IMG/VR virus record: IMGVR_UViG_3300031520_000012
Span: 1 to 38,639 of that record
DNA from: a virus
Taxonomy: Duplodnaviria; Caudoviricetes
Strand: one strand, 5' to 3'
DNA: 38,639 nucleotides
A program made the translations under genes and the position numbers. Below, in pieces: positions 1 through 38,639 of the stretch (its first letter is position 1; every line of letters starts with the position of its first letter). A model generated the notes under the pieces. It made no database searches, was not told where the DNA came from, and saw nothing but the letters and a program-made list of their open reading frames with translations.

Positions 1-1330
1 TGACGATCCGTCCCGCGCATCAATCTCACCCTGGCTGGTCAGTGCGGGGTAACGGAATCAAATCGGAACCGAGCCGGGCAAGGGGTTTTTCCGCATCCTG
101 TTAAACCAAGCCATCAAATTAGCTCCACAAGCCAGAGAAGGTGAGCGCCACGTCGGCGAGCGTGCTGTCGGCCGGGCTCGGCGCCGAGACGATCAGCTCA
201 TCGCCGGCGCCGAAGCTGGCGGCGGTCGCCGTGGCGGTGACGACGCCGGTGGGCGAGATGCTGATCGTGCCCACCGTCGAGGTCGCGCCGCCCGCGCTTA
301 GCTTCGAGACCGTGAACGAGGCACTCGCGCTCGGCGGCGTGCCCGCCTTGGCCTGCGGCGCGAACGGCGCGGCGAGGTTGGCCGCCAGGCCGCATGGCCG
401 CATAAAACAATGCCGGTAGACGACTGCCCCCGCACCACCCGGCAGTGTGTTCACCACGCCGATTACACACGCCGCGAACGAGGCTGGAATGGCCAGGGTG
501 CCATCGCCGGCCACCAGCGTGCCGCCGCCCGCCTTGACCCCGCCCAGCGCGCTCGTGGTGGCCGGCTGCAGCGTGTATCCGCTCGCCGCCGTCGTCGGTC
601 CCCACGCCGTGCCGGTCCATCCGAGCACCTGGCCCGCGCTGGCGCCACCCTGCGCGATCTTGGCCGGCGCGATGCTGCCGATCGACAGCGCGGCGCCGGT
701 GAACACGAACTCGGCCGACAGCGTCGCGCCAGCGAACGCGCCGGCGTTGTTGTATTGGAGCTGCCCGCTCGAGCCGCCCGGCGGCGTTGCGGCGCCGCCG
801 ACCGATCCCGGCAGCGTGGCCTCGACCGTCGCGTTCGAGAAGCTGACCCAGCACGAGGCGTTGTTCGGCAGCGACGCGCTGCCCTGCAGCCCGGTGATGC
901 CGGAATAGGTCAGCGCCGAGCCGGTGTGGTTGATGACCTGGCAGCGGAAGCCATCGGTGATCGTGCCATCGACCGCCAGCGTGCCGGCGATCGACCCGGT
1001 GACGACGATGGCCTTGTCATGATCGGCCGCGGTCAGCGTCGCCGTCGTCGCGCCGCTTGCGAAGGCGACCGTCCTGCTGCCGGCCGGCGTGCGGCGGAAC
1101 AGCGCCACCTTTTCGGCCAGCGTCGCCTTGTAGTCGGCGCCAGCACGGTTGACCGTGTCGAGGTCCGAGAGGGCGGGTCCGCCCACCGTCGACACGTCGG
1201 CCAGGGACGCGACGTCGATCGTATTGACCGAGAGCAGGCCATTGGTGTCGATCGACAGCGTGACCTGGTCGACGATGATGCCGCCGAGCTTGCTCGCGGT
1301 CGCCATCGGCAGCGTGTAGGTCGAGCCTCC

Positions 1331-2580
1331 GCTAGCGCCGGCCGGACCGGCCGGACCTGCCGGCCCGGTAGCGCCGATCGAGCCCGCAGCCCCCGTGGGC
1401 CCGACAGGACCGGCCGGACCGGCGGCGCCGGTGCTCCCCGACGATCCGACGGGTCCGGCCGAGCCGACGGCGCCGGCAACGCCGGGATCGCCTTTCGGCC
1501 CCGCCGGGCCGACGCCCCCCTGAAGCCCTTGCGGCCCCGCCGAACCGACACCGCCCTGAAGCCCTTGCGGCCCAGTCGCACCGGGATCGCCTTTCGGCCC
1601 CGCCGAACCGAGATTTCCCTGAAGCCCTTGCGGCCCAGCCACGCCGGGATCGCCTTTAAGCCCTTGCGGACCCGCGGCGCCCGCCGGTCCGACAACCCCT
1701 TGATCGCCCTTGACGCCGGCGACGCCTGCCGTGCCGGGCGGTCCGGATGCGCCAGGATCGCCCTTCGCGCCAGGCGGTCCCGCCGAGCCGATAGCCCCTT
1801 GTGCGCCCGGATCGCCCTTGGCGCCGACCTGACCCGCCACGCCAGCGGCCCCGGGCGGGCCGACCGGTCCAACGCCTCCGGTAGCACCGGGATCGCCTTT
1901 CGACCCCGACGCTCCAGGAGCTCCCACCAGCCCCTGATCGCCTTTCGGACCTTGCGGACCGGGACCGCCGATGGCGCCAGGAGTTCCGGGCGGACCTGAG
2001 ACACCTGCCGGGCCGATGGCCCCGGCAGCTCCGACAGGCCCGGCCGCTCCAGGGTCACCCTTGGCGCCCGGAAGGCCAACGGATCCAGCCGCGCCGACAT
2101 CCCCCTTGGGCCCAGACGGCCCGGAGACGCCCGCCGGACCCGCCGCACCCGCGTCGCCTTTCGGGCCGGGCGCCCCGATCGCACCAGGGTCGCCGTTCGC
2201 GCCCGGCGGGCCCAGCGGCCCGACGGCGCCCATGGGCCCCTGAGTTCCAGCCACGCCTGCCGGGCCAGTTGGGCCGCCGACACCCGCGTCGCCCCTGTCT
2301 CCCTTTGGCCCCACCGAGCCAGCCAAGCCCATCAGGCCAGCGGGACCTGGCGCGCCAAGGTCGCCCTTCGGCCCCGGCGTCCCTTGCGGCCCGGCCTGTC
2401 CCGCTTGGCCTTGCGGCCCTGGCGCGCCCGCAGCGCCGGCAATGCCGGGCGGACCGATCGGCCCCTGCCCGCCCAATAGTCCAGGCGGACCGAGATCTCC
2501 TTTAGTCCAGGCGGACCGAGATCTCCTTTCGGGCCCGGGGCACCCGGCGGCCCGGCGGCGCCTGGCGGCCCGGCGGTTCC
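1331..2580 (-). repeat. Gly-X-Y collagen repeat tract
   Basis: About 127 uninterrupted triplets in 1331-2473, plus 9-12 upstream of the frameshift. GPKGD/GAKGDP motifs recur. Confidence 0.95.
2477..2528. repeat. Perfect 26-bp tandem duplication
   Basis: tagtccaggcggaccgagatctcctt at 2477-2502 and 2503-2528. Confidence 0.95.
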
Positions 2581-2709
2581 GGCGAGCAGGCTCGCTTTAT
2601 AGGGGGTTGAGACCCCATTGATCTGGACGCCCACCATCAAACGCGCCTGAGGGATCAGGGCGACGGGGACGTCGTCGAGGGTAAAGAGATCAGTGCTCAT
2701 GGATCGCCC

Positions 2710-3138
2710 TCAGACACGGATCGAGACGCTGCCGATGGTGACCACCTGGCCACCCACCGAGAGTGTGTTGGCCGACGGATCGGTGGCGATCAGGCCGATC
2801 GGCGGCGCCGCCCCGATCGGCTGGTAGACGACGATCTCATCCTGCCCGCCGCCGCTGTAGCGAAGCCGGAAGCGCACCCGCCACCGCGTCTGCGGCGCGG
2901 CCGGCGGCGCGTCCGACAGGAAGAAATTGATCGCCGACGGCGCCACGTCGAACGTGTCGGCCACCAGCGGCGGCTCGAGCTCGACCGACACGTCGGCCAA
3001 CGAATGGCCGGCGTCGGCCAGCACGTCGCCGAGGTCGAGCGTGCGCGAGACGCGGATGCCGGGCGGCTTTTCCCCCCACGCCGGCGCGTAGGAGGGCGGC
3101 CGCGCGATCGGCACCAGGACGGTGTCGAGCCCGTTCAT
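2710..3138 (-). CDS. Putative fibre-tail adaptor protein
   Basis: Starts MNGLDTVLV at an ATGA overlap. The W.EKPP...RTLDL.D pattern and beta-rich body resemble fibre adaptor proteins. It lies directly before the collagen fibre. Confidence 0.6.
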   Translation of the reverse strand: MNGLDTVLVPIARPPSYAPAWGEKPPGIRVSRTLDLGDVLADAGHSLADVSVELEPPLVADTFDVAPSAINFFLSDAPPAAPQTRWRVRFRLRYSGGGQDEIVVYQPIGAAPPIGLIATDPSANTLSVGGQVVTIGSVSIRV

Positions 3139-3659
3139 GCGGAGGACGGCCAGCCGGCCGTGATGTCGGTTGCTGGATTGGCGGCCAGCGTCGCCGCGAG
3201 CTGCGCCTCGTGCGCGTAGCAGGACGCGACATAGGCCGCGACCTTCTTGGCCAGGTCCTTGATGTCGGACGCGGTCAGCGCGACGAAGCTGCCGTCGGCG
3301 CACTTCCACGGCGTGCCGTCGACCCAAAAACCGTCTCGGGCGAGCGTGTAGGCGTTGCCGAGCTTGGCCTGCGAGGTCGGGTCCGATGCGACGACGACGG
3401 GCGATTTGGCGGTGGACGCTTGGAACGCCACGCCGGCGGTCTCGTGCTGATACCGCTGGGCGGCGAGCGCGTCCCGGAGGCTCCGCAGATCGGGCGGCGC
3501 GAGCGTGCGCGGCTGCACGACGCCAGCCAGCACCCGGTCGCCGATCCTGGCCGCGGCCGGGCACGGATACCAGACCAGGCCGGCATGGAACCGGCCGGTG
3601 GGATCGGTCGCCACGACCTCCACCACCACCCCGTTCTGATCGTCCCGCGCCCAGGTCAT
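3135..3659 (-). CDS. Tail fibre assembly protein, DUF4376-like
   Basis: LAAQRYQHETAGV...SQAKL...WKCADGSFVALT...VAAYVASCYAHE pattern; follows the tail fibre gene. Confidence 0.75.
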   Translation of the reverse strand: MTWARDDQNGVVVEVVATDPTGRFHAGLVWYPCPAAARIGDRVLAGVVQPRTLAPPDLRSLRDALAAQRYQHETAGVAFQASTAKSPVVVASDPTSQAKLGNAYTLARDGFWVDGTPWKCADGSFVALTASDIKDLAKKVAAYVASCYAHEAQLAATLAANPATDITAGWPSSA

Positions 3660-3675
3660 GCCGTGTCGCTCCCGG

Positions 3676-4467
3676 TCAATAGAAGATCACGATGACACCG
3701 GGCGCCCCGGCCCCGCCGCCGGCCTGCGCCGCGCTGCCGGAGGCGCCGCCGCCCGGGAACGCTCCTGGAATGCCCAAGGCGGAGCCGTAGGCGGCGCCAA
3801 AGTGGGCGATCAGGCCGCCAAAGGCGGCGCCCCCTTGCGACGTGACCAGGCCGTTGGCGATCGCGAACGGGGCCGAGCACGTGCTGCCGTTGATCGCGAG
3901 CGCGGTGCCGTAGGCGCTGCCGCCCGCGCTCACCCCAGGCGGGAAGCCGGACGACGAGGGCGCGCCACCCATGCCGCCTGTGGCGCTGCACAGCGTGCCC
4001 AGAGAGCTGGTCCCGCCGGGTCCGCCAGCGGTCGGATTGACGCCGCCCACGCCACCGACGCCGCCGGCGCCGATCGTGACGGGCAGCACGGTTCCCGGCA
4101 CCACGTCGAACTCGTCCTCGCCATAGCCGCCGCCGAGCGACGCCGCCGTGGGCCCGTAAGTGCCGCCAGAGCCGCCGCCGCCGCCCCAGATCTTGACCGC
4201 GATCCGGACCACGGTGGCGGGCACCGTCCACGAGCCGCTGGCGGTTAGCACCGCCCGGCGGCGGCCGATGCGGGAGACCGCGTGGCGCCATAGCGTGTTG
4301 TCGTTGACGTTGCCCACCTGATCGCCCGCCAGAAGCAACGTCATCGCCTCTTCCTGCATGCCGTTGAGCCAGACATCGCGGACGATGGTGCCCTGGATGC
4401 CGGCGAGATCGTCGCCATCGGTGAACAGCCGCTGAGGGGTTGCTGAGGGGTCGCTGATCCGGTCCAT
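3676..4467 (-). CDS. Short tail fibre protein (Mu gp49-like N-terminus plus glycine-rich domain)
   Basis: MDRI...FTDGD...T.V..VWLNGMQEE baseplate-attachment motif, then SGSWTVP...WGGGGG Gly-rich domain ending GAPGVIVIFY. Confidence 0.8.
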   Translation of the reverse strand: MDRISDPSATPQRLFTDGDDLAGIQGTIVRDVWLNGMQEEAMTLLLAGDQVGNVNDNTLWRHAVSRIGRRRAVLTASGSWTVPATVVRIAVKIWGGGGGSGGTYGPTAASLGGGYGEDEFDVVPGTVLPVTIGAGGVGGVGGVNPTAGGPGGTSSLGTLCSATGGMGGAPSSSGFPPGVSAGGSAYGTALAINGSTCSAPFAIANGLVTSQGGAAFGGLIAHFGAAYGSALGIPGAFPGGGASGSAAQAGGGAGAPGVIVIFY

Positions 4468-4476
4468 CGTTGGGTC

Positions 4477-5067
4477 TCAGCTCGCCTGGTTGCCGAACAG
4501 GAGGAGAGTGTGGGTGGGCGTCGTCTGGCTGAGCTGGCATTGCAGCCACGACACTCCGAACGTCAGCAGGCGATCGCCGGCGCGGCTTTGCCCGGCCCGG
4601 AAGCGCACGACGTTGGTGTGGGGGAGGTTGATGCGCCAGGTCCACTGCACGCGCTGCCCGCGGATCCGCTGGCCGGCCCGCAGCACCCCCGCCCGCGACG
4701 GCACGAATTCGTCGATCGTGATCGCGTAGCCGAGCGAGGCCGCGAGCGCGATGTAATCCTTCCGCGCCGCGCCGCCGGTGCGCGTCCAACGCAGGTGCAC
4801 CGAAGCGCGGCGTTCCTGCAGCGTCGCGGGCGAGGCAGCCAGGCACGGATCCGGGCCCAGCACACGCTCGTAGTCGCCGAGCAGCTGGGCGCTGGCGCTA
4901 GGCGTCGCCTCGAGCAGCTGCGCCTCCGCCTGCGTTTCGAACAGCACCTGCTCCTGCGCCTGCGGCGTGAAGGAACGACCCAGGTTGCTGTCCGGATCGC
5001 GCGTCCACGCCCAGCCCGGCGGCAGCTTGGCGAGCGCGCCCTCGAGCGCCTGATCTTGCGTCAACAT
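4477..5067 (-). CDS. Baseplate protein Mu gp48 (YmfQ/DUF2313-like)
   Basis: LPPGWAW...LL.DYERVLG PD.C...LQERR...YIALAASLGY.ITI.E...P.HT motif; lies after gp47. Confidence 0.9.
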   Translation of the reverse strand: MLTQDQALEGALAKLPPGWAWTRDPDSNLGRSFTPQAQEQVLFETQAEAQLLEATPSASAQLLGDYERVLGPDPCLAASPATLQERRASVHLRWTRTGGAARKDYIALAASLGYAITIDEFVPSRAGVLRAGQRIRGQRVQWTWRINLPHTNVVRFRAGQSRAGDRLLTFGVSWLQCQLSQTTPTHTLLLFGNQAS

Positions 5068-6178
5068 CAGATCCCGCCCTGCGGCAATGCCGCGCCGGTG
5101 GTGAAGGTGACCGGCAGGGCGAGCGTCGGCATCGTCGTGGCGGCCGGCACGATGTCGCCGGCGGGCGAGGCGATGACATGGGCGTATTCGCCGCTCGCCG
5201 AGCTGACCGCGTCGTCGTAGCGCGAGCGCGGCAGGATCTTGCCGATGCCGGCTTCGCGCGCGAAGAACGCCGCCAGCGCGGCTTGCGCGGCCGCGCGCGT
5301 GCTGACGCTGTCCGGGCTCAGCGCGAGGCTGAACTGACCGGGGCGAGCGTGGCCGCCAGCGTGATGACCGTCGCCGTGACCGGGCGGTTGTCCTGGATGT
5401 TGGCGTCGATGCGCGCCAGCTCGGCCGCGGTCGGCACGCGCGGCCCGGGCATCAGCACCGCGACACCCACCGTGCCGGCGCCGACCCAGGCCGGCAACAC
5501 CTGCACGTAGCCGGCCCCGGCGTCGGTGGCCCAGCCCTGGTAATCGGCGATCGAACCGGATTGGCCGCGCTTGCGGATGCGCTGCAGGATGCGCCCGCGC
5601 CACGCCTCGACATTCTCGAGATCGCGGCCGCCGACGAACCCGCCGACGTCGACCGTCGCACTCTGCGGATTGAGCCCTGCCACCGGCGAGACCAGCGGCA
5701 GCACCGTGCCGGCGGCGACGCTGGAGGCGGTGCCGGCGATCTCGGCCTCGGACGGGACCGAGACCGCGCCGGTCGCCCCGATCGTCGCCGCGGCCTGAGT
5801 GCGCCACCGCAGACCGGTCGCCGCATAGACTTCGATGCCCTGCGGCAACGCGATCCCGGCCGCGCCGACGAAGATGAGGTTGCCGAGCGCGGTCAGCGGC
5901 TGCAGCTGCGGCACGCCCCATTCGGCGGCATGCCGCGTCAGCCAGTCCTGCGCGGTGTCGGGCATCAGCTCGGTGGCCAGGCTCTGCTGGTAAAGATAAA
6001 GCTCGGTCCAGGTTTCCTCGGCCGCCACGCCGATCGCGCGCAAGGCGGTGTTCGGGCTGCGCGCGTCGACCAGCTGCGGCCGTGGCAGGCCGGTATCGGG
6101 ATCGAGCGCGAACGCCCGCTCGAACGAGCCGGCGTAGCGCTCGGCGACCGCGCCGGGGGCGGGGATCGGCCAGCTCAT
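5067..6178 (-). pseudogene. Baseplate J-like wedge protein (Mu gp47) with a 1-nt frameshift near 5335-5342
   Basis: MSWPIP...LMPDTA..WL.RHA..WG...GG.D.E..E.WR.R...DYQ.WA is in ORF 5318..6421. The C-terminal part QFSLALSPDS...FF.RE is in ORF 5067..5921. Confidence 0.85.
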
Positions 6179-6627
6179 GCGGCGAGCTGCAGTTGCTGCC
6201 GGGTGGCGCCGGTCTGCACGTCGAGCAGCATCGCCGTCCGCGTCGGCCAGGACGCCGCGACGGCGATGTCGACGCCCTCGCGCTCGCTCAGCCACGCCAA
6301 TGCGGCCTCGGCATAGTCTTGCGCCCGGCGCAGCACGTCGTCGGTCTGCTTCTCGCGCTCGAGCAGCCACAGTTTGGAGCCGACCCGGTCGCCGTTGGCG
6401 TCGAGCGCGTCGCCCGGACAACCCCGCCGCGGATTGATGCCGGCGGCAAGGCTGCCCTCGGTGACGGTGTCGGGCAGCGTATCGTCGGGCTCGGCGCGGC
6501 GATCGCTGCCGAGGCTGATCAGCAACGGCGTGACCGGCGTTGCGTCGAGCGCGAGCGTGCCGCCGGCGAACGCCAGATCGCAGCGGCGGCGGATCGGATC
6601 CCAGGCAATGGCGAGGTCAAGCAACAC
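6175..6627 (-). CDS. Baseplate protein Mu gp46
   Basis: LLISLGSDRRA...RG..GD....GSKLWLLEREK...AQDYAEAALAWL signature. Confidence 0.92.
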   Translation of the reverse strand: MLLDLAIAWDPIRRRCDLAFAGGTLALDATPVTPLLISLGSDRRAEPDDTLPDTVTEGSLAAGINPRRGCPGDALDANGDRVGSKLWLLEREKQTDDVLRRAQDYAEAALAWLSEREGVDIAVAASWPTRTAMLLDVQTGATRQQLQLAA

Positions 6628-6680
6628 GCCAGCATTGTCGCGCGCGCGGGGAAGCGCTGTTAATCCCTGCGGGAGACGGG
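6628..6680 (-). promoter_or_regulatory. Putative late promoter upstream of gp46
   Basis: Imperfect dyad ccctgc-ggga-gacggg at 6665-6680, then TTAAC on the - strand. A -10-like GACAAT lies 6 nt before GTG 6627. Same geometry as the sites at 19296-19347 and 28952-29004. Confidence 0.7.
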
Positions 6681-6875
6681 ATCAGATACCGTCGTTCTCG
6701 GAACGCGGTCATCGCTAATTGGCTCCCACCCCCAGTTAGCCCGGACGCGGTTCGTCCAAACTAAGTTCTGCCTCACAGCCCTGCTTGCCGCTGCGAGAGT
6801 AACTCTGGCGCGCCGGCAGACCTCGGGATCGCCGGTCGTTCGTGGAGTGGGGGCGTCGTGCTTGATCTCAGGCAT
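6660..6875 (-). CDS. Small hypothetical protein (moron-like)
   Basis: MPEIKHD... 71 aa, overlapping the previous stop; lower GC than the flanks. Confidence 0.45.
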   Translation of the reverse strand: MPEIKHDAPTPRTTGDPEVCRRARVTLAAASRAVRQNLVWTNRVRANWGWEPISDDRVPRTTVSDPVSRRD

Positions 6876-7065
6876 GCCGATCAGCCTCCATCGCAATCTC
6901 CTCTTCGGTCGCGGGGCGGCGGCAGATCATGAGCGGTTGCCTCGCCGTGCAGTCGCATGCCTCAATGTCGGCATTCGACGTGCGTAAGTCTCCGCACTTT
7001 GGACACTCCCACAACATCACTTCGGAGCGCTGTCGGGTTGTTTCCGTAGTGCGGTCGTTGCTCAT
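6868..7065 (-). CDS. Small Cys-rich (CPKC...CDC) possible zinc-ribbon protein
   Basis: GAGGGAG RBS after the gp45 stop. WECPKCG...ACDC motif, lower GC. The start could be 7074. Confidence 0.55.
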   Translation of the reverse strand: MSNDRTTETTRQRSEVMLWECPKCGDLRTSNADIEACDCTARQPLMICRRPATEEEIAMEADRHA

Positions 7066-7079
7066 TACCACCATCTCCC

Positions 7080-7634
7080 TCAACCATGCCCGTTGAAGCT
7101 GGCGCCGGTGATCGCGCCCGAGACGTGCAGGTCTCCGGTGATCGACGCGCCGCTTTGCAAAGTCACTGCGCCGGCGAAGGTGACGCCCTGCTTGAAAATG
7201 ACCGGGTCCATGAAGGTCACCGGGCCGTGCACCGTGCTACCGGCTTGCGCCTCGATCGAGAGCGTCTGGGTGACGATGCGCAACAACGCCGCGAGCGCCA
7301 GCGTGCCATTGCCGTCGGCGGTGAGGGCCAGGTGGTTGCCGGCGTCGTCGTAGAGCGCCACCCCGCCCTTGGGCAGGTTGCCGAATCGGGTGCCGATCCC
7401 CATCAACGGCAGCGCCACCAGGTGCGCCTGATCGCCACCGATCGCGATCAGCAGGCAGCTCGCGCCGTCGCCGGCATTGGTCGCCAGGCCGTGGATGCTC
7501 ACCACCTCGACGCCGCTGCGCTCGACGTTGTCATGGGTGCGCACGGTGATCGTCTGCGCCTCGCCGGTGTCGTCGATCGAGAGCACCTCGCCGAAGACCG
7601 AGGCGCCGCGCAGTCTGGTGTCGAGCTCGCTCAT
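7080..7634 (-). CDS. Baseplate spike/assembly protein (Mu gp45, gpV-like)
   Basis: MSELDTRLRG... start at an ATGA overlap. OB-fold-like N-terminus, L.KGGVALYDD.G and beta-helical C-terminal repeats. Confidence 0.88.
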   Translation of the reverse strand: MSELDTRLRGASVFGEVLSIDDTGEAQTITVRTHDNVERSGVEVVSIHGLATNAGDGASCLLIAIGGDQAHLVALPLMGIGTRFGNLPKGGVALYDDAGNHLALTADGNGTLALAALLRIVTQTLSIEAQAGSTVHGPVTFMDPVIFKQGVTFAGAVTLQSGASITGDLHVSGAITGASFNGHG

Positions 7635-8914
7635 CGGGCCGAGCGTCCACCCAGATTGCCGACGTTGCTGCCGCGGGCGGCAGCGTGGCGGCGGTGCTGA
7701 TCCGGCAGCGGCTCGAGGTCGTAGGCCTCGCGGCCAACCAGCTCGAGCTCGGTGCGGCTGCCGGCGCGATCGTCCTGGGCGTAGTGCACGTCGGCGATCA
7801 GCGCGTCGAACGGATCGAGCGTCCCGCCGCGCACCGAGACGATCTCGTTGGGCCGCCACAGCCGGTTGTCGGCGCCGTCGCGCCAGCCGGCCACGGTCCA
7901 GTGATTGCGGACCGAGTTTCCGCGCGCGATGCGCATGCGCCATTCCGCGAGCAGCTGATTGGGCGCGTCCCCGGACTGGCTGCGCACGGTGAACACTTTC
8001 GGCCGATAGAGCCCCTTGAAGAACGGATCGACGGCGTGGCCGGTGCTGACGATGGACGCGCTCTGGCTCGCCACCACGTCGATCTCGGGCAACGTCACGT
8101 CGGACGGCGAGGCAGTGCCGTCGACCGGACCCGGGCTCGAGACGGCCCGGCGGCTGTGTCGGGCGGTGGCGCTGCCTCCCGGCGCCCGGGCGGTGGCGGG
8201 CGCCTCGGTGCCGTCGAGTGAGGCGCGCCGGCCGCCGCGGCTCGGCCGGGTCTGGCCCTTGACCCAATAGTCGCTGAACCGGTCGCGGATCGACAGCCGT
8301 GCGCCGCCCGAGATCGCGTTGCCCGGCATGCTGAGCGGCGCCGGCGAGCGCCGGGTGCCGCTGCGGGTCAGCACCAATCCGCCGACGCCATCGCTGGTGA
8401 CCAGCAGCGCGCGCTGCTTGGCCGCCTTGTCGATCGCGCTCATCACGGTCTCGCCGACCTCGATCCCGTAATCGCGCAGCGGCGCCCCGACATCGACCTC
8501 GGCGCGGACCGGGATGTTGAACGGCGCGCACAGCCGTTGCGCGATCTGCAGCGCGTCGAGGCCTTTGTATTCGGCCGGCCCGAGCGGGTTGGCCGAGCAG
8601 TCGATCAGAAAGCCGGTGCGATCGCGGCCGGACAGGCGCGCGTGCACCTCCTCTCCAGACACCTGGAATTCGACATCCTCGATCCAGCCCAGCAGCACGA
8701 GTTCGCCGTCGAGCAGGATGCGCACCTCGGCCGGCGGCTTGATCGCGATGAGCGACATCCGCGCTTCCGCCCGCGGCAGGATCGACTGCATGCGGAGCTG
8801 GTCGTCGTATTCGAATTCGAAGCTGCCGGAGATCTCCGACAGGCCACGCTGGATGCGCGCGCTGGTCCAGTCGATGAACACTAGACCATTGGTCTCCAGG
8901 CGTAGCTCAGGCAC
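7631..8914 (-). CDS. Baseplate hub protein (Mu gpP/gp44)
   Basis: W.SARI.R...ISGSF.F...GRDRT..LIDCS...RFSDYWVKGQ...V.GWR...LWRPN. GTG start at 8914 with a GAGGTGG RBS. Confidence 0.92.
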   Translation of the reverse strand: MPELRLETNGLVFIDWTSARIQRGLSEISGSFEFEYDDQLRMQSILPRAEARMSLIAIKPPAEVRILLDGELVLLGWIEDVEFQVSGEEVHARLSGRDRTGFLIDCSANPLGPAEYKGLDALQIAQRLCAPFNIPVRAEVDVGAPLRDYGIEVGETVMSAIDKAAKQRALLVTSDGVGGLVLTRSGTRRSPAPLSMPGNAISGGARLSIRDRFSDYWVKGQTRPSRGGRRASLDGTEAPATARAPGGSATARHSRRAVSSPGPVDGTASPSDVTLPEIDVVASQSASIVSTGHAVDPFFKGLYRPKVFTVRSQSGDAPNQLLAEWRMRIARGNSVRNHWTVAGWRDGADNRLWRPNEIVSVRGGTLDPFDALIADVHYAQDDRAGSRTELELVGREAYDLEPLPDQHRRHAAARGSNVGNLGGRSAR

Positions 8915-10217
8915 GGATGACCACCTCGTAACGGCCTGGCGCAACCCAGCCGGGATGTCGAATGCGATTGCGGTAAACGAAGTCGAGCAGCGTGGGCCGG
9001 ATCGCCGCCGGGCTGTCGCCAGCGACGGCGAGCGCGATCAGCCAGGCCGACATCGGCGCGAAGGTGACGACGTAGCGCACCGGCGGCAGGCGGCCGATCG
9101 CCTCGTTCATGTCGCGCGCCCACGCCGTGCGCACGTCCCGCACGGAGCGCCAGGCGGCGCCCGCGCCGGCCGCCGCCAGTTCGGCCTGCAGCGCGGCCAG
9201 CGCAACGTCGACCCGGTCGCGCCAGGCGACCGCTTCGTTGCGGCTGTTCCACACGACGCCGGACGCGGCCCGCGTCGCCTCGGCCGCCACTTGCAGGCGC
9301 GTGGCCTGCAGCATCGCGGTCGAGAGCGGGAGCTCGCCAGGCATCGGCTGCAGCAGCGGCAGCGCGGCGAGCATGACGGCGGCCGCGACGCGCGGGTCGG
9401 CGCTCGGCACCGGGTCCGGCTCGAGCGGACCGGGACCGATCGCGGGATCGGCGGCGACGTCGACCGCCAGCGAGAGCGCCGCCGGCGGCGCCGCGAGCAA
9501 CCCGGCGAGCTGCGCGGTCAGCGTCGCGTCGGCGACCAGGGCGACGCCGCCGGTCATCGCGTCGAGCGGGGCTGCCGCGGCCGCGGCGAGGGCGCCGGTG
9601 CTATCGGTGCCGATGCCGGAGGGCGAGTTGCCGAGCAACCCGTCCCAGACCCCGCCGACGCGCGCCAGCACCGATTGCGCCAGGCCCAGCAGCGCCGCCG
9701 CATCGCCCAGTGGCGCCAGCACGCCGGCGAGGAACTGCTTGGCCTGGTCGACCGCGCTGTCGAGCGCGTCGAGCAGGCCGCCCAGCGTGGTCGGCGCCGC
9801 CACCTTGCGCTCTTGCCACACCTGAAAATGCAGCGTGACGGTGCAGACGAGCTGCTGCTGGTGGTCGAAGCTGAACTCGGCCGGCTGCACCAGGATGCAC
9901 TTGATTTCACCCAGCCAGGGATGCAGCAGCGTGCCGGGGCCGGCCTGCTTGCAGGCGGCCTCGAGCCGCTTCTGTCGCCGCAGCCAATCGCCGCCGACGA
10001 GCAACGCGCTGACCTCGATCGGGCCGTCGATCGCGCCGAGATCCTCCTGGACGGTGTCGGCGCGGCCGGGGAACAGGAACTGCGCCCAGCGGCGGCCGGC
10101 GCTGTGCCGGCTGTCGATCATGTCGAAGGTCACGCCGCGCCAGGAGGCGCTCTGCAGCAGGCCCAGCACACCCGAGAGCAGCGAGCCTCCGGTGAGCGAA
10201 GACAGGAAGCCCGACAT
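8907..10217 (-). CDS. DNA circularization protein (Mu gpN)
   Basis: LQSASWRGV.F...GRR....FP......EDLG...GPGTLLHPWLG; C-terminal RNRIRHPGWV. Confidence 0.93.
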   Translation of the reverse strand: MSGFLSSLTGGSLLSGVLGLLQSASWRGVTFDMIDSRHSAGRRWAQFLFPGRADTVQEDLGAIDGPIEVSALLVGGDWLRRQKRLEAACKQAGPGTLLHPWLGEIKCILVQPAEFSFDHQQQLVCTVTLHFQVWQERKVAAPTTLGGLLDALDSAVDQAKQFLAGVLAPLGDAAALLGLAQSVLARVGGVWDGLLGNSPSGIGTDSTGALAAAAAAPLDAMTGGVALVADATLTAQLAGLLAAPPAALSLAVDVAADPAIGPGPLEPDPVPSADPRVAAAVMLAALPLLQPMPGELPLSTAMLQATRLQVAAEATRAASGVVWNSRNEAVAWRDRVDVALAALQAELAAAGAGAAWRSVRDVRTAWARDMNEAIGRLPPVRYVVTFAPMSAWLIALAVAGDSPAAIRPTLLDFVYRNRIRHPGWVAPGRYEVVIRA

Positions 10218-12538
10218 CAGGCCCGGCCCAGCATTTCGCCGCGGTCGATCGGCATCAGGCGCTTTGGTGCCTCGACCTTGGCGTTGCCGTCGGTGGTGAC
10301 GCGGATTTCAATCGGATCGAAACCGACGCGGCCGCCGGAGAAGCTACTGGGCGTGAACATGCCGGTGCCGGTCTGGCGCTGCTCGTCCGTAGAGAGCGGC
10401 GGCGGCTGGACTGGGGGCGTGCCGCCCAGGCCGAGCGCGCCCCGCATCCGTTCGATGCGATCTTCGATCCCCGTCAACACGGCGTTGAAGCTGTCGGTTA
10501 CGCCGCCCCACAACCCGCTGAAGAAGGAGCCGAGGCCGCTCCACGCCTGCTTGATCGCGGCGATCGAGCCCTGCATCGCGCCGTCGATCCAGCCCGTGAG
10601 CCAATGCCAGAATTGCACGAAGGCAGCCTTAACGACACCCCAAAGCCGCCAGAACAGCGGCCCGATCTTGTCCCAGTTTCGCCAGATCAGCACCGCCGCG
10701 GCCGCGATTGCGACGAGTATCCAGACCAGTGGACCGCCCCCGATCACCAGCGTCGCCAGGCCGCGGGCCAGCCACACCACGCCCGATCCCAGCAATGAGA
10801 ATGCTCCCCGCAGCACCAAAATCACCCTGCCGATCCCGAGGAAGCGCGGCCCCAGGATCTTCTCCAGCGACAACAGCGTTCCGAGCGCGACCGCCATGGC
10901 GAGCAGTCCGCCGCCGAGCCCGAGCGCCAGCTTGGTCAGGACGGGAAAATGCTCCTCCATCCAACTGAGGCCGCTCACCACGCCGCCCAACAGCGCGCTC
11001 TCGACCGGGACCGTCCAAGCGAAGTTCTTGCCCAACCGCTGCTCCAGCGCGCTCGCCTTGGCCGCACGCTCCTGCCGCTGCGGCGACAAGCCGGACTGCG
11101 CGGTGCGATAGTCCCGATCCAGCTTGTCGGCTTTGATCTTGTCCAGCTCGTCACGCAGCTTCAGATATTCCTGCTCGTGCTGCACCAACGCGAGCGCCGC
11201 CGTTCCCGCCTGTTGGTTGTGCAGCACCTTGCCGAGATAGAACGCCTTCGCGACGTCGCCCTTGATGCCCTGCGTCATGCGCTTGAGGATACCGATGTAG
11301 GTTTCCATCGGGTCTTTTCCGGCCTGCTCGGCGGCCGTCATTTCTCCGACCAGATCGATCCCGACCTTTTTGAACGCCTTCTTTGCGTAGGGCTGGGTCA
11401 TCGCGATCATCATGTCGGTGAAGTTGGTCGCGGTCTGGTTGGGATCGCCGCTGCTGGCCGACACCACCTCGAGCGCGGCGGCCACCTTGTCGAGCGAGCC
11501 GCGCCCCTTCATTCCGAGCATACTCATCCGGCCCGTGATCGTCGGCATGTAATGCGACATCGCCGCCATCCCGAACGTGCCCTCGTGCGTGGCCTGCGCC
11601 ATCGCCGCGAGCGCCCCGGGCATGTCGGCCTCGCCGATCCCGAGATTTTTGTTCAACGCCGAAACCGCCTGCCCCATGCTTTCGGTATCGACGCCGTAGG
11701 CCGTGGCCGCGCGGCCGTGGATCGGCAGCAGCCGGTCAACGGTCTCCGAGGACAGGCCGCGGTTGCGCAGGTCGCGATAGGCTTCGGCCAGGCGCACGAT
11801 CGGCTGGCCGGTCTCGATGCTCTCCTTTTCCAGCATCGAGTGCAGCCGCCCGATTTCCGCCTCGGCCCCCTTGCCGCTCAGCGTGCCGATGATGGCGACC
11901 TGGCGCAGCACCTTGTCCAACTCGGCCGCCGCGCGGATCGGTGCCTCCAGCGTGAGCGCGGCAAGCCCAGTTTCCATCAGGCCCATATTCTCGCCGACCC
12001 GCGGTCCGCCCGGCTTCGGCCAGCCGAACCGCCCGGCTCGCGGATTGTAGTTCAACGGGATGCCGCCTTGGCCGCCTCCCGGTCCGGGATTGTAGTTCAA
12101 CGGGATGCCGCCTTGACCGCCTCCCGGTCCGGTCAGCAGCGGCGGCCCGCCTTCCATGAAGGGCGCATCGCGAAGCGCCGGCACCCGTCCGCCGCCACCG
12201 CCAGCGCCGGCGGTCGTCGCGGCCATCGTCGTCCGCGAGACGCCAGGCGGCAGGAACGCGGTGCCGGCCGCGTTGATCATGATCGGTTGCGACGACAATC
12301 GCCGCAGCTCCGCCATCGCCGATCGCGCCGACGCGCCGATCCCGTCCACCTTGCGGCCGGCGCGGTCGGCCGACGCGCCCAACTTGTCGAGCGCGCGATC
12401 GGCGCCGTCGAGCCCGGCGAGCTGCACCTTGCGACCGAGTGCGGCCAACGCCTCCAGCTTGCGCGACAGCGCCACGATCCCGGAGGACAGCTGGTCCTCG
12501 AGTTTCAGGATGAAGCTGGCGGTCAGCGAGGCGGCCAT
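10217..12538 (-). CDS. Tail tape measure protein
   Basis: 773 aa, Ala/Gly-rich and helical. TP901-type core, hydrophobic segment, NWDKI and W-spaced repeats; lies between chaperone and gpN. Confidence 0.93.
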   Translation of the reverse strand: MAASLTASFILKLEDQLSSGIVALSRKLEALAALGRKVQLAGLDGADRALDKLGASADRAGRKVDGIGASARSAMAELRRLSSQPIMINAAGTAFLPPGVSRTTMAATTAGAGGGGGRVPALRDAPFMEGGPPLLTGPGGGQGGIPLNYNPGPGGGQGGIPLNYNPRAGRFGWPKPGGPRVGENMGLMETGLAALTLEAPIRAAAELDKVLRQVAIIGTLSGKGAEAEIGRLHSMLEKESIETGQPIVRLAEAYRDLRNRGLSSETVDRLLPIHGRAATAYGVDTESMGQAVSALNKNLGIGEADMPGALAAMAQATHEGTFGMAAMSHYMPTITGRMSMLGMKGRGSLDKVAAALEVVSASSGDPNQTATNFTDMMIAMTQPYAKKAFKKVGIDLVGEMTAAEQAGKDPMETYIGILKRMTQGIKGDVAKAFYLGKVLHNQQAGTAALALVQHEQEYLKLRDELDKIKADKLDRDYRTAQSGLSPQRQERAAKASALEQRLGKNFAWTVPVESALLGGVVSGLSWMEEHFPVLTKLALGLGGGLLAMAVALGTLLSLEKILGPRFLGIGRVILVLRGAFSLLGSGVVWLARGLATLVIGGGPLVWILVAIAAAAVLIWRNWDKIGPLFWRLWGVVKAAFVQFWHWLTGWIDGAMQGSIAAIKQAWSGLGSFFSGLWGGVTDSFNAVLTGIEDRIERMRGALGLGGTPPVQPPPLSTDEQRQTGTGMFTPSSFSGGRVGFDPIEIRVTTDGNAKVEAPKRLMPIDRGEMLGRA
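12042..12131. repeat. 2 x 45-bp tandem repeat in tape measure (GPGGGQGGIPLNYNP)
   Basis: Copies at 12042-12086 and 12087-12131 differ at one base. Confidence 0.92.
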
Positions 12539-13122
12539 CTAACCCTTCCGCTCGTGGTCGAGCGCCTGCATCGTGCCCATCCAGAACGCCAGGTCCCGAT
12601 CGTCGAGCGCCAGCAGTGCCTCCGGACCGAAGCCGAAATGCTCGCCGATCAGGGCGAGCTTGGCTGGCCAGCGGCTGTCGGCGTCCCACCATCCAAGAAA
12701 AAACTGAACACCCGCGCCGCGGCGGCCGCGTCGGCGCCGTCCATCATGTCGTAGACCTTGTCGAACACGGCCTGCTGCATGCGGCAGCTCTTGGCGATGC
12801 CGGTGGTGACCGCGTGGCCCTGGCCGGCGCTCATGATCGCCCGCATCGCCGCGCCGTTGAGCCGGTGCATGTGGAGTTCCGCGTGGGTCTCCTCGCGCAC
12901 CTGGTCCGAGCTCGACCGCCGCCAGCGCATCGTCACCGGATAGCGCAGCTTCAGGATCACGCTGCCGTCGCTCTGCAGTGCGGCGTTCGACGGCAGCTCC
13001 TCGCCGACGGCGGTGTCCTCGGCCACGACCACCACGCCGTCGGCTCCGGCCGTGGCCGGGTCGCCGGCGTCGCCAGGCTCGGTCATGTCGATCAGCACGA
13101 CGGGATCGTTTGCGTTAGCCAT
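12539..13122 (-). CDS. Extended tail assembly chaperone produced by -1 programmed frameshift
   Basis: In-frame slippery T TTT TTC at 12697-12703. The -1 frame reads ...WWDADSRWPAKLALIGEHFGFGPEALLALDDRDLAFW...KG to TAG 12539-12541, which abuts the TMP start. Confidence 0.8.
12649..13122 (-). CDS. Tail assembly chaperone (Mu gp41-like)
   Basis: LKLRYPV...L.MHRLNG..M...D.MDGAD pattern; lies between tube and TMP. Confidence 0.85.
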   Translation of the reverse strand: MANANDPVVLIDMTEPGDAGDPATAGADGVVVVAEDTAVGEELPSNAALQSDGSVILKLRYPVTMRWRRSSSDQVREETHAELHMHRLNGAAMRAIMSAGQGHAVTTGIAKSCRMQQAVFDKVYDMMDGADAAAAARVFSFFLDGGTPTAAGQPSSP

Positions 13123-13486
13123 TGAGCAGCGTCTCCGGTTCGCCGGCGGCCCACTTCATCTCCAGCTTGCCGCCGGCGGCGTCGCCGGTCATGTCGGGGC
13201 GGTTGGTCAGGAACGCATCGCTGAAGATGAAGGACTGGCCGCTGTCGCAATTGCACTGCAGTTCGCCCTCGCCCCCGGCGAACAGGCCGGGAATATCCTG
13301 GCCGCGATTGACCACGCTCGTGCAGGTGATCTCGCTGGCCTCGTATTCGCGGGCGTATTTCGTCTTGCCCTGCACCAGCACCGGGTTCTGCTTCCAGCCT
13401 CCCAGCTTGATCTTGGCGCCCTTCTCGACGTCGAGCGCGGTGCCGCGCCAGACGATGTCGATGACGCCGAGTGTCTGTCCCGCCAT
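13115..13486 (-). CDS. Tail tube protein (Mu gpM)
   Basis: 123 aa after the sheath; QTLG..DI.W.G...KIKLGG...DSGQSF...DAFLT..P. Confidence 0.88.
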   Translation of the reverse strand: MAGQTLGVIDIVWRGTALDVEKGAKIKLGGWKQNPVLVQGKTKYAREYEASEITCTSVVNRGQDIPGLFAGGEGELQCNCDSGQSFIFSDAFLTNRPDMTGDAAGGKLEMKWAAGEPETLLNG

Positions 13487-13501
13487 GCTACGCTCTCACC
13501 T

Positions 13502-14995
13502 TCAAGCTTCGAATTCCAGCCGGCCCGCGAAGACCATGAAGTTGCCGATCACGTTGACGATCTGCCGCGCGTCGATGCGGTTGCGATCGTTCTTGTTGCG
13601 CACGAACGACGCGCGCGCCGACGTGTCCTGCGCGCCCTCGATCCAGGCCTGCTGCTCGTAGAGCGAGCAGCGCGCCGCCCAGGAATTCCACACCCGCCGC
13701 GGCGTGGCCACCACGTCCGAGTAGAGCGCGGCCGGCGCGCCGTCGTCTGCCAGCTTGGCGCGCGGATAGACCAGGCCGAGATAGCTTGCCCAGTCGTAGC
13801 GGATCCGCGTCATCGTCTTGGCCGTCATCAGGTCGAGCCACGCCGTGTCCGGCACCACGAGCGGAGAGAGCTGGTAGGACGAAATCGCGCGCTCGATCGT
13901 GATGGTGCCGTCCGACAGCACTGAGAACGTCGAGAACCCGTTGCGCAGCAGCTGCTCACGATCGTTGGCGAGATAACGATCGCGCGGCGCCGGCGCATAC
14001 AGGCCCGGCAGCGACAGGCTACGCAGTTGCCGCGCCGGGTCGTTGGCGAACTGGAAGGTGGCGATGCCGGCATAGACCGCGCCCCACTCCCAGGGCGGGC
14101 TGACCGAGCCGTAGCTCGGCAGCCGGGACACGAAGCGGCTGTTGCTCTGGCTGTTGGCCGCCAGCGCGGCGCCGAGGCTCATGTCGTAGCCGACATAGCC
14201 CGTCATGTCCTTGCGGCCGGTCGCGGTGTAGCGCGCCTCCGCCTCGGCGTTGAGCAGCCCGAGATTGGCGGTATCGGTCCAGCCGAGCTGGACGTCGGTA
14301 TACCAATCGTTGGCGATCGCGGTCAGCAGCGGCGTGATGTCCGGATCGCCGGCGCCGCCGACCATCGGCGCGATCGCGCAGCTCCAGGTCCCGGGCGGCG
14401 CCAGGTAGTCGCCGCCGGTGCCGATCCGGATGCGCAGCGCGTTGCCGTAGCTGCCCCCGTTCTTGGCGGTCAGCGTCACGGCGCCGGCGGCGCTGCTCGC
14501 GTTGACGTAGCTGAGCGGGTCGGCGTTGATCAGGGCCGCGATCGTGGCCGCCTGGCTGGACAGCGACGAGGTCTGCGCGAGCACCGCCGGATAGTAGCGG
14601 CCGCCGACGTAGAGCGGCACCGTCGCGTTGCCGATCAGCGCGCCGGTCAGCGTCAGCGTCCCCGTCGCGGCCGTCGCGCCGTTCACCGGCCAGGTGCCGA
14701 TCGCGTAGAGCGTCGTGAACGGGTTGGCGAGCACGAACTTGTCGCACATCGCGGCCAGCATCGACCCGGCGCCGAACAAGGCCGCGCCCTGACCGACCCG
14801 GAAAATCTGATAGACCGTCGCCGCCTGACCGTTGCCGCCGACCATCATCTGCCCCATCAGCAGCGCCTTGGTCGGAAAGCCGACCAGGCCGATGTTCTGG
14901 TAGTTCGCCTTGATCTCGATCTGCGTCGACGGGCGGCGAATGTCGTAGGAGATCTCGTCGAACGAGACCGTCTGCGCGGCCAGGGTTCCGCTCAT
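13502..14995 (-). CDS. Contractile tail sheath protein (Mu gpL)
   Basis: SFDEI..DIR.P, FGAGSML, LTAKN.G..GN, GGAGDPD, DPARQL..L.L, LL.NG.ST, RYP RAKLADD motifs. Confidence 0.96.
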   Translation of the reverse strand: MSGTLAAQTVSFDEISYDIRRPSTQIEIKANYQNIGLVGFPTKALLMGQMMVGGNGQAATVYQIFRVGQGAALFGAGSMLAAMCDKFVLANPFTTLYAIGTWPVNGATAATGTLTLTGALIGNATVPLYVGGRYYPAVLAQTSSLSSQAATIAALINADPLSYVNASSAAGAVTLTAKNGGSYGNALRIRIGTGGDYLAPPGTWSCAIAPMVGGAGDPDITPLLTAIANDWYTDVQLGWTDTANLGLLNAEAEARYTATGRKDMTGYVGYDMSLGAALAANSQSNSRFVSRLPSYGSVSPPWEWGAVYAGIATFQFANDPARQLRSLSLPGLYAPAPRDRYLANDREQLLRNGFSTFSVLSDGTITIERAISSYQLSPLVVPDTAWLDLMTAKTMTRIRYDWASYLGLVYPRAKLADDGAPAALYSDVVATPRRVWNSWAARCSLYEQQAWIEGAQDTSARASFVRNKNDRNRIDARQIVNVIGNFMVFAGRLEFEA

Positions 14996-15249
14996 GCCGC
15001 AGCTCCGTCGGTCTTCGCGGGCTTGTCGCGGCCGCGCTCGGTCTTGGCTCCGGCGTCGATCGCGGCCTGGGTGACCAGCACCGCGTCGCCCTCGTCGAGC
15101 CGCTTGCGCAGCCAGACATCCGGCGCCACGAAGGCCCCCCCGGTCGGCAGATCGGCGCCGGGCGCGAGCCCCAGGCCATCGAGCGTCGTGCCGCCTTCGG
15201 GCAGCACCAGGCGCCGTCCCGCGGCCGGCTTGATCGCCATCATGTCCAT
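14992..15249 (-). CDS. Mu gp38-like protein (DUF2635)
   Basis: IKPAAGR.L..P...LP..G..V....W.RKRL.EGD; TAATG overlap start. Confidence 0.8.
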   Translation of the reverse strand: MDMMAIKPAAGRRLVLPEGGTTLDGLGLAPGADLPTGGAFVAPDVWLRKRLDEGDAVLVTQAAIDAGAKTERGRDKPAKTDGAAA

Positions 15250-15932
15250 TACGACTGCCTCACCTGTTCGATTGTCTCGCCGCCGATCGGCGGCAGGTCT
15301 TTGGCTTTTTGGCCGCCGATCGGCGGCAGGTCTTTGGCTTTTTCGCCGCCGATCGGCGGCAGGTCCCACTGGGCGCCGACGCGGAGGAACTCCGGCAGCG
15401 CCTCGGCCGCGTCCGGGTCGACGACGGAGAGCGAGCAGTCGACCTGCAGCGCAACGACGCCGATTTCCTCGTTGACGAATTCCTGCAGCGCCGCGTTGTC
15501 GACGCTCTTGACCCAGAAGCTGCCGAGGCCCTGCTCGCTCCAGCCGTGCAGCAGCGCGATCGCAAGCCCGGCCAGACCGAGCTGGCCGACGCCGAGAGGG
15601 TCGCCCTCGAGCAGATGTTCCGGCCTCTGGTTTTTGCAGCCGAGATAAACCAACCAGCCGGCATCGCAGTGGAAGACGCGGCCGGTATTGCTCGACGGCG
15701 TCAGGCCGAGCCACACCAGGCCGATGAACGGCATCGTCAGCAGCGCGCGATCCCAGGTTGGTTTGCTCGGCCGCGCCGGGAGCGTCAGATGGTGGAACTG
15801 CCGCGGCGGGAAGGCGAACTCGAGGCGGCGCTTGAGGGCGGCACGACAATCGAACAGCGGACCGCGCTGCGAGAGCCGCAGCGTCGGCGAGCGCTCCGCC
15901 AGGTCGGTTTCCCCCGGACGCGAGCCGCTCAT
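15249..15932 (-). CDS. Putative tail terminator/neck protein (Mu gp37 position)
   Basis: ATGA overlap with gp36 and synteny. The C-terminus carries DLPPIGG(E/Q)KAK repeats. Confidence 0.7.
   Translation of the reverse strand: MSGSRPGETDLAERSPTLRLSQRGPLFDCRAALKRRLEFAFPPRQFHHLTLPARPSKPTWDRALLTMPFIGLVWLGLTPSSNTGRVFHCDAGWLVYLGCKNQRPEHLLEGDPLGVGQLGLAGLAIALLHGWSEQGLGSFWVKSVDNAALQEFVNEEIGVVALQVDCSLSVVDPDAAEALPEFLRVGAQWDLPPIGGEKAKDLPPIGGQKAKDLPPIGGETIEQVRQS
15279..15365. repeat. 33-bp period tandem repeat, each unit containing the 16-bp palindrome GCCGCCGATCGGCGGC
   Basis: Palindromes at 15279-15294, 15312-15327 and 15345-15360, separated by near-identical aggtctttggcttttt(g/c). Confidence 0.93.
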
Positions 15933-16351
15933 CGGAACAGCGCCCCGCGGTCGCGGAACATCGCTGACCGGTCCTGCACGCGCGCGCCGGAGGGTGGGCC
16001 GGACAGCGCGGCGCCGTCGAGCGTCACCAGTCCGGTGCCGATGTTTTCCAGCCAGCCGACCTGCACCTTGTGGGCCAGCCGCACGCTCTCGGCCGGACCG
16101 GGGCCGGCGCCGGCGGCGAGCATGTAGCGGGCCAGCGTGCAGCAGCATTCGCGCACGATCGGGGAAACCGGAACGGGCACCAGGTAGCGGCGGCGGAAAT
16201 AGCTGTCCATCAGGTCCGACGCGGCCTCGAGCTTGGGCTGCACCCGCTCCGTCCGCACCCCGGCCAGGTCGGCACCATCCGGCGTCGACAGCCGCGCGAT
16301 CTCGGCCTCGCCGGCGAAGTCGACCAGATCCTGGACCGCGGCATAGCTCAT
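15929..16351 (-). CDS. Head-tail adaptor Mu gp36 (DUF1320)
   Basis: MSYA..QDL....G..EI..L...AS..MDSY...RY.VP...C.LARY.L...WL..I..G.V.L. Confidence 0.92.
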   Translation of the reverse strand: MSYAAVQDLVDFAGEAEIARLSTPDGADLAGVRTERVQPKLEAASDLMDSYFRRRYLVPVPVSPIVRECCCTLARYMLAAGAGPGPAESVRLAHKVQVGWLENIGTGLVTLDGAALSGPPSGARVQDRSAMFRDRGALFR

Positions 16352-16363
16352 CGTCGCGCAGCG

Positions 16364-16906
16364 CTAGAACCGCGCCGACGAACGCGTCTCGGACGCGCCG
16401 GCCAGGGCATTGCGCAGGCCGGGCGCGGCGCGATTGGGCGGATCCGAGATCGCGGCGGCCGCCGCATCGCCCGCCAGGCGCGGATCGCGCGGCGCAGTGG
16501 CCAACAGCGGATCGGCGCCGAACAGACGCGCGCTCCGCGGGGTCGGCTTGCCGCCGACGCTGACCATCTCGATCCGCGGCTCGGACGCGAACGCCTCGAG
16601 CTGCTCGGCGGTGAACGCGTCGAGCGGATACTCGGCGCGCGACGGATGCATGATGCCGCCGCGGCGAAAGCCGGGCGTGCCACAGACCAGCATGATGTAG
16701 GACGGGCTTGCGCCGGTCTCGAGCACGTCTTGCGTCAAGCTGGCGCGCTCGGCCTCGCGCAGCGCCTCGAGCGGGTCGCCGCCGAAACCTTCGAGCGGCA
16801 CCGCGCGCGAGGGCAGGACCGGGTCGATATGCCCGTCGGCGAAGGCGGCGGCGGCGGCGGCCGCGCCCTCGAGCCCGGCGGCGGCGCGGATCGGGTTCTT
16901 GCTCAT
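16364..16906 (-). CDS. Mu gp35-like / HI1506-related protein
   Basis: GFRRGG..H....YP...FTAEQL.....EPRI.M motif; follows the capsid gene. Confidence 0.75.
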   Translation of the reverse strand: MSKNPIRAAAGLEGAAAAAAAFADGHIDPVLPSRAVPLEGFGGDPLEALREAERASLTQDVLETGASPSYIMLVCGTPGFRRGGIMHPSRAEYPLDAFTAEQLEAFASEPRIEMVSVGGKPTPRSARLFGADPLLATAPRDPRLAGDAAAAAISDPPNRAAPGLRNALAGASETRSSARF

Positions 16907-16914
16907 GAGACCTC

Positions 16915-17817
16915 CTAGGCGAGCCAGGGCGTGATCAGCAGGTCCGCCGTGTCGCGCCAGATGTTGGTGGCGCCGGCGGCGTCGCGCTCGGCGTTGAGCA
17001 GCGTGCGCGCCTGCGCCTCGAGCGTCGGCGGCACCACCAGCAGCGGCTTGGCGCCGGCGAGCAGGCCGAGCGGGCGGCCATAGTCGGCGCGCAGGTTCTG
17101 CATCGCGTAGCGGGCCGCGCCGTAGCCGGCGCTGTCGAGCCCCTGCTTGGAGGCATAGGCGATCTGCCAGAACCCGTAGCCGGCGTTGCAGCGGCCGTCG
17201 ATGCCATAGCGATACTGCTTGCGGTCGAACACCACCTCGTCGGTCGGCGCGTCCATGCGGATGAAGTCGAAGGCCCGGCGATCCTGGAAGATGAGCGGCT
17301 TGTAGCCGCGGCTCTGGTCGATGAGATACCAGGCGACGCCGGTGCCGCCGCCGAAATTGGAGACCGAGGCGATCTGGCCGTTGGCGTCCAGCACCGGATG
17401 ATCGGTGTCAAAGAAATACTGGCCGTCGTAGCAGGGCGTTGCGAACCCGGCCGACAGCAGCGGCCACACCAGCTCGTCCGGAAACGCCCCGGTCGCGCGC
17501 CCCATCTCGGTGAACAGCGGCGCGTAGATGCCGATGTTGTCGTCCTCGATGTCGTCGCGATCGACCGAGACCGTGAGTTCCCATGGCCGGTTGCGGATCG
17601 TGTAGCCGTAGACGTTGAGGCTCTGGATGACGCGCTCGCCGATCCATTCGCGGATGCGCGGCATCTGGCCGAGCCAGCCGTATTCCTGGCTGCGCGTGGT
17701 GCTCGGCACCCGCATCGCGACGCGCTCGTAGGTCGAGGCGGCCATGCCCAACCCGTTCGCGAACGAGGTGTTGTAGCCGATGAAGAGAGAGCGGAGGTTG
17801 GTGGCGTTCAGCAGCAC
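16915..17817 (-). CDS. Major capsid protein (Mu gpT)
   Basis: YGWLGQMP.IREWIGER, V.RDDIEDDN.G.Y, CYDGQYFFDTDHPV, KPLIFQ.R, GYGFWQ.AY. Confidence 0.97.
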   Translation of the reverse strand: MLLNATNLRSLFIGYNTSFANGLGMAASTYERVAMRVPSTTRSQEYGWLGQMPRIREWIGERVIQSLNVYGYTIRNRPWELTVSVDRDDIEDDNIGIYAPLFTEMGRATGAFPDELVWPLLSAGFATPCYDGQYFFDTDHPVLDANGQIASVSNFGGGTGVAWYLIDQSRGYKPLIFQDRRAFDFIRMDAPTDEVVFDRKQYRYGIDGRCNAGYGFWQIAYASKQGLDSAGYGAARYAMQNLRADYGRPLGLLAGAKPLLVVPPTLEAQARTLLNAERDAAGATNIWRDTADLLITPWLA

Positions 17818-17829
17818 GTCATGGCTCCT

Positions 17830-18291
17830 TTAGATCTCGACCCACACGCCGAGCTGGTCGACGCTGCGGATGATGCCGACCGCGAGGCGGGCGCCGCTGT
17901 TGGATGTCAGCGCGACGGTCTGATCGTCGACGGCGTAGGCCGTGGCGCCGAAATTGATGGTCGCGATCTGGTCCGGCCCGACCGCCGAGTTGGCAAGGCA
18001 GAATTGCTTGCGCCGACGCACCCGCACGAACGGCGTCGGCTGGTCGATGACCAGGCCGCCGGTCGGGAACGCGCCCCGCGGCGTGGCGCCGGCGGGAAGG
18101 AAGTCGGCCGAGCCGGTCTGGGCGATGCCGGCGATCTGCACGGCTCCGGCGTCTTGCGGCCGCAGCGACTGGCCAGCGGCGTTGAGCGCCACGAGCGCGC
18201 CGCGGTAGATGATCACGCCGGGCGCGATCGGGAACTCGTAGACCTCGGCGTTGCGCTCCTGCGTGTTGCGGTCGGACGTGAGCGCACTCAT
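17830..18291 (-). CDS. Putative capsid decoration/cement protein
   Basis: MSALT.DRNT...IYRGALV.LNAAG...AY.VDDQTV..T...GVWVEI; lies between protease and capsid. Confidence 0.75.
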   Translation of the reverse strand: MSALTSDRNTQERNAEVYEFPIAPGVIIYRGALVALNAAGQSLRPQDAGAVQIAGIAQTGSADFLPAGATPRGAFPTGGLVIDQPTPFVRVRRRKQFCLANSAVGPDQIATINFGATAYAVDDQTVALTSNSGARLAVGIIRSVDQLGVWVEI

Positions 18292-18845
18292 GCGGCCACT
18301 CCCTTAGCGACGGCTTCCTTGATCTTGCGGAACGCGTCCTGCGAGAGGCCCATCAGGGCAACCACCTGGCCGTCGGCATGATCGAGGCCGGAGCCGGGCT
18401 CCGGCGCCGGGCCGGGGCCCACGCCGCCGGACCGCAGGCTCGGCATGTCGGCGAGCCACGCCTCGGTGCCCTTGGCGTCCTGCATGTGGCGGGCGACGAA
18501 CTCCTCGCGGCGGCCGGCCAGGATCGGCTTGCCGGCGCGCATCGCCGCGTCGATCGCGGCTTCGGCCGAGCGGCGACGGTCGGCGGTCTCGAGCTCGACG
18601 ATGCGGCTCTGCAGCGCGGTCACCTCTTCGAGCGTCCCGGCGCCGGCGCCGCGCGCCTGCAGCGCCGTGGCGATCGCGCTCGCGTCGCTCCTGGCATCGA
18701 GCTTGGCCGCGCCGGCGATGGCCGCCAGCTGCTGGGCGTGGGCGGCGACGGCCTGGTGCGCGGCTGACGCGGCGGCGATCGCGGCCGCAGCGTCAACCGT
18801 CTCGGGCAGGCCGAGCGCCGTTCGGATCGCGGGAAGGAGGTCCAT
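18288..18845 (-). CDS. Scaffold protein Z (internal in-frame start within I)
   Basis: CAGGAACCTCGC-ATG before MDLLPAIRTALGL; Ala-rich coiled coil. Mu I/Z arrangement. Confidence 0.7.
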   Translation of the reverse strand: MDLLPAIRTALGLPETVDAAAAIAAASAAHQAVAAHAQQLAAIAGAAKLDARSDASAIATALQARGAGAGTLEEVTALQSRIVELETADRRRSAEAAIDAAMRAGKPILAGRREEFVARHMQDAKGTEAWLADMPSLRSGGVGPGPAPEPGSGLDHADGQVVALMGLSQDAFRKIKEAVAKGVAA

Positions 18846-19295
18846 GCGAGGTTCCTGGCTATGGAGGGAAGGAAGGTCGAGGTTCGGCGCGTTCGTGAGC
18901 GAGGCGCTCAACACGCGGGTGATGCGCATGCTGGCGGGGTCGTAGGAGAACTCCGGCGACACGCCACGATACTCGCGGCTGACGAGCAGGCGCTTGCCTT
19001 CGTCGGTCCACTTCACCCGGCCCCAGATGCCCCCGTCACGCGCCTGCAGCTCGGTGATCCAGCCGCGGGCTGGAGCGGGCACGCCAGACTTTAGCGAGTG
19101 CGCGGTAGCATGATCCTGATCGAACACGAGGTGCTTGCCGGGCCGCATGCTGGCGGCGATGACCGCCTCGGCGTTGTCCAGCACATACGGCCCGCGGCCA
19201 TCCTCCCCAGAAAAGGTCCCGCCGGGGACGAGCTTGACCCATTCTGGGGCACTCTCGCCGTCCGGCAGGATTGAGTGAAGGGAGGAAACGTGCAC
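18288..19295 (-). CDS. Prohead protease (Mu gpI) with in-frame C-terminal scaffold
   Basis: PEWV.L.P.G.F.G.DGRGP, D.DH, APA.GWI, WG.V.WT..G, EYR..SP.F, SLTN.PNL. Confidence 0.95.
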   Translation of the reverse strand: MHVSSLHSILPDGESAPEWVKLVPGGTFSGEDGRGPYVLDNAEAVIAASMRPGKHLVFDQDHATAHSLKSGVPAPARGWITELQARDGGIWGRVKWTDEGKRLLVSREYRGVSPEFSYDPASMRITRVLSASLTNAPNLDLPSLHSQEPRMDLLPAIRTALGLPETVDAAAAIAAASAAHQAVAAHAQQLAAIAGAAKLDARSDASAIATALQARGAGAGTLEEVTALQSRIVELETADRRRSAEAAIDAAMRAGKPILAGRREEFVARHMQDAKGTEAWLADMPSLRSGGVGPGPAPEPGSGLDHADGQVVALMGLSQDAFRKIKEAVAKGVAA

Positions 19296-19347
19296 CCCGG
19301 CATTATGTCCGGGGCCGAAATTCCAGTTAATCCCTGCGGGCGCAGGG
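19296..19347 (-). promoter_or_regulatory. Putative late promoter (PI equivalent)
   Basis: Perfect dyad ccctgc-gggc-gcaggg at 19332-19347, then TTAAC. A -10-like CATAAT lies 6 nt before GTG 19295. Confidence 0.78.
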
Positions 19348-19428
19348 GGCTTCGCCGAAGCGCTGTAGCCAGCTTGGGCGTCCGCCGCCCCGATATACTG
19401 ACGCGACCGACTTCAGCCGCCTAGCCCC

Positions 19429-19457
19429 GCTCTTAGCGCTCTTAAATGCTCTTAAAA
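19429..19457. repeat. Three phased GCTCTTA repeats in the G-I intergenic region
   Basis: gctctta at 19429, 19438 and 19448. Confidence 0.7.
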
Positions 19458-19466
19458 CCTCTCAGG

Positions 19467-19976
19467 CTATCTCGCACCCGGCAGCAGCACACTGACGGCG
19501 TCAAGCACCGCTTCCTCGTCGGCCGGACCGAAGCCGAGATAGGGGCGCGCCGGGACCGTCACGCTGCGCGCCAGCACCAGGTGGCCGCCGAGGTGGAAGG
19601 CGAGCGAGCGCGCCGTCTTCGGCCGGATCACGCCGCCGAATTGGTGGATCGCGGCGTAGACCTTGTTGCTGCCGACCTCGACCTGGTTGCGGGCGGCGGC
19701 GAAGGTGATGCTGCCCTTCAGGCCGCCGCTGTCGCCCATCTGTTGCAGGATCGGCATCGGCTTGCGCTGCTGGGCATAGGCCGGGTTCAGCGCCTTCCAG
19801 GGACGGCCTTGCGGATCGGTGCCGGCGTCGAACCGGTCGCGCGTCGTATGCTGCAAGCCGACGCCGATCGCGCGCATCAGCCCGAGCCGGCGCACAGGGT
19901 TGGAAATGTCGAGCTGGGCGAGGGCGCGGGTGAACGCTTCGTGGCGAAACTCGAAAGAGATGCGTGCGCCGGCCAT
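19467..19976 (-). CDS. Virion morphogenesis protein (Mu gpG / tail S family)
   Basis: LMRAIG..L...T.DRF....DP.G.PW..L, VGSNKVYAAIHQFGG, VPARPYLG. Confidence 0.95.
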   Translation of the reverse strand: MAGARISFEFRHEAFTRALAQLDISNPVRRLGLMRAIGVGLQHTTRDRFDAGTDPQGRPWKALNPAYAQQRKPMPILQQMGDSGGLKGSITFAAARNQVEVGSNKVYAAIHQFGGVIRPKTARSLAFHLGGHLVLARSVTVPARPYLGFGPADEEAVLDAVSVLLPGAR

Positions 19977-19998
19977 GGTGTCAGTCTATCATCGTCCT

Positions 19999-20095
19999 CG
20001 GTGCGTCGCGACGCGGTGATATTCTCCCTGCCGTAGCCCTGCTTTCGAGCGGGTAGCATTATGAGGGGTTGCCGGGAGGCCCCTCCGGCGCACCG
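19999..20095 (-). ncRNA. Candidate structured RNA overlapping the 3' end of the MuF-PBECR gene
   Basis: Closing stem CGGUGCG/CGCACCG, hairpins GAGGGG/CCCCUC, CCCGCU-CGAA-AGCAGGG and CGG/CCG, and loop-loop complementarity CUCCC/GGGAG. Predicted by eye only. Confidence 0.5.
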
Positions 20096-21282
20096 TCGGT
20101 TTCCTTCAGTAATGCCGCTGCGGTGCCGAGCAGCACTTGGTGCTTGCGCAACAGACGATCGACATCCTTGCGATCCGCTCGACGGAAACTGGTGACGAAC
20201 AGGCGATCGCCGGCGCGCGTCGACTTGACGAACGCGACCAGGATGGCGGGCCCGACCTGTCGCAGCAGGATCGCCTTGTGTGCCGTCTCGCGCAGCACGA
20301 GCTGCGGCGCCGCGAGCATCTCGGGCAAGCGCAGATAGTCCTCGCGGGTGAGCTCGCGATGCACGGCGCGCTGCTTGGCAATGCTGCCCGGAGACAGCTC
20401 GACCTGGTCGACCTTGGCGCCGATCGCCTCGCCGATCGCTTTGGGCAGCGCGCCGGCCGCGCCGCCGACTTCGCCCGAGAACGGATCGTCGACGAACTTG
20501 GAAAGCTCGACCAGCGGCGCCTCGGCCGGCGGGATCGGCACCCGCAGCGGTCGCAGCGGCGAGGTCGGCGTCTGCGGCGGCGGCTGCCCCTCTTGCCAGG
20601 CCCGCCCCGGGTTGTAGCCGAAGCCGGGATCGATGCCGTGCGGCACCTCGGTCTGCACCCGGCCGTCGCGCGAGCGCCAGGGCCGCATATCCAGCGGCGG
20701 CGCCTCATCCGGCCCGCGCTTGCCCTGGCGCCGCAACCCCGCCTCGCTGACCGGGCGCACGCTGCATTTGCAACGCCATCCGTTGGGCGGGTAGTGCGTC
20801 GACCACCAGCCGTCGTCGGCGCGCAGCGTGGTGCCGACCCAGGCCAGGTGTTGCGGCCGCGGATGCGCCGAGCTGGTGTGCATGTATTGCCAATAGGGAT
20901 AGACGCGCAGCGTGTCCGGTTCGGTCATCTGGGCATAGCGCCCGGCCGCGTAGGCAGTGCTGAGATTGGTTTCGTAGATGATCGAGGCGCGCCAGCCCGG
21001 CGTGCCGTTGTGCACCCAGCCGTGCTTGGCGACGATCGCGTCGAAATCCTTGCGGAATTCGGCGAGCGTGGTGCCCTGCTCGAGCGCCTTGCTGACCGCG
21101 ACCCGGAAGTCCTCGACGATGGCCTGGGTGGCGGCGCCGGCGACCATGAAGCTGCGCGTGTGCGCCTCGTTCCAGACGTCGGTCCAGCGCAGGCTGGTGG
21201 TGTTCGTCTTCTGCCGCAGGAACGTGATCGCCTCGGCCGGCGGCAGCGATGCGGCATCGAGCGTGCTGTGCGGATCAGCCAT
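20059..21282 (-). CDS. Head morphogenesis protein MuF (gp30) with C-terminal PBECR-like RNase domain
   Basis: MuF: F.VAGA, TL.EFRK.F, IYETN..TAY.AGR, PRPQH..W.G..L..DD.WW..HYPPNGW.C.C.V, GIDPGF.YNPG. C-terminus: KQRAVHREL...DY..LP..L..P..V...VKST..G..LFVTSFRR. Confidence 0.9.
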   Translation of the reverse strand: MADPHSTLDAASLPPAEAITFLRQKTNTTSLRWTDVWNEAHTRSFMVAGAATQAIVEDFRVAVSKALEQGTTLAEFRKDFDAIVAKHGWVHNGTPGWRASIIYETNLSTAYAAGRYAQMTEPDTLRVYPYWQYMHTSSAHPRPQHLAWVGTTLRADDGWWSTHYPPNGWRCKCSVRPVSEAGLRRQGKRGPDEAPPLDMRPWRSRDGRVQTEVPHGIDPGFGYNPGRAWQEGQPPPQTPTSPLRPLRVPIPPAEAPLVELSKFVDDPFSGEVGGAAGALPKAIGEAIGAKVDQVELSPGSIAKQRAVHRELTREDYLRLPEMLAAPQLVLRETAHKAILLRQVGPAILVAFVKSTRAGDRLFVTSFRRADRKDVDRLLRKHQVLLGTAAALLKETDGAPEGPPGNPS

Positions 21283-21454
21283 TCGGGGCGACCAGTCGTT
21301 TGATCTGCCGCCAGTCGTCCTGGATGTCCTGCACGCTAAGCCAGTCTGCCAACGCAGGCCGACGCGCGTTCCGCGGGGGCAGCAGTGAGCGCAGGATCGT
21401 CAGCGATTGGCCAGCATTGGTCACGCTGACGATCGTCTGGCTTTCATCGGGCAT
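21275..21454 (-). CDS. Small hypothetical protein (59 aa, not in ORF track)
   Basis: Hand translation MPDESQTIVSVTNAGQSLTILRSLLPPRNARRPALADWLSVQDIQDDWRQIKRLVAPNG. It fills the gap exactly and its stop overlaps the MuF start. Confidence 0.5.
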   Translation of the reverse strand: MPDESQTIVSVTNAGQSLTILRSLLPPRNARRPALADWLSVQDIQDDWRQIKRLVAPNG

Positions 21455-21460
21455 CGGCCC

Positions 21461-21739
21461 TTACAGCCCTTCCCGCGCGTTCTCCGCGAGCGCCCGGCGC
21501 ATCCCTTCTTCGGTCGCGTGCAAGATGCCCGGCAGGTCGGCCTGCAGGCGGCGGAGCTCCGGCCCGCGTTCGCTGGGCGGCAGCGCGCAGACCTCCTGCA
21601 TCAAGAGCGCGCAGAGCAGGGTGATCCGGCCGTCGAAGTCGAGCGGGAGCAGATGCGGTTGCATCTTGCGCATTGCTCTGAAGACGGCCGGCCACTGCTC
21701 CGGCGCCGGGCGCCGGTCCGGTCTGCGATCCGCGCTCAT
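21461..21739 (-). CDS. Hypothetical protein (92 aa)
   Basis: MSADRRPD... starts at an ATGA overlap with the portal stop. Confidence 0.65.
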   Translation of the reverse strand: MSADRRPDRRPAPEQWPAVFRAMRKMQPHLLPLDFDGRITLLCALLMQEVCALPPSERGPELRRLQADLPGILHATEEGMRRALAENAREGL

Positions 21740-23565
21740 GATCCAGCCCCCTTCAACTCGTCCAACAGCGCCGCCTGGCCGGTCAGGAAACCTACCGCGA
21801 TGCCGCGCTGCATGGCGGCCTGGAACGCCGCCGGGTCGAGCTGCAGGCGCTCGAGCCGGTCCCATAGATCGTGCATGTCGGACGCGTCGTCGATCGCGGC
21901 CCGCACCTGGTCGGTCAGCCCCTGCAACGCGGCCTGCGCGTCGAGGCCGAGCCGGCGTGTCAGCGCATCGATCAGCTCGGGGTCGACGGTCGACGGCAGC
22001 TCGGTGCGGAGCTGCAGCGCCTGTTTGGCGACCGGCTCCGCATTGCCTGTCTTCGCGTCATTGCCGGTCTTCGCGTCATTGCCGGTCTTCGCGTCATTGC
22101 CTGTCTTCGCGTCATTGCCTGTCTTCGCGTCATTGCCGGTCTTCGCGTCGAACGGTGCGTCCTTCGTGCGGGTCACCTGCGGCGGGCTGACCTCGGGCAC
22201 CGGCGGCGGCGGCGGTGCGCCGCCGATTACCTCGTCGCCGTCGGCCGGCTCGTCGAAGCCGATCCGCTCGCGCATCTGCTTGGCGGTGATCGTCAGCCCC
22301 TGCGGGCCGAGCCACTGCATCGTCTTGACGATGTCGTCGAGCGCCGTCTCGTCCGGACGGCCGATCAGCAAGCGTGGGTAAACCCGGCCGCCGGTCCGCA
22401 CGTAGGTCGGAAAGTTGAACGCGATCATCAGCGGCACGAGCTGCTCGCTGATCGTCACCGACAGCCCGCGCGCGTCGGCGCGCTCGATGTCCTCCTGCAC
22501 CAACCGGTGCTCCTTGGCGACCGCGTGGCCGCCGCTGACCGCGTCCGTCGTCGTGGTCTGGCCGAGCACGAGCTTGCTGACCTGGTAATCGAGCCAGTTG
22601 CAGCGGCGCTCATAGAGCTCGGCCGCCGCCATCGTGCCCTCCATCTTTTGGAACTCGATCTCCATCGACTTCGGAATGATCGCCGCGCAGTCGCCGGCGA
22701 TGTTGGCGACCGCCGACCACAGCACGTCGCGGTCGGAGGGCGAGCTTTCCGGGCCGTAGCGCCCGACCCGGATCGGCATGCCGTAGTTCTGCGTGAAGAC
22801 CGCCCAATCGCGCTGGGTGAAGGCCTTATACATCCAGGCCCATGACGCGACGCGCGCCACTCCCGAGCGCAGCAGGATGCCCGATTTGGCCTTGTGCCGG
22901 TGCACCAGGAATTTGTGCGCGGCCAGCGGCACCAGCCCGATCTGGCCGGGAAACAGGGCGCCGGGCAGCGCGCCGATGCCGGCCGGCACGAACGCGGGTT
23001 GCTCCAGCGCCTCGACCGACAGATCGCGCATCAGCACCGTCTCGCCGTCGGCACGGCTGACTTCGAACCACCGCGGCGAGCGATAGTCGAGCGCCCGCGG
23101 CTGGATGCCGTCCGGGCCCACCTCCCAATCGATCTCGGTGACGCTGTAGCCTTTGCCGATCGCGTCGAGCATGTCGAACAGCGCATTTTCCAGCGTTCCG
23201 CGCTTGATCCAGGCGCGCAGAAATTCTGCGTGCCGCTCGTGCTCCGGGTCCTCGCTCGCCGCCTCGACCTGGATCGGCAACTGGCTGACCTGGCGCCGCC
23301 GGGTCGACAGCACGCCGAGATAGTGCAGGTCGCGCTCTTCGATGTCCTCGGCCAGCTCCATGTAGGCCAGGCTGTCGCCCTCGGCCGCCGCGCGGTGGAT
23401 CGCGGACAGCTTGCGCGGCGTCATGCCGTCGGCGGGGAAGCCGGAAGCCACCGGCCTGACGCCGGCCAGCGTCGCCCCGGCCTGGGTCTCGCGCAGCCGC
23501 GCGATCGCGTCCGGCCGGATCGGCTGGCCGTATTGGTCGATCAGCTTCGGCAGGTCAGCAGGCAT
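21736..23565 (-). CDS. Portal protein (Mu gp29, DUF935)
   Basis: LIDQYG.P, LAEDIEERD.HY..VL.TR, DA.GKGYS..EI.W, DW..F...YGMP.RVG.Y, SK.VLGQT.TT. Confidence 0.96.
   Translation of the reverse strand: MPADLPKLIDQYGQPIRPDAIARLRETQAGATLAGVRPVASGFPADGMTPRKLSAIHRAAAEGDSLAYMELAEDIEERDLHYLGVLSTRRRQVSQLPIQVEAASEDPEHERHAEFLRAWIKRGTLENALFDMLDAIGKGYSVTEIDWEVGPDGIQPRALDYRSPRWFEVSRADGETVLMRDLSVEALEQPAFVPAGIGALPGALFPGQIGLVPLAAHKFLVHRHKAKSGILLRSGVARVASWAWMYKAFTQRDWAVFTQNYGMPIRVGRYGPESSPSDRDVLWSAVANIAGDCAAIIPKSMEIEFQKMEGTMAAAELYERRCNWLDYQVSKLVLGQTTTTDAVSGGHAVAKEHRLVQEDIERADARGLSVTISEQLVPLMIAFNFPTYVRTGGRVYPRLLIGRPDETALDDIVKTMQWLGPQGLTITAKQMRERIGFDEPADGDEVIGGAPPPPPVPEVSPPQVTRTKDAPFDAKTGNDAKTGNDAKTGNDAKTGNDAKTGNDAKTGNAEPVAKQALQLRTELPSTVDPELIDALTRRLGLDAQAALQGLTDQVRAAIDDASDMHDLWDRLERLQLDPAAFQAAMQRGIAVGFLTGQAALLDELKGAGS
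22041..22148. repeat. 6 x 18-bp tandem repeat in portal (DAKTGN)
   Basis: cattgcc(t/g)gtcttcgcgt x6. Confidence 0.95.
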
Positions 23566-23755
23566 AGACCTTGGCCTCGATCTGTTTCAGCGCCACTTGC
23601 TGACGTTCGCTGAGGCGCACGTCGGGACCGTAGCGCACCACCCGGGCCCGCATGGTGGACAGAAAGCTCTCGTCCCACGCCGACAGGCGCGGGCACGGCA
23701 GGGCGTCTTCGAGCAGCTCCTGCAAGGCGGCGAAGTCGCGCGCGGCCAGCGTCAT
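23555..23755 (-). CDS. Small hypothetical protein (66 aa)
   Basis: MTLAARDF...LSAWDESFL..M...YG....LSERQ...L..I; ATGA-coupled; resembles small phage proteins with an LS.KQ motif. Confidence 0.7.
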   Translation of the reverse strand: MTLAARDFAALQELLEDALPCPRLSAWDESFLSTMRARVVRYGPDVRLSERQQVALKQIEAKVYAC

Positions 23756-24531
23756 GCGGCGACCCCGAACGAGGCGACATCCGCGGCGAGCCGGTCGCGA
23801 TCGAGGCCCGCGGCATTGCGCCCAGAGGGCCCGATCAGCTGCGGGTGATAGACCGCGTGCGCCTCTTCGAGGCGCGAGCGCAGCCACCGCGTCGTGCAGT
23901 ATTGCCGCCGCCCCCAGGTCACCAGTTGCCACAGCGACGTCTCGTCCCAGCCGTCATAGGCCCAGCACAGCAGCGCGTGCGCGCCCCAGCTGCCGGGCCT
24001 GGGATCGCCCTGGCTGGCGGGCGTCTTGGTGTCCCACACGCCGCCAACCTGATCGGCCTCAGCCAGGTTGACCCCCAAATAGCCGCATCCCATGCGCGCG
24101 GTGACCAGGCGCAGCAGGTTGAGATCGTCGGTCGGCAAATTGGCCCACAAACCGACGAACGACGTCTGGCCGCCGGTCGCAAAGCCATGCCGCGCCTGCC
24201 AGCTCAGCATCTGCACTTCGACGCAGCCGCCATCCGTCGCGGGACGCGCTGGGTCGAACCCGGTCACCTGGCGGTAGAGGTCGACGATCGCCACGTCGGG
24301 GATCGACAGGTCGAAGCCGGCCAGCGCCGCTTGCGCGTGCAGCGCGTTGGCCAGCGCCACGGCGGTGCAATCGCCGTAGCGATCGTTGCCGCCCATCGTC
24401 GGGCGCAACGGCACATCCTCGCGATACAGGCGCAGCGGCGCCGTCGCCTGCCCGATCGGATGCGCGTCCAGCGTCGGCACGCCCGGCGGGATCGCGACCG
24501 CGACCCGGCCGAGCTGCATCCGGGCGAACAT
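23752..24531 (-). CDS. Papain-like (clan CA) cysteine peptidase
   Basis: MGGNDRYGDCT (Cys), D.GC, WGAHAL...AYD (His), LVTWG; TGATG-coupled start MFARMQLGR. Confidence 0.75.
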   Translation of the reverse strand: MFARMQLGRVAVAIPPGVPTLDAHPIGQATAPLRLYREDVPLRPTMGGNDRYGDCTAVALANALHAQAALAGFDLSIPDVAIVDLYRQVTGFDPARPATDGGCVEVQMLSWQARHGFATGGQTSFVGLWANLPTDDLNLLRLVTARMGCGYLGVNLAEADQVGGVWDTKTPASQGDPRPGSWGAHALLCWAYDGWDETSLWQLVTWGRRQYCTTRWLRSRLEEAHAVYHPQLIGPSGRNAAGLDRDRLAADVASFGVAA

Positions 24532-25007
24532 CAGCCGCGCGGCGCGCTCTGCAGCACGCGCAGCGCCTGGCCCGGGCTCATCGCGCCGGCCGCCGGCGCT
24601 GGCGTCGGCGCCGGCACGATCGCGGCCTCCGCCACCGGCAGCAGCACCCTCAGTGCCAACACGAGCTGCTGCACCGATGCGGGCAGCGAGAGGTTCTCCG
24701 CCACCGCCAGCGCATCCTCGACTGCCGCCTGCACCGATTTGACCGTCGGCACCGCCGCGGCCGCTTGTAGACCCGGCGCCAATCCGGCGATTGCGGTGCG
24801 CGCCAGGTCGGCGTCGGCCTGGATGCGGGCGACGAGGGTGGGCGACGCGCCTGCGATCTGCGCCTCGGTCGCGGCGATCGACAGCAACCCGTTCGCGATC
24901 GCCTGGTATCGCGCGACCGTGTCGGCCGACACGCCCGGGCCGCCCGGCCCCGCGCACCCCGCCAGCAACGCGGCCGCGATCGACATCCCCAACAGCTTCT
25001 TACGCAT
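24531..25007 (-). CDS. Lipoprotein
   Basis: MRKKLLGMSIAAALLAG-C lipobox; AAGGA RBS; Ala-rich helical body. Confidence 0.85.
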   Translation of the reverse strand: MRKKLLGMSIAAALLAGCAGPGGPGVSADTVARYQAIANGLLSIAATEAQIAGASPTLVARIQADADLARTAIAGLAPGLQAAAAVPTVKSVQAAVEDALAVAENLSLPASVQQLVLALRVLLPVAEAAIVPAPTPAPAAGAMSPGQALRVLQSAPRG

Positions 25008-25031
25008 CTCTGTTTCCTTTCTGGTCATCGT

Positions 25032-26636
25032 TCATCGCAGGCTGCCGCGCAGCTCGCGCCGTCGCAGGCGCGGCTCGACGATCTCGTCGACTTCTTCTTG
25101 CCCGGCTTGTCCTGGTGCGACGGGCGACTGGCGACTGCCGACGGCCCGATAGTCGTATTCCTCCGGCTCGGCCCGGCTCGCGGCATAGGCGAGGCAAGCG
25201 GCGATCGCGGCGTCGCCGTGGCGCTGCTTGCGCTCATCGTTGAGCCGCGCGTGCGGGATACGGGCCACGCCGCGCACCAGCTTCAGCATCCGGAAGTCGC
25301 CGAGCAGCTCGTCGTCGGCCGGCAGATCCAGCTGCCCGTCCTCGAGTGCTGCTTTCAGCGGCGGCATGTTCTCGCGATACCAGGGTTCGGAGAGCTGCAC
25401 TTCCTCGACCAGCGCGCCATAGCGCTGCGTCGCCACCTCGGCCAGGTAGGCGCCGTTGCCGCCGGCGTCGAGCTTCATGGCGCCGAACCGCGGCAGCCGG
25501 TCGCATAGATAATACAGGATTTGCTTCTGTTGCTCGAACGGCACGTTGCGCAGTTCCACCACGAACGGCGTGCGCCGGGCCAGCGTGCGCGTGATCGCCA
25601 GCGGCCACAGCACGGTCAGGTCGCGCACGCGGCCGAAGTCCTCGCCGAGCACGTGGCGGCTGGAGCGGTCGAGATAGAGCAAATGCGGCAGCAGCACGTC
25701 CTGACACCAAACCAGCGCCGCGCGGCCGCGCACCTGCTCGCTCTCGACCTTGAAGCCCGCCGGACACTCCCAGCGCAGCACCGGCACGCCCGGCGTCGCG
25801 CGCGCCTCGAGCAGCGTGGCGGGCAGATAGGTGCCGGTCGACGGGCTCGGAATGACGTCGAGCTCCTCGTCGGCCGCGTCGCCGTATTTGGCGCGGATAT
25901 CGGCGACCCAGGCCGCCTCGCCCGCCTCGGTCCAGATCGTGCCCTGGCGCAGGCAGATCCGGCGATACAGCCCTTGCGCGACCGCGTCATCGAACGTGCA
26001 GCGCAACAGATGGTAGGGCTTGCGACCGGCGCGGATGTCCTCGACGAGCACGGCGAACGGATTGGTGTCGCCGTTATGGGTCGAACAGACCACGACCTTG
26101 CCGCCCCAGATCAGCAGCGCGAAAGCGGCCTTTAAGACCTCGTCGAGATCGTCCATGAACGCCGCCTCGTCGAGGATCACGAGGCCTTGTTTGCCGCGCA
26201 GCGCCCGCGGCACCGACGGCAGCGCGATCACCTCGTAACCGGCGGCGAAACGGATGCGGAACGCACCGATATCCTTGTCGGGCCGCTCCGGATCGCGGAA
26301 CAGGAACTCCTCCACCTCGGAGGCCGCGACCTGCATCGCCTTGGCCCCGTCCGCGACATAGCCGACGAACTCGCGGGTCATGTCCTTTTCGTAGCCCATG
26401 TAGAGCACGTCGGAGCCGCCCTCGGCGCGCGCGGTCGACGCCTGCGCCGCCGCGACCGCCGCCAGCGCCCAGGAGTAGCCGGTGCGCCGGCTCTTCTCGA
26501 TCACGGTCACCGCGTTGCGGTCGACCGACTGCCACAGCTCCTGCTGATACGGCAGGAAGACGTCGGGAAGTTCGGTGAGCGCGCTCGTGCCGATCGCATG
26601 CTGCCGCGCGCTCACAACGCTGAACTGCTCACTCAT
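25032..26636 (-). CDS. Terminase large subunit (Mu gp28-like)
   Basis: LPYQQ, EKSRRTGYSW (Walker A-like), LRG.QG.VILDEAAF (Walker B), STHNG, GEDFGR..D, HGD.AIA; start MSEQFS at an ATGA overlap. Confidence 0.95.
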   Translation of the reverse strand: MSEQFSVVSARQHAIGTSALTELPDVFLPYQQELWQSVDRNAVTVIEKSRRTGYSWALAAVAAAQASTARAEGGSDVLYMGYEKDMTREFVGYVADGAKAMQVAASEVEEFLFRDPERPDKDIGAFRIRFAAGYEVIALPSVPRALRGKQGLVILDEAAFMDDLDEVLKAAFALLIWGGKVVVCSTHNGDTNPFAVLVEDIRAGRKPYHLLRCTFDDAVAQGLYRRICLRQGTIWTEAGEAAWVADIRAKYGDAADEELDVIPSPSTGTYLPATLLEARATPGVPVLRWECPAGFKVESEQVRGRAALVWCQDVLLPHLLYLDRSSRHVLGEDFGRVRDLTVLWPLAITRTLARRTPFVVELRNVPFEQQKQILYYLCDRLPRFGAMKLDAGGNGAYLAEVATQRYGALVEEVQLSEPWYRENMPPLKAALEDGQLDLPADDELLGDFRMLKLVRGVARIPHARLNDERKQRHGDAAIAACLAYAASRAEPEEYDYRAVGSRQSPVAPGQAGQEEVDEIVEPRLRRRELRGSLR

Positions 26637-27211
26637 GCCGGCGCACGCACGCCGAAGATGCCGGCCTTGATCGCCGCCATCGTTGCCTTGGTGATGCCAG
26701 CGTCCTTCGCGATCGCCTCGACCCGCGCCGCGGCGGCCTTGCGTTCCTTCTCGGCCGCGCGCGTCTCGACCTGCTGGATGAACTCCATGTCGGTCTTGCT
26801 CGCCCGGGTCAGGCTCTCGAGCGAGCGGGCCAGCATCATCAGGCCCTCGGGATTGCCCGCGAGCGCCGCGCGGCCATCCTTGTCGATGACGTCCATGTCC
26901 TCGTCGGCCTTGTTGAACAGGTCGAACACCGCGCCGTGCAGCAGCTCGATGTTGAGCTGCGCGGTCCGGCTCGCCGGCGCGTCGCCCAGCTCGCGCACCA
27001 GCGCCTCGGCCACTTCGCGCGAGCGCCGCAACCGCTCGCCGACGGCAGCCATCTTCTTGACGTGGCGGCCCAGCGCCGAGCGCGACGGCGCCGCCCCGTG
27101 CAGGCCGCGCAGATGCTCCAAGATGCGGTCGATCGTCGCGCCCTGGGTGCGCAGCCGACCGATCTCGGAACGGATCTCGTCGGGCAGCTCGTCGATCGTG
27201 GACGGCCGCAT
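26633..27211 (-). CDS. Mu gp27 / DUF3486 protein (putative terminase small subunit)
   Basis: MRPSTIDELP.EI...I..L......I...L......SRSALGR signature. Confidence 0.88.
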   Translation of the reverse strand: MRPSTIDELPDEIRSEIGRLRTQGATIDRILEHLRGLHGAAPSRSALGRHVKKMAAVGERLRRSREVAEALVRELGDAPASRTAQLNIELLHGAVFDLFNKADEDMDVIDKDGRAALAGNPEGLMMLARSLESLTRASKTDMEFIQQVETRAAEKERKAAAARVEAIAKDAGITKATMAAIKAGIFGVRAPA

Positions 27212-27213
27212 CG

Positions 27214-27519
27214 TCACCGCTTGGGCGCTTGACGTCGCACGCCGGGGTGCGACAGGCCGCGCGCCACGTCCTGACCCAGATCGAGCAGCTGCACCATCCA
27301 GATCTCGCCGCCAGTGGAGACCTCGCGCTGAACCCGGACAAGACCCTGCTGCTCGAGCCAATGCAGGTCGGTCCGCACCTGATCGGTGCTGATCAGATGC
27401 GCGAACAGGGCCAGCACGGATTTGACGCTGAGGTCGGACAGCCGGTTGCCGCCGGCCTCGTCCAGGCTCGAGAGGATCAGGGCCCGCCGATCCTGCTGCA
27501 GCAAAGTCTCCAAGCTCAT
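27214..27519 (-). CDS. Mu gp26-like winged-helix protein
   Basis: DRR..IL..L.E....L...S.DQVR.DL.WL.QQGLV...G.DVARG...PGV. Confidence 0.88.
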   Translation of the reverse strand: MSLETLLQQDRRALILSSLDEAGGNRLSDLSVKSVLALFAHLISTDQVRTDLHWLEQQGLVRVQREVSTGGEIWMVQLLDLGQDVARGLSHPGVRRQAPKR

Positions 27520-27520
27520 C

Positions 27521-27871
27521 TCAGTCCTTCCTCAAGCCTTGCTCGAGCAGCAACATCACCTGGTGCTCGGTGCGCTGCTGTGAGCTCTTGATCTCGGCCA
27601 GGGTGCCGCGCACGGCAGCGACCTGTTGCTCCTGCTGGCCCATCCGGTTCGACAGCGCACCCATCAGAGCCTCGTGGTTGGCCTGGGCGTGGCGCAGGCT
27701 GCGAACGTCCTCGTCGACCGGCGCCACCATCGGCGAGACCGTCGGCGGCACGTGCCCGGCCGTCGCTATACGTGGCCGCACCAGGTGCTGCAGCAGGATC
27801 ACCACGACCAGGACCAGGCCGCCGATGATCAGGAGGCGCTCTGCCCCGCCCAAATCGCCCCACATGGTCAA
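27521..27871 (-). CDS. Membrane-anchored coiled-coil protein (Mu gp25/DUF2730-like position)
   Basis: N-terminal TM (LLIIGGLVLVVVILL), coiled coil, ends LLLEQGL. The start may be ATG 27865. Confidence 0.7.
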   Translation of the reverse strand: MTMWGDLGGAERLLIIGGLVLVVVILLQHLVRPRIATAGHVPPTVSPMVAPVDEDVRSLRHAQANHEALMGALSNRMGQQEQQVAAVRGTLAEIKSSQQRTEHQVMLLLEQGLRKD

Positions 27872-28374
27872 GCCGCCGGCGTAGCGGCCGGCTGCGGCAC
27901 GACGGCAGCGAGGCCGCCATCGATCAAATATGGCGGGGGGGGCGGCGCGGTCGCCAAGATCTTGCTCGCGACTTCGTTGCTCAATCTCGCCGCCAACACC
28001 CCGTCAGACACACCGATCTGGGCGATCGTGTCGGGCAGGTTCGTCTTGGCATAGGCAACGCAGTGCGCGATTGCCGCCTCGCGCACCGCGGCCAACGTGG
28101 CCGTGGGCGAGGGCGGATGCGCGAGCAGCATACCCACGATCCCGTCGGCCTGGCTCGCCAGCACATCCATCAGCCGCGCCACCCGGCTCGCATGAGTTCG
28201 CTCGGCGAAATAAACCGATGCCTGCCGGCATAGCGCGCCGAACAGGACGGCGACGATCACCAGACCGCAGAACAGCAGCGAACCGCCGACCGGCCCCGCG
28301 ATCGCGTCGCCCAACGTCGATGCCGAGGCAAGGCCCGGGAGAAGGAAGAATGTCATGATCAGAACGGTGCGCAT
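27868..28374 (-). CDS. Putative holin / lysis membrane protein
   Basis: Hydrophobic N-terminus and TM segment; VAYAKTNLPDTI..IG; directly follows the endolysin. Confidence 0.6.
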   Translation of the reverse strand: MRTVLIMTFFLLPGLASASTLGDAIAGPVGGSLLFCGLVIVAVLFGALCRQASVYFAERTHASRVARLMDVLASQADGIVGMLLAHPPSPTATLAAVREAAIAHCVAYAKTNLPDTIAQIGVSDGVLAARLSNEVASKILATAPPPPPYLIDGGLAAVVPQPAATPAA

Positions 28375-28387
28375 GATCGGATCGGTC

Positions 28388-28951
28388 CTATGCCAGGCTG
28401 GGTCGAAGCGGGATCGATTGGAGCGGCAGTTTGCAGAGCCGCCGCGCCCAGCCGAGGCCGAAGGCACGCCAGGTCGGCAGGGCGGCCATGAACACCAGGC
28501 GTTGGGCCTGAAACTCGGCGCACACCGTATCGAGGCCGCTGGGCGCGACGAGCGCGGACGCCAGCGCGCGCTGGGCGGTGGTGCCGAACATGCCGTCCGG
28601 CACCACGCCGACGGCCGCCTGCAGCCAGCGGACCGCACGGCCGACGCCGTTGTTGACCGCCGCGTCCATCACGAACAGCGCCAGCGGCGCCGGGACGTCG
28701 CCGCAACTCGTTCGCTGCCAATACAGCGCGTAGTAGATCGCGATCGCCTGATCGCGGGACAGGGTCGAAATGGCGAGCGTCGGATAAGCGGCCGCCGACA
28801 GGCCCCACTTCGTGCCCTTGAGCTCGCCTCGCCCGACGGCGCCGCTGGTCCAGTTGCCGGGATCGCTGGCAACCAGGCTCAAGCCGCCTTCGTGCCCGAG
28901 CACGATGTTGATGACGGCCAGAAATACGGCCGGATAGGGCGCGGCATCCAT
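28388..28951 (-). CDS. Endolysin, glycoside hydrolase family 108
   Basis: HEGG....SDPGNWT.G...GTKWGLS...YP, IY...YW, D.AVN.G..RA..WLQ, DG..G..T, FG.GW.RR. Confidence 0.93.
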   Translation of the reverse strand: MDAAPYPAVFLAVINIVLGHEGGLSLVASDPGNWTSGAVGRGELKGTKWGLSAAAYPTLAISTLSRDQAIAIYYALYWQRTSCGDVPAPLALFVMDAAVNNGVGRAVRWLQAAVGVVPDGMFGTTAQRALASALVAPSGLDTVCAEFQAQRLVFMAALPTWRAFGLGWARRLCKLPLQSIPLRPSLA

Positions 28952-29004
28952 GGCCGCAAGATACGAGGACAGTTCAGCCCAAGTTAAACCCTGCGCATGC
29001 AGGG
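28952..29004 (-). promoter_or_regulatory. Putative late promoter (Plys equivalent)
   Basis: Perfect dyad ccctgc-gcat-gcaggg at 28989-29004, then TTAAC. A -10-like TATCTT lies 6 nt before ATG 28951. Confidence 0.78.
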
Positions 29005-29011
29005 ATCGGCC

Positions 29012-29392
29012 TCAGAGGCCGGGCAGGCGGTCTTGGCCGACCAGGTCCGCATGGGCGAGATAACGGTAGACCGTGCTTTCCGTCATGTGAAGCGCGCGGG
29101 CGATCTCAGAGTAGCTGAGATGGTCGCGCACGCGCAGCACGCGCACTCGCCAGACCTTGCACAGCGGCACATTGATGAAGTTGCCGCCATACACCTCGAC
29201 CAGGTGGCGCAGGGCCTCGGCGCCGATCGTGCGCGCCAACGCGCTCCCGGCACGGGCCCGGCTCGGCACCTTGATGCGCAGCCCGCCAAGGCCCGCGACG
29301 AGGCGATAAGTGGCGTCGACGCCGATCACGGTCACGATCGGCGTCAGCTCGACCGGCGGACGCAATCGCTTGTCGACGAGCGCCAGCGTCAC
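29012..29392 (-). CDS. Mor/C-family late transcription activator
   Basis: IG.DA..RL....GG..I.VP duplicated motif, C-terminal HTH (SYSEIARALHMTESTVYRYL); last gene before lysis. GTG start inferred. Confidence 0.85.
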   Translation of the reverse strand: MTLALVDKRLRPPVELTPIVTVIGVDATYRLVAGLGGLRIKVPSRARAGSALARTIGAEALRHLVEVYGGNFINVPLCKVWRVRVLRVRDHLSYSEIARALHMTESTVYRYLAHADLVGQDRLPGL

Positions 29393-29397
29393 GACGG

Positions 29398-29643
29398 CTA
29401 CCCCTCGTCCAAGCGGAGCAGCCACACCAACAGCCGGGCGTCTCCCTTCGGCAACCGCCGGGACCGCCGCTCGATGTCATGATCGACGCAGCGCCGCCAC
29501 ACGAGCCGCACGATGGTCAGCCGCGGCCGCCGACGCACCGCGCAGAACTGGAAGCCGTGCAACGAGTAGCCGTCGGCCTTAAAGCGCGCGTGCGCCACCA
29601 GCAGCGAGGAGCGGCTCAGCGGCGGCACTTCGTCGGCCGTCAT
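29398..29643 (-). CDS. Hypothetical protein
   Basis: ATGA-coupled 81-aa ORF starting MTADEV. Confidence 0.55.
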   Translation of the reverse strand: MTADEVPPLSRSSLLVAHARFKADGYSLHGFQFCAVRRRPRLTIVRLVWRRCVDHDIERRSRRLPKGDARLLVWLLRLDEG

Positions 29644-29867
29644 GAAGCCCCCGACGATGCGCTTTTGGCCCGCAGAAAGCCCTGCTCGCGGGCATCCTCG
29701 ATCGCCATCTCGGCCATCGGCATGACCAGGTCCTCGGCGTAGGTTTGCGCCTTCTCCCGCTCGGTCGAGAGCGAGGATTTGCCGCGCGACTGCGCCGCCG
29801 CGGCGCCGAGGTTGAACGCCTCGCGCGCCGCGCTGTGCACCGCCCGGCGCACCTCGTCGGCCGTCAT
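29640..29867 (-). CDS. Hypothetical protein
   Basis: ATGA-coupled 75-aa ORF starting MTADEV. Confidence 0.65.
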   Translation of the reverse strand: MTADEVRRAVHSAAREAFNLGAAAAQSRGKSSLSTEREKAQTYAEDLVMPMAEMAIEDAREQGFLRAKSASSGAS

Positions 29868-30334
29868 GGCGCCGCCCCGATCGCGGCCTTGCGCAGCCGC
29901 GCGAGCCACGCCTTCAGCCCCTCGACCACCAGGGTCGCCTGCTTGGCGTCGAGAAACTCGGGGGCGGCGACCCCGTCCGGATGCAGCGTCGAGCGGGTCT
30001 GCCGCCGCACGAACGCGCGCAACGCCTCGACCGTATGGTGCTCGACGAAGGGTTCGAGATCGCGCCAGATGCCGTAGATCATCCGCACCTGCGCCTTCGG
30101 CGAGAGCGGCCGTTTCGGCGCCGTCGCACGCCAGCCCAGCCTGCGGAACTCATCGATCACGGCGGCGAGCTGCGCGTCGGCCAGCGTCTTGGCGCTGGTC
30201 ATCCCGGTGATGCGCTCCAGCACTTCGCCATACGCCTCACCCTGCAGCCCGAGCTGCTTGGCGCCGATATGCACCTTGGCGAGCAGCTCGCGCCGATGCC
30301 CGCCTCCCGACGAGATCGCCCGCGCCGCAGTCAT
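29864..30334 (-). CDS. gemA: GemA / Mu gp16 regulatory protein (DUF1018)
   Basis: LLAKVHIGAKQLGL....Y...L...TG..SA..L...QL..V...F.RLG; I..IW; ..VEGLKAW..R. Confidence 0.9.
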   Translation of the reverse strand: MTAARAISSGGGHRRELLAKVHIGAKQLGLQGEAYGEVLERITGMTSAKTLADAQLAAVIDEFRRLGWRATAPKRPLSPKAQVRMIYGIWRDLEPFVEHHTVEALRAFVRRQTRSTLHPDGVAAPEFLDAKQATLVVEGLKAWLARLRKAAIGAAP

Positions 30335-30588
30335 GCTCGCCCCCGTCCCGCGTCGGAAATGTTCGCCACGAACCGAACGGCCATCGCCGCAACCTGGATC
30401 GCTTCCTTGCGCATGGCATCCAACTCGCGATGCTTCTGGTTTGTGAAGACGTGAGCCTTCAGCTCTTCGACCTCTTCCAGCAAAACCGCATAGCCTTCAT
30501 GCGCGCTATTGAACGGCGGGTATTGTTCGCTCGCGACACGAACCTCGTTATGCACCTCGACGAGGATGACATCGATAAGAGTAATCAT
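30331..30588 (-). CDS. MazG-like all-alpha NTP pyrophosphohydrolase
   Basis: FNSAHEGYAVLLEEVEEL...RKEAIQVAAMAVRF pattern; ATGA-coupled; lower GC. Confidence 0.7.
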   Translation of the reverse strand: MITLIDVILVEVHNEVRVASEQYPPFNSAHEGYAVLLEEVEELKAHVFTNQKHRELDAMRKEAIQVAAMAVRFVANISDAGRGRA

Positions 30589-31175
30589 CGCACTTCTCCC
30601 CCCAACACGGACCCGAACGAGGTCACCGGCGCCGTCAGCGGCACCGGCGGCCGCGCCCATTCCGGCAGCGTCAACCGCAGCGCATCGGGGCGGATCGTGT
30701 AGGTCAGCGGCTCGGCCGCGTGCTCGGCCGGGCGCAAATGATCGAGGCGCGCGACCCGCAGCAGGACGGGCGGGAATTTATCGAACCGGTTCTCGGCCTT
30801 GGCCAGCAAGCGATACGGGCCGGGCGTCGTGATGGTGAGCTCGGCGCCGCCGGCGGCCACACCATGGATCACTGCCACGTTGCGACCGCCGCGATACCAC
30901 GGCAGTGCCCGCAGCAGCGCCGGGTAGACGATCAGCTCGAATGTCGGCTCGCCTGCGATCCAGACGCATGCCGCCGTCACGGTCCCAGCCCCGTTCGGGC
31001 CAGTTTGTTCCCTGCTGTTCATTACTTTTCCCTTCGCCCTCAGACCGGCCCCGGACGATCCCGAGACCCATTGAAACTCCGCGCGCCGCGCGCATCGCCC
31101 GCACGCGTCGGGACCGCCGTCCAGCGCCCGTTCCCAGCCCTGTCCGGCGCATTGCGAGCACGGGGCGTCGGTCAT
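30585..31175 (-). CDS. Hypothetical protein with N-terminal CxxC...CxxC
   Basis: MTDAPCSQC.G.G.......ACGRC; ATGA-coupled; possible internal start at MNSREQ. Confidence 0.6.
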   Translation of the reverse strand: MTDAPCSQCAGQGWERALDGGPDACGRCARRAEFQWVSGSSGAGLRAKGKVMNSREQTGPNGAGTVTAACVWIAGEPTFELIVYPALLRALPWYRGGRNVAVIHGVAAGGAELTITTPGPYRLLAKAENRFDKFPPVLLRVARLDHLRPAEHAAEPLTYTIRPDALRLTLPEWARPPVPLTAPVTSFGSVLGGEVR

Positions 31176-31381
31176 GCGGCACCGTCCCGCTCGAGGCTGA
31201 CGCGCAGCCCCGCGGCTTCGATCTCCGCGATGATCCAGTTCGCCTGCTCCCAATCACTCTCGCGCTGCCACGAGTTGGTCACCGGATCGTGCCGCGCGAG
31301 CGACACGGCCAGCGCGCCGACGATCCGGTCACGCGCGATCTGCCGCAGGACGGCGTGCAGCGCCGTCACCGTCGCGCTCAC
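31172..31381 (-). CDS. Hypothetical protein
   Basis: GTGA-coupled 69-aa ORF. Confidence 0.55.
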   Translation of the reverse strand: MSATVTALHAVLRQIARDRIVGALAVSLARHDPVTNSWQRESDWEQANWIIAEIEAAGLRVSLERDGAA

Positions 31382-31515
31382 TTCCGCCACGACGACGGCA
31401 TCGCCAACACGCAGCCGAGCAGGAGCGAGAGCGCCCACCCGATCGGGCTGTCGCCGGCGATCGCGCACGCGCCCAACAGGCCCACCATCATGAGTGTCGC
31501 TTTTATCGTCGGCAT
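31378..31515 (-). CDS. Small two-TM membrane protein
   Basis: MPTIKATLMMVGLLGACAIAGDSPIGWALSLLLGCVLAMPSSWRK; TGATG-coupled. Confidence 0.6.
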   Translation of the reverse strand: MPTIKATLMMVGLLGACAIAGDSPIGWALSLLLGCVLAMPSSWRK

Positions 31516-32090
31516 CACGCCCCCCCCTGAGCCGGCGCGGGTGCGTCGACCAGCCGGCGCAGCCGCATCCCGGTCCTGGTTGCCTGCCTCACCGCGCCAC
31601 CAGGCCCCCATCGCCTGGTCGCCAGCACCGAGATCCGCCGGTAGGCACGGCGCCGCTCCCGCACATCTCTGGGCAGCTCGATCTCTGCTGTTTCCCCAGG
31701 CGCGAGCGCCACCAGAGCGCACAAGCCCCCCTGCACGGCCTCCTCCTCGTCGGGACCGACCGGCAGCGATGGTTGTGGGGCCGTCAGGCGCGCGTCGCCC
31801 ACCAACGCCATCATGGCGCGAATGCGGCTGGGGTTGGCATGACACCAAGCGATCTCGATCGGCTTCAGGTCTGGTGCCGGCACGTGGTCCACGGTGATCG
31901 CGCGCACCAGGTGGCCATGGCCGCCGGTGCGGCGCAGAAACCCGCCTCGGACGAGCGCGCGCAGGTGGATCGTCGCGGCCGCCGCCGACACGCCGAGCTG
32001 CGCTCCGATCTCAGCAGCCGACGGCGCCACGCCCGTGGCATCGAGCGCCTGGCGCACCAGCAACAGCACTTCACGCTGCCGCCGGGTCAT
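31515..32090 (-). CDS. LexA DNA-binding-domain-like winged HTH protein (no peptidase domain)
   Basis: MTRRQ.EVL..V......G..PS..EIG..LG.S.....HL.AL...G.L.R......RAI. Confidence 0.85.
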   Translation of the reverse strand: MTRRQREVLLLVRQALDATGVAPSAAEIGAQLGVSAAAATIHLRALVRGGFLRRTGGHGHLVRAITVDHVPAPDLKPIEIAWCHANPSRIRAMMALVGDARLTAPQPSLPVGPDEEEAVQGGLCALVALAPGETAEIELPRDVRERRRAYRRISVLATRRWGPGGAVRQATRTGMRLRRLVDAPAPAQGGA

Positions 32091-33109
32091 GGCGAGACCT
32101 CCATCGGACGCGACGTCAGATGTTCCACGCTGCGTTTAATGTGCTCGGCCGATAGACCCTCGTCGGCAGCGCGCGCCTGCATGGACGCAATCCGCAGCGT
32201 CTTCGTCATCAGCCGCAGCGCCCCCGGCTTCTTGGCGATCGCGGCGAGCAGCCGGCGCTCGGGATCGCCGGAGATCCCCCAGGCATCGAGCAGCAGATCG
32301 ATGTCGCCCTTCAGCGCGCGCGGCCGCGGGACGCGCATGCCGACCCGCGAGAACAGCTGCGCGAATTCCGGCGTGCGGGCGCCGCCCTCGATTTTGCTGC
32401 TGATCCTCTCGTTGCCGACGAACGCGACCCCGATCCCGCCCAGATCGTGCAGCGTGCGCAGCTGATCCAGCGTCGCGGTGTTGAGGTGCTGCGCTTCGTC
32501 GACGATCAGCAGCCCGCGCGTGCCACGCATCCGCGCCACGATCGCCCGGCTCAGCCGATGCGAACTCCGCGCCTCCGACAGCCCGAGCAGCTCGGCGATC
32601 TCGTCGAGGATCATCCGCGGCGTCGAGATGCACGGCTCGCCCGTGACGACCCACACATTGGCCGCCTGCGCCCGATACGCCATGATCGACGACGTCTTCC
32701 CCACACCAGCGGCCCCCGACACCACGACCAGATCGGGCGCGTGCTGGGCATGTTCGAACGCGGTGATGAAGCTTTCCGCGCTTGGCGTCCGCACGAAGGT
32801 GGGCGCCTCCGGCAGGGTCCCGCGCGCCCGCTTGGCGCCGTCCAGGCCCCGCAGCCAGCGCTCCACCCGGTCGTCGTAGTGGCGGATGCGGCCGGCATAG
32901 TTGCCGGCGATCCACTGGCTGAACGTGCCGTAGGCGATGCCGGTCTCGCGCGCGAGCTCGGTCATCGGGCACGCCCGCTGCTCCTGCACCCGCTTGACCT
33001 CGGCTCGCAGCGCATCGTGCCGCGCGCGCTCCTCGTCCGGCGATAATGCCGGCCCGGCTGGCACCGGATCGCTCGCCTCGGTGATGATCCCCATGTCCTC
33101 GTCCTTCAC
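32087..33109 (-). CDS. MuB-like transposition AAA ATPase
   Basis: N-terminal HTH (LARETGIAYGTFSQW..G.Y.G), Walker A GAAGVGKT, Walker B LLIVDEAQHL, FAQLFSRVG, KPGALR; GTG start after AAGGGGG. Confidence 0.95.
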   Translation of the reverse strand: MKDEDMGIITEASDPVPAGPALSPDEERARHDALRAEVKRVQEQRACPMTELARETGIAYGTFSQWIAGNYAGRIRHYDDRVERWLRGLDGAKRARGTLPEAPTFVRTPSAESFITAFEHAQHAPDLVVVSGAAGVGKTSSIMAYRAQAANVWVVTGEPCISTPRMILDEIAELLGLSEARSSHRLSRAIVARMRGTRGLLIVDEAQHLNTATLDQLRTLHDLGGIGVAFVGNERISSKIEGGARTPEFAQLFSRVGMRVPRPRALKGDIDLLLDAWGISGDPERRLLAAIAKKPGALRLMTKTLRIASMQARAADEGLSAEHIKRSVEHLTSRPMEVSP

Positions 33110-33174
33110 TCGATCCCCCTTTTTGGGTTGTTGGTTGCCGGCGCCGCTTGTTCGCCGCCGGTGATCGATATCGA

Positions 33175-35118
33175 TCAGTCGTCGCCGTCCTCCCGCGCCA
33201 GCCGCTCCGCTCGCGCCATCGCGCCGAAGCGCAGCAGCAGCCGTTCGCTCTCGGGCACCTCGTCCTCGTCGAGCTTGCGAGCGGTGGCTCCGAAAATGGG
33301 CCGGATCAGATTGGTCTCGGGGCGGCGGGGCGCGGCCTCGGGCTCGATCTTGTCGAGCATGTCGGCCACCGCCTCGATCCCCATGCGACGCTCGGCCTGC
33401 ATCGCCTCGCGGGTCGCCCGCATCCAGCTCCGCCGCGCTTGCGCGTGCTGTCGTGCGGCCTCGACGTCGCGGAATCCGACCGGCGCGACGCAGGCAGCGG
33501 CGCCGATGTAGTCGCCGGCCGTCGTGTAGAGATGGACGTCGTCGTGCAGCGCGTCGGGATCGAACCGCACCACGATCCGCTCGCCGCGAAAGGCGTGCAG
33601 CGCGTCGTTCCAGTAGCGATTGCCTTCGAGCTCGACGCTGCCGTCGGTGCGATTGACGCGCACCGCCTCGGCCGCCATGAGCCAGAGCCGCTGCTGCTCG
33701 ACCGACGCGCGGCGCACCGGCCACAGCTTCATTGACGCCTCGAGCGCATCGGCGAACGAAAGCTTGCCCGCGCACACCGCCGACAACCGACCCGGCCGCT
33801 GATTGTGGGCCACGATCTCGCGGCCCACGACGCGCAGGAAATTGTCCAGCGGCACTGCCTTGGAGCCGTAATTCTCCGGTTTGGCGTCGGGCTTGTGCCC
33901 CACGTAGGCGCCCGCGAAGGCCGGGTGCTTGGCGATCCCGTGCGCGAAATCGCGGAACGCCCGCTCGATCGGCTTGGACTGGCCGTGGTAGGGCGTGGTC
34001 CAGTGCACCTCGATCTTGAGCTGCGGCAGCAGGCCGAGCGGATCTTCGTCGAGCACTTTGAAGCGGTAGCGGTTCGGCACCCCGCCGGTGATGCTCTTGG
34101 CCGCATTCTCGCGGCCGTTGTCCATGTAGCAATGGTCCGGCACGCCCCATTGCTCGACGACGTCGCCGATCGCCAGCCGCACCATTCCCTTGTGCAGCGT
34201 GCGGTCGACCCGCCACGCCAGGATCGCTCCCGAATACAGATCCTGCACGACGAGCATCTGCGGCCGATCGACCCGCCCGTCCGGCCAGCGCACCGCCAGG
34301 TCCCACCGATGCCCGTCGAGGTTGACCGCCTCGAGTGCACGCAACTGGCCACGGTCGCGCCGCTGTGCCGGATACAGTCTTTCAAGCGCCTCGCGCCCCT
34401 CGCGCGCCAGCGTCACCGACGCCCACGGCATCGCCTCGATCCGGCGGCCTATCGTGCGCTCGCTCGGGATCGCCCAGCCGTTGGTGGCCGCCAAGATCTC
34501 GAGGCGACGATAGCAGTCGGTGAGGTTGGGTTTCTCCGGCCGCAGATAGTCGGCCAGGAACACCTGCCAGGCCTCTTCGGCGACCTCGGCCTTGGTCGGC
34601 CGGCCCACATGCCGCGGCGCCAGCGCCGGCTGCCAATCGAGCGGCTCGACCCCGGCGACCAGCTCGCGCCAGCGATACAGGCTGGCCAGCGACACCCCCT
34701 GCTCGCGGGCCGTCAGTTGCGCCGCGGCCCGGTTCGGCACGCCGCTGCGCGCCAGCGTGTCCCACAGTTGCAAAGCCCGCTCCCGGTCCAGCGCTACCGC
34801 CTGCTTGCGTCCCGACAACTGTCCGAACCACGCCCAGGCCTCACGGCGCTCGGTCTCCTCGGGCGTGTCCTCGGCCTCGACCATGCCGTAATCGAGCGCG
34901 AGCTTCAGCCGTGCCGGCTCCGGCAGCACCACCCAGCGGAATTCGATCCCGCCGCCGCGCCCGTCGCGCGGCCGCCACCAAACCCCCTCTTTCTCCGGCT
35001 CGAGCCACCCGGCAGTGCGCGCCAGCGCGTCACAGCCCTGCCGGGTCTCGGGGAGCGCCGGCAGCGCCAGCGCTGCCATCTGCGTCGTCGTGAGCCACTG
35101 CAGCGCGTCGGGCAACAT
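33175..35118 (-). CDS. MuA-like DDE transposase
   Basis: N-terminal Mu HTH (W.T..Q.A.L.LP.LP.T), DYLRPEKP, DDE residues in LDGH.WD, YMDNG and KPIERAF, VRFDP..L. Confidence 0.97.
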   Translation of the reverse strand: MLPDALQWLTTTQMAALALPALPETRQGCDALARTAGWLEPEKEGVWWRPRDGRGGGIEFRWVVLPEPARLKLALDYGMVEAEDTPEETERREAWAWFGQLSGRKQAVALDRERALQLWDTLARSGVPNRAAAQLTAREQGVSLASLYRWRELVAGVEPLDWQPALAPRHVGRPTKAEVAEEAWQVFLADYLRPEKPNLTDCYRRLEILAATNGWAIPSERTIGRRIEAMPWASVTLAREGREALERLYPAQRRDRGQLRALEAVNLDGHRWDLAVRWPDGRVDRPQMLVVQDLYSGAILAWRVDRTLHKGMVRLAIGDVVEQWGVPDHCYMDNGRENAAKSITGGVPNRYRFKVLDEDPLGLLPQLKIEVHWTTPYHGQSKPIERAFRDFAHGIAKHPAFAGAYVGHKPDAKPENYGSKAVPLDNFLRVVGREIVAHNQRPGRLSAVCAGKLSFADALEASMKLWPVRRASVEQQRLWLMAAEAVRVNRTDGSVELEGNRYWNDALHAFRGERIVVRFDPDALHDDVHLYTTAGDYIGAAACVAPVGFRDVEAARQHAQARRSWMRATREAMQAERRMGIEAVADMLDKIEPEAAPRRPETNLIRPIFGATARKLDEDEVPESERLLLRFGAMARAERLAREDGDD

Positions 35119-35124
35119 CGCCGC

Positions 35125-35424
35125 TCAGCCCAACCGGACCCGCCGCCACCATAGTCGCAAACGCCCGGGGCGGCGGGGCGCCGGCCGCTCGCGCTCCATC
35201 GTCTCGACCCGGTCGGCCCAGCCGATGATCTGCCGCCCGAGGCAGCGCAAATCGGATTGCTGATCCTCGTCCAGATCGACGTATTCGCCCCGCGTCGTCC
35301 GGTCGACCAGCATCCGCCCGGCGTCGAGCATCTGCGATGACAAAGCTGGCGCCGGGTCCGGCTTGAACGCGTCCGGCAACCCCATCGTGATCACGCGTGG
35401 GGCGTAGTGGCGATGAGCGGTCAT
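35125..35424 (-). CDS. Hypothetical protein
   Basis: ATGA-coupled 99-aa ORF in the early operon. Confidence 0.65.
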   Translation of the reverse strand: MTAHRHYAPRVITMGLPDAFKPDPAPALSSQMLDAGRMLVDRTTRGEYVDLDEDQQSDLRCLGRQIIGWADRVETMERERPAPRRPGRLRLWWRRVRLG

Positions 35425-35738
35425 GCGGCGCTCTCCGCATCGAGTAACTGTTGCAGCCTGGCGCGATCATCCGCCGACAATCGCGCGACAAAATCCATTC
35501 GCTCCATCCACGACGACTGACGCCAGAATGAAATCATCCCACGCAGGCGATCTAATGCGCCGATCTGCGCCAATGCGCCGTCCCGATCCCCTGGCGACAT
35601 CAATTCGGTAATAAATCGGGCCCGGTCCTCGTAGCCGGCGGCCCTCCAAGCATCAAACAACGCCATGCGCCGACGCCACCCGGCCACTTCACGCTCACGG
35701 CTATCCGCCATAAAATCCCTAGCAGTGTCAGCATCCAT
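35421..35738 (-). CDS. Hypothetical protein
   Basis: TGATG-coupled 105-aa ORF; lower GC. Confidence 0.65.
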   Translation of the reverse strand: MDADTARDFMADSREREVAGWRRRMALFDAWRAAGYEDRARFITELMSPGDRDGALAQIGALDRLRGMISFWRQSSWMERMDFVARLSADDRARLQQLLDAESAA

Positions 35739-36535
35739 CAGCGGTTATCCTTCTGTATTTCGGACCAGAGCCAGCGCCGCTGCTTGGCGGGCAACCGGAG
35801 ATACTGGCTGAGCAACTTCGCCGCCGTTTCGGCGTGCCGGTCGGTAGGCAAATCAGCCACCCCACGCACACGCTTGATCGCCTGGGCAACGGTCTTCGGC
35901 CGGTCCGCGCTGTCACCGAACAGCAGCGCTAAGACTTGCGCCTGCCCGTCCGCCGGCAATTTGCCGAGCTGATCGAGCTGCTGGCCGTGGTTGGCAAGCC
36001 AGGTGCCGGTGATCAGATGCCGAACGCCCCGCGCTATTCGCTGATGTCGCAAGACAAAGCGCTTGATGCTGCGCTCATCGCAGCCGAGCCGCCGTGCCGT
36101 CTCCTTGGCGAAGCTCGGCGTGGCCAAGAGGACAAATTTGTCCCCTTGGTGGTCCCCGCCGTGTTTCGTCTCAGGATAACGCGCCTCGTAGATCGCCTTT
36201 TTCTCGGCGAGAAACGCGGCTCGGTCGAGCTCTGTAAGATCGTGCCGGGCGAGGTTCTCCTCGATCTCCCGCAATTTTGCCGCCAGCTCATCGCCATCGA
36301 ACACCACGACGCTGATGTCGCTCTCCCCGAGCGCTCGCATCGCCTCGATCCGGTGCGCGCCGGCCACCAGCACATACGGTTTTGCAGCGCCAGGCTGCAG
36401 TTTCCGCACCTCGATCGGCGTCATTTGCTTGTGGCGCGAAATGCTCTCAACCAGCATCTGCACGTAAGCCGGATCAATTCCCCTGAGCCGGTCACCCGTG
36501 TCGATATCGTTGACCGCCACCATTAGGGTGTTCAA
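35738..36535 (-). CDS. ParB N-terminal domain protein
   Basis: I....RLR..D...V..L..SI.....TPI.V, LVAGAHR.EA, EI.ENL.R..L..LDR, YPETKHGGD, HTH. Confidence 0.9.
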   Translation of the reverse strand: MNTLMVAVNDIDTGDRLRGIDPAYVQMLVESISRHKQMTPIEVRKLQPGAAKPYVLVAGAHRIEAMRALGESDISVVVFDGDELAAKLREIEENLARHDLTELDRAAFLAEKKAIYEARYPETKHGGDHQGDKFVLLATPSFAKETARRLGCDERSIKRFVLRHQRIARGVRHLITGTWLANHGQQLDQLGKLPADGQAQVLALLFGDSADRPKTVAQAIKRVRGVADLPTDRHAETAAKLLSQYLRLPAKQRRWLWSEIQKDNR

Positions 36536-36855
36536 GGCTGCCCCCCCGCATTACGGTGCGGAACTGTTTGGCTTTCGAGGTGACGCTGGCGGACATAACG
36601 CCGTTTCAAGGGCTTGCGCTGCTGATCGTACCGAGAGGGCCAGATCATCCAGGGCTGCCGTCGCAGGTGTTTCGCAATAAGCGCTTCAACCACCGGCCAG
36701 GGACGGCGAAGAGCGCCGCGAACACTGTCGGGGTGATAGCCCCAAGCGAGGGAGAGATCAGTGAGCGTTACGCCTGTCTTGCGGATGGCTGCCTTAACGT
36801 CTTCTGGATGCCAATCAGGAGTTGTTGCCACTTTTGACCTCGCGGACGTGGCCAT
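36532..36855 (-). CDS. ner: Ner-like DNA-binding protein
   Basis: WHPEDVKAAIRK.G.TL..LS...G.....V..AL.RP.P..E..IA..L...P..IWPSRY. Confidence 0.93.
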   Translation of the reverse strand: MATSARSKVATTPDWHPEDVKAAIRKTGVTLTDLSLAWGYHPDSVRGALRRPWPVVEALIAKHLRRQPWMIWPSRYDQQRKPLKRRYVRQRHLESQTVPHRNAGGQP

Positions 36856-36930
36856 AATTGGCCTCGCTCCGGTAAGACATAGCCAAATTTGGCCCCTCCT
36901 ACAAGTCGCTTATTGGCCTGTGAGTGGCCT
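36851..36930. promoter_or_regulatory. Divergent repressor/ner control region with candidate operators
   Basis: Palindrome GCCAAATTTGGC at 36882-36893, imperfect GCCATAATTGGC at 36851-36862, further TGGCC half-sites. Confidence 0.6.
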
Positions 36931-37731
36931 CTTTTGAGCGCCGAGGATGAACAAGACCTAAGTGCTGTCAGAACAGCGGACGAGGCAGCAGCGGCGAGGT
37001 TCTTTTCTGACCGTTTGCGGAAGGCTCTCGCCGGGAAAAACTTCGCTGATGTGGCTATCAAAAGCGGTATCGGTCGGCGATCGTTTACCCGCTACGTGAG
37101 TGGCGAGTTTCCGAAGGTGCCGGCGCTTATTGCGATCGCCGACGCGTGTGATGTCTCGGTAGAGTGGCTGGCGACTGGGCGAGAACCGAAAGCTGCGGCC
37201 GCGGGCACAACTTGGCTGGCAGGAACTAACCCAGCAGCCCCAGAGTTAACGGATGTGAACGCCGTTGCCCAAGGGCCGGCTGTGCCGCCGCCCGGCGGCC
37301 ATAGGCGACAATACGTCGCCATCCCCCGCTACAATATCCAGGCATCCGCGGGCGGGGGCGCTTTGGCGGAGCACGCCCAGGTGGTGGAGTATCTCGCCTT
37401 CGATGTCGACTTCCTGCGCACGCGTCTCGCTAGCGATCCGAAGCACCTGGTGCTCATCGAAGCGCGTGGCGACAGCATGGAACCGAGCATCCGCGACGGC
37501 GACATTCTCACCGTCGACATCAGTCCCGATCAGGCCGTCCAACACGGCCAGATCCACGTTGTCCGCGTCGCCGACGACCTGATCGTCAAGCGCCTCGAGC
37601 GCCGCCTCGACGGCGGCCTGATCGTCCACAGCGACAACCCCCGCTACGCCCCCGAAACCCTCGCCCGCGACCAGCTCGACACGCTACAGATCCTCGGCCG
37701 CGTCCTCCTCGTCACCACTCCACCGCGATAG
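36889..37731 (+). CDS. CI-like repressor (XRE HTH plus S24 peptidase domain); true start uncertain
   Basis: RLRKAL....A..SGI....F.RY..G..P....LIAIA....VSVEWLATG; ASAGGG; RGDSMEP.I.DGD; L.VKRL; SDNP.Y. Confidence 0.93.
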   Translation: MAPPTSRLLACEWPLLSAEDEQDLSAVRTADEAAAARFFSDRLRKALAGKNFADVAIKSGIGRRSFTRYVSGEFPKVPALIAIADACDVSVEWLATGREPKAAAAGTTWLAGTNPAAPELTDVNAVAQGPAVPPPGGHRRQYVAIPRYNIQASAGGGALAEHAQVVEYLAFDVDFLRTRLASDPKHLVLIEARGDSMEPSIRDGDILTVDISPDQAVQHGQIHVVRVADDLIVKRLERRLDGGLIVHSDNPRYAPETLARDQLDTLQILGRVLLVTTPPR

Positions 37732-37741
37732 GTAACTCTCA

Positions 37742-38309
37742 GTGCGCATCATCCTTCTAGCCGTTCTGCTCTTTGCTGAGGCCGCAAAAGCTGACCCTTC
37801 CTCGACAGAGGAACGCGTGCCGGTCGATCTCCTCTACCGTGTCGCTGGCGGCGTCTATATCAAGTTGGACGAGAGCAAGAGGATCCAGGTCTATGCAGAA
37901 CAGACGGTTCCTCTCGATGATGGGAGAACCCTTGTCAGAGTGGAGGGGGGCGGTTGGCGCGTTGAGCCGATCGAAGCTACGGAGATCAAGGAACTTAAGC
38001 CGATTGACTTGGCGGTTTACGGCGCAAACTACATGGGCCGTCGGATCAGGGTCTCCGGAACAAGAACGTCCGCCGCAAAATATAGATGGCGCAATGCTGG
38101 ACTTGCCAGGATCGTGGGCCAGCCTCGACTTCGCCGGGCTACCGCGCGATCTGGTAAAGCGGATGATAGAGACTTGCTCATCATTTGACACAATTGCGAA
38201 GAATTGCTCGCCTGAGATCGTAGGCACGGTGCAGCCAACAAGCACACGCAATCACTACGCGCTAAAGGACCTAACCGTCACCTGGCCGTCATCCCCGCGG
38301 ACACCCTGA
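37742..38309 (+). pseudogene. Exported hypothetical protein (signal peptide) with apparent +1 frameshift at 38077-38080
   Basis: MRIILLAVLLFAEAAKA signal peptide. Removing one A from the A4 run joins ORF 37742 to the tail of ORF 37773..38309 (SAANIDGAMLDLPG...). Confidence 0.6.
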
Positions 38310-38320
38310 AACTTCGTTGC

Positions 38321-38442
38321 AATTTATCTTGTAGGTTCTCTGCGACCCAAAACACGCCAATACACTGATCGGAATAGAAAGACCTCTATCGTGAGCAGAT
38401 CGTATTCTCTTGTAGGTTGGGCGACGAACCTACAAGAGAATA
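38321..38442. repeat. Three TCTTGTAGGTT sites (two direct, one inverted); candidate transposase end-binding sites
   Basis: Copies at 38327-38337 and 38408-38418, inverted copy at 38427-38437. 38403-38418 and 38427-38442 form a perfect 16-bp inverted repeat. Confidence 0.7.
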
Positions 38443-38639
38443 TTGGTCCGATCCGCAGCTCGAGGCGAGCATCACTGCCAAGGCTTGAGCCACGAACCCC
38501 AGCAACACCGGCCTAAGAGTCCATTTCGAATCGGATCTTCAACGGGCCAGCCGTCGTAGCAGGAGCACGCAGGAAGCGGCGTAGAGAAATGCTTCGACGC
38601 TCTCGATAGTGGCCTCGAAGTCCTTAGCCAGCCGCCGGT

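Follow-up and report, generated by a model that had tools for sequence, protein, structure and literature searches.

The gap behind the MuF head protein gene of a Mu-like phage harbors a small RNA gene on the opposite strand, which represents a real and uncatalogued RNA family with a four-way covarying fold. Its arms are arranged as in a tRNA, and the MuF protein that ends beside it carries a C-terminal domain of the PBECR type. The best reading, which we regard as probable by a modest measure, is that of a tRNA-shaped RNA antitoxin or immunity factor that binds and blocks this domain, a predicted ribonuclease.

Locus, fold and strand of the RNA gene

The window, i.e., the whole stretch of 38,639 nt that was analyzed (IMG/VR record IMGVR_UViG_3300031520_000012), is a Mu-like phage record with genes for transposase, MuB, portal, MuF, gpG, protease and gpT. 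The MuF gene (20059..21282, − strand; 407 aa; Pfam PF04233, E 2e-15; PHROG 220) is separated from the portal gene by two small ORFs. The 82-bp gap that the initial annotation had described was found between MuF, whose stop ends at 20059, and the gpG/Neck1 gene (19467..19976, − strand), which starts at 19976. With a MuF domain and a C-terminal toxin-type domain behind the portal gene of a temperate phage, the window MuF has the make-up of a MuF polymorphic toxin; a small immunity ORF directly downstream was not found. A 60-aa ORF in the gap (19877-20059) was rejected as immunity protein, because it overlaps gpG by 100 nt and has no PHROG match, and because the arms of homologous RNAs vary in all three frames. 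Elsewhere in the window, the portal protein contains a tandem DAKTGN repeat of six units near its C-terminus (21736-22100, − strand), a large ORF with collagen triple-helix repeats is located in the tail-fibre region (119-2476, − strand), and three spaced TAAGAG-like repeats are found in the gpG–protease interval (19430-19460), upstream of a promoter-like site (19330-19302). Judging from Mu, we take these repeats to be possibly a late-activator or gyrase site.

The RNA gene comprises about 97 nt (19999..20095, + strand; predicted start at 19999/20000). The stems listed in the initial annotation and the complementarity of two loops (20078-20074 with 20028-20024) are all present. Read on the + strand, the acceptor-like closing helix P1 (5' strand 19999..20008, 3' strand 20086..20095; 10 bp with one U.G) is followed by a linker of 4 nt, a stem-loop in D-arm position (20013..20034; 4-bp stem and 14-nt loop with CUCCC at 20024-20028), 1 nt, an arm of variable length in anticodon-arm position (20036..20057; UUCG loop in the window), 5 nt, and a 6-bp stem in T-arm position (20063..20085; loop with GGGAG at 20074-20078). 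The last stem runs straight into the closing helix, on which it is stacked directly, and the first loop pairs with the last one in a loop-loop or kissing helix. The D-arm position is the most conserved part of the molecule and the anticodon-arm position the least conserved. The 3' strand of P1 overlaps the tail codons of MuF on the other strand. This overlap, for which about 12 MuF codons had been claimed, measures 37 nt in the window and covers the last ~11 codons plus the stop; inverted, displaced and orphan copies exist elsewhere.

A 23-nt core of the RNA retrieved 37 viral contigs, and a gapped pattern recovered 56 genome loci, which belong to several phyla to judge by the titles of their records. 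Variant patterns provided 36 more metagenome and 15 more viral loci; they left out the commonest loop base, so that these matches sample variants and do not count abundance, and four of the 36 metagenome loci (L168, L186, L191, L193; one repeated sequence) are chance pattern matches without a CM match. The pooled CM matches amount to 137 distinct sequences, and the window RNA itself, which is a training sequence of CM R1, scores 81.8 bits. With blastn, only a 26-nt core was recovered among phages, in one Mannheimia Mu-like phage (two records), together with one plasmid match, and a search of E. coli genomes gave no match for the RNA. Two copies each are present in L167 and L196. In a host chromosome (L070), two orphan copies whose kissing triplets differ are arranged in tandem (2488-2590 and 2647-2749) between fliJ and the gene for citrate synthase, and a third copy is located elsewhere (G033 C5). 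Rearranged Mu-like head remnants with gpT, protease and a small HTH gene keep the RNA without an adjacent MuF gene (L006, L049, L062, L073, L035, L020, L069, L096). A strict 5' leader of gpG was considered for the RNA and rejected, as many loci have a protease or host gene downstream, or none at all.

The earlier proposal had been tied to conservation and covariation, and the fold including the kissing helix covaries far beyond the controls. In an alignment of 33 sequences, 89.0% of the cells are paired compared with 73.0 after shuffling, and the covariation score is 0.415 vs 0.114, with slid partners reaching at most 0.089. The + strand alignment A8 of 21 chosen sequences pairs in 94.9% of the cells and scores 0.521 vs 0.144, with slid controls not exceeding 0.132; the shuffle control ignores the relatedness of the sequences. 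An exact partner in the kissing helix was found in 125 of the 134 parsed RNAs (three of the 137 were unparsed), and the triplets are of eight kinds, namely CCC, GCC, CGC, ACC, CCA, GGC, GUC and CAC. The compact pseudoknot contains near-invariant unpaired bases, and the lengths of both arms differ among copies in all three frames, which documents conservation at the level of RNA and not of protein. The folding energy is unremarkable compared with shuffled sequences (z -0.61; separately -1.33 on the + and -1.16 on the − strand). A search of the whole window against Rfam by gathering score gave no match, nor did one by E-value between 19300 and 20400. In a tentative 3-bp helix used in building R1 the wobble bias is reversed (83 vs 34), and this element is probably no helix.

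The RNA had initially been placed on the − strand, fused to the 3' end of MuF and preceded by a -10-like CATTACT. The G.U wobble bias and the sigma-70-like promoter locate it on the + strand, convergent to MuF. In 100 distinct RNAs, counted over four helices without the three outermost P1 columns, helix mismatches can be read as G.U in 88 cases on the strand opposite MuF vs 26 on the MuF strand. With a sigma-70-like score of simple consensus weights of our own making, the opposite strand has a promoter leading into the element above the 95th percentile of the background in 75 of 96 cases and the MuF strand in 4 of 95, i.e., the side of CATTACT is at background. The spacer is mostly 17 nt long, and the -10 hexamer ends mostly 2-8 nt ahead of the closing helix. 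In the window, a weak predicted -35 hexamer GTGCGC (19964..19969, + strand), which overlaps the first codons of gpG, and a predicted -10 hexamer TATCAT (19987..19992, + strand), which is located within the ribosome-site spacer of gpG on the other strand, are separated by 17 nt and end 6 nt before the closing helix. The overlap of the promoter hexamers with the gpG start is a possible confound wherever gpG follows; the signal is also present where it does not (e.g., L013, L045, L075).

Contigs from DNA runs confirm the assembly of the window and provide close variants. Three changes (20006 U>C, 20007 C>U, 20050 C>U) are all compatible with pairing on the + strand, and the last two of them are incompatible with pairing on the − strand. 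Among the changes listed, one close variant shows three in the 97 nt of the RNA vs 42 in 386 nt overall, six of them within 8 nt just outside the RNA; four changes were seen in the promoter spacer of a close variant and none in its -35, again among those listed. The supposed fusion to MuF is likewise replaced by a separate convergent gene that can move by about 1 kb or be inverted. In L150 the RNA is inverted together with its promoter, and in L016 and L085 a gene for a D12-class adenine methyltransferase lies between MuF and the RNA, which remains with its promoter at the gpG start. A clade of stand-alone nucleases with RNA on alphaproteobacterial-type chromosomes (L092, L056, L057, L072, L077, L143) has poor sigma-70 promoter scores, and its RNA promoters share a GCCCGCTG.C-like motif, perhaps that of another sigma factor.

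The PBECR-type domain and its pairing with RNA

The C-terminal BECR-fold domain of the window MuF (20098..20520, − strand) exhibits the family-conserved His, Lys and Ser/Thr; His and Lys are invariant in the 29 sequences of alignment A3, and the window protein has Ser. Both the His within the N-terminal helix and the C-terminal Ser/Thr are those expected of PBECR. The AF2 model (pLDDT 89.7) is closest in structure to BrnT (Z 6.9, rmsd 2.9, 75 aligned), and the colicin D tRNase follows with Z 6.0 (rmsd 3.0, 84 aligned). All top ten structural matches, including BrnT, colicin D, CdiA and RelE, are BECR-type toxins with middling Z-scores of 5-7, all under 8. No ToxN-like chain was among the structural matches listed, nor was a toxin of the AbiQ, CptN, TenpN or AbiF families among the structural and Pfam matches listed, and Foldseek gave no match at E <= 0.001. 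Pfam provided only weak MuF_C and PBECR2 matches: the window domain reaches E 0.048 and 14.2 bits against MuF_C (cut-off 27.6), and a 77% identical homologue E 0.008 against PBECR2. Accordingly, the PBECR label given initially holds for the fold and fails by Pfam, as the domain stays below every cut-off (PBECR1-3, MuF_C). PADLOC returned one weak match in 29 domains. The family comprises 1,833 representatives at 50% identity (E <= 0.001), and the domain is a predicted ribonuclease.

The association between domain and RNA was assessed from both sides. Starting with the RNA, 111 distinct copies had at least 500 nt of flank (13 of 124 were dropped as too short). In 62 of them the domain ends within 100 nt, in two it is found at about 1 kb (L016, L085), and 47 are orphans without such a nuclease within 1.5 kb; the domain profile was built from RNA neighbours and may therefore miss other clades. 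A PBECR2 gene is located near L084. In most paired copies the RNA abuts or overlaps the stop codon of the nuclease gene. Nine paired genes of the first set encode stand-alone proteins of 114-159 aa, mostly between housekeeping genes. Among the loci with orphans or short flanks, none of 41 genomes or records, many of them incomplete, contained the domain anywhere (control 5/5). Two complete virus records harbor an orphan RNA and neither such a domain nor MuF.

Starting with the nuclease, 33 loci were obtained from 802 genomes. R1 matches at 14 of them; at a further 14, including the inverted copy of L150, a closed RNA of another kind, whose loops are complementary, was recognized by eye at the stop. 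One locus has another motif, no RNA was found at L144 and L158, and the distant matches L165 and L166 have a small protein gene behind the nuclease and no RNA. Starting with MuF, 86 loci including the phages Mu, B23, POA1180 and Dulem 31 were collected, of which 67 were analysable; their categories were assigned from Pfam and by inspection. All eight R1 matches are located behind PBECR-type domains of the window kind. The absence of the motif behind short MuF genes, which the initial annotation had made a decisive check, was observed (0/15), and R1 was equally absent behind other-toxin (0/17) and degenerate MuF (0/4). Intact other-toxin MuF genes are followed by an ORF within 60 nt in 13 of 15 cases; the automatic next-ORF finder mis-called the gaps of L242, L267, L276 and L288. 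Of the 31 PBECR-type MuF genes, 23 are followed by a convergent promoter with a score of at least 11.5, compared with 6 of the 36 others.

The type of RNA clusters with the protein clade (11 changes vs 19.4 shuffled in a tree of 58 rows), which is no proof of co-evolution, since kin share labels. L144 and phage B23 have each lost His and Lys; neither has the RNA, and both are placed with good support as sisters to genes that bear one. In phage Mu, gp30 overlaps gpG, leaving zero gap and no RNA; Mu gp30 has been called inactive in the available part of PMC5512222. His is absent and the RNA kept in L150, L151 and L154-L156, and in L005, L259 and L281 the His column is occupied by another residue. 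A partner RNA is thus not limited to clearly active enzymes. The distribution is asymmetric: no intact nuclease without RNA was found among the full-length His+Lys genes examined, and RNA without nuclease is common.

Several further arrangements were noted. Other compact RNA types with complementary loops are found right behind related PBECR genes, most of them with a convergent promoter (L145-L149, L151, L152, L154-L157, L161, L163, L001, L002, L220, L221), and those scanned gave no Rfam match. L225, L279, L280 and L159 share the motif TACGTCC.AAACG in the first ~60 nt after the stop of PBECR3-type genes, which is probably another RNA type. A non-coding gap follows the PBECR2-type MuF genes of L248, L252, L261, L262, L264, L267, L273, L276 and L283, with a strong convergent promoter in eight of the nine. 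L067 (G042 C253, 2627-2935) harbors a second, partial and inverted PBECR copy directly beyond the RNA. The 35.8-kb record L221 (PP511318.1), which contains genes for portal, MuF and capsid, has been assigned to the Microviridae, probably by mislabelling.

Likeness to tRNA

On the + strand, the secondary structure of the window RNA has a tRNA-like layout, from which we infer a corresponding shape in three dimensions. The cloverleaf of tRNA has the same order of closing helix, stem-loop, middle arm, linker and last arm. The window RNA contains no T-loop motif, no anticodon loop of 7 nt and no CCA, and it has no Rfam tRNA match; in the absence of a TTCGA loop its likeness to tRNA is one of layout only.

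A more complete likeness was found in the MuF_C-type clade, whose domain is homologous to that of the window (hhalign E 1e-4). All six full-length genes (three of these genes being training sequences) in a sample of 301 genomes from the order Burkholderiales are accompanied by a convergent RNA with a TTCGA (GGTTCGA-type) T-arm that ends at the stop codon of the nuclease. These RNAs (L274, L265, L255, L309, L310, L311) have a canonical T-arm and neither a proper anticodon loop nor CCA. The RNA of L274 (2643-2715, − strand) folds into a cloverleaf and scores 32.1 bits in the Rfam tRNA model (cut-off 29); it could be mis-annotated as tRNA-Arg. By E-value, a scan of 37 related loci provided only this tRNA match and a weak one to tRNA-Sec in L265. 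In L241, which belongs to the same clade, the convergent RNA has no T-arm. A viral scan with the domain of L255 revealed no relative, and relaxed ARAGORN runs, which gave many junk calls, were not used as evidence. As a wider rule, PBECR domains are linked to convergent cloverleaf RNAs, the function of which we infer.

Proposed function and relation to known systems

A predicted promoter of its own, the position in the slot of the immunity gene, joint loss with catalytic residues, the asymmetric distribution and a tRNA layout opposite a colicin-D-like fold make an RNA immunity factor the simplest account. The RNA would be transcribed from its own sigma-70-type promoter and could thus exist in the lysogen while the late genes are silent. 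According to the MuF literature, the nuclease would travel in the head and be released into the next cell. With its elbow and the stacked acceptor/T-like helix, the RNA may occupy the tRNA-binding surface of the domain, thereby protecting the producing cell and making it immune when related phages deliver the same nuclease; orphan copies would represent free-standing immunity genes. From the earlier proposal, the idea of an RNA partner in place of an immunity gene gains from conservation, kissing-helix covariation and the lack of matches behind short and other-toxin MuF genes. The part according to which it is the 3' end of MuF, read from an internal MuF promoter, has to be given up in view of the promoter of its own and the 47 of 111 copies without adjacent nuclease. 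Against an immunity factor count the five His-less genes that keep the RNA and the three with another residue in that column, the same 47 orphans together with the 41 genomes or records without the domain and the two complete virus records without MuF, the RNA of L241 without T-arm, the likeness of the window RNA to tRNA in layout only, the reversed wobble bias in the tentative 3-bp helix, and the structural Z-scores under 8.

The RNA may also be cargo or product of the PBECR domain, which would bind or trim it, perhaps as a decoy carried in the head against host defences that cut or sense tRNA. We consider this unlikely but by far not negligible, as it accommodates the His-less clades that keep the RNA and the orphans in the two complete virus records without MuF. 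An RNA-binding role has been suggested for inactive PBECR in the accessible sections of PMC5512222, and phage tRNAs counter tRNA-targeting defences as far as the excerpts of PMC11555353 and PMC10264068 tell. Cargo or decoy does not account for the place of the RNA in the slot of the immunity gene, for its loss together with His and Lys in two lineages and its absence in Mu, or for the orphan and tandem copies maintained by host chromosomes (L070); moreover, the arm in anticodon position is the least conserved part.

The remaining readings fit worse. A cis-antisense or convergent-transcription regulator of the type I kind, damping MuF or late mRNA, is improbable: convergence, an own promoter and contact with the stop codon in most paired copies agree with it, but a conserved tertiary fold would not be needed for it, inversion is seen in one copy (L150) and displacement by 60-1000 nt in others (L137, L141, L142, L016, L085), and a cognate gene is missing beside 47 of 111. 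Slightly less probable still is a new self-cleaving ribozyme. The compact pseudoknot with its near-invariant unpaired bases would suit this reading, as would the enrichment of self-cleaving ribozymes near Mu-like genes in the part of PMC10085705 available, but there is no Rfam ribozyme match, the closing helix coincides with the start predicted for the RNA, and dissimilar folds, some of them tRNA-like, occupy the same slot according to the nuclease clade. A structural head-assembly RNA, for which phi29 pRNA serves as comparison model, has very little probability, since despite its location in the head-gene cluster and complementary loops that could pair between molecules, the RNA is absent from Mu, was not found behind short MuF genes and accompanies stand-alone nucleases between housekeeping genes.

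If the RNA is an immunity factor, PBECR-type virion nucleases as a class may be paired with dedicated, convergently oriented RNAs that mimic tRNA, part of them descended from real tRNAs and part having a Watson-Crick elbow, whose orphans were captured by hosts and unrelated phages as a protection against capsid-delivered tRNases. This generalization is plausible, if rather less than an even prospect. The RNA offers a testable answer to the question why an immunity ORF is missing for many MuF proteins of proteobacteria that end in a nuclease-type tail. If true, the proposal predicts a substrate class (tRNA) and an inhibitor for a large uncharacterised nuclease family, and it would add a polymorphic toxin system with RNA immunity genes and thus a new form of RNA-based immunity, wider than type III arrays, with a natural series that leads from RNAs with a true T-arm to mimics with kissing loops, plus chromosomal orphan copies. 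A practical warning is that some tRNA-like matches in Mu-like head modules are not tRNAs. No description of the RNA was found in the literature, where an unnamed earlier listing is possible (supplementary motif catalogues, 2015 ribozyme-gene survey); the available parts of PMC5737381 and of the supplements of PMC10690425 contain nothing on MuF.

In type III toxin–antitoxin (TA) systems (ToxIN, AbiQ, CptIN, TenpIN) and AbiF/RCd22, a structured non-coding RNA is encoded next to an RNase-type gene, according to the portion available of PMC12373285. The RNA of the window resembles type III systems in being structured, non-coding, pseudoknotted and placed beside a predicted RNase-type gene, the protein product of which it is predicted to neutralise by binding, and it shares the prophage location with AbiF. 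The analogy drawn in the initial annotation breaks down at the repeat array and at co-transcription. Unlike type III RNAs, which are located upstream of the toxin gene, separated from it by a terminator and co-transcribed with it, the window RNA is a single copy without repeat array (at most two full copies per locus in L070, L167 and L196), downstream, on the opposite strand and with an own promoter. Its protein has a BECR fold and is fused to a virion protein, and the RNA has a cloverleaf layout and many orphans. The RNA and the MuF nuclease are hence not a member of type III TA.

MuF toxins are described with protein immunity in the text available of PMC5576092. The window system shares with them the variable nuclease-type C-terminal domain on MuF, the temperate phage and a partner right behind the gene, and its domain may be the Ct_MAD extension of that excerpt. 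With PBECR, as presented in the accessible parts of PMC5512222 and bioRxiv 10.64898/2026.08.28.747851, it has in common the BECR fold, the N-terminal-helix His, the C-terminal Ser/Thr, and MuF-fused as well as solo forms; it differs from catalogued PBECR in its scores below the Pfam cut-offs. A partner RNA is not described in those parts of the two sources. With tRNA and tRNA-like decoys (Rfam RF00005), finally, the window RNA shares four arms, the last of them on the closing helix, and the contact between first and last loop. Its elbow differs from that of tRNA in being a Watson-Crick kissing helix, and the nuclease clade homologous to that of the window has RNAs with a true T-arm.
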